From a virus, in the IMG/VR virus record IMGVR_UViG_3300027749_000060, positions 1 through 64,000 of that record: a DNA stretch of 64,000 nucleotides. One strand, written 5' to 3'. A model generated the notes under the pieces. The model was given only the letters and a program-made list of their open reading frames with translations, was not told the DNA's origin and made no database searches. The position numbers and the translations under genes are program-made. The number at the start of each line of letters is the position of its first letter. The stretch's first letter is position 1. Shown here in pieces: positions 1-64,000 of this stretch.

Positions 1-361
1 TAACAACTTGGCTGGTCATGTTGATAAATGTCAGTGCTGTGCCAAGTGGATAGGGCACCGATGCATTTGATGGAATAGTGTATGTTCTTGCATTGGGATC
101 TGTACTTGGGTGAAAAATAATTTTTCCCGAATCCGACAGAACTGTTATATATCCTGCACTTTGACTATTAATTGGTATGTTTCTAAATCCAACTGGGTCT
201 GTTCCGTCAACTGGAGTGGTTGAAAACGTTGGTGCTGCTGATCCATTGGACACAAGAAATGCTCCCACAGTTCCGGGATTTGTAAATGCTACTTCTACTC
301 CGTTTCCGTATCCTACAGATCCTGCGTTTGGAATGTTGCTACCATTGAGAGTAACCGTCAT
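1..361 (-). CDS. Virion structural/fibre-associated protein, partial (runs off the left edge)
   Basis: Not in the ORF track. Minus-strand ATG at 361 preceded by AGGAG; reads MTVTLNGSNIPNAGSVGYG...GFRNIPINSQSAGYITVLSDSGKIIFHP...TYTIPSNASVPYPLGTALTFIN with no stop to position 1; collinear with neighbouring structural genes. Confidence 0.75.
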   Translation of the reverse strand, partial: MTVTLNGSNIPNAGSVGYGNGVEVAFTNPGTVGAFLVSNGSAAPTFSTTPVDGTDPVGFRNIPINSQSAGYITVLSDSGKIIFHPSTDPNARTYTIPSNASVPYPLGTALTFINMTSQVV

Positions 362-428
362 TGTATTCTCCTAAAATTAAATTATTAATTACAGTTTGTT
401 TTCCCTATTGGGCTTGTATATTGCATAA

Positions 429-1025
429 TTATCCTTTGCGGATTACATACCCAATTGGTGTACTGGATCCCAGTGTAGTGCGCTGATAGGTAATTGTTAC
501 ACTACTACTGTCGCCCTGGGCCAATAAATCAATATTGCCAGTTGTAATGTCTGATGCATAGTTGGCAACTTCATAATTGCTATCACTTAATAATACTGCG
601 TACTCAGTAAAAAATACTACAGTTCCATCGTTAATACAATCAATAGTACTAAACTTGTATCTATTATTGATATTATCTTTAGCGGTTAATAACCATCTCA
701 CAGTAGTTGTACCTGCCACAGGCACATAGTCTGCTACCTCCAACTCGTCATTGATAGTTATTCTACCGTTATAAATATTGCTGCTTGTAACATAAGGCGA
801 GCCGTCGGTATTCAAAACGTTACTAGTTTTAACACTAGAAACAATAATATTACTAGTCCATATACGCTGACCCGATGTATTTGTAGTTAGTATGCTATTA
901 TTTGCCGATGTTCCTAGATTTGGTTCAGCTTCATTTACTGAAAGAAATTCATATCTATCACTGCTTAATTCAGCAAATGGTGTTACTGCAACACGCCCGC
1001 TAGTAAGAACACGATTTGTTTTCAT
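429..1025 (-). CDS. Putative virion structural protein
   Basis: 198-aa Thr/Ser/Val-rich ORF tightly coupled (1 nt gap) to the upstream gene; beta-rich composition. Confidence 0.7.
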   Translation of the reverse strand: MKTNRVLTSGRVAVTPFAELSSDRYEFLSVNEAEPNLGTSANNSILTTNTSGQRIWTSNIIVSSVKTSNVLNTDGSPYVTSSNIYNGRITINDELEVADYVPVAGTTTVRWLLTAKDNINNRYKFSTIDCINDGTVVFFTEYAVLLSDSNYEVANYASDITTGNIDLLAQGDSSSVTITYQRTTLGSSTPIGYVIRKG

Positions 1026-1026
1026 A

Positions 1027-1359
1027 TTATGGATTTATACTTTCAATAATACTAATAATCATCTGACTTGCATTTGAAATTGATGCATTGGCTTTTAGGG
1101 AATCACCAGTTTGTAAAATCAATTTGCCACCAATGATGTTTATTGCATCATGTCTTGGTACTGGACCATTTTTAATTAAATTAGTTGGAATTGAGCTCCT
1201 AACAAAATCGGATGTAACCGAAATAGTTGATTCGCTGGTATTACTGATTTGTGCCAGTAAAACAATACTGGTATATCCATTGGGTGTCGTATATACTGTG
1301 GTACTAGTTGGTGTTAAGTTTGCTGTATATGTTTTAAAAACATTAATTGCGGTTGTCAT
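1027..1359 (-). CDS. Small virion structural protein (beta-sandwich type; paralog of 6106..6462 and the core of 28354..29676)
   Basis: 110 aa; pattern TTVYTTP...SN...(K)LILQTGDSLKA shared with YLEEGDALRI and KLILDDGDTIRA in the two paralogs. Confidence 0.7.
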   Translation of the reverse strand: MTTAINVFKTYTANLTPTSTTVYTTPNGYTSIVLLAQISNTSESTISVTSDFVRSSIPTNLIKNGPVPRHDAINIIGGKLILQTGDSLKANASISNASQMIISIIESINP

Positions 1360-1361
1360 AA

Positions 1362-2690
1362 TTATCCTTCAAGAGCTAATATATATGGTGTCATCATAGC
1401 AAACATACTGCGTGTAAAGCTATCACCAGTGATAGAACCCGTTGTTTGGTTAATAGTTAAATTTGTTCCAATTTTAAAATTACCTTTATGATCGGTTCCA
1501 GTAAATGTAACCCGGCCGCCATTGATTGCTGTTACTTCATTGGCCTCAATTGGTATTCCGCCATATTGTGGTAATGCTGTTAGTGGATTTGTGCCGGCGC
1601 CAACGTATTCAAACGTATGTGCGCTGGCAATAATAGCACTGCGTTGATAGAATCTCACTGTGGTATTATCGTCCAGGATGTTTATATAGTTTTCTTGTAC
1701 AGTAACTTCGTATGTTAATCCGTCAACTTGTCTGACTGTATCAATACTATAATAATTGCCGTCGCCATCAATGGTCATTGTTTGATTGACTTTTGGTTGT
1801 GCTGCCAGGCCTCTGATTTGAAATACACCATTGGTGCTAGCACCAAATGTAGTTCCCGACAATGCTTCTGGGCCCTTGCCATCTGCTACCAATCCGTAAT
1901 TACCAATACTAGAATCGCTTCCATTTAATGTACAAAATGCACCAGACTCACAATGTATACCAATGTCGCAAGCAATTGTATATATGTTAACCAATTGACT
2001 GTATCCCAAATTGGTAATGTGTACACCTTTTCCGCCTTTGTTGATTATTGTAAAGAACCCTAAAATCATTGCTTTGGTACTACTAGCACTGGTCAAACTA
2101 CCATCAATTTTAACAGCGGTACCAGTTGTAGTGCTACTGGTAATGTTCTGTATGTATGGACTTACATAGACGTTTTGTGTTGGGGTTGAGGGATTGTAAC
2201 TAAATCCGTTTGCCAGATAATCCTTAATAGTTAGCCCCCAGACATAGCAGCCAGCTTTTAAATAGAATAAATCAGAACTTGCTGTTTGTGGTATTACTGT
2301 TACTGTGCGCAAATCGTTTCCAACTAAGCTAACTCCAGCAGGGACCGTAACAGGATTATCTTCAGTATAGATGCCGGGTGCTACATGTACACTAGTCCCT
2401 GATGTAGCTGCTGCCAGGCCTGCTTTAATAGTTAATTTGGGCGTAGTAAGGCCACCTCGACTGGTATCATCGCCATTTTTAGCTACATAAATTATGTTAC
2501 TACTGGCATCTAAACTAATATTACCTGTAATTATTGTTGCATTTCCAATTGATTTAATGGAATTATCTGAATGTTTAACATAAAAAACGCCATCGGCTGT
2601 ATTAACGGCCACTTCGCCGATTTCAAGATCCGCAGCGTCTGGTATTTTTCCAGCTACCGCTGAGCGTTTTAATTTAATTTTATTTGCCAT
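1362..2690 (-). CDS. Tail fibre/spike-like protein with N-terminal anchor motif and pectin-lyase-like beta-helix region
   Basis: N-terminus MANKIKLKRSAVAGKIP...LEIGEVAVNTADG resembles common phage fibre anchor segments; IIYVAKNGDD...PKLTIKAGLAAA...VHVAPGIYTE is the typical cap of right-handed beta-helix proteins. Confidence 0.65.
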   Translation of the reverse strand: MANKIKLKRSAVAGKIPDAADLEIGEVAVNTADGVFYVKHSDNSIKSIGNATIITGNISLDASSNIIYVAKNGDDTSRGGLTTPKLTIKAGLAAATSGTSVHVAPGIYTEDNPVTVPAGVSLVGNDLRTVTVIPQTASSDLFYLKAGCYVWGLTIKDYLANGFSYNPSTPTQNVYVSPYIQNITSSTTTGTAVKIDGSLTSASSTKAMILGFFTIINKGGKGVHITNLGYSQLVNIYTIACDIGIHCESGAFCTLNGSDSSIGNYGLVADGKGPEALSGTTFGASTNGVFQIRGLAAQPKVNQTMTIDGDGNYYSIDTVRQVDGLTYEVTVQENYINILDDNTTVRFYQRSAIIASAHTFEYVGAGTNPLTALPQYGGIPIEANEVTAINGGRVTFTGTDHKGNFKIGTNLTINQTTGSITGDSFTRSMFAMMTPYILALEG

Positions 2691-2776
2691 AATTATGGTC
2701 TGTCCTAAGTGCTATATAGCCAACGTATAAAATAAAACCGGGGTATCGAAGCCCCGGCTATTATACTTCAATAAAG

Positions 2777-2783
2777 TATTTAT
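2777..2783 (-). promoter_or_regulatory. T4-type late promoter core (ATAAATA)
   Basis: tatttat on plus strand in the intergenic gap upstream of 2690; same motif recurs before other structural genes and a gp55-like sigma is encoded in the window. Confidence 0.55.
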
Positions 2784-2786
2784 TCT

Positions 2787-5700
2787 TTAATACTCGCCAC
2801 CGTCAATTGTATCTGTATTAGTTAACACAGAATTTCCATTCTTTTTTATGTCTGTTGTTACTGATATATTACCTGCAGATAGTGTTCTAGTAGCAATTGC
2901 ATAGCTAAGGTATTGGTTATCTGTTATTAACCCAGATGCTCCTGCTATCAATACTCTATTCTCAATTAAATGTGCATCTTTAAACCCATCGGCAGTAACT
3001 GCGGCAGTGAATGTACCGGTGCCCTCTACCCTGAGCGGTCTTCCAATTGACCATGCATCGTGCCCGTAATCATAAAGTATTGTTGCAGTACCATCTATGC
3101 CTAAATTAAGAGTTAAGCCGCCATTGGCCGATTCGGCCGCTGTAGTTGAATTTTTACCTAATTCAATGTTTAAATCACCAACAGCAACAGTAGTAGAATT
3201 TACAATAGTTGTATTGCCGCGTACTGTTAAATTTCCACCTACTAATAAATCGTTTGTTGTTTCTAGTGTTGTAAATTTACCAGTAGACGGAGTGGTATTA
3301 CCAATTGGAGTATTATCTAATGCAAAAAGTGATACGTTACCGGCAACATTTAAATTGCCGCCAATTCCAACACCACCAGATACTACAAATGCACCTGTAT
3401 TTTTACTAGTTGATTCTGTTAGATTTGTAATAGTTACTTGGATATCGGTTGTGCCAGTTAACACACCCCTGCTGCCAACATATCCATGAAACCCTTGGCT
3501 ACCAGTATATCCAACTCCAGAAGCACCAATTGGGCCAATTGATCCTCTTGATCCTACATATCCTGTTGCGCCAGTAATTGATAATCCTTGACTACCTGTA
3601 TAACCAACCACGGTACTAGCAGACCCGGTGTATCCAATTCCTTGCGGGCCAGTTGAGCCGGTTGGGCCGGTTATACCCTTAGCGCCAGACAAATCTGTTA
3701 CATAAATGTAAGAACTACCATTCCATAAGTAAAGTATTGCATCTTCCGAGTTTTCAACATTGTTATCAACAATAGCAAATTGCCCTGCTGTAATCCCAGT
3801 AGGAGCAGTATCGGCAGTTAGTGCTGCTACAGAAGCATAAGATTTAGCAATAGTAAATCCTAAACCAGTATCGCCTTTACTACCAGTGTATCCGTATCCT
3901 GTTGCGCCAATTTGTCCGGTGGCTCCCATTATACCAATCATACCAGTAGCGCCTGTGATTGATACACCAGTAGCTCCTCTTGGGCCTGTAGGTCCTCTTT
4001 CGCCGGTAGCGCCAGTGGCTCCGCCTGGGTCGCCAGTTGGACCTGTTGGGCCTGTTGCACCAAATCCTGTTGCGCCTACCGATCCCGTATATCCAGAAAT
4101 GCCGAAGCCGGTTGCACCAATCGGTCCTGTTATGCCTTGTATGCCAAAGCCGGTTGCACCAATTTGGCCGGCTGGGCCAGTATCGCCTTGTACACCTTGA
4201 AATCCAGTTGCACCAATCTGTCCCGTTGCACCAATTGTTCCCTGCGTCCCTTGAATTCCAGTTGCACCACGGACTCCTGTTGCGCCATTAATTCCTTGTA
4301 ATCCAGTGGCACCTTGTAATCCAGTTGCACCAGTATCGCCTTGTACGCCTTGTACGCCTGTTGCACCAAATGCCCCAGTTGGACCAATTGTTCCCTGCGC
4401 ACCTTGTACTCCGGTAGCACCACGAGAACCAGTTGCCCCTGTTATTCCAATTCCAGTTGCACCAACTTGCCCAATAGCACCAGTATCGCCTTGTACGCCT
4501 TGTAGTCCAGTTGCACCAATTGTTCCTACACCAGTGGCACCTCTTGGACCCAATACACCCGTAGCGCCAACTGCACCGGCGTTGCCCGGCAACCCCTGTA
4601 GTCCAGTCGCGCCAAATTGCCCAATTGAGCCGGTATCGCCTTGTACGCCTTGTAACCCTGTTGCACCAAATTGTCCCGTTGCACCAATAGTACCAATTGG
4701 TCCTTGTACTCCTGTTGCTCCTGTTAATCCTGTTGCACCTTGAGTGCCACCTGCTCCGGTTAATCCCTGTGCGCCGTTAGTTCCTGCATCACCTTTGGCT
4801 CCTGTTAGTCCAGTTGCACCTTGAATTCCAGTTGCGCCTGCTATGCCTTGAATTCCAGTTGCACCAACTGCTCCATTGGCACCTCTTGCACCTGCTGCAC
4901 CTGCTGTACCAGTTGCTCCGATTGGGCCAGTATCGCCTTGTACGCCTTGCAATCCTGTTGCACCACGAGAACCAGTAGCTCCTGCAACACCAGTGGCTCC
5001 AAAACCAGTTGCTCCAGGGGAACCGGTGAGACCAGCAGCACCTGCTGTACCAGTTGCTCCTATTAATCCTTGCAGCCCAATTGGACCTGCAGGTCCCTGG
5101 GGCCCTGTTGCGCCCTGTATTCCATTGGTACCAGCTGGACCGCCTAATCCAGTGGCACCAATAGTTCCTGCACCAGTTGCACCAGTAACCCCTTGTGCGC
5201 CATTAGCACCCTTAGACCCAGTATATCCTGCTGCGCCCGGGGCTCCGGGTAAACCAAATCCAGTTGCACCCTTTGATCCAACATATCCCCTGGCACCAGC
5301 TAATCCGGCTGGCCCAGTTGCTCCTGTGTCCCCATTAGGTCCAGTGTCACCTTTTACGCCTTGAAATCCAGTTGCACCAATTTCTCCATATGGTATGCCA
5401 TTGGCATGATACAATTGGTCTGTATAAATTGATCCTGCGTATACATTACCAGCAATACCTGCGCCGCCTGCAACTACTAGCGCACCAGTAGTAGTGTTAG
5501 TACTTGCAGTTGTATTTGTTAAATTTACCGAACCAGCATCAATAATTCCAGGTGTTCCGGATATTACTCCTCCCAGACTAACAGAACCATTGGATATAAA
5601 TTTTAAGTGACCAGTTGCATTATCCCAAGCAATAAATGCAGAATTTTGTGAGCCAATAGCAGATTTAAAGTAATTAAATTTAAATCCAATATCGGCACCG

Positions 5701-6098
5701 TCATCAACTGTTAATGTAGTTCCACTGGTGTGTAATGTTATTAAAGAATCACTTACAGACGTATTTACAGAGCTGACTGTAGTAGGAGTACCCGTTAAAA
5801 CTAAATTTCCAGTTATAGTAACATCTACTGCTGTAAAAACTGGTTGTACACCAATTTGTGTAATACCAGGTTGAGATGCTGTTTTTATTAAACCTGTAAC
5901 TTGATTGGCTGAAATGTTATTGGCATATACATTACCTGTTACGCCAACTCCGCCCGATACAGTTAACGCACCAGTTGATGTGCTGATACTTTGCGTTGCA
6001 TTTGATACGCTAAATTGCGTACCAATTACAGTCGAAGTTACATTGCTTGCTGTTCCTAAATTTCTTAGTACAGCCGGTTGGCGTAAATATCTGATCAT
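2787..6098 (-). CDS. Collagen-like (Gly-X-Y) fibre protein
   Basis: 1103 aa; long GAT/GXQ/GDT-rich triplet tracts flanked by STSTGALVVXGGXG fibre repeats; ends TIDGGEY. Confidence 0.85.
3470..5385 (-). repeat. Collagen triplet repeat region with one non-collagen interruption (~3690-3865)
   Basis: Repeated ccagttgcacc / gtatcgccttgtac units; translation is Gly-X-Y with occasional 2-residue imperfections. Boundaries approximate. Confidence 0.85.
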
Positions 6099-6105
6099 TT
6101 ATATA

Positions 6106-6462
6106 TTAGCTCATAATTTCATAGGACAATACATACTGTAATACTCCTGCTATGTCAGCCGATATTCGTAATGCATCACCTTCTTCAAGATATATACTGG
6201 TATCTTTAGCAATAGCAACTAAAGAATCACCAACCGGGACTGGTATTGCACTACCAATTTTATAGCTAACAGAATTTCTATATATATCAATAGTAACTGT
6301 AGTGTCAGATGCACTCAAATTTGTAACATATAATACATTTATACGGTAAGATTCCGAACTATTCACTGAATTTTCTAAAACTATATCAAGTGTATCTGCC
6401 ACCCAATCGGCTTTAGTTTTTCCAAGAATGGAATTTGTAGTAATTAAATTAGGAGCAGCCAT
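6106..6462 (-). CDS. Small virion structural protein
   Basis: 118 aa, MAAPNLI...SIYLEEGDALRISA...SYEIMS; late promoter core upstream at 6506-6512. Confidence 0.7.
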   Translation of the reverse strand: MAAPNLITTNSILGKTKADWVADTLDIVLENSVNSSESYRINVLYVTNLSASDTTVTIDIYRNSVSYKIGSAIPVPVGDSLVAIAKDTSIYLEEGDALRISADIAGVLQYVLSYEIMS

Positions 6463-6505
6463 TTAAAATCCGATCTATTAGCGTGAGTTTAGTTCTCAAT
6501 TTATG

Positions 6506-6512
6506 TATTTAT
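6506..6512 (-). promoter_or_regulatory. T4-type late promoter core (ATAAATA)
   Basis: tatttat on plus strand, 44 nt upstream of the ATG at 6462. Confidence 0.6.
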
Positions 6513-6535
6513 GCACTGTTATAAACCATACTATC

Positions 6536-9500
6536 CTAAGGATTGAAATTCATGCTAACTGTTAAACTCTTGGGCAATGTAATAGTTGATTCAAAATAAT
6601 CAGCGTTTTCGTAAAGAGCACTGATTTTTATAGTATGCCCGCCCTCGCAAAATCCTGTCACAGATCCAGTTGTGGGGTCTATTGCCATGGTGTCAGACGA
6701 ATTAGCAGGAGATACTACAAGTAATTTATAAACAACAGTTTGTCCTGGATTATTTATATTCAGTAAAAACATGTTGCGTACTAAACAATCATACGAAACA
6801 CTTCCTGCCTTTAACTCTTTTGTAAAAGAATCAGTAGCAATAGGTAAAGAAAAAGGATTTCCATATACACTGTTATATAAATCTCCACTAACCGACTCCC
6901 ATACTATAGTCCATTTTCCAGTGGGTTGCGAAGAGTCATTGACTAATAATGTAGCCGACGTAGCAACAATTGGCCCGGCTTCTCCCTGAGTGCGAATGTT
7001 TATTTTTATTGTTTCTGTTCCTTCTTTTAGTTTATCGTTATACAATGTCATGTTAAATGATGCTTGTCCATTTTGTACAATAACACTACCTGAATTAATT
7101 TGATTAGAAAAATCTCCAGAATTAGTTGTTCCGTCGTTGGACCAATACAACATGGTATTGTTGGGTACATTTATTGTTTTAATAACATATGTCACACTGT
7201 CCCCTTCATTGATTGATGAAATCAATGTACCTCCGTTACGCTCAGATAAATTTATAACCAAACCGTGCCCTTGAGAAAACAATCCTACTGGATTTTCAAT
7301 AACTTGCCCAGATGCAAGTATGCTTATAATGTCTCCCGAATAATAAGAAATTGGTACTATACGTCCTAACATATTAACATCAATGTAGTATCCCCCGTTA
7401 TATTCTTGATGATAACCGCCTCGTATGCTTGGTGTTGTTTTTGTTTTATTTTCGTTATTAAATATACTAGTTGAGCTATTTCCCTCACCTAAGAATATAC
7501 TTAAACTTCCCACTCCTATATCGTATTTAAATTTTTGCTGTGCTATTCCAGTTCCAGTATTAGACTTTGGTTGTGGCTTATAATAGGATGGTTCCCATCT
7601 TCCTGGTATTACTATACTAACAGCCAGCATGTTTAAATACAATTTTTTATTTTTATCCCAATCTGCCCAACGCCACGAGGCAAACATTTCAGTTGGAGGA
7701 TTGGCTCCTACTACTTGATTTATTTTTAATATATGCCCGGGAGATTGATATTTACGTTCGTAATCTTGAGTGTCAAATCTTGGTTCTACTACCCAGGCGG
7801 GTAAATCAAATGCTGTGTGCGAAGTGACCCAAGTTACAACTGTCCAAACAGCCACACTATTAGCTATTAGAAATTGATCTGTTTCATATCCTTGTTTAAA
7901 TTTAAATGTAGCAGAATGAACAATTGGTGAACTATCAAATTTGTCGTATTTTGTAACTTGATAGTCATCTCCTGGATACGAATCAGCAATGGCATATGCA
8001 TTAATATCATTCTGATTAAACAAATTAGTAGTACTTGTACTTCTTACTAAACCATTTCTATTAGCCCACCACCAATTTAATAGATTACTTCCTCTGTCAG
8101 ACTCAACTGGAAAGACTGAATAAATTGGTGGTGCCATGATAACATTATCAGCAATTGTTACAGATTTTGATACTGCAACAATGAGACCATTAACACTGTT
8201 GTCAATTCTTACTTTTAAAATTATACTCCTAATAGGTCTGTAATTCTTAGATATAGTTTTAGTGAAAGTAGAAGTATTATTTACTATTACTACTATACCA
8301 GCATTTTCAGAATCGTCAAAGTCATCTCCCGCTGCTGTTCCAACATTACTCCAATACAAGGCAGTACCATCTATTACATTAGTTGTATCAACTCTATAAG
8401 TTACAGAACTTCCTTCGACCACTAAAGTGACACTTGGGGTTATGGAACATTTTATTACTGTTTTAGATGTGTCATTTACTATTACTGTATTTGCATTTGC
8501 AACCACCGGGCCATTTAATGATTTAGTTCTCAATTCCATTTTTAATTTTTCTGGGCCCTCGGTTAATTTGTCAATGGTTGCAATTCTAGTAAAAGTTGCC
8601 AAATTATTTACTATAGTAATAGTATCTTGATTTGCTGTTGCAACAGTCCATTTAAATGCCACTGAACCAGACCCGCCAGCACCAAATTCATTTGTATTAC
8701 CAATACTGCTATAAGACACCGGTGTATTAATATCATAGTCAACGGTTCCGTTATTATTAAGATTGTTTACACTAAAATTGTTAACGCTTGAATCTGCCAG
8801 ATATAACAAACTAGTTTGAGATATTAATAGTAAAGACGTAGAGGTTGGTAATGTAATTGATTGTGTATTACCACCACCGTATGGATTTGCTCCTTGTGTA
8901 GCAGTCAGCGGCCCGGTTGGTCTTGTAAAATTGCCAGTGTATACAGCTACCCCTTTAACTATGCGAAGATTAGAAATATACGAATTATGTATATAGTATC
9001 CCCAATACGCTGCGTATCCAATATACATGTCGGGTTTTTGTCCACTGAATGCAGCAGCAGAAAATATATCAGTGTCTACATTAGTATACTCGCCGCAGAC
9101 AACACCGTTACAATACCATGATAGTGTAGTACCATTTCTGACCACGGCCCAATGTTCCCACGCACTACTAGTTGGGGAAACAGTTGTGGGATAATCGGTT
9201 GTTAGCCCCAATCGGATTGTTAATTTATCCGAGTTATTTAAAGGATCTCTATATATTACCCATCCGTTTGTAGTATTATCAACTTTTTGTCCAATTCCTG
9301 GTCCACTGTAGTTTGTAAACGGTTCTAATAGATACCACCACCATTCAATAGTAAAATTACCAGTGTCAAATTCAAATGCCTGGCTATAAGGTATACTCAA
9401 ATAGTAACTATGATTATTAAAACTTAAACTGCCACCTGGTATTGATACCGCTATTCCGCCTGCTTGACCACCATTATCGCTGTAGTCTTGTGAAAAATTT

Positions 9501-10846
9501 AATGCAGCAGACGGTATTAAATTTTTCCCATCACTGCCACTGAATCCACCTTGATCGTCGTCGCCCGGGCCGCCACCAGCTCCGCCAAACAGTCCCCCGC
9601 CGCCACCGCCGCCACCAGCTCCAATGTATTGACTAGTATATCCGCTGCCGCCACTATTACTATCTGACATGTACCAAACATCTTGTTCTTTTCCTGGTCC
9701 TAATCCTGCATTGCCTCCACCACCACCTCCGCCACCACCTGCGGCAATTATTTTAATATTATTATTAATCAGTAATACTGATGCGCCACCACCGCCACCT
9801 CCAGTTCCGGCAACTGTTTGTGGGCCGCTACCACCACCCACTCCTCCGGCTAATCCAGAAATTGGAACAAATAAATTATATGCCATAACATATAAATTAC
9901 TATCGTCAGTTGCAATCCCTTTATATTGCCCGGGGCGAAACAATCCACGAGCAGGCGGAACAGTATCTGAAAATCTAATAATTCCATTTACTACAATTAT
10001 CCATTGCACGGCATTATACGGGTCTTGACTTGCTTCTGAATGTTTAGCAAACCAGCCGTTGCCGTCGGGTAACAATTCAGGATTGGCAGTTACAGTTGCT
10101 AGTAAATTTGAAAAATAACTTGCACCGGTACCCAAACCGCCTGTGCCGCCTACTCTGTTAATTCCAGTGCTTCCTTCTTTGCCGCCGCCGCCTATATAAA
10201 CTTTTAATTTGTCCCCGGGATTTACAGGTAATGTACCAGACACAATCTGGCCCGGATATCCGGGGTATCCTAGATATAGGCCATCGCCACCTTTGCCTCC
10301 GCCTGCACCTGTAATTGTCACTTGTAATTGATAAACCTTGGCAGGTACTGTCCAATCATAACTACCCGATCCTGTTCTATATAAAGAATCTGCTACACCA
10401 AAATCTGTAAGTTGAGTAGTTCCTTTATTTGTCAGATATAAAATTGTTCCGTCTTTGACTCTGGCAGTAGTAACAGTATAATTAATTGTATCCCCTTCAT
10501 TAATTGATGTTCTATCTGGCACAATACTATATGTAGGAGGATCAAGTATTTCAATTATTTTAACAACCGGCGGTGATGTTCCTGTTAATGTCACAGTTAA
10601 GGGTTCAGCTGGCTCTGGCAGAAAATCGGATCTAACATTTATTACTAATTGTAAGTAGCCAGGCTCGACTGGGCCAACAATAAAATTACCGCTTAAACTA
10701 GTGGGCAATTGTCCATTTATAGCATCTATGTCTGTCAGTGTGATGCCAGCGCCAGAGATTACATATGGTATAATTGACCCATCGGGTTTATTAGTTTTTA
10801 ATGTAACTATTACATTTTTTCCATTTTCAAAAACTTGGTAAGCCAA
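6536..10846 (-). CDS. Large multidomain virion protein (repeated Calx-beta/Ig-like units, Gly-rich domain, LamG/ConA-like lectin domain)
   Basis: Repeats of S(I/V)(N/V)EG(D/S)(T/S)(I/V)xYx(V/I)xTxxVxxxTxLY; poly-Gly tracts; GNFTIEWW...WEHWAVVRNG...YISNLRIVKGVAVY is a LamG-like signature. Start moved to TTG at 10846 because GGAG lies 6 nt upstream of it. Confidence 0.8.
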   Translation of the reverse strand: MAYQVFENGKNVIVTLKTNKPDGSIIPYVISGAGITLTDIDAINGQLPTSLSGNFIVGPVEPGYLQLVINVRSDFLPEPAEPLTVTLTGTSPPVVKIIEILDPPTYSIVPDRTSINEGDTINYTVTTARVKDGTILYLTNKGTTQLTDFGVADSLYRTGSGSYDWTVPAKVYQLQVTITGAGGGKGGDGLYLGYPGYPGQIVSGTLPVNPGDKLKVYIGGGGKEGSTGINRVGGTGGLGTGASYFSNLLATVTANPELLPDGNGWFAKHSEASQDPYNAVQWIIVVNGIIRFSDTVPPARGLFRPGQYKGIATDDSNLYVMAYNLFVPISGLAGGVGGGSGPQTVAGTGGGGGGASVLLINNNIKIIAAGGGGGGGGGNAGLGPGKEQDVWYMSDSNSGGSGYTSQYIGAGGGGGGGGLFGGAGGGPGDDDQGGFSGSDGKNLIPSAALNFSQDYSDNGGQAGGIAVSIPGGSLSFNNHSYYLSIPYSQAFEFDTGNFTIEWWWYLLEPFTNYSGPGIGQKVDNTTNGWVIYRDPLNNSDKLTIRLGLTTDYPTTVSPTSSAWEHWAVVRNGTTLSWYCNGVVCGEYTNVDTDIFSAAAFSGQKPDMYIGYAAYWGYYIHNSYISNLRIVKGVAVYTGNFTRPTGPLTATQGANPYGGGNTQSITLPTSTSLLLISQTSLLYLADSSVNNFSVNNLNNNGTVDYDINTPVSYSSIGNTNEFGAGGSGSVAFKWTVATANQDTITIVNNLATFTRIATIDKLTEGPEKLKMELRTKSLNGPVVANANTVIVNDTSKTVIKCSITPSVTLVVEGSSVTYRVDTTNVIDGTALYWSNVGTAAGDDFDDSENAGIVVIVNNTSTFTKTISKNYRPIRSIILKVRIDNSVNGLIVAVSKSVTIADNVIMAPPIYSVFPVESDRGSNLLNWWWANRNGLVRSTSTTNLFNQNDINAYAIADSYPGDDYQVTKYDKFDSSPIVHSATFKFKQGYETDQFLIANSVAVWTVVTWVTSHTAFDLPAWVVEPRFDTQDYERKYQSPGHILKINQVVGANPPTEMFASWRWADWDKNKKLYLNMLAVSIVIPGRWEPSYYKPQPKSNTGTGIAQQKFKYDIGVGSLSIFLGEGNSSTSIFNNENKTKTTPSIRGGYHQEYNGGYYIDVNMLGRIVPISYYSGDIISILASGQVIENPVGLFSQGHGLVINLSERNGGTLISSINEGDSVTYVIKTINVPNNTMLYWSNDGTTNSGDFSNQINSGSVIVQNGQASFNMTLYNDKLKEGTETIKINIRTQGEAGPIVATSATLLVNDSSQPTGKWTIVWESVSGDLYNSVYGNPFSLPIATDSFTKELKAGSVSYDCLVRNMFLLNINNPGQTVVYKLLVVSPANSSDTMAIDPTTGSVTGFCEGGHTIKISALYENADYFESTITLPKSLTVSMNFNP

Positions 10847-10861
10847 TTTTAACTCCAATTC

Positions 10862-13800
10862 TTATATTATAGGACCATTAATTATATTAACTTCAAGTTC
10901 GTATATGTAACTTATTGATCCAATTACATTTATATAAACACTTTTAGGTGGTCCCATTTGTCCAGTTTGGGTTAATAATGTATATGTAAAAGTATCCAAT
11001 CCTTCGTAGTCAGGAAATGGTACATATGCAAAGTTTCGTCTATCAACTGTTATTCTAACATATCCGTGCTGCGGTTGAGATAATACTATAGGTTCTGAAT
11101 ACTTACCAGGTCCTACTCGTTGCATAATATGTGTATTATACAATTTTAAATTATTAGTATCTGTTGCAGTTTTAACCACTGGGGTTGCAAGAGGTCCAGT
11201 GCTTTTAACAGGAATAGGAGAATTGCCAGCTGGTTGCGTCATCCAAGATACAGGAGCAGTGGGTGCTCCTTGTGCCCATCTACTATGAGCAAAAGTCTGT
11301 TTAAAAGTATCGTAACTTTGTATATTTTGTATAGGTATAACCAATGCGTTATCTGAAATATCTGCTACTGTATCTGAGATAATTGTAACTATTCCAGATA
11401 ATGGTTTACTAAAGACAATTGTGTTGTTACTTTTAAAATTATAAGTATCAAATTTTGTTTCATGATTATCTGTACTATATTTTGAATTTATTAACCTTGT
11501 ACCATTTATAGGTGGTACATTTTTTATCATGTCATAAAATGGTGCATTAATAGGTAAAACTGCTCCATTTGAATCTATTCTATTAGGACTTGGAGGATAT
11601 ATGTCAACTACAAAAGGTGTTCCGTTTTGAGCAATGTCAAAGTTTATTTCGCAATATGTATCGTACATATCGCATAGTTTTTCTTTGCCGTATTCGTCTA
11701 TATTTTTAAGATTAACGGCATTTCTAGTATTCCATATAGTCGATCCTGAGGTAGTTCTAATAGATGCTGCAACACCTTTTGCTACTATGTCCTGTGGGTT
11801 TTTAACTCCACTAGAATTCCATATTACATCATTATGATAATCTGTTATACTTGCTGCTAGTGCTGCCGAACTGCCAGTGGTATCTGCTATAATTTTAATT
11901 ATGTAGTCTCCCTGAAAGAGAAATTTTTCTACTGTAAATATATTAGTAAAATTAATTGTTTTCGAAGTTTGATTGGTTTCTACTACCAATTCAAAAGTAG
12001 CATTAAATTCGTTAGGGGCCAGATATAAACTTCCTATATCATCCACCGATAAATTAAATTTATATTTGCCAGAGTTGTATATAGTAACATACCATCTATA
12101 CTCGCCGGAGCCGTCCCATACTCCAAAACTATTAATTAATGTAGACCATTGCCCATTTATTGTTGTAGGTGCTGGGTAATATTCTGGTGCTTTGATTAAA
12201 CTATTTGCAGATTCTGCATAAATTTTTATGTCATACCATCCTGGATCTTCTATTGTATATGTAGTAGTTTCGACATTTTTATAATTTTCTACAGGTGAGC
12301 CGGTTGTGGCCATAATTTTTTTAAGATCAGGATCCGACCTAATTCCAATGTTTGATTTTAATTGTAAATTAGCAGAGGTGTCAGCTGACAGAGAAAATAC
12401 ATAGTCATCTGCCTTAGGAAAAAATACTTCCCATTCATAATATTTTTTTGACCAATTTAAATTAGTAACAGACTGATCAATTGAAAATGTGACATCGTTC
12501 ATCCCTTGCAATGAATCACCCACACCAAATACCAAAATAGAAGTACTAGTAAAAGATTCGGGCACTGTAAATAGTCCCGATTGTGTGTCGTGGTTGCGAC
12601 TAATATATGTAACATCTTGCAACAGGTCACTAATACTAGGTTCCGTTCCGTCAACAATGTCTACTCTAGGATGATAAAATTGCAATCGTGTTGCGCTGTC
12701 ATTGCAATAATACAAATAAGTTCTATGTATTCCTTGTGTGGAATTGAGTCCCCATTTTATATCACCGGTGCCGATGGTGCCGCCGTTGTTATCACCAACT
12801 TTTCCTGCTGTGGTATAATACCCAGAATCTGGATGTTTACCAGTTGATGTAGTTGTTGCAGGATATACATGCCCTACAAAAAGGTACCATTGATTTTGTG
12901 TTAATTGAGACGTTAATCTATAGTCCCAATAAGGATTAAGTTCTGCATCTCCAGTATCCATACGGCATGCACCGCCATTATTACCATACATACCTAAATA
13001 AAAATAACCCCCAGCGGCAGTAGAAGTGCGCTTAACCCATACAGAAAACCTATACATTTTAGTATTATCGATGTCAAACCACGGTGTATTCCACCCTCCG
13101 TCAGCCTGATTGTCAGACGTTGGTCTTGCCTCCCATACTACGTCAGTTTTAGACCATGGATTACTGCCAAGAACACGTTCATTTTCATTTACGTTTCCAT
13201 TATGAGTATAACCGGTTATTGAACCAGAGCCAACGTACCATTCGTTGTATTTTATAATTGATGTAGTATCTCTACCTGCATAATTATTATGGTATAATAC
13301 CCCTGCCATTGGGATGGAAGGAATTTCTGCTACATTCCATATCCAATAACCAATAGTATAATTAAATTCCACAGTAAATTCACTTGACCAATTTACAATA
13401 TCGCCATATTCAACTTTTCGTATATTGCTAAGTGATGTTTGTATTCCAAAATTTAAAAGATCAGTAGCCGATACATCGTACCCAACTAATATCATATCTT
13501 CAGTGGATGCTGCTCCAACATTTATTGTAAGATTTTTAAGTAACGGAACTACCCCTATGTCATAATAAATTGATTGTACAGCTCCTAACGCATTGGGTAA
13601 ATTCATATATGAAAAAATATCCCCTTGAGCTCTAGCTTCGTCCCATATCCTGATATCAAAAATATAAGCATACAGTTGATTAGCTGGAGTTGCATCACCT
13701 TCTTTATTACCCAATGTAACAGGGCTAGTACTAGGTTGGGCAGTCCTATTTAAATAGAGAGTTAAATTATTTTGTATTCTAGGTGTTCCGTTTACATATA

Positions 13801-15760
13801 AAAGAATTTGTGTTCCGTTAACTACTACTGCTACGTGTGTTAACACAGTTAAAGGAATTATTACTGTAGTAAATATTCGACCGTTACCGCCAGCAAGAGA
13901 TATGTCTGTTCCCTGGTTCCAATCTGTTGCAATTGACATTGTTCCATCTTGTTCAATAAAAATTTCATATTCGGTGTTTTTGGATATCACTATGCCGCCA
14001 CGATTAGCAGTGGTACGATATATCCAAAACTCAATAGTATAATTACTTGGTGCATAAAATGACAAATTATATTTAGGCATACTGTCAATTGATATGTACC
14101 CTATTTTATTATTATCTCCAAATAGCATTGCAGGAAGAACCAACGTTGGATCTGGCACTGTTGAAAGTGTCACAGATCCTATTTTAGTTATTGTTGATGT
14201 AGGGGCTATAGTATCTAATATTTCTGAAACCAGTGAATTAACAATAATTCTTGCCAATAATTTTGACATAGTAGGTTGCAAAACTAGTGTACCTTTTGCA
14301 ACACCTACATTTGTTTTTGATCCAGCTAAGATTGTTGTTTTAGTTACAGCCGTGCTTGTTACCAATCCAGATATATTATCATCCCATATACCATATGCAT
14401 TTAACAACGAAGACCATTGATATTTTGGATTAGTAAATGGATACGTAACCAAAAACTCATTGGGTTTCAATCCTAGTATTGGTTTAGCAGTTGTTGGGTA
14501 TCCGTCAATACATCCGTTATATGCTTCAATCCCGTTACCTTTTCCGCAGCCAGGAATTCCCACTAAGGTATATGCTGATCTAAATTTAAATAGTGCAGAC
14601 CCAAAAATTGTTTCACTTGCCCCACACCTATACATTGCCTCAGTTAACTCAACAGTAAGTCTATTCTTTTTTGGTTCGTCGGATGTTGTTACTACTACTA
14701 TATAATCGCTAGATGTAGAATTTAATGCTTTGGCAAGATTCTTTGCTTCCGCTGGATTACCGTATACATCAAAATTTTTATTAAAAATTACTTTGCCGTC
14801 TGTGCGTCTGATTCGACATAAATTATAACTACGTTGCGTATAAAAAAACGCTACATCTTTTTTTGAATCCCAGAGACCGGCATCTAATTTTCCGTAAATA
14901 TCCAATGCCCCGCGTGATACAGCTCTAAAAGAAAGATTGTCTCTGTAATATACCTCTACCCATCTATGAGATCGAGGAACAAACGATAACTCAATTAATT
15001 TTTGATTATCTAATAGAAATTTCTCTTGGTAGTCTTTTCTATACCATTTATAGGGTACATACTGTGATCCGTATTTTCTTATAATTGCAGAATTTATTTT
15101 GCTGGTTAAACACAGATCCACTAATTTATAATAACCCAATTGTCTAGGATGTATACCGTCAGGAAGTTCATTTAACCAATTTGGCATTCTATTAGCATCT
15201 GCAACTACATCTTTATACTTTGCTGCAACTTCGCGCATAACTTCTGCATAAGGATTAGTATCCCAAAATTTAGTTATAGTTGGTGTTTGCCAGATCATTA
15301 TTTGATCTGGTTTTAATCCGTTTCGTAATGAAATTAAATTATGTCTGTATTCGGTCAATGATACATTTTGTTTAGCATCATTTAGACCGTGATTTATGAT
15401 TACAATATTTGCTTGTATAACGTCCGGCCATACTTCATTTACTCCATCTTTTCCGTACAACAATTCTCCACTGGTACTATTTCCTTGGGATCTGGTAGTG
15501 ACTATAAGTTTATGCTGTGGCATTAATAAAGTTAACAGTCTAGCCGGCGGTTCTGGCACTCTAGCAGTAATTTGATCATTTTTACTACAAACTCCTAATA
15601 AAGGAACAAGTTCGTCAGGGTCTCGGCCGCACATAATGCTATCACCAAATAACTCTATATGTATGTAATCGTTGGCCACAGACGATACCGACTTAGTATT
15701 CATTGCTATGTCTTTTGTATTGGGAACAATTACAATCTGATTTGATATTAGAGCAGCCAT
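10862..15760 (-). CDS. Large multidomain virion protein with SGNH/GDSL hydrolase, ILEI/GG-type lectin-like, LamG-like and C-terminal Ig/cadherin-like domains
   Basis: GDS (FGDSIM), GxND (HGLND) and DxxH (DGIHP) blocks; FDVYG...IVVVTTSDEP...FRSAYTLVG; YTIEFWI...THVAVV...DIRIWDEAR; QPQHG...YVPFPDYEGLDTFTYTL. Confidence 0.8.
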   Translation of the reverse strand: MAALISNQIVIVPNTKDIAMNTKSVSSVANDYIHIELFGDSIMCGRDPDELVPLLGVCSKNDQITARVPEPPARLLTLLMPQHKLIVTTRSQGNSTSGELLYGKDGVNEVWPDVIQANIVIINHGLNDAKQNVSLTEYRHNLISLRNGLKPDQIMIWQTPTITKFWDTNPYAEVMREVAAKYKDVVADANRMPNWLNELPDGIHPRQLGYYKLVDLCLTSKINSAIIRKYGSQYVPYKWYRKDYQEKFLLDNQKLIELSFVPRSHRWVEVYYRDNLSFRAVSRGALDIYGKLDAGLWDSKKDVAFFYTQRSYNLCRIRRTDGKVIFNKNFDVYGNPAEAKNLAKALNSTSSDYIVVVTTSDEPKKNRLTVELTEAMYRCGASETIFGSALFKFRSAYTLVGIPGCGKGNGIEAYNGCIDGYPTTAKPILGLKPNEFLVTYPFTNPKYQWSSLLNAYGIWDDNISGLVTSTAVTKTTILAGSKTNVGVAKGTLVLQPTMSKLLARIIVNSLVSEILDTIAPTSTITKIGSVTLSTVPDPTLVLPAMLFGDNNKIGYISIDSMPKYNLSFYAPSNYTIEFWIYRTTANRGGIVISKNTEYEIFIEQDGTMSIATDWNQGTDISLAGGNGRIFTTVIIPLTVLTHVAVVVNGTQILLYVNGTPRIQNNLTLYLNRTAQPSTSPVTLGNKEGDATPANQLYAYIFDIRIWDEARAQGDIFSYMNLPNALGAVQSIYYDIGVVPLLKNLTINVGAASTEDMILVGYDVSATDLLNFGIQTSLSNIRKVEYGDIVNWSSEFTVEFNYTIGYWIWNVAEIPSIPMAGVLYHNNYAGRDTTSIIKYNEWYVGSGSITGYTHNGNVNENERVLGSNPWSKTDVVWEARPTSDNQADGGWNTPWFDIDNTKMYRFSVWVKRTSTAAGGYFYLGMYGNNGGACRMDTGDAELNPYWDYRLTSQLTQNQWYLFVGHVYPATTTSTGKHPDSGYYTTAGKVGDNNGGTIGTGDIKWGLNSTQGIHRTYLYYCNDSATRLQFYHPRVDIVDGTEPSISDLLQDVTYISRNHDTQSGLFTVPESFTSTSILVFGVGDSLQGMNDVTFSIDQSVTNLNWSKKYYEWEVFFPKADDYVFSLSADTSANLQLKSNIGIRSDPDLKKIMATTGSPVENYKNVETTTYTIEDPGWYDIKIYAESANSLIKAPEYYPAPTTINGQWSTLINSFGVWDGSGEYRWYVTIYNSGKYKFNLSVDDIGSLYLAPNEFNATFELVVETNQTSKTINFTNIFTVEKFLFQGDYIIKIIADTTGSSAALAASITDYHNDVIWNSSGVKNPQDIVAKGVAASIRTTSGSTIWNTRNAVNLKNIDEYGKEKLCDMYDTYCEINFDIAQNGTPFVVDIYPPSPNRIDSNGAVLPINAPFYDMIKNVPPINGTRLINSKYSTDNHETKFDTYNFKSNNTIVFSKPLSGIVTIISDTVADISDNALVIPIQNIQSYDTFKQTFAHSRWAQGAPTAPVSWMTQPAGNSPIPVKSTGPLATPVVKTATDTNNLKLYNTHIMQRVGPGKYSEPIVLSQPQHGYVRITVDRRNFAYVPFPDYEGLDTFTYTLLTQTGQMGPPKSVYINVIGSISYIYELEVNIINGPII

Positions 15761-15761
15761 A

Positions 15762-18700
15762 TTATCCTCCGCTTATATACCATGATGTTGGGAATAATCT
15801 ACCTTTTTTAGGTATGCAGAAATGTCGTGTGTCAAAATATACACGGTAATTCCAATAATCTGTTCCAACTTTTACTACATCAGCAGCATAGTATTTACCC
15901 GCTTCTATAGAAGCATCGTAGCGTGTTCTGTAGGCCGCAGATACATATTTGTATTCTCTGCTAAATGGTTTCCCAATTGGGCCAGTGGCCGGATCAATGT
16001 ATTTTGTAGTGTCTCCTACATTTCCAATAGCATATATTTTTATATATGTATAAAACGAAGATACTTGATCTAGCTCTTTAGTAGTATACATTATTTGCGC
16101 TTGGAATTCACTAATTAAAGGTATCATGGTGCGACGCTCAACATCAAGTTGCGGAGGCAATTCTTTAATTATAAATGTTTCTGCTTCAAGTTGTGGTGGC
16201 AGCTCTTTAAGAGTGCTAGGTTCAATATCAAGTTGTGGTGGCAGCTCTTTAAGAGTGCTAGGTTCAATATCAAGTTGTGGTGGCAGCTCTTTAAGAGTGC
16301 TAGGTTCAATATCAAGTTGTGGTGGCAGCTCTTGTAATAAACCAGTATCAACATCAAGTTGTGGCGGCAGCTCTTGTAATAAACCGGTATCAACATCAAG
16401 TTGTGGCGGCAGCTCTTGTAATAAACCGGTATCAACCTCCATAACTGGTAACAGAATCTGACTTGGTAAATGGTCAAGATCAAATTTTGGCACCAATGGT
16501 GTGCTAAGTCTGAAAGGATCCTCGGATTCTAATATTGGATCCATTGGTCCAACTAGCTCAGATGGCATACCAGCTGCCGGTGTTAAATTATCTTGTAATA
16601 CTGTTTCTATATCCATTATAGGATATAATGTTTGACTAAACATAGCTTCATTAATTTCAGCAGCTGGTTCAATTCTACCTATATGATTTCCTTCATTGCT
16701 TTCAAGACTTGGTGCAAGATTTGTTTTTAATTCAATTGGTTGTGTAATAATAGGTATAGCATTTGCACTAAATTCTGATATAAATTGTTCAGTTACTGGT
16801 GATACCCTACCTAAAATATCAGCATCGTGCATAATTATTGGTGTTAAAAAGATAGATAAATCAACATCTGTTATTTTTTCTGGCGGCGTGTTTGAACTAA
16901 ACTCTGATGTTATATATTCAGTAGTTGCATCAATTTTATGGTATAACCCATTGGTTCTTGTTTCTTGTCTGAATGGTACATGAATTTCAGGGTATTGAAT
17001 AGAAGTATCGTTATGAGGAGTTGTCTTAGATTCAATTTGTTGCCCATCGCGTAACAAATTAAAATCATTAATTTCTTTGATAAGTTGCGTAGAATTTACT
17101 TCTTGACCAGCACTAAATGTATCATTGACATAGTAAGTTGATAACGAATAAGTTTTAGCATTACCTAAGGTATTCTCAATATAAGTAGTCATTGAATCAT
17201 TTTTAGCATTGCCTTGAGTTTGTTTATAATAAGTTGATAACGAATAAGTTTTAGCATTACCTAAGGTATTCTCAATATAAGTAGTCATTGAATCATTTTT
17301 AGCATTGCCCAATGGTGCTTCAACATAAGTTGTTAACGAATAAGTTTTAGCATTACCTAAGGTATTCTCAATATAAGTAGTCATTGAATCATTTTTAGCA
17401 TCACCCAATGGTGCTTCAACATAAGTTGTTACAGTATCGGTTTTGGCATCACCCACTGTATGTTTAAAATAGGCCGAATTAACATCTGTTGCAGCAATAA
17501 ATCCTTTATTTTCATAATATGTTGTTATAGCATCCGTCTTAGAGGCTAGTCCTTTATTCTCAAAATAACTTATTGTAGAATCAGCTTTACTTTGATAACC
17601 TCCATTTACAATGTAGGTTGTTATAGCATCTGTCTTAGAGACTAGTCCTTTATTCTCAAGATAGCTAATGCTATGAGGTAATACTGGTGTATACGAACCT
17701 ATACTAAAATAACTTATAATATGAGGTTTTGCAAAGGCTATCTGAGTTGATTTTATATAACTAAAATGTTCCATGGCATGTGGTACAGCCACAGTTGACA
17801 TTATATAAGAATATGTATTATTCAAATCAATTGGAATTTTTTTTGATTTGACTAAATTTATACCGGGTAATTTTATAGATAGTGGGGCAAGAAATCTGTT
17901 ATTACTATGAGAAATTTTAACTGTTTTAATTTTTGGTGCGTTGGTATATTTTAATTTTTCTAAGAATATTTCAGGTGCTTTAGCTTTAATGTCGGGCGAG
18001 TTTTTTATATCAACATTGGCTCTGATTTTAATTTTAATTTCATCAGTATTAAATACACTATTTGGAGCAATGTTATGTTTAGATGAATTTTCTTTAGTAA
18101 TTATCACTCCATTGGTAATAATTTTATTTTGCAATCCCCAATTTCCAATTGGTATATACACTTTACTTGATAATGTAGTATCAGTTTTAACTTGGTATAA
18201 GGTAACGTTTGAATCTAAATAGTTTACTATTGTTCTTCTAATAGAAATAATGTCAGAAGTTGATACATTGGTTGCATATTTTCCTTTATCAACATTATTG
18301 ATTATTAAATTAGCATAGGCTGTGTCTATATATAAACTAGCGCCCGAAACTGTAGTATTTGCTGTTAAGGTCAAGTTTGATGTAAAAAATACTTCACCTG
18401 CATAACTTAATGAACCGTTCAATGGATTACTTGTATATGTTATTCCCCTGGCATACGGTTCGACTAATGTTCCAAAATTAATGTAATTAAAAATTACGCC
18501 AGGACCAGTTCTGACACTAATTCTAAGTATTCTACTTGAAGTAGAAATTAATGTATCACGAACGTCGTATATACTAGCAGGAGTTAATATATTTTCAATT
18601 GTAATAATATCTCCTGCACGTAAATCAAAATAATTGCCAGATTGTAATATACCACGTATAATAGTAGTACCCCTGGTTAGAAAGTATGATTGACCAATAC

Positions 18701-21700
18701 CAGCACCCGGGCTTCTATAATAGTCTGGTATATAATAAGTATCTGACAGAGGAATAGTAACTGTAGCAGTTATAGAAGTATTAGGATTTTGATTATCATA
18801 TAAGAATAATATTTCCTTTAATTGATATCCATAGTATGGCGCTGTAGTACGACCATTTGGAAAAAATACAGAATCTGAAATCATCGGTGCTGCAAATTTA
18901 TAATTTCCAATGCTAATCAACGGCGTAACTAACTTTTGAGATGTATTAAATGGCACCGTCAATGAAATCATATCATTTTCTTTTATTGCTACTCCGTCTG
19001 TGTACTCAGACCCGTTTATAGCTAATATTCCAAACTCGGCACTCACATAAATATTCTGACTAGTTAATATAGATTGACTCATTAAAATTTCAATTTTAGT
19101 TTCGTTTTTTCTTGGTACTGTAACTGGTCTAAATATTTGAAATTTATTATAAGGCTGAAATCCTTGATCGACATAAGAAAAACTACCAGTGCCTAGTAGG
19201 GACCAATCGCCAGTTCCGGCTTCACTAGCAAATACAATACTACCATTGGCATTTGTTGTTTTAGTATAAATTGATTTTATCGACGAAGATGAAATTCCAA
19301 CATTTGCTGTACTCAGATGATTAGAGTTGTCATAAAAATATTCAATGTATTGCAATGCTCTACCAACATAAATTCCAACCTCGTAAGTAAGTTCTTTAAC
19401 TGGTAATATAGTCTTAACCAGTAAGTTTGTGCCAAAGGTTATACTTGCCGGATTATCTAATGTAAAATATTTTTGTTTTACTATTATTGTAGCGCCATTT
19501 GGTATAAATGTTGAGTTTGCAACTTCAAATCCAATTCTATGAAATTTAATTGGGATGCCAGTGAACCCAAGATTATTAACTGATGCATAATATATTAAAA
19601 AATACCCATTTGGCGCTGTCAAACTTGCCATTTGAATTTTTGTAAATTGTATAGTATATGTGTTACCAATTGTTATATTATTATAATCTTCGGTAGTAAT
19701 TATATAATCACCGTTGAATCTTTTTCCTGACACTCTGCCAAAAGTAATATTAGTAATAACTGTATTAATATATACTTTATCATAATCTGCCGCACTTACG
19801 TAAAATTCATTTACAGATTGTGTAGATGATCCTGCGTATAAATGCGCTATACAAACAATTGAAATACTAATCCTGTCTATAGTCTGTATACCGTCCAGGT
19901 AAACTTCAGTTGGTCCAGTATAGGAGTAAGTACTACTATTAAATACTACATAAAAAGAAGTGTCAACATCAGTGTCAACTGTTCCATTGAATAACAATAA
20001 ATTATTAAAAGTGTCGATTAAAATCAGTGACGTGATAGGGGGGTTAGTTATCACAGTGCTTGGAGCCAATACTATAAATGTACCACCATACAATACAGAT
20101 CCACCACTGTCAGTTACTAGTATTGGATCACCCGATAATGTTAGATTAACAGAATTAGTAAAATAAGGTTTTGTTGTAGCATTATATTCAACTCTTATAA
20201 AATTAGAAATAACATTAACATCAATAGCAATAAAAGTAAGATCAGGAGAGTTAGTAAATGATGCAATTCTAGTAGAGACTGTAATTCCCGGTCCACTGAC
20301 ATAATCTCCTACGTTTACAGATTCTATCTGATTAACAAAAACTTTAGTCGAACTGGTTGTTGGTGCAGTAGTAACAACAACATTTCCTAATGGATAGGGT
20401 TGGGCTTCTGATCCTACCCAGCGAATTCTAATAAAATTAAAATCACCCAAAATTCCTTTTTTGTAATATACCCCGGGTACACTACTTAAAGTTGATGTGT
20501 GTATATTTAAGGGATTGGTATTGTCAATTGGTGCACCAAGATACAGATCACGTGCTGCCTCAACATATAATGCATCCGTAGTTAGGCTTCCAATTGCTAC
20601 ATTACCCATTGGAGTATTTTGTCCAAAAGTTATATATCCGTCGGTTGCTACATTTATACTTGTCTTGGCAAGGCCATACATAGTTAAGTTAAACGGCAAT
20701 GATATACTATCCACTCCCGTGTCACGGCTTCCAATATCAACATCAGCTTTAATATAGCTGTATTCCGTCAGGCTACTGTATCTGGTTAATGCTACTGTAC
20801 CAGGCACAAAGAAATCAGATTGTTTACTTGACGATACTACAGTAAAATTACAATCAATTGCAGTTTCACCAATAACAACAGTACGTCTATAAATTCCATT
20901 TGAATATGCTTTAAAACTAATACCTAAATAGTCGCCTGTGTTAAATTTAGTATTTGTTGCACCTTTTGCACCGTTGACCCAATACGACAAATCTCCACTA
21001 TTAGTATAGGCTGCAATTGATTCAACTCCTAACATTTTTACTCGGATTGGTCTGCTACCAATATGACTTAATGGTCCAGTTTTATCATCAAATTGAAATG
21101 GTATTATTTTTTTAACAGTAATACCACTGGGTGCTAGAAAATTTAAAGTAGAAAACTCTTGTAAGTAATGTACCGCAAGACAACTATTATCTACAACTGA
21201 TACCAATGTAATTTTATTATCAAATGCATATTCTTTTATTTGATTGTTTCGATCAATTGATAACGCAACATTATTATCATGCCCCGTGACCCATAAATTT
21301 TGATCAAACTGTCTTGCATATGCAGGAGCCATATTTGGGGTTGAAATATAATAGACGCCTGCGCCGTCGTAATTTGTAACTATGATTCGACGATTATTGG
21401 GGTCCGGAATCGCCACATAACTGCCATCGAGTATACTTGATGGCGTACCAACCGAGTTAACATTTTGTCCCAAATTTGTTAGCTGTGTGAGGTTACCAGA
21501 ATTGCTTACATAGTATATTACTCCTAGAGTAGTAACAACAATTGCGCCGTTGTCAATACATGCAATTGAGGCAAATTTATCCAAGGCGCTGCTAAATGTA
21601 TTAAGTAATTGAAACTGATCATTTAAATAGTATATACTACCTTGTCCGACTACCCATATATGTGCGTTTGCACCGCGTTGATTTATATCAAATGATGTTA

Positions 21701-22463
21701 CTATAGGATTTATTTTTGATCTATAGTATGCGCGTCTAGCATCTGTATATGACTGACCACTAGGAAGATCGGCTTCAAACGGCAGATTATTATTAAATGT
21801 TCCAACAGGAGTCACAACTGGATCAAACGTATTAGTGTTAATAGAATACGTTCTAAAAGTAATTCTGTACATTTTTTTATCTGCACATAAAACTACTGCT
21901 TCGGTAATTAATTTATTAGTAACAGGATCAATTTTTGAAAATTTTCTATAATCAATTGGCCCGGCTGGTAGATTTACTTTAGAAATTAATTCTTCATATT
22001 TTGTATAAAAGCAAACTGCATCATTTATATGATCTAATACAATATGGTATGATGAAATATTAGGAATAAAATTCCTATTGAATCCTAGTAGTTGTTGATT
22101 ATTTTTTGTACTTTTATAGAAGCTAATTAAAAATTTTTGTGGTACATAATTAAACCATTTTTTTCTAGCATCCGTGGTTTTTACTGACGGTCTATAATCA
22201 TTTTTATTAACAATTGCAAATTCTTGTTTTAAACTATCTAGTACATACGTATAGATTTGATAACCCAAATAAGACAGTGGTGTAGTCAATGTAGCTTCTA
22301 CATGGTCACCTGCTAGCAACTCTACTACGCCAGATGGAATTACACTACCATTTACTGATAGTGTAACCGACTGCTGGATACTTAATGTTTGTGATTTACT
22401 TGAGAAAAAATCTACAGTAACAACACTATTGGGGGTGCATGCCGAAACGCTGTTGAACATCAT
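15762..22463 (-). CDS. Giant (2233 aa) putative virion protein with C-terminal tandem repeats
   Basis: Single ORF with GGAGG upstream, coupled to the downstream gene (1 nt gap); beta-rich N-terminal part, possible propeller-like region; function not recognised. Confidence 0.75.
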   Translation of the reverse strand: MMFNSVSACTPNSVVTVDFFSSKSQTLSIQQSVTLSVNGSVIPSGVVELLAGDHVEATLTTPLSYLGYQIYTYVLDSLKQEFAIVNKNDYRPSVKTTDARKKWFNYVPQKFLISFYKSTKNNQQLLGFNRNFIPNISSYHIVLDHINDAVCFYTKYEELISKVNLPAGPIDYRKFSKIDPVTNKLITEAVVLCADKKMYRITFRTYSINTNTFDPVVTPVGTFNNNLPFEADLPSGQSYTDARRAYYRSKINPIVTSFDINQRGANAHIWVVGQGSIYYLNDQFQLLNTFSSALDKFASIACIDNGAIVVTTLGVIYYVSNSGNLTQLTNLGQNVNSVGTPSSILDGSYVAIPDPNNRRIIVTNYDGAGVYYISTPNMAPAYARQFDQNLWVTGHDNNVALSIDRNNQIKEYAFDNKITLVSVVDNSCLAVHYLQEFSTLNFLAPSGITVKKIIPFQFDDKTGPLSHIGSRPIRVKMLGVESIAAYTNSGDLSYWVNGAKGATNTKFNTGDYLGISFKAYSNGIYRRTVVIGETAIDCNFTVVSSSKQSDFFVPGTVALTRYSSLTEYSYIKADVDIGSRDTGVDSISLPFNLTMYGLAKTSINVATDGYITFGQNTPMGNVAIGSLTTDALYVEAARDLYLGAPIDNTNPLNIHTSTLSSVPGVYYKKGILGDFNFIRIRWVGSEAQPYPLGNVVVTTAPTTSSTKVFVNQIESVNVGDYVSGPGITVSTRIASFTNSPDLTFIAIDVNVISNFIRVEYNATTKPYFTNSVNLTLSGDPILVTDSGGSVLYGGTFIVLAPSTVITNPPITSLILIDTFNNLLLFNGTVDTDVDTSFYVVFNSSTYSYTGPTEVYLDGIQTIDRISISIVCIAHLYAGSSTQSVNEFYVSAADYDKVYINTVITNITFGRVSGKRFNGDYIITTEDYNNITIGNTYTIQFTKIQMASLTAPNGYFLIYYASVNNLGFTGIPIKFHRIGFEVANSTFIPNGATIIVKQKYFTLDNPASITFGTNLLVKTILPVKELTYEVGIYVGRALQYIEYFYDNSNHLSTANVGISSSSIKSIYTKTTNANGSIVFASEAGTGDWSLLGTGSFSYVDQGFQPYNKFQIFRPVTVPRKNETKIEILMSQSILTSQNIYVSAEFGILAINGSEYTDGVAIKENDMISLTVPFNTSQKLVTPLISIGNYKFAAPMISDSVFFPNGRTTAPYYGYQLKEILFLYDNQNPNTSITATVTIPLSDTYYIPDYYRSPGAGIGQSYFLTRGTTIIRGILQSGNYFDLRAGDIITIENILTPASIYDVRDTLISTSSRILRISVRTGPGVIFNYINFGTLVEPYARGITYTSNPLNGSLSYAGEVFFTSNLTLTANTTVSGASLYIDTAYANLIINNVDKGKYATNVSTSDIISIRRTIVNYLDSNVTLYQVKTDTTLSSKVYIPIGNWGLQNKIITNGVIITKENSSKHNIAPNSVFNTDEIKIKIRANVDIKNSPDIKAKAPEIFLEKLKYTNAPKIKTVKISHSNNRFLAPLSIKLPGINLVKSKKIPIDLNNTYSYIMSTVAVPHAMEHFSYIKSTQIAFAKPHIISYFSIGSYTPVLPHSISYLENKGLVSKTDAITTYIVNGGYQSKADSTISYFENKGLASKTDAITTYYENKGFIAATDVNSAYFKHTVGDAKTDTVTTYVEAPLGDAKNDSMTTYIENTLGNAKTYSLTTYVEAPLGNAKNDSMTTYIENTLGNAKTYSLSTYYKQTQGNAKNDSMTTYIENTLGNAKTYSLSTYYVNDTFSAGQEVNSTQLIKEINDFNLLRDGQQIESKTTPHNDTSIQYPEIHVPFRQETRTNGLYHKIDATTEYITSEFSSNTPPEKITDVDLSIFLTPIIMHDADILGRVSPVTEQFISEFSANAIPIITQPIELKTNLAPSLESNEGNHIGRIEPAAEINEAMFSQTLYPIMDIETVLQDNLTPAAGMPSELVGPMDPILESEDPFRLSTPLVPKFDLDHLPSQILLPVMEVDTGLLQELPPQLDVDTGLLQELPPQLDVDTGLLQELPPQLDIEPSTLKELPPQLDIEPSTLKELPPQLDIEPSTLKELPPQLEAETFIIKELPPQLDVERRTMIPLISEFQAQIMYTTKELDQVSSFYTYIKIYAIGNVGDTTKYIDPATGPIGKPFSREYKYVSAAYRTRYDASIEAGKYYAADVVKVGTDYWNYRVYFDTRHFCIPKKGRLFPTSWYISGG
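16145..16438. repeat. 42-bp coding tandem repeat, ~7 copies (14 aa ELPPQLD...)
   Basis: caagttg(t/c)gg starts at 16145, 16187, 16229, 16271, 16313, 16355, 16397; two subtypes (ELPPQLDIEPSTLK and ELPPQLDVDTGLLQ). Confidence 0.95.
17128..17670. repeat. 48-bp (16 aa) coding repeat with alternating 96-bp higher-order unit
   Basis: Alternating GNAKNDSMTTYIENTL and GNAKTYSL(S/T)TY(Y/V) units, near-identical DNA in three copies of each, plus degenerate ENKGLxSKTDAITTY copies. Boundaries approximate. Confidence 0.85.
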
Positions 22464-22519
22464 GCCCTCCGATTGAGTTTAACATAGTCAATTATTAGTT
22501 CCTTTAAAATAAAGGAGAT

Positions 22520-24241
22520 TTAAATATGACTGTCTTCGGCGGTAACATTATATGTATCGTCTGAAACAGGAGCAGATTCCCAACCCATTTTAGTCAATAC
22601 CATTAATCTCATACCAGTACCATATCTTTCAGATCCATACAATGCTTGATAAACTCTTTTACCTCTTGTTGGACCGGCTATTTTTGCTCCAGTATTATCA
22701 TATCCGCCGTGTACCTCATTGTATACATCAACTTCAATTACTGATCCTGCTCCGACTACTTCGGACGAAACAGTACCTAGCATATCCAATTCATCAGCAT
22801 AACGGAATCTTGGAGTACTAAGATTATTTAAAAAGGTAACTACAAAGTCGCCATTTTCAGTTAACGACTGCTGTGGATACGGATTTAACAATGCTGGATT
22901 ATCCTCAGTTTGTATAACGGCAGATTTCTTAAGACTTGGTGCCGATACATCAACTTCTCGAAGAATAAATTTTGTGTAACTTTGTGGAGCGCCCATACCG
23001 CATACTACAAATACCGGGCAACGACTAGTTTCAAATTCAACACCGGGATTTCCTGTAATTTGATTACGCATAGTCGATCCACCTCTGACATGTCCAGTTA
23101 TTCGATCAACTGGCCGCTGAACTAGCACCCAACGCAACGGACTGTTACCAATTGATGCTGCTGTATATGGATTTGAGTTATTATCTTTATCAAATGTGCT
23201 CTGCGGAACTTCTTCTTGGCTTCCTTCCCAAACTGCAAAAAACCAACCTCTATTAGTCATTGTAATACAATAACTCATTGGATATGCACCCTCGGATCCC
23301 CTGTCAGGATCTCTATTGAGCCATATTTGTTGCATTTCTTTACCAGTAGTGGGCGTTGACTTTGTCCAATCGTTTCCAAAAGAACTTAAATTACCAGCCG
23401 GCTCGGTTTGTTTTGGCAGTGCGGCAAGGGTGGTTCTATCGTTTAATTGTGCAATATTTCCGGTATTTGGTAATTGTAATTCTGTAGCACAATGTATTGC
23501 CATTCTTGTGTCAGACAATGCATTAAAACAAATTCTAAAATTAGAACTATTACCAGCTGCTGACCTATATGATCCAACTTGAAGTTGATCTGCCAATGGA
23601 TCAACTGCTGGTGTTGATTCTAAAATCCAAACTCCCCAACTTGAGCCCGCGGCGCCATCGGCTGGAGTTGTTCCCGGATCCCATGGCACATTAAGCGTAT
23701 TGTCGTCGGCATCCACAGGTGCCGGATCTGCCAATGGATTTGCAGGGTCTGGTCCGACATATCCACCTGAACCCCCGGGCGGTGTATGCGGAGCCGGTAC
23801 AGTTTGTGTGTAAGATATACTAAATGTACGTCCCGCTGCGGTGCCTGCCGAAGTTGTTGGTTTAACTATTCCAGGAGTAAGACCGCCGGCTACTAGCACC
23901 GGTTGCGTAACTAATGTTATTATAGTAGTTGCGCCCGATGCAGGAAATGATTGATAAACATAATAGTTACCAGCTGCTAAGGTGCCAACACCACCCGTCG
24001 AAGGTGTGCTTCCAGTAACAGTTACTTTAGTTCCAATTGGAACTTTATAAGTAAACCCACCAACTGATAAATTTCCAGTTCCGTTTGCACCAATTGATGT
24101 AACTGTCATCGATATGCGAGGATATGCCATTCTAAAATACGGAATAGTATTCACGCCTTGCCCAGTCATTTCTTTCATCACATCGTTTACAAGGTCCAGA
24201 ATGCTAGTGAACCCGTATTTTGTAATATTAAAACATGCCAT
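22520..24241 (-). CDS. Putative virion structural protein, paralog of 24259..27000
   Basis: 573 aa; shares TNRGxFFxVWEG, QRPVDR and NLxTPRFRYxxELDMxG motifs with the upstream gene; AGGAG upstream of the ATG. Confidence 0.75.
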   Translation of the reverse strand: MACFNITKYGFTSILDLVNDVMKEMTGQGVNTIPYFRMAYPRISMTVTSIGANGTGNLSVGGFTYKVPIGTKVTVTGSTPSTGGVGTLAAGNYYVYQSFPASGATTIITLVTQPVLVAGGLTPGIVKPTTSAGTAAGRTFSISYTQTVPAPHTPPGGSGGYVGPDPANPLADPAPVDADDNTLNVPWDPGTTPADGAAGSSWGVWILESTPAVDPLADQLQVGSYRSAAGNSSNFRICFNALSDTRMAIHCATELQLPNTGNIAQLNDRTTLAALPKQTEPAGNLSSFGNDWTKSTPTTGKEMQQIWLNRDPDRGSEGAYPMSYCITMTNRGWFFAVWEGSQEEVPQSTFDKDNNSNPYTAASIGNSPLRWVLVQRPVDRITGHVRGGSTMRNQITGNPGVEFETSRCPVFVVCGMGAPQSYTKFILREVDVSAPSLKKSAVIQTEDNPALLNPYPQQSLTENGDFVVTFLNNLSTPRFRYADELDMLGTVSSEVVGAGSVIEVDVYNEVHGGYDNTGAKIAGPTRGKRVYQALYGSERYGTGMRLMVLTKMGWESAPVSDDTYNVTAEDSHI

Positions 24242-24258
24242 TATTATTTAACTCCTGA

Positions 24259-27000
24259 TTAATGTGGGATATCTCTTAAAACACAAACCCTAAGACCTGT
24301 ATTATATGGTAAATTAGAAGGCATAGCCCTATATGTTCTAGCTGTTGGTTCACCGTACACGCCACCACCACCCGGTGCAGTTAAAACTACATCATTTCCC
24401 GACATGCAAACATCGGCTGATGCTTGACCAATCATATCTAGTTCTTCTGAGTATCTAAATCTAGGAGTAGTTAAATTATGTAAGAATGATATAAGGTATG
24501 TATTATACTCAGTCAATGATATTTGATTAGTTGTATTCATTATTGCATAACTATCTTGTGTATGTGTATCAGCCGGTATTCTGTAATAAGAAGCAATTTG
24601 CTGAGTTATAATTGTTTTTCCAACTGTACTAGCAGTAGGTGTTGCCGACGCCACGGCAGCAGCAGCGCCCACACCTGCTGAGCCAATGTAACCCACGCCA
24701 GACCTAGGATCTATATAGTCTCTGACATTCCATGGATCTCCCTGTTGTGGATGCATGATATCTTCTTCTCTGACTACAAATTTCCAATACTTATATCCAA
24801 CACTATTAACACAAAATACAGGCGCACGGCCTTTGCATAATGTTCTACCATTTTCTCTATCAACAGGACGCTGTATTAAGAACCAATTAAAGAAACTATC
24901 TTTGTCGGTGATACTAATTGCTGCCGGTTTTTGCATGTTACTCCAATTGCCTTCCCAAACTCCAAAGAATATTCCACGATTGGTTATAGTTAATGTATAA
25001 TTTAACGGGTATGCTTCGGGACTGCCAGCTACTCTAAGTTCTCTATTTACAAATCCTTCGGTTGGTTTTAACGGATCTGGCTTTACTATTGGTGCTGCAC
25101 CATGTGCAGCATATCCTTGAGCTCCAGATGCGAGTGTTGCTAGTGTGCCTGTTGGCAGCTCTCCCATCATTCCAGCTCTATCTTTAATGACGCCTGCACT
25201 ATTTGTAACATTTGCAATTGCACCCAAATTAGTTAACTGCAATGGTGTAGCTGTATAACAATTCATTGCTTGTGAACCTGCTTTGGCCTGCTGTACTGTT
25301 GATCCGGTGGTATTTCTTAATACCTCAAATGCAATTCGATATGGTTGTAATTCGGAAAAAACACAATTTAAAGTTTCTTGGCCGGCTAATGAATATTGTT
25401 CATCTAATTTAATATTAGCGCACCAATTGGTGCCTGCGCCAAACAGATTGTATCCTTCTTCAACTATATCACTGACCATAAGAACGGCAGCTGGGTCAAT
25501 ACTACCAATTGTGCCAGCTGGCATTTGTAACGTTTGCCCAATATATATCTTAGGACGTTTTACTGTTGCTGCTGCATAAGAATCGGTCAGATTTTGTAAC
25601 TTTACATAGTATGAATTGGTTGTTGTTGTTACTACCTCGCCAAAAACACCAACACCGTCATTCAGAGGATCGACTTGCCCGCCTGCTTCAAGGATAGCAG
25701 TAAAACCAGCTGGGTTTTTTGTTACATCATCAACAGTTAGTCCTTGTCCTCTAAACCAAAGTGCATCACCTAAGTTTATTTTTACCTCGCCGGTCTCATT
25801 GGGTGCAAGAGCAACAGTAATATATGTATATGTAACTGTTTTTTCAGAATTATAAGTCACCGGCGATTGCCCAGTTGTGGTCAGATCGGGCCTTGGTCGT
25901 GGGCCGCCAACAACATCAAGGGGGAATACGCCAGTTACTGTTGTACCCGGTGGTATACTACTTCGATTATTATGATTTGCCGGTGTGTCGGGATCTAATA
26001 GAATTTCTTGCCCTACCAGTAAAGTTTTACGTAAAGTAGCATAATCAGTTGCAATCCATATGCCGGCTGAGGCCGCCTCGTATTTTGTACCATAGTCAGC
26101 AGTTTTACTGGGATCCATTTCTACGCCTCTAGGCCATAGATTTTTACCTGATGCCTCGTATCCGTTGGCTGCTCTCCACGCTTCTCTAGGGCGCGGATTT
26201 GATCCCGAACCCCACGCGCTAATGACAGGCGGGCCGTTTGAGGCGTCTGCCCAACTAACGCTGGCGATGTCAAACGGAGTATCATCTGCTGTAAATGCAG
26301 AGGGTTTTCCTGCGCCTGCAGCTAGACCAAGGTATGTCCCAGCTGACGTATATGTGTACGCTTTTTCACTAGCTGTGTTCTGTAAATCTTTGTTGGGATA
26401 TCTAAGATATACGCCGGCGGAAGTATTTATTCTGTACCAATCGTTTACTTTTCCTGATTTAATAGATATGGCAGTTACTGCACCAACTGAGTTAATTGCA
26501 TCAACATTAAATTGTGGAGGTTTTAGGTCTAGTGGTTTTACTGTTCCTGTACCAGATCCAACTCGATCATTATATACTGCTCCAGGGAAAGACACCGTAA
26601 AAATAGTATCAACCATATTGTCCGGAGATCCAAAAGCCATAAAATCAGTTGGGCCGCCTGTTGTACTAACTGCTAAAATTTTGTATGTATGGCCAACCAG
26701 TAAGTTTTGATCTGCAATAATTTCATCAGGTGGTACTAGTTCAAGGATGTCGTTTTGCTTGTATCCCAAACCACCGGTATTTATTTGTAATATTCTTTCC
26801 GCTGGATTGTTGCCTGCATCACCAATTTCGTTACCAGTTGTATCAACTATAACTACGTTAGCAGTTGTAAATCCGTTGTTTGTTAAATTTCCAACAACGT
26901 CAACCATTAAATCGCTCATATTGGTAAATCCGGCTTTTTCGACAGAATAAAAGTTCTGATCGGCGTAAGATGTTTCGTAGACTATTCTTGGTGGTATCAT
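24259..27000 (-). CDS. Putative virion structural protein, paralog of 22520..24241
   Basis: Same C-terminal motifs as the downstream gene. Start moved to ATG at 27000 because AAGGAG lies 9 nt upstream and the track start at 27021 abuts the promoter core. Confidence 0.75.
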   Translation of the reverse strand: MIPPRIVYETSYADQNFYSVEKAGFTNMSDLMVDVVGNLTNNGFTTANVVIVDTTGNEIGDAGNNPAERILQINTGGLGYKQNDILELVPPDEIIADQNLLVGHTYKILAVSTTGGPTDFMAFGSPDNMVDTIFTVSFPGAVYNDRVGSGTGTVKPLDLKPPQFNVDAINSVGAVTAISIKSGKVNDWYRINTSAGVYLRYPNKDLQNTASEKAYTYTSAGTYLGLAAGAGKPSAFTADDTPFDIASVSWADASNGPPVISAWGSGSNPRPREAWRAANGYEASGKNLWPRGVEMDPSKTADYGTKYEAASAGIWIATDYATLRKTLLVGQEILLDPDTPANHNNRSSIPPGTTVTGVFPLDVVGGPRPRPDLTTTGQSPVTYNSEKTVTYTYITVALAPNETGEVKINLGDALWFRGQGLTVDDVTKNPAGFTAILEAGGQVDPLNDGVGVFGEVVTTTTNSYYVKLQNLTDSYAAATVKRPKIYIGQTLQMPAGTIGSIDPAAVLMVSDIVEEGYNLFGAGTNWCANIKLDEQYSLAGQETLNCVFSELQPYRIAFEVLRNTTGSTVQQAKAGSQAMNCYTATPLQLTNLGAIANVTNSAGVIKDRAGMMGELPTGTLATLASGAQGYAAHGAAPIVKPDPLKPTEGFVNRELRVAGSPEAYPLNYTLTITNRGIFFGVWEGNWSNMQKPAAISITDKDSFFNWFLIQRPVDRENGRTLCKGRAPVFCVNSVGYKYWKFVVREEDIMHPQQGDPWNVRDYIDPRSGVGYIGSAGVGAAAAVASATPTASTVGKTIITQQIASYYRIPADTHTQDSYAIMNTTNQISLTEYNTYLISFLHNLTTPRFRYSEELDMIGQASADVCMSGNDVVLTAPGGGGVYGEPTARTYRAMPSNLPYNTGLRVCVLRDIPH

Positions 27001-27021
27001 TATTTTTTGCTCCTTGCCCAA

Positions 27022-27062
27022 TATTTATCCAATTGGGATTTTAGAATTATAAAGTTATTTAT
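27022..27062 (-). promoter_or_regulatory. Two tandem late promoter cores (GATAAATA) at 27022-27028 and 27056-27062
   Basis: tatttatc occurs twice on the plus strand in this short gap. Confidence 0.6.
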
Positions 27063-27086
27063 CAAAGTTAACACAGTTATTATTCA

Positions 27087-27923
27087 TTATACGGCCGATA
27101 CCCACGCATTATTAACAAATACATGTAACTTGGTTGTTGGTACAACAAATACAGTTCTTCCATTATAATTACCTGTAGTTGGTAAACTTTGAAGAATTTC
27201 TGTTCCGGGCCTACTGTCGGTAACTGCTGGGAAATAATATACACTAAATGTTATAGGAGTTGCTGCCAAATACGGTGACAAACTAGTAAGTGTTACATAT
27301 ACATTAGAATCTGGCGGAGTCTCCATATTTGAAAATATACTATACTGTCTACTTTGAAAACTACTACCATCATTTAAAATTACTGTACCATCATCTACTA
27401 GATGATCGGGGGTAGCAATAAATGTATATGGGTTATCCTCATCTTTTGCTGCTGTTCCAAAAACTTCAACTTTAACAGGTCTACTAACGCCCACCGAGTA
27501 TACAATAGCACTAACACCTAAATTTAATTTAAATTCTGATGTCCCAAATCCTAGTAAGTTATTAATTATTGTTTCGTACTTGTGTCTTCTGATTGCAGAA
27601 TCTGGAAGCCCGGGAGCCCAATAAGTAGCAGGGTCCCCGCCACCCATTGATGTAATTACTTGTCCGTAGCCTGGAATAGTAGTTGGTAAAGAATATTTTG
27701 TACCAACCGATATAGTATCTTCTGGGCCAGTACCAACAGTTAAATTGGCACTTATTTTAGCATTTCCAACTACATCAAGTTCTGTTGTAGGAGTAAAAGT
27801 ATTAATACCAACTCGTCTGCGACCAACATCAAAATATATAAGGTCTCCATCAACTGCTAAATCAATTCCTTGACGTTCCAAATTTGGAACAAGCATTGGG
27901 CCCGAAATGCGTCCTATTGCCAT
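27087..27923 (-). CDS. Virion structural protein
   Basis: MAIGRISGPML..NLERQGIDLA...LIYFDV..RRVGINT..P...LDVVG fibre-type motif; start overlaps the stop of the upstream gene. Confidence 0.75.
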   Translation of the reverse strand: MAIGRISGPMLVPNLERQGIDLAVDGDLIYFDVGRRRVGINTFTPTTELDVVGNAKISANLTVGTGPEDTISVGTKYSLPTTIPGYGQVITSMGGGDPATYWAPGLPDSAIRRHKYETIINNLLGFGTSEFKLNLGVSAIVYSVGVSRPVKVEVFGTAAKDEDNPYTFIATPDHLVDDGTVILNDGSSFQSRQYSIFSNMETPPDSNVYVTLTSLSPYLAATPITFSVYYFPAVTDSRPGTEILQSLPTTGNYNGRTVFVVPTTKLHVFVNNAWVSAV

Positions 27924-28351
27924 TATGTTGCGTATCCGTGTAAAATTATAATATTCTGACCCAAAGGTGGCACACTAGTAAAAGTTATTTGACTGCCGTC
28001 GACTGTAAATGCTACTCCTGGATTTTGAAAAACATTGCCAATATAAACTAAAAGAAAAATTTCATCACCTTTTCTATAACTACTTTTCATTGGTCCAAAA
28101 ATTACCTGAGCACCAGTTCCTAAAAATGTATCTTTCCCTACAATTGCGGCACCTATTCTAGTAACTATAGTTTTCCATGACCCGGTTACTTCGCTTGCTG
28201 TTTTTACAAAAATTTCAGGAGCAATTGTATTTTTATTAAATCTGATTAATCCATTGACTGGAGCATTTGGTCCTACTGAACTATAGCCCATTGGCAATCT
28301 GATGCTATAGCTGCCAGATTTTAATTCAGTATTTTTAAGATATCGTCCCAT
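27923..28351 (-). CDS. Virion structural protein
   Basis: 142 aa; LLVYIGNVFQNPGVAFTVDGSQITFTSVPP is a recurring phage structural module. Confidence 0.75.
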   Translation of the reverse strand: MGRYLKNTELKSGSYSIRLPMGYSSVGPNAPVNGLIRFNKNTIAPEIFVKTASEVTGSWKTIVTRIGAAIVGKDTFLGTGAQVIFGPMKSSYRKGDEIFLLVYIGNVFQNPGVAFTVDGSQITFTSVPPLGQNIIILHGYAT

Positions 28352-28353
28352 TT

Positions 28354-29676
28354 TTATATGCCAATAGTAGAAACAGTTGCTACAATGTCAGGTAAATTTA
28401 TCCCAGCGGCTGCACTATCAGTGTAGTAAGTCCAGTCATCGCCGTTGCTACTAGCTGCAACTCTTGCACCATATCCAACTGCTAAAAATTCTGATCTTGC
28501 ATTGTTCCATAGTATACTCGATCCTGCAACAGAATTCCAAGGTAGATTATTTAAACTATGCGATACAGTCCATTGAGTACCATCGTATGTAAATATATCT
28601 GAGCTGCTACCTATAACATAAAAACCGTATCCAACTTTAAAAGTTGCACCGCCAGATCCTAACACTGATAAACTGCCAGCCTGTGCTAGTCCAGGATTAT
28701 AAGCCCAAATTATGCCATCATAACTAGTTGCTGCTTTATTATTATCCAATGATAATGCTAAGTATCCGGTTGCCAATGACCCCGAATATACTATTGTTGT
28801 TACTCTAGTAGATTGTCCCCATGCAACATTATTTTTTAAATCGTCTATAATAGTCCAAGTAGCACCATCGGTTGTTTTTGCCATGATGCCGCCTTCGCCA
28901 CCTATTATAAAATTTGTTCCATCCCAAGTAATGGCTGTTACATCAGTTTGTTGCCAAGTTGTACCCGATAGGCTTGGTTGATAAGTCCAAGTTTGCCCGT
29001 CGATAGTGGTAGCAATACGAGCACTATTTCCTACTGCTATAGAAATTGAATTATTTGTTGCAACTGCATTTATATCATTTGATCCCCAGTCTTGTAAACT
29101 AGAAATACCAGTGGCATTAGTCCACACTAGCCCGTCTGTACTGATTCCCATCCATCCTTGCTGCCCTACTACTATATATTTTTTTCCTATCATTCTGACT
29201 ACACTAGTGGCATCTACTGTACTAGGCCAGGTAATATTAATTAGCCCCGGCTGATATGTCCAGCTTTCGCCAGTGGGACTAGTGGCAACTTTACCACTTT
29301 TACCTACTATTAAATATTCGTTTCTATCAGATGCCCAAATAGCTGCACTAATTTTATCAATTGCGCCCCATAAAGTTTGAGCTAATCCTATACTTGCAAT
29401 TGATGTAGGATCAACAATGCTGGCACGTATAGTATCCCCATCGTCGAGTATTAATTTTTCAGATTCAACAACATAAGTATCATGCGAAGTTAATGGTACA
29501 TTATAATAAATTAACGTTTGAATTCCAGGCTCATAATTTTTTGGTACAGCATACACATTAAATAAAATTGGTATGGTGCCGGTGTTGCAGAAATACATAG
29601 TAGTAACTGCATTACTGCCGTTACTAACGTAAATATTAGCTATAGTTGGTGTTATAATTGTACTTGTTAATGCCAT
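28354..29676 (-). CDS. Virion structural protein with inserted BNR/Asp-box beta-propeller-like domain
   Basis: Six (S/T)xDGxxWT-type repeats (SPTGESWT, STDGLVWT, TIDGQTWT, TTDGATWT, SYDGIIWA, SSNGDDWT) between a small N-terminal core and the terminal strand IVATVSTIGI. Confidence 0.8.
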   Translation of the reverse strand: MALTSTIITPTIANIYVSNGSNAVTTMYFCNTGTIPILFNVYAVPKNYEPGIQTLIYYNVPLTSHDTYVVESEKLILDDGDTIRASIVDPTSIASIGLAQTLWGAIDKISAAIWASDRNEYLIVGKSGKVATSPTGESWTYQPGLINITWPSTVDATSVVRMIGKKYIVVGQQGWMGISTDGLVWTNATGISSLQDWGSNDINAVATNNSISIAVGNSARIATTIDGQTWTYQPSLSGTTWQQTDVTAITWDGTNFIIGGEGGIMAKTTDGATWTIIDDLKNNVAWGQSTRVTTIVYSGSLATGYLALSLDNNKAATSYDGIIWAYNPGLAQAGSLSVLGSGGATFKVGYGFYVIGSSSDIFTYDGTQWTVSHSLNNLPWNSVAGSSILWNNARSEFLAVGYGARVAASSNGDDWTYYTDSAAAGINLPDIVATVSTIGI

Positions 29677-29684
29677 AAAATATC

Positions 29685-30317
29685 CTATAACACTAATGAA
29701 AATATTAGTGCTTTTCTTTTTGTGATCAATTCTGCGTTTAAAACTGACGAATTTGATACATATAAACCTGCGGCGCCCGCACCAGGTGCTTTACTATATA
29801 CCACTGTAGCATCATTCACTGCTGGTAATACATTTGTAACCGAATGACTAATTTGTACGCCGGCATTTGACCCAGTTGGTGCATTTCCCGGTACTAATAC
29901 TATGTTCTCTCCCGGTGAAGATCTAATTTCGTATCCGGCTAAATTTAAATGCCCGCCCAATGTTGGTGTTGGGTCGTCTGCCACTCTTGACATAATGTCT
30001 CTATATAAAACACTATCATATGTCATTTGCCATTTATTTAATTGCTCAGTCCATTGTATTGCTGCTTTTGGACTATCGCCGCGACTGACTTCTATACCAG
30101 CATTTAATACAGGTGTTCCTGATGTTACATTAGCAGCCAATGTAATAAAGTTATCAGAAATTAATGTTTCAACAGATCCAATATTAGTTTGATTACCAAC
30201 TACTAGTAAATTGCCAAAAATACTCACTGAGCCGCGGCCGCCTAAAGCGTCAATGTAGATATTACCGCCTAAAGCGGTTAAATACCAATCGCCAGATGTA
30301 CGATCAACCGTAGCCAT
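29685..30317 (-). CDS. Virion structural protein (fibre/neck-associated)
   Basis: GNLLVVGNQTNIGSVETLISDNFITL...AGIEVSRG resembles segments of the collagen fibre ([26 protein letters not shown]); late promoter upstream. Confidence 0.7.
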   Translation of the reverse strand: MATVDRTSGDWYLTALGGNIYIDALGGRGSVSIFGNLLVVGNQTNIGSVETLISDNFITLAANVTSGTPVLNAGIEVSRGDSPKAAIQWTEQLNKWQMTYDSVLYRDIMSRVADDPTPTLGGHLNLAGYEIRSSPGENIVLVPGNAPTGSNAGVQISHSVTNVLPAVNDATVVYSKAPGAGAAGLYVSNSSVLNAELITKRKALIFSLVL

Positions 30318-30336
30318 GAATTATTCCTATTTTAGA

Positions 30337-30343
30337 TATTTAT
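30337..30343 (-). promoter_or_regulatory. Late promoter core (GATAAATA)
   Basis: tatttatc 20 nt upstream of the ATG at 30317, just after a terminator. Confidence 0.65.
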
Positions 30344-30358
30344 CATCTAAGATAAGTT

Positions 30359-30388
30359 AAAAAAATAGCTGCCACAGCAGCTATTTTT
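30359..30388 (-). terminator. Intrinsic terminator (possibly bidirectional)
   Basis: aaaaatagctgc-caca-gcagctattttt inverted repeat with U-tract on the minus strand, just after the stop at 30403. Confidence 0.85.
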
Positions 30389-30402
30389 ATTTAAAAACGA
30401 GT

Positions 30403-31413
30403 TTAAGCGTTTGATATTTTGATGTTAACATCGGCTGCAAAGTACGGTTGATTGTCATATACTTTAGTACCGCTAGTACCATTTGCAGTCCATGCTACTG
30501 AACTATCACTTGCAAATTGATGACTAGCACCAGTACCACGAGTTACTCGTGCTCGATGATTTGATAACTTTGTAATGTAATATTGATTGCCAGCAGTGTC
30601 GGTTGCTGTGATAGAAGCTTCGCCGGCTGCATTTACAGCTGAATCTTTCAACTTGACAATACCAGTTCTTGTACCATCTGTTACTTTATAACGACGACCA
30701 GAAACTTGTCTAATTACATCAACTGCGGTTGCCGAACCACCAGTTAAGTATGCTGTCATAGTAATTGCATTCTCGTTTTGACCAACTACAGCCGATGATC
30801 CCATTACTGCATCACCAGTAACCGATTGGCTAAATGATACAGCCGCATCGGTTGGATCGGTATATCCAGAACCGTTGTTAATCATCAACACTGATTTGGC
30901 ACGATAACGCAATGTTAATGTTGCGCCAGTGGCTGTACTTGCTGAGCCGTCGGCGTGTGTTACTGTAGTTGCTTGTGCCCCAGTTGCTAAAGCACCCGAT
31001 GCATACAAGAATGTGCCACGGCTCAATGGTGTTACAGCAGTAACATCGTCGCCGCCGGTTCCACCAATTGTATCAACTGTAAAAGTTGCTGTGCCGGCGG
31101 AAGTAGTAACTGTTAGAATATCACCGGCTACGTATCCAGCCATTGTACCGCCAATGTCAGTTGCACTTTCAACTTCAGATGTAACGCTACCAGTTGCACG
31201 TACAGCACCTAGTGCTAACTTGTCCGGATCACTGAATGTAGTTGATGGTCGTACCGTATACGCACCCAGGGCAGTTAATGTTACACTAGCAATCCGATTA
31301 CCACCAAGACCGTCATCGCCTTGATTTGCAGAATTATGTGCGTTTGTACTTTCGGCACCATTAGCGCCGATGTTACGATTACCAAAATATTTTTTATTTA
31401 AAGGACGTCCCAT
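30403..31413 (-). CDS. Virion structural protein, probably abundant
   Basis: 336 aa Ala/Gly/Thr-rich, MGRPLNKKYFG start; own late promoter, structured leader, strong TAAGGAG RBS and own terminator. Confidence 0.75.
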   Translation of the reverse strand: MGRPLNKKYFGNRNIGANGAESTNAHNSANQGDDGLGGNRIASVTLTALGAYTVRPSTTFSDPDKLALGAVRATGSVTSEVESATDIGGTMAGYVAGDILTVTTSAGTATFTVDTIGGTGGDDVTAVTPLSRGTFLYASGALATGAQATTVTHADGSASTATGATLTLRYRAKSVLMINNGSGYTDPTDAAVSFSQSVTGDAVMGSSAVVGQNENAITMTAYLTGGSATAVDVIRQVSGRRYKVTDGTRTGIVKLKDSAVNAAGEASITATDTAGNQYYITKLSNHRARVTRGTGASHQFASDSSVAWTANGTSGTKVYDNQPYFAADVNIKISNA

Positions 31414-31508
31414 TTTATTTTCTCCTTAAGAATTTATGGCGTTCTATGCCATACGCGGTTGGATTTCCGCATAAAACTTGCCCTATGCAAGTCGTACTGT
31501 CTATTTAT
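31414..31508 (-). promoter_or_regulatory. Late promoter core (31502-31508) followed by a three-hairpin 5' leader
   Basis: Stems acttgc/gcaagt (31476-31492), tacgcgg/ccgcata (31452-31473, one G-U on the minus strand) and tatggc/gccata (31435-31453). Confidence 0.65.
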
Positions 31509-32161
31509 CAATTTAATTCAAATAATATTAAATGAGGTGTTCCAATTGGCACTACAAAACTAATTTGATCTATTTCTATTGCATCACCTTCGTTTAATAC
31601 GATATCGTTAATAGTGCAGCTTCCTTCTAGTACCAGTAAGTAACTAAAGTCATTCGTTTTTAGATTTTGATCTAGTATTCCTGCCCAACAACTAAATCTA
31701 GTATTTTTAAACACTATAGGCAGCAGAGCAAAGCCTACAGGGCGATCAAAAAAATTGTATTTAGGAGTTTGATCCCAATCTATTGTATTAGGATAAATCC
31801 ATATTTGCAAATATCTATTAGACTCTGAGCCTTCATTAGACAATTCGTGCCATATACTATCACCGCACCAAAAATGTTGCACTTGCCCGGCACGAGCTAT
31901 ATTATCATTGCCAATGTTATCCCGATGTCTACATTGTCCAGCAATGACATAATTGATTATGTCTAGTCCGCAATGTTCATGCCAGCTGGTAATAAATCCC
32001 GGTTTAGTTCTATCATCATTGATTGTTGTCACCGGACCCCAGTTTGTATACTTAGGATCGCGATAATTCATACAACTAAAACTACGATAACTTTGATAGT
32101 TGTCTTCCCCTAAACGATTTAATGGAATAAATCCTCTAGTGTCTGCTGGTCTAATTTTCAT
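31508..32161 (-). CDS. Pirin-family (YhhW-like) bicupin protein
   Basis: SYRSFS...Y.DP....WGP...INDD...PG...HEH..LDIINYV..G...HRDNIGN...AGQVQ...G..IWH...N.......LQIWI.P matches the pirin N-terminal cupin pattern. Confidence 0.85.
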   Translation of the reverse strand: MKIRPADTRGFIPLNRLGEDNYQSYRSFSCMNYRDPKYTNWGPVTTINDDRTKPGFITSWHEHCGLDIINYVIAGQCRHRDNIGNDNIARAGQVQHFWCGDSIWHELSNEGSESNRYLQIWIYPNTIDWDQTPKYNFFDRPVGFALLPIVFKNTRFSCWAGILDQNLKTNDFSYLLVLEGSCTINDIVLNEGDAIEIDQISFVVPIGTPHLILFELN

Positions 32162-32167
32162 ATACAG

Positions 32168-32174
32168 TATTTAA
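32168..32174 (-). promoter_or_regulatory. Late promoter variant (TTAAATA) 6 nt before the pirin ATG
   Basis: Minus strand reads TTAAATA-ctgtat-ATG directly after a terminator; no SD. Confidence 0.5.
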
Positions 32175-32181
32175 TAGCCGT

Positions 32182-32208
32182 AAAAAAGCCTACTATAAAA
32201 GTAGGCTT
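32182..32208 (-). terminator. Intrinsic terminator
   Basis: aagcctact-N5-agtaggctt stem followed by a U-tract on the minus strand. Confidence 0.85.
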
Positions 32209-32228
32209 GATTTTTAAATAACTACTGA

Positions 32229-32615
32229 TTAACAGTCGTTAACAATACTGTAGCCAACTAACTCGCCGTCCCAAACACGAACACTAGTTAGACCAGTTGT
32301 TGCATTAATTGCATCTTCTAGTAGACTGTTACGTTGCTGATCGGCTGCTGCACGGTTTGAGGGAAACGGTGCTGTTTCTGCACTGGCAATAACTGTAAAC
32401 CAATGATTATCTGGCTTACCAATTCCGTACAATTCAATGCTTTGTTGCAATCCTCTAATAGCTTTTGAGTACAAACTATTTGGTAATAGATAGTTGGTTT
32501 CTACATCTTGCTGCATATCAACTTGAAAAAACGCTAGATTGCGAGTTCCCATAGTTGTTGTTGGTTGTGTTTTCTGATAATTAACTGCTAAGTCTGTTCC
32601 GGTTAGATTTGCCAT
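32229..32615 (-). CDS. Hypothetical protein next to the major capsid gene (possible head decoration protein)
   Basis: 128 aa; own late promoter (32642-32648), AAGGAG RBS and terminator; function inferred from position only. Confidence 0.6.
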   Translation of the reverse strand: MANLTGTDLAVNYQKTQPTTTMGTRNLAFFQVDMQQDVETNYLLPNSLYSKAIRGLQQSIELYGIGKPDNHWFTVIASAETAPFPSNRAAADQQRNSLLEDAINATTGLTSVRVWDGELVGYSIVNDC

Positions 32616-32641
32616 AATGGCTCCTTATAATTTAGTAATAA

Positions 32642-32648
32642 TATTTAT
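32642..32648 (-). promoter_or_regulatory. Late promoter core (GATAAATA)
   Basis: tatttatc on plus strand 27 nt upstream of the ATG at 32615. Confidence 0.65.
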
Positions 32649-32681
32649 CAAAACTTGATAATTTATTATTGATTAGCCAAC

Positions 32682-32704
32682 AAAAAAGGCTCCAAAGAGC
32701 CTTT
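32682..32704 (-). terminator. Intrinsic terminator of the head operon
   Basis: aaaggctc-N4-gagccttt stem with U-tract on the minus strand, downstream of the capsid stop. Confidence 0.8.
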
Positions 32705-32747
32705 AATGTAACTTCCCATCCCAAGGGTAAAAAGTTTGGTTCCGTTT

Positions 32748-33917
32748 TTATTGGAACGATAGATTTTGTACAGCGATCTCAGAAACGTAGTCACCTGCGT
32801 TGCCTAAAGAACTTGCTGTATTTGTTAATTCAACATATCCATAACGTGTCATGAAACCAACTACTGGCTCAAACGTTTGTGGATCTAGAACAACACCACT
32901 GCTCATCAATGGAACATATGGGCAATAGAATGCTGCTGCGTCAGCTTCGCTGGAACCTTTGTATCCAACTAAAACTGGCTTTTGGTCGTCAGCATAGCTG
33001 TCAACGAAAATACGCATTGCGCCATTCAATGTACCAACAAACTTAGTGTTTGTAGGTGCTTCAAATGTACCTTCTGTAGTACGAGCAAAAGCACTAGTTG
33101 TAGCAGACTGTAGCACAGTTAGTGCAGCAGATGAAACAACAGCCCAGTTTGCAGCGCCACGACGTGTACGTTGTGCAATTGAGTTAGCTGCGCGGTTAAT
33201 TAAAACAGCTAGAGCAGCATGCTCGTCACCAACGAATGTTGCGGTTCCAGATACAGCGGCCTGATTGTAATAGAATTCAGTTGCGGCTAGTGAGCGCAAT
33301 GATGCTAAAACTTCCTGGTCAATTTCAACTGTAATTTCTTGTGCTAGAGCAGCCATGATTTCTGCTTCAACATCCAAACCGTGCATAGCTTGTGCGTCTT
33401 GAGCAGCTTCAAATGTCCAACGAGCAGATAGCTTACGAGTACGAGCCTCAACTACTTGCTTCAAGATTTGAACATTGATACGATTTCCTGGTACACCTTC
33501 TAATGCACTTGTTGAATATGCTCTTGATGTTGCTGGGTTACCAGAATATGCTGTAGCAATTTTGAATGGGCTTAGTGCTTCGTCACCAACGCTAGCGCCA
33601 TCGTTTCCTGCGGAAACATTATCAGCATAACGAACACGTAAAGTGTGGATCTGTGCAACAGGTCCGGTCATTGGTTGTACACCAACAATTTCGTTAGCAA
33701 TAACGGTAGGCATTACACGACGAATAACTGGAAGAATTACACGGTTAAGTGTAGACATATTTCCAGATGTTGTTGCACCGGTGCTTGCTGTCTCAGCTAG
33801 ATTTCTGCGAGTATTTTCTAGGATAATACTCATTGTTGTGCGGCGTGATCCTTGTAGACCTTCTAGCAGGGCATCTTTAGTTTCGCCCCAACGGCCTTCT
33901 AATAGTTCTTGTGTCAT
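32748..33917 (-). CDS. gp23: Major capsid protein (T4 gp23-like)
   Basis: RRVMPTVIANEIVGVQPMTGP, V.ARTRKL.A.WT.E.AQD..AMHG.D.EAE, YCPYVPL, DP.TF.P..GF.TRYG are gp23 family motifs. Confidence 0.97.
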   Translation of the reverse strand: MTQELLEGRWGETKDALLEGLQGSRRTTMSIILENTRRNLAETASTGATTSGNMSTLNRVILPVIRRVMPTVIANEIVGVQPMTGPVAQIHTLRVRYADNVSAGNDGASVGDEALSPFKIATAYSGNPATSRAYSTSALEGVPGNRINVQILKQVVEARTRKLSARWTFEAAQDAQAMHGLDVEAEIMAALAQEITVEIDQEVLASLRSLAATEFYYNQAAVSGTATFVGDEHAALAVLINRAANSIAQRTRRGAANWAVVSSAALTVLQSATTSAFARTTEGTFEAPTNTKFVGTLNGAMRIFVDSYADDQKPVLVGYKGSSEADAAAFYCPYVPLMSSGVVLDPQTFEPVVGFMTRYGYVELTNTASSLGNAGDYVSEIAVQNLSFQ

Positions 33918-33943
33918 TTTCTTTCCTTTAAGGTTTAACTATA

Positions 33944-35038
33944 TTATTTTAACCCTGCTAATCGACGTAACTCAACAACATTAGTGTTGGATTGAGTTGT
34001 CACTTTAGCAGTCTTATCTCCAGTTACTGCAACATGTCCTTCATTTAGAGTAGTCGTAGACTTCTCTTTTGTAGAACTTGATGTTAGTACTGCTGGAAGA
34101 TACTTATCAAATGCCGACTTTAATTTATCAGTCTGCACGTTTTCAAGAAGTTCGCGCATTACCACTTGCTTCTCGCGGGTAAGAGTACCCAATAATCCAG
34201 AAATTACTTCCTTACGATTAATACTCTCAGTAATCACGCGAATTTCGCGATCTTTCGATTCAACAAGCTGACGTGTATCAACTGCGGCTTTAGAAGCCTC
34301 ATTGATTTGTGCTTGTTGTTGATTAATAACTTGTTTTAGTTTTTGCAATTCGCGATTTTCATTAAGATGAGTCAATGAAAATTCACCAGCAAAAGCTTCG
34401 AATATACGACGGCCAAACATGTTCTCACGAGCAAGTTGAATGTCTTCTTTGAGTTGTGATAGTTCAGCACCTAGTTTTGTAGTCACTGATTCTTTAACAA
34501 GTTGTGCGCTGCTAGCAATGAAACGTTTTTGTAATTCGCTAATTTTTTCTCTAGCTTCTGCAACTAGTTTAACTTTAGTTTCAATTACGGCTTGTTTGTC
34601 TTGCGCAAATTCTCTAATTTCTCCCGCCAATGAGCGAACAATGAATTGTTCTAGACGACGATAGTTTTCAGTTTGAATTTTGCGGTCTTTGTGCAACTCT
34701 TTAATTTCTTCAGCTAGTTTAGTAGCCATGAAATTATTGAATCTGCCAGCACTTTCCATCATGTGGTTTTTAACACGCACACGATCTTCTACTACAGCTT
34801 GTTTTTCGCCAACAAATTCTTCAATTTCTTTAGCGAGACTTTCAGTAACCATTTTGTCTAGGGCTTCTACCATTACTTGTTTGTCATGATTGTAGCGACT
34901 AGCCATTTCTTCGCGCAATTCGGCGCGAATACTTTCACGAGCTTCATTTAACTTGGTTTCCCAAGCTTCACTGATAGCTGTACGAGTTTCCTCGTTAACA
35001 ATGCCACTATCTAATAATGGTTTGATAGCATCAAACAT
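33944..35038 (-). CDS. gp22: Prohead core scaffold protein (gp22-like)
   Basis: Coiled-coil, Glu/Lys-rich 364-aa protein between protease and capsid genes. Confidence 0.85.
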   Translation of the reverse strand: MFDAIKPLLDSGIVNEETRTAISEAWETKLNEARESIRAELREEMASRYNHDKQVMVEALDKMVTESLAKEIEEFVGEKQAVVEDRVRVKNHMMESAGRFNNFMATKLAEEIKELHKDRKIQTENYRRLEQFIVRSLAGEIREFAQDKQAVIETKVKLVAEAREKISELQKRFIASSAQLVKESVTTKLGAELSQLKEDIQLARENMFGRRIFEAFAGEFSLTHLNENRELQKLKQVINQQQAQINEASKAAVDTRQLVESKDREIRVITESINRKEVISGLLGTLTREKQVVMRELLENVQTDKLKSAFDKYLPAVLTSSSTKEKSTTTLNEGHVAVTGDKTAKVTTQSNTNVVELRRLAGLK

Positions 35039-35050
35039 AATAGCTTTCTC

Positions 35051-35686
35051 CTATAATTTTAAGTCATTGATCAAGCGAGTTACCTGCTCTTTCAAATACT
35101 TTTGCACTTTTTTGTCGCCCTGAGCATCACGAGCTATTTCTAGCGCCTTGTGCCCATGTTTCATATTAAACAAACCTTCATAGATGGCTGTTGGATATGC
35201 ATGTGGCGCACTAGGTTGTGCTACAATGTCAACTGTGACTATCTCGAATTCACTGACGTGCCCAGTGCCTTCGCTGACGTTACCGCTACCGCGGCTTGAA
35301 ACACCTAATTTAACACCACTTTCTAACATGGTTCGGACTAACTGTCCCATAGGTGTTGGTAGAATCTTTAACTTGCCGCAGCCTGCAGGACCATCCATCC
35401 ACATTTGTTCAATCATGTGGCTGACACGGTCCAAATTAATTTTTAAATCATCTGGGTGATCTACTTCGCCTAGGACGCTGTAGCCACCTTTGATTTGCTC
35501 ATTAATCTCTGACACTGCTTTGGTAATTTCATTAACAGGGTAAATACGCTCGTTTAGATTTCTTACGCCGCCTTCAATGAAAATACCTTTCATGTAGCAC
35601 TCTTTGACTGAGCCAGACTTGCTATCCTCGTAGAGGACTTCCATGCCAGCACGGTCAAAGGTAAGATTTTCTTTTAAATAAGCCAT
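35051..35686 (-). CDS. gp21: Prohead protease (gp21-like)
   Basis: GIF.....N.N.R.YP, GEVDHP, VSH, LGVSSRGSG, D.VAQPSAP.A motifs. Confidence 0.95.
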   Translation of the reverse strand: MAYLKENLTFDRAGMEVLYEDSKSGSVKECYMKGIFIEGGVRNLNERIYPVNEITKAVSEINEQIKGGYSVLGEVDHPDDLKINLDRVSHMIEQMWMDGPAGCGKLKILPTPMGQLVRTMLESGVKLGVSSRGSGNVSEGTGHVSEFEIVTVDIVAQPSAPHAYPTAIYEGLFNMKHGHKALEIARDAQGDKKVQKYLKEQVTRLINDLKL

Positions 35687-35695
35687 TATAACTAA

Positions 35696-36640
35696 TTAAC
35701 GAGTGGTTTTACGTGCTACTTTACGTGACTCAGCTACTACGCTGCCTTTAGCAACCGGAACTGAACCATCGGTAGTTTGTCCTTCTTTGCCATGATTCTT
35801 TTCATAGCTGGTTTCATTCTTGTTAAAGAACTTGTTAGCACCATTGCCGCCAGGAACATTAACATTGCGTTTAGCGATGTCATTTTCTGTAGCACCTTTG
35901 CTATATGCATTGTTTGGTTTGGTATAAGCCTTACCTTCGGGCGCCGCTTCCGATCCACCTTGGGCAATATTTTTGTTAGTTCCGCCCATGTTGTTCTTAG
36001 GTTGATTTAGGCTTTTAGAATTAACAGAGGTACTACCACCACTGCTGCCAATTAGTTTGCCTTCAGATCCGCCCTTTTTTTCAGCGCCATGACCGTCTTT
36101 AACTGGAATAACATATTCCATCAATTCCGAATCATCCATTCCCGGTGCTTCACCATGCATGCTGTGTATACTTACATCACCATGTACACCTGGCTCGCCG
36201 TCTTCCTCATTTTCTTCGCCAGCAATGATTTTATCAAACTTTGCTTGCAATTCGTCTAATTCTGCTTCTAGGCCCATAACACGGTTGGACAAATCTTCTT
36301 CGCCTTCTTCGCCGCCTTCTTCGTCGCCAAATGGGTTTTCTTCTTTGCCTTCTTCGCCGCCTTCTTCGTCGCCAAATGGGTTTTCTTCATCGGAATCTGA
36401 CGATGGCATTTCCATTTCGCCTTCTTCTTCTTCCTGTTCTTCGCTCATGCCAAGATGATCATTGGAAATTTCGTCTACTAGATCGTCTACACCGTTTGAT
36501 TCGCCATGTGGGCTAACTTCATCGATTAGATTTTCATAAATTGATCTTGATTTTTCAACAACGATTTGGTGAAAAAGTTCACGTGCTTTGTCTTCTTGCT
36601 CATTGATGATATATTCAATTAGCTTTTCAAATTGGTTCAT
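35696..36640 (-). CDS. Acidic prohead core/internal protein (gp67/68-like position)
   Basis: Very Glu/Asp-rich centre, basic Gly/Asn-rich C-terminus. Start moved to ATG at 36640 (MNQFEKLIE) because AAGGAG lies 6 nt upstream. Confidence 0.7.
   Translation of the reverse strand: MNQFEKLIEYIINEQEDKARELFHQIVVEKSRSIYENLIDEVSPHGESNGVDDLVDEISNDHLGMSEEQEEEEGEMEMPSSDSDEENPFGDEEGGEEGKEENPFGDEEGGEEGEEDLSNRVMGLEAELDELQAKFDKIIAGEENEEDGEPGVHGDVSIHSMHGEAPGMDDSELMEYVIPVKDGHGAEKKGGSEGKLIGSSGGSTSVNSKSLNQPKNNMGGTNKNIAQGGSEAAPEGKAYTKPNNAYSKGATENDIAKRNVNVPGGNGANKFFNKNETSYEKNHGKEGQTTDGSVPVAKGSVVAESRKVARKTTR
36299..36388. repeat. Direct coding duplication EENPFGDEEGGEEG x2
   Basis: gccttcttcgccgccttcttcgtcgccaaatgggttttcttc occurs twice in tandem. 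Confidence 0.85.
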
Positions 36641-36751
36641 AGGAGGCTCCTTGTAATTATGTGAGTTAACCACATTATGTGGTCGCTTAATGATATTTAC
36701 ATAATATCGTAATATTATGCGTTAAATGGCGGTTTTTTGACGGTTTTTAAA

Positions 36752-36982
36752 TTAAAGACCAGGCATTCCAGCTGCTGCTGGGGGCTTGTACTGCTTTGCT
36801 ACGTCTTCAACTTCTTGTTGACGTTCAAATGTACGTAGGTCATTCATAACTCTCAGGCGTTTAATTTGTAGTAGAGTTAATCGGCTTTTACGAGAATCTG
36901 TCATTTTTTTAACAGATTGGTCGTCATTTTCAGAGCTGTAGCCTTCAGCTGAATTAGTACTAAAAAATTCGGTTATAAACAT
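36752..36982 (-). CDS. Small head-module protein
   Basis: 76 aa, DSRKSRLTLLQIKRLR; between portal and core genes; late promoter core 6 nt upstream. Confidence 0.7.
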   Translation of the reverse strand: MFITEFFSTNSAEGYSSENDDQSVKKMTDSRKSRLTLLQIKRLRVMNDLRTFERQQEVEDVAKQYKPPAAAGMPGL

Positions 36983-36988
36983 ATATGA

Positions 36989-36995
36989 TATTTAT
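36989..36995 (-). promoter_or_regulatory. Late promoter core (GATAAATA) 6 nt before ATG
   Basis: Minus strand ATAAATA-tcatat-ATG. Confidence 0.6.
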
Positions 36996-37010
36996 CAAAC
37001 AAATTAAAAA

Positions 37011-38750
37011 TTATACCACACCTGGCATTGGGGCATTTGCACCGCCTCCCATTGGGGTTGCACCACCACCTGCACCCACTCCGGCAGCACCGGGCATAGC
37101 ACCAGGCATGCCCAGGTCGCCGCCTGGCATACTGCCATCCAATCCAGGCAATGCTTCGGCATTGGTCATATCTCCGCTGATTGCACCTGGTGTGATGCCT
37201 ACGCTACGTAAACCAACATCGTTCGCATCACCGGCAGTTTTTGTTTCCCCTTGCTCTTCAAGCCAAGCTTCTTCGTTTTCGCTCATCTCTTGTTCGTTTA
37301 GTCCCAAATAACGTTTCATTAAGAATCTCTTAGAGAAATACGGATATTGCTCTAGCTGCGTATATGTATTAATACGTGCTGCATCGACTTCTGTTTGACG
37401 ATATTGTGCAAAATTCTGCGGTTCATTGAGGTCTAATGTAAACAATTGACTGTCTATATTAATACCTCTCCAACGCATAAACATCTTAAATTCGGTGTCT
37501 AGTTTACCAACAATCATGTTTTGTAATCTAACACAATAACGATTAAAACGCCACTCTTGAATTAAAGCAGTGCCTACTCTGCCGTCGGTAATTGACGCTG
37601 TTCCGTCATCTGCACCAGTTGGTAAATAGCTGCTGGGAATACGCAAGCCACGGAATAACTTGTTAGTAAAGAAACGCAAGTCCGTAATTTCGCCCAAATT
37701 TTGTCCACCTTGCAACACTTCAACTTTGCTGCCACGTCCTTCGGCTGTTTGCGGAAAGAAAAAGTCTTCGTTAGTGGATATGGGATTGTATGTAGCATCC
37801 ATCATATTGGCGCCGCCGCCAGTCTGACTAGGAATTCTACGTTGTTGAATTTCGTTTTTAACACGCTCAACAAAGGCCATAGCCATATGACTCGGCATAT
37901 TACCAACGTCTACATAAAATGCCCTGCGTTCTGGCGCACGTTGCACACGATAAATGATAATAGCATCTTCAATAAGTTCTTTTTGTTTGAACACTTTGAA
38001 AATGTTTTCTAATACGCTATTACCAAAAGGCCAATTGACATCGAGCCCTTCAGTTAAACTTAAATGTACTATATGTTCTGCATTTATTGCAGATTCGTTT
38101 TGTGCTTTTTGGAATCTGCTACCGCCGGTATAAGGTGCAGCAGGTTGTATATAAGAACCGTTTGCTCCGCCTACTTGCGGATGGTTTGAATATACATCGG
38201 ATGTGCTTACCGCAGTCACAGTTAAATTTTGAAAATTGGGCTGAATATCTTTTAAAATATATTGTTCAGGTTCTTTGCCTTGCGTTTCGTTTACAATAAC
38301 CTTAACTACTTTACCCATTTCTACCCACATGAGCTCAAATGTTTCTGGGTCACGCACAAATACTTGATCGCCGTATTTTAAAGTATTTCTGACAATTTTA
38401 AATATTCTTCTATTAAATTCGTTCAATGATACCCATTGTTGTAATTGCTCTTTAATGATGTCAACTTCATTATCTGTTGGTTTTTCTTTATAATTTAATT
38501 TAAAAGGTAATCCAGTGGTTGCATCAGGTTGGCTACTGAATTCAGCTAAAATGTCCAATGCAGCGTTTACTTCCGAGTCTTGGTCCATTTGTTCGTATTG
38601 ATTGTATCTTTCAAGACGGTTTGGATGCCCAACATATACCTCTGGTAAATTACTTTGATAATTCCTGTATGAAGGGGTATTCCCAGATTGCAATGGCACA
38701 GGACTAAGCATTGCTGGGTTTGGCGATTTAAAGTATTTTTTCCAAGACAT
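37011..38750 (-). CDS. gp20: Portal vertex protein (gp20-like)
   Basis: EDAIIIYRVQRAPERRAFYVDVGNMP, EDFFFP....GRGSKVE.L.GG.NLGE..D..FF..KLF..L.IP.S motifs. Confidence 0.95.
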   Translation of the reverse strand: MSWKKYFKSPNPAMLSPVPLQSGNTPSYRNYQSNLPEVYVGHPNRLERYNQYEQMDQDSEVNAALDILAEFSSQPDATTGLPFKLNYKEKPTDNEVDIIKEQLQQWVSLNEFNRRIFKIVRNTLKYGDQVFVRDPETFELMWVEMGKVVKVIVNETQGKEPEQYILKDIQPNFQNLTVTAVSTSDVYSNHPQVGGANGSYIQPAAPYTGGSRFQKAQNESAINAEHIVHLSLTEGLDVNWPFGNSVLENIFKVFKQKELIEDAIIIYRVQRAPERRAFYVDVGNMPSHMAMAFVERVKNEIQQRRIPSQTGGGANMMDATYNPISTNEDFFFPQTAEGRGSKVEVLQGGQNLGEITDLRFFTNKLFRGLRIPSSYLPTGADDGTASITDGRVGTALIQEWRFNRYCVRLQNMIVGKLDTEFKMFMRWRGINIDSQLFTLDLNEPQNFAQYRQTEVDAARINTYTQLEQYPYFSKRFLMKRYLGLNEQEMSENEEAWLEEQGETKTAGDANDVGLRSVGITPGAISGDMTNAEALPGLDGSMPGGDLGMPGAMPGAAGVGAGGGATPMGGGANAPMPGVV

Positions 38751-38775
38751 TTTAAATGAATCTCTCTATTAACTA

Positions 38776-38782
38776 TATTTAT
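38776..38782 (-). promoter_or_regulatory. Late promoter core (ATAAATA)
   Basis: tatttat on plus strand 26 nt upstream of the portal ATG. Confidence 0.6.
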
Positions 38783-38805
38783 TACTAATGATATAGCGTT
38801 ATGTT

Positions 38806-41800
38806 TTAATATGCTGCATTTAATAACTGTCGGGTATTATTGTTGCCTTCGGTTAGTAAATTTATTAAATTATCAGTTTTTGTTATACTAGTTTCCATTG
38901 CTAGTAATTGTTTACTTACTAATTCAAGTAACTGTTGCTGATCAGACCCTATAGGAGCAGATATTGGTTCGTTGGTTAGAGATTTTGGTTGAACTTGAGT
39001 TGCTTTTTCTGCTTGAACATTTTTATCCCTGAGTTCCCCAATCATTCTAGACAAAGCACCATCTAACTGTTGATTGCTATCAACTATTAACGATTTTGAT
39101 ATACTATCAAAACTTTTATTAATTTGATTTGGAGAATCTTGATTTGTTAATAATAACTGTGATGTGTTTTTATCTGTTGATACACCTAACGCTAACATTT
39201 GATCAAATGTTTTTTGTATAGACGTTGAACCCAAGTCAAATTGATTAGTTGACATTGCCGAATTGAACATCTTATCAGTTAGTGTTTGAAATTGTGTAGT
39301 TTGATCGGTTGATTGTTTGCTTGCAGTACCACTGAAGTTAAGTAACTGCCCCATTGTAGTTTCCATTTGTGACATCAATGAGTTAGATTGCGCAGTATCT
39401 GCTTTTGTATTATTACCAAAAGAATCAATTGACGATTTTAATTGTGCAGTTTGATCTGCAAACTGTGCGGTGGGTAATTTAATAGCACCAGACATCTGAT
39501 CAATCGACGATTTTAATTGTGCAGCTTGATCTGCAAACTGTGCGGTGGGTAATTTAATAGCACCAGACATCTGATCAATCGACGATTTTAATTGTGCAGC
39601 TTGATCTGTAAATTGTGTATTAGGTGCTTTAACAGAACCAATCAATTGATCAATTGAAGTTTTTATTTGCCCAACTTGAGTCGCAACTTGTGCAGTGGGT
39701 AAATTTGCAGAACCAATCAATTGATCAATTGAAGTTTTTATTTGGCTAGCTTGATCTGCAAATTGTTTATCTTGCCCGTTGGGTAATTTAACGGCAGTAG
39801 CCAATTGGTCAATTGACGTTTTTATTTGTCCTGCTTGATCTGCAAATTGTGCGTTAGGTGTACTAATAGATCCAATTAATTGAGTGATTAAACTTTTTAT
39901 GTCACTGGTTTGATTTGCAAACTGTGCATTGGGTAAATTAACAGCACTAGTCAATTGATCCATTGAAGTTTTTATTAAACCAGCTTGATCTGCTACTTGA
40001 GTATTCTGTACGTTAGGCAGTTTAACAGCAGTAATTAATTGATCAATTGATGTTTTTATTTGACTTGACTGATCTGCAAACTGTGCATTGGGTAACTTAA
40101 CAGCATCTAATAATTGGTTAACTATGCCTTGTAATTGAGTATTTTGCCCCAACGACTGTTGATCCATGGATTTACCAATGGTAGTTAATTGATCAATTGC
40201 CAATTTTGTAACTTCTGCGTTATTTGATCTAGACATTTCTGCCGAATTCATTTGATCAAATATAGTTTTAAGTTGTGGTGCAAAATCAGTAAAGCCCGGA
40301 GGCATCATTGATTCAACTTTAATGTTAATATCTTTGTTCAGTATGTCAGATAACTTATTTGCTCCGCTTGATAACAAGGTCTGCAGAGAAGTACCAGCAG
40401 CAGACAAGCTAGAAAAAAACTCTTTAAATGGAGTTTGAGCTTGCTCGTTTGCTGTTGATATAATACTACTAGGAGTAGCAAGCCCTTTATTGTATTCATC
40501 GGTTTCAGCTCGATTTAATACACGCTCACCTTCATGTATTAATAAAATTTTGGTACTGGGTTCAGCAGCGGCACCGTAACGTTTGCCTGTTCCATCCAGT
40601 CTGGTATTTTTAGGTTTACTAAAAAATCCCTCAATTGCGCCGCCAATACCGCCAATTATGCCGCCAATTACGGTTCCAGTAGCTGCTCCGCTATAAAGAC
40701 CTGCGCCTGCGCCTATTACTGTACCAAAGCCAGGACCAACAGCACTTCCGGCTATACCGCCGGCGACCATGCCAACGCCAGCACCTGTTTCAGCACCAAA
40801 TGCGGCGCCATCGGCGGCGCCGCTAAGAGCGCCCGCTTTTACTCTATCAAACGTACTTCCCCCACCTGCAGCGGATGCTGCACCGGTGCTACTGCCTCTA
40901 TCGTGTATCTCTTTGGCAATTTCAGCAAATGTCTCTTTTATGCTTTCAAGCATTGCTGCGGTTACCGACGCATACCCTTTAATCAATGGATCCATGGCCG
41001 ATTGTAAATCTAGTGCCATTTTTTGCGATGCTTGCAGTGCTTTCATCAGATCATTAGTTAACTCGTCTTTGGTAGTTTCTTGCCCTTTGGTGCCTTGTTC
41101 GGCCAATTTTTGTGCATCGGCAGTCCATAAATTTCTGAATTTCAACTCATCGCCCATTACTTTAGATAAATCAGTAACAAACCCACCAATACCTGCCATA
41201 CCTGCCATACCAATATCCGACTGCTTGAGCATGTCATCTTTAATTTGGCCAGTATACTGCCCATTTATACGTCGTTGTTCAGCATCATCAAGTTTACCAG
41301 CTTGGAATGCTTTATAGCTGGAGGTAACACTGTCGGTTAATCCTTGACTCATTGCTGCCGCTGCTGCGCCTTCTTTGTTAATAACACTGCCAAACATGAC
41401 CATGTCCATGAAGTTTTTGCGCTCCAATTCACTCATGTTACCCATCGCACCAATAACACCCTTGCGCTGATTTTCATCCATGCCGGCTAGTTTTTGTTGG
41501 AAACCAAGTTGACTGGCTTGATCTCTAACTCTTGCCATTCTTTGTTTTGCATCTTCGCCAGTAATAGCAGATATTATTCTTAAATTTTCAGCATATTTTT
41601 GTGTTTCTGCTGCAATTTGCGTGTCTGTGGCCTTTAAGGGTCCACCAGACTGACGCATATCTTTCATGGTTTCTGCCACTAAACCAGCTTGATCTTCTAA
41701 ACTGTATCCCAAATTTAATAGGCTGCGTTGCATTGTGTCGCCACCAGCTTTTAGTGCTGCACCTACTTTTTTAATGCCGCCAGATACACCCAATCCGGAA

Positions 41801-42618
41801 CCTGCTAGGGTACTTGAATTTTCTTGTACTACTTTAGCAAATTGATTTACTGTTAACCCAGCTGCTAAGGATGCATCACGCATGCCTTGTACACCGTCGG
41901 CAAATAGAGCACCACTGGCACTCATTGTCATAAACGATTCTACTGATTTTTTTAGTTCTGCACTCAGAACTTCTATACCAAATTTAGCTAGTTTGCTTGC
42001 CGATTCGCTGAAAAAACTAAGTGCAGTCCCTGCTGCCATTAGCCCTAATCCAAATAGTTTTGCTTTTCCTGTGCCATGCATCAGGGCTTCGCCCAGGCCT
42101 TGTGCACCTCCAGCCGCAGCTTGTAGTCCACTGTTAGCAACATCAACGCCAGCGGTCATTATTCCAGCAGCTACATCTATACTAGACGCACCGCTTTGTA
42201 GATTTTTTACAAAAGTCCCAGCGCCACCTGCGGCAATTTGTCCTATCGCTGCACTGGCTTTTTGCAATCCTATAGTAAAGTTAATGGTTGCCGCTTTAGC
42301 ATTAGCTTCAAAATTTTCTTTAGCTATCTGGGATTTCTCCCACATGAGAGTATCTTTTTCAGTTTTTTTAGTAGTTTTAGATATCTGTTCGTCTAGTTTT
42401 TTTAACTCATCTGATATATCCCGATATGGTAATTTTTGATTTTTAATTACACTACTAAAAAATCCAGTGTCCTTTGAAGCTTGCCTGATAGTCTTTGACA
42501 GACGTAACAGCGCATCATTGGCTTCTTGTGCCCGTGCTGCATCTTCCGCACTGGTGCGAGTCTGTATGCCTGCTTGTAACGCTTGAACAATTGCTTCTGC
42601 TAATCTAGTTTCATCCAT
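38806..42618 (-). CDS. Tape-measure-like protein
   Basis: 1270 aa helical Ala/Gly/Gln-rich protein, glycine-zipper hydrophobic segment (GAGVGMVAGGIAGS...IGGIIGGIGG), LIHEGERVL motif; divergent from a gp26-like chaperone. Confidence 0.75.
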   Translation of the reverse strand: MDETRLAEAIVQALQAGIQTRTSAEDAARAQEANDALLRLSKTIRQASKDTGFFSSVIKNQKLPYRDISDELKKLDEQISKTTKKTEKDTLMWEKSQIAKENFEANAKAATINFTIGLQKASAAIGQIAAGGAGTFVKNLQSGASSIDVAAGIMTAGVDVANSGLQAAAGGAQGLGEALMHGTGKAKLFGLGLMAAGTALSFFSESASKLAKFGIEVLSAELKKSVESFMTMSASGALFADGVQGMRDASLAAGLTVNQFAKVVQENSSTLAGSGLGVSGGIKKVGAALKAGGDTMQRSLLNLGYSLEDQAGLVAETMKDMRQSGGPLKATDTQIAAETQKYAENLRIISAITGEDAKQRMARVRDQASQLGFQQKLAGMDENQRKGVIGAMGNMSELERKNFMDMVMFGSVINKEGAAAAAMSQGLTDSVTSSYKAFQAGKLDDAEQRRINGQYTGQIKDDMLKQSDIGMAGMAGIGGFVTDLSKVMGDELKFRNLWTADAQKLAEQGTKGQETTKDELTNDLMKALQASQKMALDLQSAMDPLIKGYASVTAAMLESIKETFAEIAKEIHDRGSSTGAASAAGGGSTFDRVKAGALSGAADGAAFGAETGAGVGMVAGGIAGSAVGPGFGTVIGAGAGLYSGAATGTVIGGIIGGIGGAIEGFFSKPKNTRLDGTGKRYGAAAEPSTKILLIHEGERVLNRAETDEYNKGLATPSSIISTANEQAQTPFKEFFSSLSAAGTSLQTLLSSGANKLSDILNKDINIKVESMMPPGFTDFAPQLKTIFDQMNSAEMSRSNNAEVTKLAIDQLTTIGKSMDQQSLGQNTQLQGIVNQLLDAVKLPNAQFADQSSQIKTSIDQLITAVKLPNVQNTQVADQAGLIKTSMDQLTSAVNLPNAQFANQTSDIKSLITQLIGSISTPNAQFADQAGQIKTSIDQLATAVKLPNGQDKQFADQASQIKTSIDQLIGSANLPTAQVATQVGQIKTSIDQLIGSVKAPNTQFTDQAAQLKSSIDQMSGAIKLPTAQFADQAAQLKSSIDQMSGAIKLPTAQFADQTAQLKSSIDSFGNNTKADTAQSNSLMSQMETTMGQLLNFSGTASKQSTDQTTQFQTLTDKMFNSAMSTNQFDLGSTSIQKTFDQMLALGVSTDKNTSQLLLTNQDSPNQINKSFDSISKSLIVDSNQQLDGALSRMIGELRDKNVQAEKATQVQPKSLTNEPISAPIGSDQQQLLELVSKQLLAMETSITKTDNLINLLTEGNNNTRQLLNAAY
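39420..40120. repeat. 75-bp (25 aa) coding tandem repeat, ~9 copies, some 28 aa
   Basis: gacgattttaattgtgcag at 39431, 39506, 39581; unit QFADQAAQLKSSIDQMSGAIKLPTA with degenerate flanking copies. Confidence 0.9.
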
Positions 42619-42634
42619 GGCCAGGTTTTTCCCG

Positions 42635-42662
42635 ATAAATATATTACTAACTTATATTTATA
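42635..42662. promoter_or_regulatory. Face-to-face late promoter pair
   Basis: Plus-strand ATAAATA at 42635-42641 and minus-strand TATAAATA at 42655-42662 in the 56-nt divergent gap. Confidence 0.7.
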
Positions 42663-42674
42663 GGATTTCAAATA

Positions 42675-43523
42675 ATGGAAAATCAACGCAAAAACCCACT
42701 AGCTGGGCACTTTAGACAACCGGCTATTTACTTAACATTACCCAGCAAAGGTCGATGGTGGGGTGAAAATGCTCTAAATATGCCAGCAAACCAAGAAATA
42801 CCCATTTATCCAATGAGCACCAAAGATGAAATTATACTCAGAACACCAGACGCATTGCTAAATGGCCAGGGTATTATAGAAGTTATTCACAGTTGTTGCC
42901 CAAATATATTAGATGCATGGCAAATGCCTAGCATTGACGTAGATGCTGTGTTAATAGCAATACGCATTGCCACCTACGGCAATGACATGAATTTTGATAG
43001 TAAATGCACACATTGTGGTGAAGATAATACACACGGGGTAGATTTAAGTGAGCCATTGGCTAGTTTAAGATGTCCTAACTATGCCGAACCATTAGAACAT
43101 AAAGGCTTAAAAATAAAGTTTAAACCACAACATTATTTTACTGCTAATAAATCAAATGTTTTAGAGTTCCAAGAACAAAAGATATTAAATTTACTAGCAG
43201 CAGCAGACATGGATCCAGAAGATAAAGCAGTGCAAATAAAACAGGCAATGGATAAACTTTTTGATCAAGGCCTCAGGGCCTGTACGGACTGCACAGATCA
43301 TATAGAAATGGAAGACGGCCAGCAAGTACATAATACTGACTATATCTTTGAATTCTACACAAACGCTGAAAGCGGACTAATCCGCGAAATACAAGCTAAA
43401 GTACAAGAGTTTAGCAATCAAGCTAAACCTGATGGAATAGCACTAGCATGTCAGGAATGCCATAAACCATACGAGGTAGAACTAGCGTTCGATTACGCAA
43501 ATTTTTTCGGAAGAGGCTTTTAA
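42675..43523 (+). CDS. gp26: Baseplate hub/tail assembly chaperone (gp26-like)
   Basis: YLTLPSKG, PM..KDE, D.D..L.AIR....G, two CxxC pairs (CTHC, CQEC) and C-terminal NFF. Confidence 0.8.
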   Translation: MENQRKNPLAGHFRQPAIYLTLPSKGRWWGENALNMPANQEIPIYPMSTKDEIILRTPDALLNGQGIIEVIHSCCPNILDAWQMPSIDVDAVLIAIRIATYGNDMNFDSKCTHCGEDNTHGVDLSEPLASLRCPNYAEPLEHKGLKIKFKPQHYFTANKSNVLEFQEQKILNLLAAADMDPEDKAVQIKQAMDKLFDQGLRACTDCTDHIEMEDGQQVHNTDYIFEFYTNAESGLIREIQAKVQEFSNQAKPDGIALACQECHKPYEVELAFDYANFFGRGF

Positions 43524-43741
43524 CTTTAAACACTGACGCAGAGGTCATCAAGTTCTTAGAGAGATATGACCGAGAAGTAAAAGCCTTAAAAGAAGAAACA
43601 TTGCGTATGTGCTGGTATATGAGAGGAGGAGTATCTTATAATGAACTCATGGAAATGAGCAACATTGAAAGAACTATCATTGGGGATATTATTAAAAGCA
43701 ATTTAGAAACTACTAAAGAATCCAAATTGCCTTTCTTCTAA
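43499..43741 (+). CDS. Downstream -1 frame segment (gp51-like position), probably translated as a frameshift extension of the gp26-like gene
   Basis: Not in the ORF track. -1 frame open 43466-43741: KFFRKRLLTLNTDAEVIKFLERYDREVKALKEETLRMCWYMRGGVSYNELMEMSNIERTIIGDIIKSNLETTKESKLPFF*; slippery A AAT TTT TTC at the overlap. Confidence 0.7.
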   Translation, partial: KFFRKRLLTLNTDAEVIKFLERYDREVKALKEETLRMCWYMRGGVSYNELMEMSNIERTIIGDIIKSNLETTKESKLPFF

Positions 43742-43754
43742 TATTCTTTATCTA

Positions 43755-44200
43755 TTCGAGACTTGCTGTGCAAGTCTATTGCTATCGCTATCGCTCAGCA
43801 ATATTATTTCTTCTAATCTAAGAAACAATTCTAAATACTTTTAATTCGGATATATTATCTAGATGTAGATCACAATTCGGCCCAGCAGGCCAAAATTGTG
43901 ATCGAGACATTATCTGAGTGCCTTCAACACACTAACTATAAGAGATTGCTTGCTGGTGCAAACACGGAGGCGGTCATCCTGTACCCCCTACTCTAGATTC
44001 GATTATGACGGTACACTATACAATAACTAGTTAGCGCCATTGTTAGTGCTTGGGTTGTATATTTTTTACAGAGCCCAGATCATTTAATACCTTACGTTGG
44101 TATCTTACCGTACAGCTCCTAAGTCTGCGGGTGTTATTTCACACACACTCAATAGGGATCGAGGTACCTCGATCAAACGACGCTGCTATAATAATTTGCC
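43755..44200 (-). ncRNA. Candidate large structured non-coding RNA (class unknown)
   Basis: ~450 nt with no credible ORF, at least ten compatible helices, a long-range closing helix and a 9-bp pseudoknot; G-U pairs form only on the minus strand. Ends approximate. Confidence 0.6.
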
Positions 44201-44722
44201 TTAGCGGCTGGATTTACATAGTTGTTCTATTGATTCGGAATTTTTATTCCAGAATGATTCAAAGTCTTGGATGATCCATGTGCCATAATTAGGAGAGATA
44301 TACGTGGAGTAATTGGGATTTAGTGATAGACTTGGTGTCGGTTGACAGGCAATATAAGTGCCTTTGCGATTAAATTTCATGAGTAATATATTGAAATCGC
44401 CAGTGTTGGCCACTTCTAATAACTGCCCAATCCATTTTTCTAATATAGGTATTGTACCTTGATAAAGTTGATGGAATGGAAAATCAGCATAACTCTTTGC
44501 TTCCGCATTAAAATATGTCCAAGATTCCGGGGGAACAATATCTCCTTTGAAACTCTTAACTTGACTTGCATCAAGACTTGCTTTTCTAAAAGAATTTGTT
44601 CCGCCAATGTACGCTCCGCTGTGTGGTGCTCTAATAAAAGAGGCATTGTGGCGCTCAGATAGAAATTTGGCAACTACACGTTCCCAGGAATTTCCTTTAT
44701 TTTTGCTTTTTGATCCACTCAT
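44201..44722 (-). CDS. PD-(D/E)XK nuclease, Holliday-junction-resolvase-like
   Basis: SKNKGNSWER.VA..L, R.P.SGA, GDI, EAK motifs of Hjc-like phage resolvases; follows gp46. Confidence 0.8.
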   Translation of the reverse strand: MSGSKSKNKGNSWERVVAKFLSERHNASFIRAPHSGAYIGGTNSFRKASLDASQVKSFKGDIVPPESWTYFNAEAKSYADFPFHQLYQGTIPILEKWIGQLLEVANTGDFNILLMKFNRKGTYIACQPTPSLSLNPNYSTYISPNYGTWIIQDFESFWNKNSESIEQLCKSSR

Positions 44723-44781
44723 TGATTTTTGTACCTTGACTATTACTTAGCTTAATTCTCTGTATCTGTGTATTTTTTATT

Positions 44782-44866
44782 AAAAAAACTGCGGCTGGGT
44801 GGCCAACATGATGGACTAAAGTATTGTATTATATTTTTATTATATAGTATTCGTCCCAGCCGCAGT
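44782..44866 (-). other. 12-bp GC-rich inverted repeat with 55-nt AT-rich spacer followed by a U-tract
   Basis: actgcggctggg (44788-44799) / cccagccgcagt (44855-44866). Confidence 0.7.
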
Positions 44867-44878
44867 AAATCTGTGTAA

Positions 44879-46645
44879 CTATGAGTCTATATCAGTCCCA
44901 TACGTGGTATAACCGTTGCTTTTGGTGACCCTTAATATATTTTCAACCCTGGCAACTAACTCATCTCGATGACTAACTAACCAAACACTCTTCTTGCCAT
45001 CCCTGCTGAGTTTTTTAAGTATAGCCAATGAACTTTCCATTCCGCTGGAATCTAAACCTGAGTCAACTAATTCGTCGACAAATAACAAATTGACTTTCTG
45101 ATATAGGCTTTCCCATACATCACGGAATGCCCAACTTAAACTTAATATAAGTCTATTGCGCTCACCTCGGCTGAGATTGTCAAAGTCTAAATCTCTACCT
45201 AGCTCTGTGATACTGACTGTGAGATCATTTTGAAACTCAACTTGATGTGGCAGTCCAATCTTTTCTAAGTAGTAACTCAGTCTGGTATTTAAATAACTTA
45301 AATTTTGATCAATTATTTTTTTGCGAATAAAACTGTCTTTGCTGGTTAACAACTTGAGTAAGAATTCTTCATGATCCTTCATCTTAGTCAACTGGTTAAT
45401 ATTATCGTAGCTAACTTCTTCTAATGCAGTTTTTGTCATTTCTTCAATTTGATCATCGTATGGATCAATTTCAAGTTTTTTCTGTTCTATTTGCTGCAAC
45501 AGATTTGCTAATGTAGCTCTATGCTCAACGGCGTCTGACTCGCGGTCGTAAAACACATTAGGATGTGTACCTAATGCACCCAAGTCGTTTAATTCCTGTG
45601 TATTTTCTATGTATTGAGTATTAGTAGCTAGCGACTGTAGTGCAGCCTCTTGCAATGCTTTCTTTTTGCTGTCTAACAATTTTACTTGTTTATCATCGTG
45701 GAATGATTGCCCGCAACTATGACATGTATGATTTTCTAAACTGGCTATTTCAGTTTTAAGTTGATCAATAAGTTTAATTTCGCGAGTTTCATCTAGTTCA
45801 CAGCGTTTAATTAAACTGTTAAGAGTTCTAATCTTTGTTGATTTTTCGTTGTAGGCTGTTAATGCACGATGTGCAGCTAGCTCTGCCTCAATGTCAATTT
45901 GATTCAATTGATCATATGCGCTTTGTAGTTGGTCGCAATCTGTATTGTATTTGTTAACCCAAAGAGTTTGTCTGCGTCGTAGGGCTTGAATTTGTTCTTC
46001 TATGCGTTTATTTGCATCAATGACAGCTCTAATGCGGAATTCGTCCTGCTGTATATCGTCTTTGGTCTGTTTAATTCTATCTTTTAGTACTTCTGCTTTT
46101 TCACTTAGCAGGGTAATACCCATTAGCTGCTCAATGATTTCTCGTTGATCGCTGGCCCGTAGACTTAAAAAGGGCTCTGTATAGGTGTTTAATGCAACAA
46201 TATGCTTAAACATACTGTGGCTCATGCACAATAGTCGTTCAATGTCCTGCTGTGTTTCTCTACTATCGCCCTGACTTTCATCTACAATCTGTTGCTCAAC
46301 ATCAGCAACATAAAATTTCATCACGTTAGGTTTACGTCCGCGTTCAACTCTATATTCAACGCCGTCTTTTTCAAAATCAATAGTAACCATCATGCCTTTG
46401 GCATTAGTTCTATTAATCAGATTGTCTTTTTTGATATTGGTTAGTGCATTGCCATACAAAGCATAGCTAACTATATTCAATAATGCGCTTTTTCCAGTGC
46501 CGTTGCGAGCACCGCTATCGTCGCCGCCTAAGTCGAGGTTCTCGCCCAGTATCAGTGTTAGGTCATTACGATCTAAATTGACACTCTGGGTAACATTGCC
46601 AATTGACAAAAAGTTTTTTGCCGTAACAGATTTTATTTTAAGCAT
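44879..46645 (-). CDS. gp46: Recombination endonuclease ATPase subunit (gp46/Rad50/SbcC-like)
   Basis: KNFLSIGN, Walker A NGTGKS, zinc hook CHSC, signature LSRGE, Walker B LFVDE, H-loop VSH. Confidence 0.95.
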   Translation of the reverse strand: MLKIKSVTAKNFLSIGNVTQSVNLDRNDLTLILGENLDLGGDDSGARNGTGKSALLNIVSYALYGNALTNIKKDNLINRTNAKGMMVTIDFEKDGVEYRVERGRKPNVMKFYVADVEQQIVDESQGDSRETQQDIERLLCMSHSMFKHIVALNTYTEPFLSLRASDQREIIEQLMGITLLSEKAEVLKDRIKQTKDDIQQDEFRIRAVIDANKRIEEQIQALRRRQTLWVNKYNTDCDQLQSAYDQLNQIDIEAELAAHRALTAYNEKSTKIRTLNSLIKRCELDETREIKLIDQLKTEIASLENHTCHSCGQSFHDDKQVKLLDSKKKALQEAALQSLATNTQYIENTQELNDLGALGTHPNVFYDRESDAVEHRATLANLLQQIEQKKLEIDPYDDQIEEMTKTALEEVSYDNINQLTKMKDHEEFLLKLLTSKDSFIRKKIIDQNLSYLNTRLSYYLEKIGLPHQVEFQNDLTVSITELGRDLDFDNLSRGERNRLILSLSWAFRDVWESLYQKVNLLFVDELVDSGLDSSGMESSLAILKKLSRDGKKSVWLVSHRDELVARVENILRVTKSNGYTTYGTDIDS

Positions 46646-47661
46646 TAGAGAGTACGATAGATTTCAAGCAACAAGTTAGTATTATAGTTATCGCTGGTAA
46701 TACCTGTCAATTGATTAGACACAATTTGATCCACGCTTTGAAATGATATGTTGCCTTGTGCAACCATGCCTTCGAGATCCACATTTGATTGTGGAATTAA
46801 TTTAATCTCTCTAAGATGATGACTATTAATAAACGTTTCTTTAATAAAACTAGCTTCTTCGTAGCTAATGTCGATGTCCAAGTTGACCCTAGCATGCATA
46901 TTCTTACGTAACAACCTATCGGAGTCATTTAAGATACTGCTGAGATTGTATACTCTATACACGGGTTGATCAGGCCATGCATGATATACAGGCTCTTGTC
47001 CCCATTCAAGTATCATTAGTCCGCGTTCGTCGTCACCGGCATCGGCATAGTTATGCGGAAAACAATTGCCAATGTAAGTAATATTCTTTTTAGTTTGACG
47101 TTTATGAAAATGCCCAGTAAACACATGATCAAAGTGATTAAAGTCTTCTCTATGCACAGTGCCGTGATCGGGCATTTCTACCATAGCATTCATCAGGTAA
47201 CCTGGCAATTCAAAATGCCCAAACATATACCTGGCAGATAGCTTAGGTATACGTTTATGGTCGTCGGCAACAAGCCAAGGAGCAATAACTACATCGCCCT
47301 CAATGAGCCAATCGTTGCAAATGACTACATTCTTTAAATGTTTAGCCCACTCAACACTTTGTACATCGCGCTTGTCTCTATAATACAAATCATGATTGCC
47401 GGGTATAAAAAACACCCTATCAAAATTTGCATTTAAATGTTCTAATGCTTGTAGACTATAATTAAGAGTAACAATATTAATGCTAGCTCTATTATTATGC
47501 CAATCACCAAGAAACATGGCTGTTTCGCAGCCCTCTTCCTTGGCCTTAGCAGTAGCCCACTTTACAAAATTTAAACAGTCATCGTTGTGTTGGCTGCTGT
47601 TTGATTTTAATCCAAAGTGGATATCAGTAAAGACAGCAGCTTTTTTAAAAAGATTACTCAT
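46645..47661 (-). CDS. gp47: Recombination endonuclease nuclease subunit (gp47/Mre11/SbcD-like)
   Basis: DIHFG, LGD, GNHD, GHFE, GHFH metallophosphoesterase motifs; stop overlaps the gp46 start. Confidence 0.95.
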   Translation of the reverse strand: MSNLFKKAAVFTDIHFGLKSNSSQHNDDCLNFVKWATAKAKEEGCETAMFLGDWHNNRASINIVTLNYSLQALEHLNANFDRVFFIPGNHDLYYRDKRDVQSVEWAKHLKNVVICNDWLIEGDVVIAPWLVADDHKRIPKLSARYMFGHFELPGYLMNAMVEMPDHGTVHREDFNHFDHVFTGHFHKRQTKKNITYIGNCFPHNYADAGDDERGLMILEWGQEPVYHAWPDQPVYRVYNLSSILNDSDRLLRKNMHARVNLDIDISYEEASFIKETFINSHHLREIKLIPQSNVDLEGMVAQGNISFQSVDQIVSNQLTGITSDNYNTNLLLEIYRTL

Positions 47662-47667
47662 TCATCT

Positions 47668-47697
47668 ATTATAACAGTTTGCCCTACAGTATGTAAA
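47668..47697 (-). promoter_or_regulatory. Sigma70-type promoter for gp47 (TTTACA-18-TATAAT, extended -10)
   Basis: Minus strand TTTACA-tactgtagggcaaactgt-TATAAT-agatga-ATG. Confidence 0.75.
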
Positions 47698-47708
47698 GCA
47701 TTATGGCG

Positions 47709-48590
47709 CTAATCGTGGTCGCCATCGCTACCACCTGTATAACCAGATGACATACCTTGTCTGGTATAACTTGGATTAAAGTTATTCATTTCTAAAATAT
47801 CGTCGCGTAAGTTCTGATTACGTTTTTCAATATTCAACACACGAGTAAAGCTATTAGTGATAGCGGCAGTATAATACGCAAAAGGGTTCTGCGATTTTGA
47901 CTCATCAAATTGGAGTCCAATTTGGCTGAGTTGTAGTAAGGCTTGGCTTCGCATTTCGTCATTGTAGGTATATCCTCTCCAGTTTGATCTTGTTGCATAT
48001 CTCTCGCATAATTTCATAAACATCAGGGCTAGCTTTTTAGTCATAGACCCATGGTCTCTTGACCATTCTCCGTCATCTATATTGCCCTTCCAGTGGCTTT
48101 TGCCTACGCAATAGCTAGCACCGTTTACATCAATTTTATAATGTTGGAACGGAGGGAAATTGCATTTAGTGTATTTAATTATTGCAGCTGGTACTTTATA
48201 GTCGGCGTCGTCATCGTATTCGGTATGAGCAGCGGCTTCTTCGTCTGCCGCGTCTTGACTCTTTTTAGTAGCAGCTTCGTTTATTGGTACATGAGCCCAA
48301 GTCATTACTCGAAAAATTACATCTGTAGTAGGAATTTCTTCAGTTGGAAGTAAAAATTCGTCTAGTTTACGTTTTTCGCCCTGGGCAGCAGCAGCTTCAA
48401 GTTGAAGTTTTGCTAATCGCTCTGCTCGATTTTCCTGTGCTTGCCGTATGTTATCTGTGGTGATCTGTAATAAATCATGGATAATCATATCATAGTCGGC
48501 GTAGTCTGGTAATGTAAAAGTACAGTAAGTACTTTTGCTACGGTGTATCTCTTTTAAGATATCTTTATTATTTAGGTAATTATGTTTAAT
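47709..48590 (-). CDS. gp55: Late-transcription sigma factor (gp55-like)
   Basis: NYLNNKD, NWRGYTY.DEM, FD..KS.NPFAYYT....NSF......EK motifs; next to gp47/gp46 as in T4-like phages. Start placed at ATT 48590 (track gives TTG 48608). Confidence 0.85.
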   Translation of the reverse strand: MKHNYLNNKDILKEIHRSKSTYCTFTLPDYADYDMIIHDLLQITTDNIRQAQENRAERLAKLQLEAAAAQGEKRKLDEFLLPTEEIPTTDVIFRVMTWAHVPINEAATKKSQDAADEEAAAHTEYDDDADYKVPAAIIKYTKCNFPPFQHYKIDVNGASYCVGKSHWKGNIDDGEWSRDHGSMTKKLALMFMKLCERYATRSNWRGYTYNDEMRSQALLQLSQIGLQFDESKSQNPFAYYTAAITNSFTRVLNIEKRNQNLRDDILEMNNFNPSYTRQGMSSGYTGGSDGDHD

Positions 48591-48625
48591 TTTTATTCTC
48601 CTTAGCAAATTACTGCATTGTTTTT

Positions 48626-48654
48626 AGTTTAGCATATAAATCAACGTATTGCAA
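48626..48654 (-). promoter_or_regulatory. Sigma70-type promoter for the late sigma gene (TTGCAA-17-TAAACT, extended -10)
   Basis: Minus strand TTGCAA-tacgttgatttatatgc-TAAACT. Confidence 0.65.
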
Positions 48655-48688
48655 CCATTTAAGTATAAACATAGCATATTTTAACTCA

Positions 48689-48696
48689 TATAAATA
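48689..48696 (+). promoter_or_regulatory. T4-type late promoter (TATAAATA)
   Basis: Exact T4 late consensus 19 nt upstream of the ATG at 48716, the start of the baseplate operon. Confidence 0.75.
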
Positions 48697-48715
48697 TAGT
48701 TAAGAAGGTACAACC

Positions 48716-49642
48716 ATGCCATTTAATATTCCAGATTTATCTACAACTGCCATACAAAAAATGACAGGGCCTCCTAACCTATACCAGAGTCTGTCGGGAA
48801 TTTCTAATCCAGTCAGTGACTTAACGTCGTTGTCAGATCCGGCTGCTAGTAGGTTGTCTTCAGCGGGATTGTCAAAAGGTGCATATCTGCCAGATGCTGA
48901 CGAAGTGGATCCTTCTAACATAGATTATGAAGAATCCGACGATACTAGCCAAGATGGTGGCGGAGGCGGTGCCGACGACGATAACGAAGGCGACAGTTCG
49001 TCTCCAACGTCCTCTAATAGGGCTGCATTTAAAACGTCGCAAATTGCAGCATTTTCTGGACCACAGGGCAAAGATTGGCGTTTAAAAGTCACGTGTAAAG
49101 AAATCTCAAACTTTTCTGGATTATTAGGACCATTAAAAAATACAGGTGGCGTTATATTTCCGCACACTCCTACAGTTACAGTTGGGTATCAGGCAAACTA
49201 TGCAGCACAGAGATATACACATAGTAATTATCCAATGTATACATATGAAAGCAGTGAAGTTCAACCTATACAAATATCTGGAGAATTTACTGTACAAAAC
49301 AGTGCAGAGGCAGCCTACGTATTAGCTTGTATTTATTTCTTTAGGGCAAGTACAAAAATGTTCTTTGGATCTTCAAAAAATGCAGGTGCTCCTCCCCCAA
49401 TAGTCAGACTTACTGGATACGGAGATCAATATTTTCCGTCAGGTGGTGTTCCTTGTGCAGTAACCTCGTTTACTCACACTATGCCGCCTGATGTAGATTA
49501 CATTAATACAGGGCAAACTCGAATGCCCGTAATTAGTACCATAACAGTAAATTTACAACCAATTTACAGTAAATCAACTTTGACAAAATTTGATTTAAGT
49601 AAATTTTCTACAGGTGGACAACTAGGAACAGGATTAATATAA
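48716..49642 (+). CDS. Baseplate/tail-tube initiator-like protein
   Basis: GVIFPHTP...HSNY...ISGEFT...FFR...KMFFG...GAPPP..RL.GYG...SFTHTMP.DVDY; first gene of the baseplate operon, followed by a gp53-like gene. Confidence 0.6.
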   Translation: MPFNIPDLSTTAIQKMTGPPNLYQSLSGISNPVSDLTSLSDPAASRLSSAGLSKGAYLPDADEVDPSNIDYEESDDTSQDGGGGGADDDNEGDSSSPTSSNRAAFKTSQIAAFSGPQGKDWRLKVTCKEISNFSGLLGPLKNTGGVIFPHTPTVTVGYQANYAAQRYTHSNYPMYTYESSEVQPIQISGEFTVQNSAEAAYVLACIYFFRASTKMFFGSSKNAGAPPPIVRLTGYGDQYFPSGGVPCAVTSFTHTMPPDVDYINTGQTRMPVISTITVNLQPIYSKSTLTKFDLSKFSTGGQLGTGLI

Positions 49643-49944
49643 TGGCTGCAATATACTCAAAAACTAGTCCGTACTATACAACCTCTGTTACCGGTAATTT
49701 TTTAAATGTGTTGGCATACCGCCCTATCCCTAAAAATCCAATGGATATAAAATATACAATTGATTATGTTTATGAATTTAGGCCTGACATGTTAGCATCT
49801 GACCTATATGATAATTCAGGACTGTGGTGGGTATTTGCAATAAGAAATCCAAATGTAATTGCAGATCCAATATTTGATTTCTATGCTGGTCAGATTATAT
49901 ATCTTCCTAGTAAAGATACATTAATTTCATCATTGGGAATGTAA
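49642..49944 (+). CDS. gp53: Baseplate wedge protein (gp53/LysM-like)
   Basis: RPDMLASDLYDNSGLWWVFAIRN...DP.....G..IYLP. Confidence 0.8.
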   Translation: MAAIYSKTSPYYTTSVTGNFLNVLAYRPIPKNPMDIKYTIDYVYEFRPDMLASDLYDNSGLWWVFAIRNPNVIADPIFDFYAGQIIYLPSKDTLISSLGM

Positions 49945-49945
49945 A

Positions 49946-52219
49946 ATGGCTGACAACGGTGCTTATGCACGATATCTTGAAGCTCAAAGGCAACAAGCCA
50001 TTAAAGATAACAAGGCTAAATTTTCAGCTGTATCTAAAGCAGAAGATGATAAAATAAAACTCCGTGGCGCCGGGTACGGCGATTTAAGTACCGGTGCTCA
50101 AATAAACAATAGAGCCAATGGCAAATTACTTAGATCGGGCGGATCCCCGGCAGTGGGCACATCGGGCAAAGTATCCGACCCGTATGCTGATAATAGAAAA
50201 AATGCAGGTAAAGGTGGGTATGACGAAGCAGGTGACCCAATTGACAATTATTCTTCTAATAGAAAAAATGCAGGTAAAAGTGGGTATGATGAAGCAGGCG
50301 ACCCAGTTGATCCGTATGCAAAAGACCGTGCCAATGCTGGTCAGTCTGGATACGATGAAGCCGGTACAAAAATTAATAGTGACGGCACACCAGGCGGATC
50401 TCAAAAAGTAAATTCCAATGGGGAATCTAGTTCAAGCGACTCGGGCGGCGGTGGTGGTGGAAGTGGCAACCCACTGGATCAATACGCCAACTATACATAT
50501 GGTTTAAGCCTGCATGTAATTAAACCCGAAGAATACGAGGGATTAAAGCCAGGGTACAATCCCGATGGAAAAGTTTTAATTGCCAGCGGTGGCCGGCAAG
50601 GTAGCGGATTTGGGCGTATTGCAGGATTCCAGTCTGATTTCTATTTTGATAATTTTAGGATGACTACAATAATAGGAATGAATCAACGCACTCGCGGCAG
50701 TAATGTAATAGATATGCAATTTACAGTACTAGAACCGTTTGGCATGACACTATTAGATAAGATACTTAAAGTAGCAGATCTACTTGGAGCAAAAAATTGG
50801 AACGAAATGCCGTTTGTAATGCAAATTGATTTCTTTGCTAATACCAACGATGATAGGTCTGTATTAATATCAGGGCATACAAAATATATTCCTATTAAAT
50901 TAATTGAATGTAAAATATCAGCAACTTCAAATGGCGCAAGTTATCAATTCCATGGTATTCCATACAATCACGCTGCTTTTCAAACTAATTCTGTTTCTAC
51001 CCCAGCCTTTAATGAAGTAACTGCCAAAACTGTTAAAGAATTTTTTAGCAGTGACAGTAAAGACAAAGGCAGCTATGCATTGGCATTAAATAATTATCAG
51101 AAAAAATTAGCGGCAGATGAAGCTAAGTATCAAGAATTTCCTGACATATATGAATTTAAGATTGATTCAGAAATAGGTGATGCTAAGATTGTATACGAAA
51201 AAAGAAATAACGTAAAATCTGCACCAATGGCAAGTAAATCAAATAAAACAGCCACAAAGGACGACGGAAAACGTGCCGCCGAAGGTGGATCTGCTGCACA
51301 ATTGGATTTAGAATATCAAGCGATTCCTATCAACGCAGGAACTTCCATTATTGATGTAATCAGCCAAGTTATAAGAAATAGTAGTTATATGGCGGAACAA
51401 GTTGGTAAAGGTGGCGACGACCTTATAAAATCTTGGAGGGTTATTCCTGAAATTAAAATATTAAAATTTGATAATTATAGAAAAATTTATCAGAAAAAAT
51501 TTACTTATCATGTTAAAAAAGCTGATTATCATAATACAAAATATCCAGATGCTCCAATGAAAATGCCAACAAAGATTTCTAGGAAATATAATTATTTGTA
51601 TACTGGAAAAAATCAAGATGTATTGGATTTTGCTATAGATTTTAATGTGGTATTTTATACAGCAATGACTGCAAACAGAGATAAATTGAAAAAAGTTGAA
51701 GTTGATAAAGAAACCAAAAAAAATGAAAAAGATAAAGGTGTAAGTGCGTCGGCCAGCCCAAATAAATTAGATCCAAAACATGTAAAGACTGTTGCTACCC
51801 AAGCCGATGTAGCAACCTCTGCCCAAGGAGCAAACGATGCAAAAAATGTGTCATCGAATGATTTAGTTAGATCAATGTTCACCGATTCTCGTGGTGATAT
51901 GATTAATATTAATTTAAAAATATCAGGGGATCCTGCATATATCAAACAAGATGATGTATTTTTTAAACCTTCTGCCAGTAACAATTCTGCAGGAACAATT
52001 GACCAGCACGGTAGTTTTTCCACGGACAACGGCGAGCTATTTGTTGAAGTTAATTTCAGAACTCCGTCGGACATAAATCCAAGTACTGATACGTATGATT
52101 TTAGCAATAGTGAAAAAACAGCGTTTAGTGGAACATATAGGGTAATGACAGTTGACAATGTTCTTGAAAGAGGACAATTCACTCAAACGTTGTCGTTGAT
52201 TAAAGTTTTTCCAGCATAA
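49946..52219 (+). CDS. Baseplate hub protein (gp27-like position) with low-complexity N-terminal extension
   Basis: NPLDQYANYTY.LSL, F.V.EPFG, L.I.GDP and FSG.YRV..V.N....GQFTQ.L.L C-terminus; lies between gp53 and gp5. Confidence 0.65.
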   Translation: MADNGAYARYLEAQRQQAIKDNKAKFSAVSKAEDDKIKLRGAGYGDLSTGAQINNRANGKLLRSGGSPAVGTSGKVSDPYADNRKNAGKGGYDEAGDPIDNYSSNRKNAGKSGYDEAGDPVDPYAKDRANAGQSGYDEAGTKINSDGTPGGSQKVNSNGESSSSDSGGGGGGSGNPLDQYANYTYGLSLHVIKPEEYEGLKPGYNPDGKVLIASGGRQGSGFGRIAGFQSDFYFDNFRMTTIIGMNQRTRGSNVIDMQFTVLEPFGMTLLDKILKVADLLGAKNWNEMPFVMQIDFFANTNDDRSVLISGHTKYIPIKLIECKISATSNGASYQFHGIPYNHAAFQTNSVSTPAFNEVTAKTVKEFFSSDSKDKGSYALALNNYQKKLAADEAKYQEFPDIYEFKIDSEIGDAKIVYEKRNNVKSAPMASKSNKTATKDDGKRAAEGGSAAQLDLEYQAIPINAGTSIIDVISQVIRNSSYMAEQVGKGGDDLIKSWRVIPEIKILKFDNYRKIYQKKFTYHVKKADYHNTKYPDAPMKMPTKISRKYNYLYTGKNQDVLDFAIDFNVVFYTAMTANRDKLKKVEVDKETKKNEKDKGVSASASPNKLDPKHVKTVATQADVATSAQGANDAKNVSSNDLVRSMFTDSRGDMININLKISGDPAYIKQDDVFFKPSASNNSAGTIDQHGSFSTDNGELFVEVNFRTPSDINPSTDTYDFSNSEKTAFSGTYRVMTVDNVLERGQFTQTLSLIKVFPA
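50170..50370 (+). repeat. 66-bp (22 aa) coding repeat x3
   Basis: DxYxxxRxNAGxxGYDEAG repeated with 66-nt spacing (GYDEAG codons near 50217, 50283, 50349). Confidence 0.85.
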
Positions 52220-52231
52220 GAGCAAATAAAA

Positions 52232-54376
52232 ATGTCTAAAACAGATAGAAGAATAGGAAAAAAAGTACCTGACTATATACGCAGGGAAGATGCTGCGGGC
52301 GTAAGATTTGATTCGGGTCCGTATGTAGGAAAAATAAAAAACAACTACGATACTATTCGCCAAGGGAGACTTCAAGTATGGATTCCTGATTTAGGCGGTG
52401 GTGACGAAGACGATGTCTCAAATTGGCGAACCGTTAGCTATGCAAGTCCATTCTTTGGTTCTACGTATCAAGAACCCGACAATAAGAAAAATACATTTAA
52501 AGATGTAAGACATACTTACGGGTTCTGGTTTACACCACCAGATATAGACAATTTTGTTATGTGTACTTTTATTGCCGGAGATCCTCAACGCGGATTTTGG
52601 TTTGCATGTATACCATCGCAATTAGGGCAACATATGGTTCCTGCTATAGCAGGAACGAGTAGCTACGACACTGAGGGAATTACCAATAGTGCAGTGCAAA
52701 AAATGAACAAGCCGTCGGTGTTGCCGGTAGTTGAATTTAACGAAAACAAAGAACAGGATTGGACAGATTTCACTGGGCTAAAGAAGCCGTTACACGAAAC
52801 ACAAATTGAGATATTAATAACACAGGGTCTTGATAGGGACACAGATCGAGGAGTAGTAAGCAGCAGTAGCCAACGCGAGAGCCCTAGTAGGGTGTTTGGA
52901 ATTAGTACCCCGGGGCAACCCGAATCGGGTGCTACTAAAGACGAATTTGTTTATACACGTAAAGGTGGACACACTTTAGTAATGGACGATGGTGATTTTA
53001 AAGACAAAAATAGAATATTTAGATTGCGATCGTCAGGTGGCCATCAAATTATAATGAATGACACCCAGGATATATTTTATATTGGTAACAGTAAGGGAAC
53101 AGCCTGGGTTGAATTAACCGAAGCAGGAGCAGTTAATATCTTTAGTGACACAGATATAAACTTTAGAGCAAAAGGTGATTTTAATTTCCATGCTGATAAA
53201 GATTTTAAAATACATGTAGGTGGCAAATTTAGTTTATTTGCTAAAACATCTATCCAATCAGAATCTGAACTAATAACATCAACCTCTAGTGCAAAGACCA
53301 CTATATTTGGTAACGGTGTTGAAATTGGCAGCGAGTCTACTATTGATATTAATCCTGCAGGAGCAGGTAGTTTCACATGTGGGCCCACATTAACAATGTC
53401 GGCGGGCACAATAAAATTAAATTCTGGTAGTGGCCCAACAGTATCAAAACCTGACAAGATTACAGTCAACGATGTAAATGAAGCCGAACTTGACGGAAGT
53501 GGACAATGGCAAACTAAAGCAGCCGCATTAAAAAGCATTGCAAGTGTTGTTCCAACGCACGAGCCGTGGCCTCGCAAAGGTGGAAAACCAAATGCAGCAG
53601 CTAGCGGCGCATCAAGTGCAGCAGGCGGTGGTAGTAGCAGCACCAGTGGAGGTGGCAACACTGGCGGCAACACTGGCAGCGGCAACTCCACATTAAATTC
53701 AGGTACAGGTGGTGCAGCTACAGATGGTAAAGGAAATCCGGCTGTTAGTGGCCAGTCGGGCGACGGCGGCGGCCCTAATGCCGCAGCGTCACAAAGTGTT
53801 AAAAATCCAGCATCAAAATCGTCTATGTACAATAAGGACAATCCAACTCCTACTACAGGGGTAGGCCCATTGGATCCTATAGATAAAAAAGCACTTAAAA
53901 CACAAATAGCTCATAACGAAAGTGGCGGCAGGTATGATATAGTTGAAGCTAAGAGAGGCAACTATTTAGGAAAATATCAAATGGGCGCAGGTGCGTTAGT
54001 TGGCGAGGGATATATTAAACCTGATGCGTATGCTAAATATGGGTCATCCGCAGTTAATTATCCCTCAAGCTGGACCGGTAAAGGCGGAGTATCATCAAAA
54101 GAAGACTTTTTAAATAATCACGATGCACAGGAAAAATCAATGGATGGTCTACTAGATAAAAATTATTCCACGTTACAGAGAACTGGCGGAGTCAAACCCG
54201 GAGACAGTAAAGAAACTGTATCCGGTATGTTGGCAACAAGTCACCTATTAGGTGCAGGAGGTGCAACAACATGGCGTAAAACAGGTGGCGGCGCAGATGC
54301 CAATGGTACATCGGGTACCTCTTATTATAACATGGGCCGGTATGCATCTAATGTGCTAGCCAAACAAACTGCTTAA
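52232..54376 (+). CDS. gp5: Baseplate central spike (gp5/VgrG-like) with C-terminal lysozyme-like domain
   Basis: D..RQGRLQVWIP OB-fold start, GGH..VMDD and GHQI.MND beta-helix entry, HEPW, Gly/Ser linker, then IAHNESGG.Y...YLGKYQMG muramidase-like motif. Confidence 0.8.
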   Translation: MSKTDRRIGKKVPDYIRREDAAGVRFDSGPYVGKIKNNYDTIRQGRLQVWIPDLGGGDEDDVSNWRTVSYASPFFGSTYQEPDNKKNTFKDVRHTYGFWFTPPDIDNFVMCTFIAGDPQRGFWFACIPSQLGQHMVPAIAGTSSYDTEGITNSAVQKMNKPSVLPVVEFNENKEQDWTDFTGLKKPLHETQIEILITQGLDRDTDRGVVSSSSQRESPSRVFGISTPGQPESGATKDEFVYTRKGGHTLVMDDGDFKDKNRIFRLRSSGGHQIIMNDTQDIFYIGNSKGTAWVELTEAGAVNIFSDTDINFRAKGDFNFHADKDFKIHVGGKFSLFAKTSIQSESELITSTSSAKTTIFGNGVEIGSESTIDINPAGAGSFTCGPTLTMSAGTIKLNSGSGPTVSKPDKITVNDVNEAELDGSGQWQTKAAALKSIASVVPTHEPWPRKGGKPNAAASGASSAAGGGSSSTSGGGNTGGNTGSGNSTLNSGTGGAATDGKGNPAVSGQSGDGGGPNAAASQSVKNPASKSSMYNKDNPTPTTGVGPLDPIDKKALKTQIAHNESGGRYDIVEAKRGNYLGKYQMGAGALVGEGYIKPDAYAKYGSSAVNYPSSWTGKGGVSSKEDFLNNHDAQEKSMDGLLDKNYSTLQRTGGVKPGDSKETVSGMLATSHLLGAGGATTWRKTGGGADANGTSGTSYYNMGRYASNVLAKQTA

Positions 54377-54384
54377 ATACTATT

Positions 54385-54759
54385 ATGACTACATACAAAG
54401 GATTCAGTACTTACAACAGAATGCGTAAATTTACGCTAACTGACTTTGACTTGATTAAGCAAGATTTATTTAATCATTTTTCAATTCGCAAAGGTGAAAA
54501 ACTAATGAATCCAAAATTTGGGACAATTATTTGGGGTCTTTTATTTGAACCAATGTCCCCGGATATTAAAGCATTAGTGTCCCAAGACGTTAAAGAAATC
54601 ATTGACTACGATCCAAGAATTTCGGCTGATAGAATATCAGTGACTGAATTTGAACACGGGATTCAGATCAATTTGAATATACGTTATGTATTAACGAATC
54701 AAACTGGAACAATGGCGTTAAAATTTAGTAGAGCTTCAAATCAATTAACTTATAGTTAA
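54385..54759 (+). CDS. gp25: Baseplate wedge subunit (gp25-like)
   Basis: RKGEKLMNPKFG.....LLFEP...I..YDPRI. Confidence 0.9.
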   Translation: MTTYKGFSTYNRMRKFTLTDFDLIKQDLFNHFSIRKGEKLMNPKFGTIIWGLLFEPMSPDIKALVSQDVKEIIDYDPRISADRISVTEFEHGIQINLNIRYVLTNQTGTMALKFSRASNQLTYS

Positions 54760-54779
54760 CAACCCACTTTTATTACATA

Positions 54780-54786
54780 ATAAATA
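54780..54786 (+). promoter_or_regulatory. Late promoter core (ATAAATA)
   Basis: 20 nt upstream of the gp6 ATG. Confidence 0.6.
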
Positions 54787-54806
54787 TATGAACAGAGTCT
54801 TATAAC

Positions 54807-57800
54807 ATGGCTATTATATCTCGACAAACCGGACTGCTCGCAGCAGAAAACTGGAAAAAAATCTATCAGACCTTCCGCGAGGCCGATTTTACTACCTACG
54901 ACTTTGAAACTCTGCGCAAGAGTATGATTGATTATATCAAGCTATACTATCCTGAGGACTTTAACGATTTTACAGAAAGTAGTGAATTTGTTGCATTGAT
55001 TGATTTAATAGCATTCATGGGGCAAAATTTAGCATTTAGGACCGATTTAAATGCTCGAGAAAACTTTATTGACACTGCTGAACGCAGAGAAAGTATATTA
55101 AAACTAGCAAAATTGGTTAGCTACAACCCTAAAAGAAATGTACCGGCTAGTGGATATTTAAAAATTGAAAGTGTAAGCACTACCGAATCGCTATTTGATA
55201 GCAATGGATTTGATCTAAGTAATACTATTATTACTTGGAATGACCCAGCTAATGATAATTGGCTAGAACAATTTACTACCATTTTAAATGCATCGTTGGT
55301 TGGTAGCCAAATAATAGGAAAACCTGCTCATAGTCAAGTTATAAATGGAATTATGACTGACGAATACAGCATAAACAATATAACTACTGCGGTTCCTATT
55401 TTCAGATTTGAAGCAACAATTGAAGATACTACATCTTCATTTGAAGTGGTTAGCGGAACAAGTTTAGGAAAAACATATATATACGAAGCTGCGCCCGACT
55501 ACGAAAAAGCGTTTAATGTTTTGTATAGATCTGACAACAACGGCAACTCCAGTAACAGTACAGGATTTTTCTTTTATTTCAAACAAGGCGAAATGTCTAG
55601 TTTTGATTTTAATATACCCGAGGCTGTGCCAAACAAAGTTGTTAGCATTGATATTAACAATATTAACAATACTGATGTATGGTTATATAAATTAAACACC
55701 GACGGTACAACGCAATCACTATGGTCGGCTGTTCCTTCTACTACTGGTATTAACATTATATACAACAAAGTTGAAGATAGAAATTTATATCAAATTGGTA
55801 CAAGAACATCAGACCAAATTAACTTAACTTTTGGTGACGGATCATTCTCAAATGTGCCACAAGGCGACTTCAGATTATACTATAGAACTAGTAATGGATT
55901 AAATTATAAAATAACACCCAACGAGATGCGATCTATTGCTATATCTATTAGATATATTAGTAGAAAAAATAGGCCAGAAACAGTTACAATTCGTGCTAGT
56001 TTAAAATATACAGTAGTAAATGCAGTACCAACTGAGTCAACAGATGCAATAAGACAAAAAGCACCACAACAATATTATACGCAAAATCGTATGATAACCG
56101 GTGAAGACTATAACATATTGCCTTACACATCTTTCAGCAATATTATTAAAGCCAAGTCTATTAATAGAACTAGTAGCGGTTTAAGTAGGTATCTTGACAT
56201 GTTAGATACAACTGGAAAGTACAGTAGCACTAATACATTTGGTCAAGATGGTGCAATTTACACTGAAAATTTCATAAACACATTTTCGTTTGGATTTGTA
56301 TCTGCTAACGATGTTCGTAAAATTGTATATAATCAAATAATTAATAAAATTATTCCTGATAAAAGATCGTTGCATTACTATTATAAAAATTTAACAATTA
56401 TTAATTCTGCTAATAGCTTAACACCGGCTACTGCTTTGGTTACAGGTAGACGTTATATCATTAATAAAGTTGGCGTCACCGACTTTACCCTATTAGGGGC
56501 TAGTAGGAATGCACCGGGCGTTAATTTTATAGCAACTGATCATGACACAAGAGATCCTAATTATTTTGCAACAACAGTTGGTCAAGCAATAGAGGCATCT
56601 ATATCTTGGCATTTAAGTACGGTAGGAAGTAATAGCTCAAATGGATATTTCATTGGACCTGCGTTTACTCCTTTATCGGTTCGAGCATTGGGGTCTGTAG
56701 CAAAATACCTCAGAGCAGGTGCAATAATAAGATTTGTTGCTCCGAACGGTAGTTACTTCAATGCAGGAAATAACTTAATAACAGGAGCACCGGTTGGCCC
56801 TGAAGATAAACTTGAATTATATGCGGCTGTGGTTGATATCATTGGTGATGGTACAAATGATGGATTGGGTAATTTTACCAATGGTGCAGGGCCAGTATCA
56901 TTGAACACTAAAATACCTACAGGGGCTATAATTAAATATATTGTGCCAGCATACAAAACTAATTTTGGAGCAGGATTTACAACCGCATTAGTTAATAATA
57001 TAACATCTTATAAGAATTTTGCTATATTATATAATTCAACAATGCAAAATTGGCAATTAGCAAGCCCAACAGACATAACAAATGATAAATGGTCAATTAA
57101 ATTTGATTACAGCAATGAAAATGGAACATATCTTGTTAGTTATAAAGGTATTAATTATATCTTCTATAGCCCAATGGAAACCACATTTTACTATGATCAA
57201 GCATTAAAAGTATATGATAGTAAAACAGCAAGTGTGATATACGATCATATAAAAATACTTGGAACGAATCCCGGGCCCGACTCACCAATGCCAATTGGAA
57301 AAACAGTTGTATGGGATGTTTTAGACAAAGTAACTAATTCGGATGGTACCATTGACAGTAGTAGAATATATATAACATATTCAGATTCTGACAATGACGG
57401 AGTTCCTGACGATCCAAACATATTTAACATAGTGGTTAATCCAGAAGTGAATCCAATAAGCAAATTGGTATTTTTTGAATTAACTACAAGTACAGGATAT
57501 ACAAAATACGTAAACTTGGATATATTAGATCTGTCAAGAGTTACTACGCAGTTCAATACAAGGTCACAAATTGTTGCCGTATCGGCATCTTACTCAGTGG
57601 GAGATATATTTTATGCGCCCGGCGATGATGCATTTTATTCAATTTTGCATTCAAAGACCGAAAACGCTAACTATGTTAGTGAAAGTTTAACAAAATACAA
57701 ATATTTTACTGGCAGACAAAATCTGAATTATCAATATAGACATAATTCTCCTAATACACGTAGGATTGATCCTAGTGTTAGTAATATTATAGATATATAT

Positions 57801-58352
57801 CTTCTAACATCTGCATACGACACCGACTATAGAGCATGGATCAACGATACATCAAATTCAATTAGTCAGCCGTCACCGCCTACTAGCACTGAGTTATCGT
57901 TATCGTTCTCAGGACTAAATGAAATTAAATCAATCAGCGACACTGTTGTATTTCAAAATGCAATATATAAACCTATTTTTGGATTAAAAGCTATTAATAA
58001 TTTACAGGCAATATTTAAAGTTGTAAAAAATCCAAATTTGAATATCAGTGATGCAGATATCAAAGTGTCTGTTATTAATGCTATAAATGACTATTTTAGT
58101 ATTGACAATTGGGACTTTGGTGAAACATTTTATTTCAGTGAATTGTCTGCCTATTTACATCAAATTTTAAGCCCTAACATTGCTAGTATTATTATTGTTC
58201 CAAGAGATAGTACAATTAAATTTGGTACTCTTTATCAAATTAATGCAGAGGCAAATGAAATTATTATTAGTGCTGCTACAGTTGAAAATGTCGAAATCAT
58301 AAGCGCAGTTACGGCAATGCAATTAAATCAAGGCGTGTCCCTGACTTATTAA
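54807..58352 (+). CDS. gp6: Baseplate wedge protein (gp6-like)
   Basis: DFETLR..M..Y, E.F.DTA.RRES...LA....Y.P, L.FGDG....P, ES...IR..AP..YYTQNR..T.EDY, FGE.FY.SEL. Confidence 0.9.
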   Translation: MAIISRQTGLLAAENWKKIYQTFREADFTTYDFETLRKSMIDYIKLYYPEDFNDFTESSEFVALIDLIAFMGQNLAFRTDLNARENFIDTAERRESILKLAKLVSYNPKRNVPASGYLKIESVSTTESLFDSNGFDLSNTIITWNDPANDNWLEQFTTILNASLVGSQIIGKPAHSQVINGIMTDEYSINNITTAVPIFRFEATIEDTTSSFEVVSGTSLGKTYIYEAAPDYEKAFNVLYRSDNNGNSSNSTGFFFYFKQGEMSSFDFNIPEAVPNKVVSIDINNINNTDVWLYKLNTDGTTQSLWSAVPSTTGINIIYNKVEDRNLYQIGTRTSDQINLTFGDGSFSNVPQGDFRLYYRTSNGLNYKITPNEMRSIAISIRYISRKNRPETVTIRASLKYTVVNAVPTESTDAIRQKAPQQYYTQNRMITGEDYNILPYTSFSNIIKAKSINRTSSGLSRYLDMLDTTGKYSSTNTFGQDGAIYTENFINTFSFGFVSANDVRKIVYNQIINKIIPDKRSLHYYYKNLTIINSANSLTPATALVTGRRYIINKVGVTDFTLLGASRNAPGVNFIATDHDTRDPNYFATTVGQAIEASISWHLSTVGSNSSNGYFIGPAFTPLSVRALGSVAKYLRAGAIIRFVAPNGSYFNAGNNLITGAPVGPEDKLELYAAVVDIIGDGTNDGLGNFTNGAGPVSLNTKIPTGAIIKYIVPAYKTNFGAGFTTALVNNITSYKNFAILYNSTMQNWQLASPTDITNDKWSIKFDYSNENGTYLVSYKGINYIFYSPMETTFYYDQALKVYDSKTASVIYDHIKILGTNPGPDSPMPIGKTVVWDVLDKVTNSDGTIDSSRIYITYSDSDNDGVPDDPNIFNIVVNPEVNPISKLVFFELTTSTGYTKYVNLDILDLSRVTTQFNTRSQIVAVSASYSVGDIFYAPGDDAFYSILHSKTENANYVSESLTKYKYFTGRQNLNYQYRHNSPNTRRIDPSVSNIIDIYLLTSAYDTDYRAWINDTSNSISQPSPPTSTELSLSFSGLNEIKSISDTVVFQNAIYKPIFGLKAINNLQAIFKVVKNPNLNISDADIKVSVINAINDYFSIDNWDFGETFYFSELSAYLHQILSPNIASIIIVPRDSTIKFGTLYQINAEANEIIISAATVENVEIISAVTAMQLNQGVSLTY

Positions 58353-58372
58353 AATATTACAATAGGTAAACA

Positions 58373-61300
58373 ATGGCAACTAGAAAGACACTAAATCTTC
58401 TTCCGAGTATATTTCAAACGGAAACCAATAAGAAATTTCTTGGTGCAACACTAGATCAATTGGTCAGCGAACCAGATATTTCCAAGTTCAATGGATTTAT
58501 AGGAAGAAAGTTTTCACCGGTTAATAAACCTAGTGATAATTTTATCAACGAGCCTACAGTTAGCAGAGAAAATTATCAATTTGAACCGGCTGTTGTTATT
58601 AAAAATACTAGTAATGGTATTGACCTATATGCAGATTACCAAGACCTATTAGAAAAAGTTGCAAATCATGGCGGGATAACAGAAAATCATAATAGATTAT
58701 TTGAATCAGAATATTATAGTTTTAATCCTAGAATTAATTTTGACAAATTTATTAACTATACCAGATATTTTTGGTTACCAACAGGTACCGATCCTGTAAC
58801 AGTATCTGCAGGCACACCCGGCAATGATAGAACATTTGTCATTACTAGAAATGATCCAGGCGGTTATGCTACTATAAATCAAGACTCCACTCCAAATTCA
58901 ACTATAACATTAGTACGTGGCGCAGTATATAAATTTAACGTCAACCAGCCCGGTGCCAAATTTTGGATTCAAACAGAAGTTGGTATAGATGGCTTTAAAG
59001 ATTTTAATCAAACTATCTCTACTAGAGATATTATTGGCATTGAAAATAACGGTGCCGAATCCGGAACTATTACTTTTACTGTGCCAGACAAAGATTCGCA
59101 AGATTATTATTTTAAAATGCCATCATTGGGATTTATTGATTATGCTATTAGTGAACCGTTCTCTGCAATTGACGGTCAGTTTTGGGTAAACGGTAATAAT
59201 GCAATGGATCAAATTGAAGGTTCAACTCGATATCCACAAGGTTATTATGTTGTTTTTACATCAACTAGTACAAATCCTGATAACTGGATTGATTATACGG
59301 GTAATCCAGTACCAATAGATAAACGACATGGTCTTTGGAAAATTACTATTAATCAAAATTCTAAAATACAAATGGAGTTTGTTAGAACAATACCGTTGGG
59401 GTATAAAATTAGAATTAATTATGGAGCAAATGCTGGTAAAGAATTCTTTAAAAATTCAGGAGATAATTTAGTACTATCTCCTCCAATTACTGCACCTTTA
59501 TCAACATTGTTTTATCAAGACGAAAACAATGAATCTATAGTGGGAAAAATCAACATTGTTGATTTTCCGGGTAATGCAATTAATGTTAATTCGGATATAT
59601 TGGGCAAGGTTACATACACTAGTCCTAACGGTGTAGTGTTTACCAATGGGTTAACAGTTGTTTTTGATAACACTGTATTTCCTAATTCGTATCGCAATTC
59701 AAAATATATCATTGAAGGTGTTGGAAAATCAATTAAATTAATTGATATAATATTATTAGAATCTGTTGAGAGCGTTGACACGAAATCTAGTGTGCCATTT
59801 GATCAAGAACCATTTGATACTCTTGGATTAGATCAACCAATAGCAAACAGTGTCGCTATACCCGACTATATTGTTATGAATAAATCAACAACAGATTTAA
59901 ATGCATGGGCTCGCGGCAATAGATGGTTCCACGAAGATATAATTGCAAAAGCAGCTGAATATAATAAAACAACAGTAAAGATTGATCCAACTAAAAGAGC
60001 AAATAGACCAATCATCGAATTTGAAGAAGATTTACAATTATTTAATAGTGGAAAGAACTTTCTTGCTATAATAGATAGGGCCGACACTAATTTTGTAGGA
60101 ACTGGCGAAAAAATATTAAATGCATACACTGATGTTAATGACAAATATGTCAATGATGCGTCTATTAGACGTTTAAATTATATAGAAAATCAAGTAGCTA
60201 TTTTCCCCAATGATATTAGTAGTAATGTTAGAAATGCATTATTTAGAATTGAATTTAAAAATCAAACTACTGCAACATCATTTAATGGAGTTGGCACCGG
60301 ATATGTTAACATACGTCAGGGATCAAATCGAGTTTATGAAAAAATATTAGATGGTAATAGAACAACATTCAGAGATCAATATATACCGGGTACATTGTTA
60401 TATGCAGTGGATAATACGTATATTGGAAAAATAAAATCAATTTTTAGTAACAACGAAATGATTTTAGAGTCGCCTGCATTAGTGACTCGTAACGAAGTAG
60501 TTGTAAAATTTAATTATCCTAAAATTACTTTACGCAAAATAAAGACAGCAGTCAATAATGATTCGGTGGTTGTCAGGACTGGACTTAATCAAAAAAACAC
60601 ATTCTGGTTAAATTCAGGAGTCTGGGCATATGCACAATATAAAAAAGATGTTAACACTCCTATTAAATTTGATGTAGTTGATAAAGATGGCATTAGTTTA
60701 TCTAGTCCATCTAAGTACACCGAAAGTAAATTTGCTGGAACAACTGTATTTTCTTATGACATAGGCAGTAGTATATCAGATCCTATACTTGGTATCAAAT
60801 TGCGGTATACTGGCATAGGTAATTCAATATCAGATATCAATTTTGTAAATTCTTTTGAAACTGATACATTTACATATAAACCATATGATTATAAAACATT
60901 AAATATTTCGTCGATTGGGTATTTAAGTAAACGCACTGGAAGAAATACTTATAGCTTGCTCACTGTTTGGCAATCTATATCAGAGCCTACAAAACAATAT
61001 CAACATATAGCAGATTTGTCCGATGGTACAACTAACTATTTTGAAATTGATATACTGCCCGGTGATATAGTAAATCAGCCAAACATAAAAGTTTTTGTTA
61101 ATAATGTACTAATTAAAAATGAAGATTTTGTTATAGAAACGGTAGGGATCAGACATGCTGTTAATATATTAACTACAGTCCTTGACGGTGATAAGATTGA
61201 TATATTAATTTATAATAAAAAATCAATTAGTGATCTTGGTTATTATCAAATTCCAAGTAACTTAGAATTTAATGCACAAAACTATGATATAACAAACGTA

Positions 61301-64000
61301 ACACTAGGACAACTCAGAGGGCATTGGAATGCTATTGGAAAAAATACTATTGGATTAATTGGAAATCCTATTTCATCAAATAATCTACGTGATCTGAATA
61401 CTAATGCACAAAATGGTTTAATTCTACAACACTCGGCGCCTACAATTTATGCATCGTTGTTTTTAATTGATCCGCATCTTAATTTTATTAATAGTATTGA
61501 ATTTGCACGTAGTGATTATTCAAAATTTAAAAATAAGTTTTTAGAACTATGTGTAAACACACCGGGGCTTCCCCGTAATAATACACCAGCTGGTGTTGAT
61601 ATGATATTAAAAATTATCAACGGTGTAAAAAATCAAACATTTCCGTGGCATTATTCAGATATGATTCCATGGGGCGATGATGTTGTATTAGATACATATA
61701 AAATAATTAATGCACAGACTAGACTGTATACACTGAATAATATATATCTATCGCCAATTGGCGATAAAATGTATCCAAAAAATGGTCCATCAAATTGTGC
61801 TGTTCTTGTTTATCTTAATAATAGATTATTAGTCATTGATGTTGAATACACCATTACTAATGGTAATCCTTATATTACTATTAGTGATAGTGTGTTATTG
61901 TACGAGGGTGATTTACTTACAATAAAAGGTTACAAAAATACTGACGGTAGTTATGTGCCCGAAACACCTACTAAAATGGGAATGTATCCTAAATTTGTTC
62001 CAAGTATATTTGTAGATACAGCATTCAGAACACCTATAAATGTAATACAAGGACATGACGGAAGTAGACTTCCAGTTTTTAATGATTTGCGGGACGACTA
62101 TCTACTAGAACTTGAAAAAAGAATATTTAATAACATTAAAGTAGAATACAATGCTGAATTATTTGATGTATTTACATTTGTACCCGGCAAGTTTAGAAAT
62201 AATGACTATACCAGGCTTGAATTTAATGAAGTATTAAATTCTGATTTTTTAAAATGGATAGGAACTAATCAACTAGACATTGGCAGCAATGAATATTTCT
62301 TATCCAATAACGAATTCAGCTGGAATTATAATCAAGCATCTGATTCTATTAATGATGAATTGTTGCCAGGTTATTGGAAAGGAATTTATCAATATTTCTA
62401 TGATACGTGTCGCCCGCACACACACCCATGGGAAATGTTAGGACTACAAAATAAACCAGTCTGGTGGGAACCTACATATGGCGCCGCCCCCTATACACCT
62501 TCCAAAACTCAAATGTGGACCGATTTGGCATATGGATTTAATCGCGGCGATCGTACCACTAATACACAATATGCAAGGCCTGGATTATTGAAAATTATTC
62601 CAGTTAATGATGCCGGGGAATTATTACCTCCGGTGTCTAAATTAGTAAAGAAATATAATGGGACTACATTTAATCAAAGTTATGCAATAGGAGATCAAGG
62701 GCCAGTTGAGTCGGCCTGGAGAAATACCAGCGAATATGTATTTTCATTACATCGTGCAATAGCGTTATTAAAACCTGCTAAGTATTTTGGATTATTTTTT
62801 AATACCTCTTCGTATATCAACGATCCGGTAATAAATCAGTATGTTTTAAAAAATAATAAAAAGAGAATAACTCCAGAGTCGTTGCTAATTAACGGAGAAG
62901 TAGTGTCAGGTGCAATAACCAGATCGTCAAGTTACGTAAATTGGATACATGGTTATCTGACTAATTTAGGAATTAATGCTGCACAAAAAATAAGAACTAC
63001 AATTAGTAATCTGGATATTAGACTAGGATATAGGATGTCTGGTTATAGTGATAAATCTTATTTCACTGCTCTGGTAGAACAGTATAGTCCTAACAGTGTA
63101 AATCAATCTGCTATTATTCCATCTGAAAATTACATTGTTCATTTAAATAAAAGCTCGCCTATACGTAGTGCAACCTACAGTGGGGTTATTATTTCTAAAA
63201 CTACAGGCGGTTATGTTATCAATGGATATAATTTAAAATATCCTTATTTTACAGTTATACCTAGTTTAATAAATGGCAATTTTTATAGAATTGAAGCAGT
63301 AACAGCAACTGCAATTATATATAAAGATTACATTGATCAAAAAATAAATGTACCGTATGGATTTGAATTTGGTTCATCGCAAGAGTTAGTTGACTTTTTA
63401 GTTGGCTACGAACGATTTTTAATGTCCCAGGGTTTTATATTTGAAGCATATGATTCAGATCTTGGTGAAGTAAAAAATTGGATACTAAGTGCAAAAGAAT
63501 TTTTAGGTTGGACTTTGCAAGGGTGGAACGAAGGTAATATATTAGTATTAAGCCCAGTTCATTACACACTACAATTGTTTTCAACTGATTCAGTTGTGGA
63601 TACAGTCATTGGGCAAACTTCTAATACTCAAGTATTGGGACCAAATTTTAATGTTATCAAAGCCGACGAAATTGCAGTATTAAAAGAACCGGGACGTACA
63701 ACTGTTACTGTAATTTCTGGACAAACTATTGCATTTATAGAATTGCAGTTGGTTCAATATGAACATGTATTAGTATTTGACAACACAACTGTGTTTGCTG
63801 ATGTTATATATAAACCAGAATTGGGCAGTCGACAGTATAGATTAAAACTAATTGGATCTAAAACCACTGGGTGGGACGGATCATTAAACATACCTGGATT
63901 TATTTACAACACAGGATATATTGAACAATGGACCCCTGGCAGAGATTACAAAAAAGCAGATATTATTCAATATAAAAAACAAAACTATACAGCTATAGCA
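58373..64000 (+). CDS. Giant baseplate/structural protein (gp7-like position), partial
   Basis: Not in the ORF track, consistent with having no stop in the window. ATG at 58373 after AGGT; reads MATRKTLNLLPSIFQTETNKKFLGATLDQLVSEP...; segments read by eye are open to the window end (up to 1876 codons), but not every codon was checked. Confidence 0.8.
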   Translation, partial: MATRKTLNLLPSIFQTETNKKFLGATLDQLVSEPDISKFNGFIGRKFSPVNKPSDNFINEPTVSRENYQFEPAVVIKNTSNGIDLYADYQDLLEKVANHGGITENHNRLFESEYYSFNPRINFDKFINYTRYFWLPTGTDPVTVSAGTPGNDRTFVITRNDPGGYATINQDSTPNSTITLVRGAVYKFNVNQPGAKFWIQTEVGIDGFKDFNQTISTRDIIGIENNGAESGTITFTVPDKDSQDYYFKMPSLGFIDYAISEPFSAIDGQFWVNGNNAMDQIEGSTRYPQGYYVVFTSTSTNPDNWIDYTGNPVPIDKRHGLWKITINQNSKIQMEFVRTIPLGYKIRINYGANAGKEFFKNSGDNLVLSPPITAPLSTLFYQDENNESIVGKINIVDFPGNAINVNSDILGKVTYTSPNGVVFTNGLTVVFDNTVFPNSYRNSKYIIEGVGKSIKLIDIILLESVESVDTKSSVPFDQEPFDTLGLDQPIANSVAIPDYIVMNKSTTDLNAWARGNRWFHEDIIAKAAEYNKTTVKIDPTKRANRPIIEFEEDLQLFNSGKNFLAIIDRADTNFVGTGEKILNAYTDVNDKYVNDASIRRLNYIENQVAIFPNDISSNVRNALFRIEFKNQTTATSFNGVGTGYVNIRQGSNRVYEKILDGNRTTFRDQYIPGTLLYAVDNTYIGKIKSIFSNNEMILESPALVTRNEVVVKFNYPKITLRKIKTAVNNDSVVVRTGLNQKNTFWLNSGVWAYAQYKKDVNTPIKFDVVDKDGISLSSPSKYTESKFAGTTVFSYDIGSSISDPILGIKLRYTGIGNSISDINFVNSFETDTFTYKPYDYKTLNISSIGYLSKRTGRNTYSLLTVWQSISEPTKQYQHIADLSDGTTNYFEIDILPGDIVNQPNIKVFVNNVLIKNEDFVIETVGIRHAVNILTTVLDGDKIDILIYNKKSISDLGYYQIPSNLEFNAQNYDITNVTLGQLRGHWNAIGKNTIGLIGNPISSNNLRDLNTNAQNGLILQHSAPTIYASLFLIDPHLNFINSIEFARSDYSKFKNKFLELCVNTPGLPRNNTPAGVDMILKIINGVKNQTFPWHYSDMIPWGDDVVLDTYKIINAQTRLYTLNNIYLSPIGDKMYPKNGPSNCAVLVYLNNRLLVIDVEYTITNGNPYITISDSVLLYEGDLLTIKGYKNTDGSYVPETPTKMGMYPKFVPSIFVDTAFRTPINVIQGHDGSRLPVFNDLRDDYLLELEKRIFNNIKVEYNAELFDVFTFVPGKFRNNDYTRLEFNEVLNSDFLKWIGTNQLDIGSNEYFLSNNEFSWNYNQASDSINDELLPGYWKGIYQYFYDTCRPHTHPWEMLGLQNKPVWWEPTYGAAPYTPSKTQMWTDLAYGFNRGDRTTNTQYARPGLLKIIPVNDAGELLPPVSKLVKKYNGTTFNQSYAIGDQGPVESAWRNTSEYVFSLHRAIALLKPAKYFGLFFNTSSYINDPVINQYVLKNNKKRITPESLLINGEVVSGAITRSSSYVNWIHGYLTNLGINAAQKIRTTISNLDIRLGYRMSGYSDKSYFTALVEQYSPNSVNQSAIIPSENYIVHLNKSSPIRSATYSGVIISKTTGGYVINGYNLKYPYFTVIPSLINGNFYRIEAVTATAIIYKDYIDQKINVPYGFEFGSSQELVDFLVGYERFLMSQGFIFEAYDSDLGEVKNWILSAKEFLGWTLQGWNEGNILVLSPVHYTLQLFSTDSVVDTVIGQTSNTQVLGPNFNVIKADEIAVLKEPGRTTVTVISGQTIAFIELQLVQYEHVLVFDNTTVFADVIYKPELGSRQYRLKLIGSKTTGWDGSLNIPGFIYNTGYIEQWTPGRDYKKADIIQYKKQNYTAIA

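What the first reader, a model, noticed from the sequence alone, without database searches (positions are those of the whole stretch)
43905..44200. Ornate, pseudoknotted large ncRNA candidate
Minus-strand helices seen by eye (plus coordinates): perfect 18-bp palindrome GATCGAGGTACCTCGATC (44157-44174); long-range UGAGUG/CACUCA (44151-44146 with 43920-43915) enclosing the core; GUGU/ACAC (44131-44144); ACGGUA/UACCGU (44111-44106 with 44013-44008); AUACC/GGUAU (44087-44103); UGGG/CCCA with inner UGUA/UACA around an A-rich loop (44051-44077); GCACUA-ACAAUGG/UUAUUGU-UAGUGU (44049-44013), whose loop CGCUAACUA (44036-44028) can pair with UAGUUAGUG (43938-43930) as a 9-bp pseudoknot; AGAG/CUCU, GGGGGU/GCCUCC (43988-43966) and GUUUGC/GCAAGC (43963-43948). 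Several need G-U pairs that work only on the minus strand, which argues for RNA rather than DNA structure. I do not see tRNA, tmRNA, RNase P or group I/II hallmarks. It may be a new class or a distant relative of large phage-associated RNAs such as ROOL or GOLLD.
Basis: partly seen in the sequence, partly recalled or inferred. Interest (0 to 1): 0.85.

Follow-up and report, generated by a model that had tools for sequence, protein, structure and literature searches.

The report
Large knotted twin-box phage RNA
The gene-free gap behind a small nuclease gene of this uncultured T4-like lake phage encodes a real, roughly 350-450-base, triply knotted non-coding RNA. It belongs to a large, mostly uncatalogued family that carries one 7-letter word twice, always identical, and its job is unknown.

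Summary
Observation confirmed. It is conserved in more than 150 uncultured T4-like phage contigs, with heavy compensatory change.

The RNA is longer than reported. It runs from the nuclease stop codon (44200) at least to 43852, and probably to 43759.

The window's copy hits no Rfam family. However, its 3' two-thirds are homologous to RNAs whose 5' third is the orphan Rfam motif Polynucleobacter-1 (RF01718, 2010). The window therefore holds a variant of that family with a different 5' domain.

- a second H-type pseudoknot in the most conserved core;
- two further helices;
- two 7-nt boxes (43909-43915 and 43854-43860) flanking a long hairpin.

The boxes are letter-for-letter identical in 98 of 101 relatives, despite at least 20 independent changes.

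Two unrelated nuclease folds (GIY-YIG or PD-(D/E)XK) precede the RNA. Their residues do not track the boxes, and bacterial copies lack them. A private nuclease guide is therefore unlikely.

Function is unknown. My best guess is a stable trans-acting RNA whose twin boxes are its recognition elements.

This scan has found the same family before on other genomes, with the same reading.

The parts
44197..44203 (-). Stop codon of the nuclease gene plus the conserved UAAGGCA-like start of the RNA
   Evidence: Conserved after either kind of upstream nuclease gene; coordinates
44182..44187 (-). H1, 5' strand; pairs with 44112-44116 and closes the 5' domain
   Evidence: 84.5% paired, 4 of 5 pairs changed on both sides; z -5.7
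44157..44174 (-). H2, the 18-nt palindromic hairpin
   Evidence: Cognate versus permuted duplex z -11.5; covariation visible
44118..44156 (-). H3 (CCUA 44153-44156 with UAGG 44118-44121). It encloses the 5' strand of long-range pairing PKa (44146-44152) and hairpin H4 (44127-44148), which has a conserved U.C mismatch
   Evidence: H3 100% paired, 4 of 4 pairs changed on both sides; H4 z -2.7 and PKa z -3.4
44112..44116 (-). H1, 3' strand
44086..44104 (-). H6 hairpin with conserved loop (AACNUAAGG type)
   Evidence: 78.7% paired, 4 pairs with double changes; z -9.4
44049..44078 (-). H7 hairpin with a highly conserved A-rich loop and an inner 3-bp helix
   Evidence: 89% and 99% paired; z -11.5
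44013..44049 (-). H8, long irregular hairpin. Its loop (44028-44035) is the 5' strand of pseudoknot PKb
   Evidence: z -20; helices 1-2
44005..44009 (-). 5' strand of pseudoknot PKc; pairs with 43973-43977 inside the H10 loop
Evidence: 94% paired, 4 of 5 pairs with double changes; z -15.7.
43966..43988 (-). H10 (GGGGG/CCUCC). Its loop holds the most conserved stretch of the family and the 3' strand of PKc
   Evidence: 92% paired, with G.U alternating with A-U in the middle pair; invariant columns
43939..43995 (-). H9 (43990-43995 with 43939-43946). It encloses H10 and the variable hairpin H11 (43948-43963)
   Evidence: z -14.7; helix 6
43930..43938 (-).
   Evidence: 7 of 7 pairs changed on both sides on an unfitted alignment; z -20
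43907..43920 (-). Motif 1. It holds the 3' strand of PKa (43914-43920) and box 1 (7-mer, 43909-43915)
43868..43903 (-). H13, long hairpin between the two boxes
   Evidence: z -13.4
43852..43864 (-). Motif 2, with box 2 (7-mer, 43854-43860). It is identical to box 1
   Evidence: Boxes identical in 98 of 101 relatives; 12 of 13 and 10 of 10 independent lineage pairs change together
43803..43851 (-). Variable A/U-rich linker
43759..43802 (-). H14 (43778-43802, conserved loop with tandem AGCGAW words) and H15 (43759-43777). They travel with the RNA but could also serve as terminator of the convergent gp26 operon
   Evidence: z -21 and -23. They stay with the RNA when gp26 is kilobases away and in bacterial copies with a co-oriented downstream gene. 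H14 shows more A.C than G.U cells (33 against 8)
44201..44722 (-). Upstream PD-(D/E)XK nuclease gene (context)
   Evidence: PF24608 E 8e-21; phrog_244
43601..43741 (+). Conserved 46-aa ORF at the end of the convergent gp26 operon (context)
   Evidence: tblastn hits in most loci

Best explanation
Shown: window 43852-44200 (minus strand), probably extending to 43759, is a gene for a large structured non-coding RNA. It has about 13 helices, two covarying pseudoknots (PKb, PKc) and one conserved long-range pairing (PKa).

Shown: it is the 'type 1' form of a family of more than 150 copies in uncultured T4-like aquatic phages. The 'type 2' form carries the Rfam motif Polynucleobacter-1 as its 5' domain. 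A third form sits in small-genome Burkholderiales bacteria.

Shown: the locus order is constant. It reads gp47, gp46, a small nuclease (GIY-YIG or PD-(D/E)XK), then the RNA on the same strand, then the convergent gp26 operon.

Inferred: the RNA is made by read-through of the recombination-gene operon, or from a start at the conserved UAAGGCA. It is then kept as a stable folded RNA that acts in trans, alone or with protein.

Inferred: its working parts are the invariant double-pseudoknot core (43966-44013) and the two identical 7-nt boxes that flank hairpin H13. Identity without fixed sequence points to recognition by base pairing rather than by a protein. The boxes would pair either with one common nucleic-acid partner or with each other, as a two-fold symmetric or parallel element.
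For: Family size and synteny.

Covariation on unfitted alignments: (84.4% against 66.5% paired, 25 of 29 pairs with double changes, 0 of 500 shuffles). (0.343 against 0.164).

Cognate versus permuted duplex tests: z -5 to -23 for 13 of the 16 pairings tested, weaker for two and none for one.

Strand: pairs alternating G.U with A-U or G-C. Folding z -1.93 on the minus strand against -0.15 on the plus strand.

Not coding: a median of 6 open codons before the boxes, and spacings not in threes.

Link to RF01718: hits of 93-120 bits in type 2 loci. They overlap the 5' end of the HMM hit there and extend upstream of it.

Twin boxes: identical in 98 of 101 copies. They changed at least 22/21 and 14/14 times on the tree. 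Independent pairs go together in 12 of 13 (none opposite) and 10 of 10. Bacterial copies have other words, again identical.

Independence from the nuclease: two unrelated folds occupy the same slot. There is no covariation of box letters with GIY-YIG residues. No nuclease family was recognised beside one bacterial copy.
Against: No transcript ends, abundance or stability are known. The metatranscriptome material available was short contigs that may be DNA.

No partner for the boxes was found within the RNA or within 3-10 kb.

H14 has more A.C than G.U cells. The distal hairpins may therefore belong to the opposite-strand terminator, and the RNA may end near 43852.

The trans-acting role is inference from complexity and conservation only.
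Confidence: 0.6

Rival explanations
1. Cis-acting 3' UTR element. The fold protects or processes the 3' end of the gp47-gp46-nuclease mRNA, or tunes nuclease expression, and has no life of its own.
For: It starts at the stop codon of the upstream gene with no terminator between. It is always co-oriented with that operon. One RNA-library contig bridges the stop codon, but it could be DNA.
Against: About 350-450 nt with three long-range pairings and more than 40 near-invariant unpaired bases is far beyond known 3' stabilisers. The element keeps its sequence behind two unrelated genes, and behind an inserted 335-aa gene. It also occurs in bacteria in a different gene context.
Confidence: 0.12
2. 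RNA partner or guide of the adjacent small nuclease. This would be a nuclease-RNA system in which the boxes or another segment direct cleavage.
For: A small stand-alone nuclease gene directly precedes the RNA in nearly every phage locus that has enough upstream sequence.
Against: The nuclease is either GIY-YIG or PD-(D/E)XK. These are unrelated folds that would need different RNA-binding surfaces. Box letters do not covary with GIY-YIG residues; the PD-(D/E)XK signal is confounded by clade structure. Both nucleases are core genes of cultured phages that lack the RNA. No nuclease family was recognised beside bacterial copy L325, though two of its four neighbouring ORFs had no family hit.
Confidence: 0.08
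3. DNA-level element. The twin boxes are crossover or cleavage sites, or the hairpins plus the A/T-rich stretch form an origin or recombination hotspot. A related variant is that the transcript pairs back onto its own DNA to prime replication.
For: 'Identical but free to vary' is the rule for crossover cores of site-specific recombination, and for any RNA-DNA re-pairing between repeats (established knowledge). The element sits beside recombination genes. An integrase fragment lies near one bacterial copy. H14 shows an A.C excess.
Against: Core helices and both pseudoknots use many G.U pairs that would be A.C on the other strand or in DNA. Pseudoknots have no DNA-duplex meaning. No recombinase gene lies in the phage loci. 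No family member lacks the segment between the boxes.
Confidence: 0.12
4. Homo-oligomeric RNA assembly in the manner of ROOL, GOLLD or OLE. The palindromic motif 2 (AUCU plus the first four letters of the box) and the twin boxes would be intermolecular contacts.
For: Motif 2 is self-complementary over 8 nt if G.U is allowed, as the sequence shows directly. The RNA is large, ornate and phage-borne.
Against: There is no sequence or Rfam relation to those RNAs. There are no tRNA genes nearby. Self-complementarity of 8 nt is weak evidence.
Confidence: 0.08

Closest known systems
Polynucleobacter-1 RNA motif (Rfam RF01718; Weinberg et al. 2010, PMC2864571, Additional file 1)
   Same: It occupies the same genomic niche. 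The 2010 paper describes it as lying downstream of a gene family with a cyanophage homologue, in fresh-water and estuary metagenomes and one Polynucleobacter genome. RNAs that carry RF01718 share the whole 3' two-thirds with the window's RNA: H8, both pseudoknots, the conserved core, the twin boxes and H13-H15. Function is unknown in both.
   Different: RF01718 is a 141-nt model of a 5' domain only. The window's copy has a different 5' domain (H1-H7) and scores nothing against the model, even at E<=10. The shared 300-nt part, the pseudoknots and the twin boxes are not in the Rfam model, which is 141 nt and covers only the 5' domain, nor in the paper passages I read.
GOLLD and ROOL (large ornate RNAs of phages and prophages)
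   Same: They are also large, highly structured, phage-associated and of unknown function.
   Different: There is no Rfam match. This RNA is smaller, not next to tRNA genes, and has a different architecture.
tmRNA and RNase P RNA (multi-pseudoknot housekeeping RNAs)
   Same: They are similar in size class and have several pseudoknots around conserved single strands.
   Different: There is no ARAGORN or Rfam hit. No tRNA-like ends or P4-type core can be recognised.
Take-off/landing codon pair of T4 gene 60 translational bypass
   Same: Two matching short words lie 48-58 nt apart with a hairpin between them. Each box reads as a sense codon followed by UAA or UGA in 100 of 101 copies.
   Different: No reading frame leads into the boxes. 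Spacing to upstream starts varies. The 'landing' word is itself followed by a stop. One member has no stop. Rejected as a mechanism.

Membership tests
Rfam RF01718 Polynucleobacter-1 | Covariance-model score at or above the gathering score (37 bits) | tested here: not met
   No hit in the window at gathering threshold, nor at E<=10 in 43600-44400, nor in the 109-kb record. Type 2 relatives score 93-120 bits.
Rfam RF01718 Polynucleobacter-1 | Lies downstream of the gene family noted in 2010 (GOS11034, P-SSM2 gene 218-like) | tested here: inconclusive
   Most relatives follow a GIY-YIG gene that is a core gene of cultured cyanophages. The window follows a PD-(D/E)XK gene instead. Identity with GOS11034 was not checked.
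Extended Polynucleobacter-1 / twin-box RNA family (uncatalogued) | Full-length sequence homology to the family profile | tested here: met
   nhmmer E 7e-100, profile positions 4-433 of 436, single copy in the record.
Extended Polynucleobacter-1 / twin-box RNA family (uncatalogued) | Double-pseudoknot core around the invariant GGUAC...ACCGCCUC stretch | tested here: met
   Present at 43966-44013. PKc and H10 covary.
Extended Polynucleobacter-1 / twin-box RNA family (uncatalogued) | Two identical 7-nt boxes flanking a long hairpin | tested here: met
   43909-43915 and 43854-43860 are identical and flank 43868-43903.
GOLLD / ROOL | Match to the Rfam models | tested here: not met
tmRNA / RNase P RNA / group I or II intron | ARAGORN or Rfam model match; tRNA-like ends or flanking exons | tested here: not met
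   Convergent genes leave no 3' exon.

The most novel reading that the evidence does not exclude
The twin boxes are a sequence-addressed device of a kind not described for any RNA. In one version, the two identical 7-mers pair with each other through homo-base pairs as a parallel or perfectly two-fold symmetric element. This would explain A/A, G/G, U/U and C/C co-changes in the same register. In the other version, both are read by one nucleic-acid partner, for example the RNA re-pairing with DNA of its own locus. Either version would make the family a new functional class of phage and island RNA rather than a passive scaffold.
Probability: 0.25. Interest if true: 0.9.

Novelty: new variant of a known kind. 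Interest (0 to 1): 0.72.

Why it matters
An orphan 141-nt Rfam motif turns out to be one optional 5' domain of a much larger RNA. That RNA has multiple pseudoknots and is kept by hundreds of uncultured T4-like lake and estuary phages and by some small-genome Burkholderiales bacteria.

RNAs of this size and conservation have usually proved to be ribozymes, ribonucleoprotein cores or self-assembling architectures.

The same-letter, same-register covariation of two boxes is a rare kind of constraint. It was as strong in mutual information as the Watson-Crick helices of the same RNA. It gives a concrete handle for experiments: change one box, change both, then look for what binds.

The bacterial copies offer a host that can be cultured, whereas no copy was found in any cultured phage searched.

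Tried and rejected
- Rfam at gathering and permissive thresholds gave only chance-level miRNA/snoRNA hits in the region.
- ARAGORN found nothing in the window or the 109-kb record.
- blastn of the whole RNA from four family members against GenBank phages gave no match. The most conserved 47-50 nt also gave none at E<=10.
- The core pattern in GTDB contigs gave 120 capped rows. All were chance matches by nhmmer, so this says nothing about bacteria.
- RNAalifold on the MAFFT core alignment recovered only two helices. Helices with indels (H2, H4, H9) are misaligned by MAFFT, so I used a register-free duplex test instead.
- Lake metatranscriptome runs held only short low-depth contigs, some covering parts of the RNA. 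One was a 123-nt adapter-flanked fragment at 43986-44108. One bridged the nuclease stop codon. These are contigs from RNA libraries that may contain DNA, and uncovered parts mean nothing. No statement on expression, ends or strand is possible.
- Mini-ORF, translational bypass and stop-codon readings of the boxes were rejected.
- A Watson-Crick complement of the box was sought inside the RNA or within 400 nt, and none was consistent. The only recurrent partner is the 4-nt AUCU before box 2.
- A complement elsewhere in the loci shows weak enrichment (69 against 55, p about 0.035) with no fixed place.
- A 9-nt complement inside the gene at 11330-11450 of the window is at chance level.
- Covariation of box letters with GIY-YIG and small-ORF residues stayed below the permutation null. 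One gp26 column slightly exceeded it (0.51 against a 95% null of 0.41). The PD-(D/E)XK signal is explained by clade structure.
- Cultured relatives carrying the nuclease genes (Melnitz, C48C1, V45v66, ACP17) have no such RNA beside them.
- The 2023 catalogue of 10,006 viral candidate RNAs may contain this motif, but its supplements are not held.
- No covariance model was built.

Full report
**Context.** The window is part of a 109-kb record of an uncultured T4-like phage. Around the finding lie the following genes, in descending window order:
- a gp55-like late sigma gene (47709-48608, minus);
- gp47 (46645-47661, minus);
- gp46 (44879-46645, minus);
- a 173-aa PD-(D/E)XK nuclease (44201-44722, minus; PF24608, phrog 'RusA-like resolvase');
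- a 459-nt gap with no credible ORF;
- the convergent operon, made of a conserved 46-aa ORF (43601-43741, plus) and gp26 baseplate hub (42675-43523, plus).

The finding occupies the upper two-thirds of the gap.

Folding of the single sequence is only suggestive. The minimum free energy is -82.5 kcal/mol with z -1.93 on the minus strand, against z -0.15 on the plus strand. The decisive evidence is comparative.

I fetched 80 IMG/VR loci through the nuclease protein. The spacer behind it aligned along its whole length even where the protein is only about 50% identical. An HMM of the spacer found the element in 58 of those 80 loci. It also found it in 108 of 120 loci fetched with a 15-base pattern from the most conserved stretch. 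The result is 101 distinct full-length copies.

**Formal structure tests.** On a MAFFT alignment of the core (74 sequences, not fitted to any structure) the helices I named gave 84.4% standard pairs. Shuffles gave 66.5% and slid partners 41-55%. 25 of 29 pairs changed on both sides. The covariation score was 0.543 against 0.229, with 0 of 500 shuffles as high.

The 5' domain (39 sequences) gave 74.4% against 64.1%, with slid partners at 30-47%. Its covariation score was 0.343 against 0.164, again 0 of 500.

MAFFT misplaces helices that have indels. I therefore also compared the duplex energy of each sequence's own two strands with strands swapped among sequences. Most of the 16 pairings tested were far better in the cognate combination, with z from about -4 to -23 for 14 of them. 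The exceptions were H4 (z -2.7) and the short ACGGUA/UACCGU pairing (z -0.4).

All seven of its pairs changed on both sides, and z is -20.

Many pairs alternate G.U with A-U or G-C (for example columns 85/103, 27/41 and 79/159). This fixes the strand as minus.

1. H1 (44182-44187 with 44112-44116) and H3 (44153-44156 with 44118-44121), which close the 5' domain.
2. A second, H-type pseudoknot, PKc. Here 44005-44009 pairs with 43973-43977 inside the loop of the GGGGG/CCUCC hairpin. It covaries through five different pair sets, including a member in which otherwise invariant letters changed on both sides.
3. The RNA continues 3' through the long hairpin 43868-43903 to a second conserved motif at 43852-43864. 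An A/U-rich linker and two hairpins follow (43778-43802 and 43759-43777).

The two distal hairpins stay with the RNA when the gp26 operon is kilobases away. They also stay in bacterial copies whose downstream gene is co-oriented. However, one of them has more A.C than G.U cells (33 against 8). A terminator role for the opposite strand therefore cannot be excluded.

**Identity.** The window's copy matches no Rfam family. About half of its relatives do: their first 140 nt score 93-120 bits against RF01718, Polynucleobacter-1.

That motif was published in 2010 from 16 sequences as an orphan. [quoted passage not shown] It was not found in any purified phage (PMC2864571, Additional file 1).

The Rfam model stops where the part shared with the window begins. 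The family is thus a modular RNA with a common 300-nt body. The body comprises H8, PKb, PKc, H9, H10, the invariant core, the twin boxes and H13-H15. The 5' domains are alternatives. Type 1 has H1-H7, as in the window. Type 2 has Polynucleobacter-1.

I confirmed a third setting. RF01718 hits occur in 3 of 151 sampled genomes of the order that contains the Roseateles record. All three are small genomes of 1.7-1.9 Mb. Two of these loci, read by eye, carry the whole body, including twin boxes and distal hairpins. One has an integrase fragment and a DUF6641 gene nearby and no recognisable nuclease.

No copy was found in GenBank phages, even with the most conserved 47-50 nt at E<=10. None lies beside the homologous nuclease genes of cultured relatives.

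**The twin boxes.** Mutual-information analysis of the 101 copies put two non-Watson-Crick column pairs among the strongest signals of the whole RNA. The 7-nt word after ACUC (box 1, window 43909-43915) and the 7-nt word after AUCU (box 2, 43854-43860) are identical in 98 of 101 copies.

The two purine positions occur in all four combinations, always matched: 37, 28, 24 and 9 copies, with 3 mixed. Rare words that differ at two to four positions are also matched.

On a tree built without these columns the positions changed at least 22/21 and 14/14 times. Independent lineage pairs changed together in 12 of 13 cases (none opposite) and 10 of 10. The two positions within one box are uncorrelated. 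The two bacterial copies have yet other words, again matched.

Several explanations for the match fail:
- No third column covaries with the boxes.
- No complement exists in the RNA or its flanks, apart from the invariant AUCU.
- There is no reading frame through them.
- The residues of the neighbouring GIY-YIG and small-ORF proteins do not track them.

Identity without fixed sequence argues for recognition by base pairing or by a copying step rather than by a protein. What that partner or step is remains open. I regard this as the most interesting unexplained feature.

**Relation to the nuclease.** In the locus set that was not chosen through the nuclease, the order is gp46, small nuclease, RNA, then the convergent small ORF and gp26. 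It holds in essentially every locus with enough flanking sequence. The nuclease is GIY-YIG (PF19835) in about 90% and PD-(D/E)XK in about 10%.

Both nucleases are widespread in cultured phages that lack the RNA. Several facts make a private nuclease-RNA complex unlikely:
- two unrelated folds occupy the same slot;
- protein residues do not covary with the boxes;
- a 335-aa gene is inserted between nuclease and RNA in one clade;
- one bacterial copy has no recognised nuclease gene beside it.

The simplest reading is that the RNA sits at the end of the recombination-gene operon. It would be transcribed with that operon, or from the conserved start next to the stop codon.

**Mechanism.** Shown: a conserved, strand-specific fold with multiple pseudoknots, large invariant unpaired patches and no coding potential. 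Inferred: a stable trans-acting RNA, possibly a ribonucleoprotein core or a ribozyme, whose twin boxes are recognition elements. I put about 0.95 on 'structured RNA gene of this family' and about 0.6 on the trans-acting reading as a whole. The rivals are listed with their tests: a cis 3' UTR role, a nuclease partner, a DNA-level element or self-priming, and an oligomeric assembly.

**Earlier notes of this scan.** After reaching the above, I looked up earlier findings. The same family has been reported from about a dozen other genomes under names such as 'twin-box phage RNA' or 'extended Polynucleobacter-1'. Their conclusions match mine: a real RNA, RF01718 as the closest known family, identical 7-letter boxes, not the nuclease's partner, also present in bacterial islands, and function unknown. 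I re-derived each of these points here except the proposal that the RNA pairs back onto its own DNA, which I could not test.

**Verdict.** The element is a new variant of a partly catalogued but uncharacterised RNA family. Interest is fairly high because of the size of the family, the complexity of the fold and the unexplained twin-box constraint.

Noticed in passing
window 31411-31492 (minus): A full-length match to the Rfam motif freshwater-2 (RF02980, 74 bits) lies in the leader of the gene at 30403-31413. The same motif appears in related locus L156.
   Followed up: no
window 43601-43741 (plus): The 46-aa ORF after gp26 is conserved in well over 100 related loci, so it is a real gene.
   Followed up: no
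window 44201-44722 and related loci: There is non-orthologous replacement at one slot. A GIY-YIG (PF19835, annotated 'NAD synthetase' in many GenBank phages) or a PD-(D/E)XK (PF24608, T5 D14-like) nuclease sits between gp46 and the RNA. This looks like alternative structure-specific nucleases of the recombination module.
   Followed up: partly
window 43778-43802; L325 1190-1230; L326 870-900: The loop of distal hairpin H14 is conserved and made of tandem AGCGAW words. In the two bacterial copies the twin-box word (AGCGAAA or GGCGAAA) is the same as, or one letter from, that loop word. A link between the boxes and the H14 loop is possible.
   Followed up: no
L013, L019-L023, L043, L063 (about 3500-4520): In one clade a gene of about 335-342 aa with no Pfam or PHROG match is inserted between the PD-(D/E)XK gene and the RNA.
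   Followed up: no
L325 (G053:C4:71077-74217) and L326: Bacterial copies of the RNA occur in small (1.7-1.9 Mb) genomes of the order that contains the Roseateles record. In L325 the neighbours are a DUF6641 gene, a 224-aa protein with no recognised family and a tyrosine-integrase fragment. The RNA may be island cargo or an integration target.
   Followed up: partly
L012, L022, L039, L050 and others, just downstream of the RNA: In 24 loci the first convergent gene after the RNA is a 107-aa DUF6614 protein rather than the small ORF. Other genes have therefore been inserted between the RNA and the gp26 operon.
   Followed up: no
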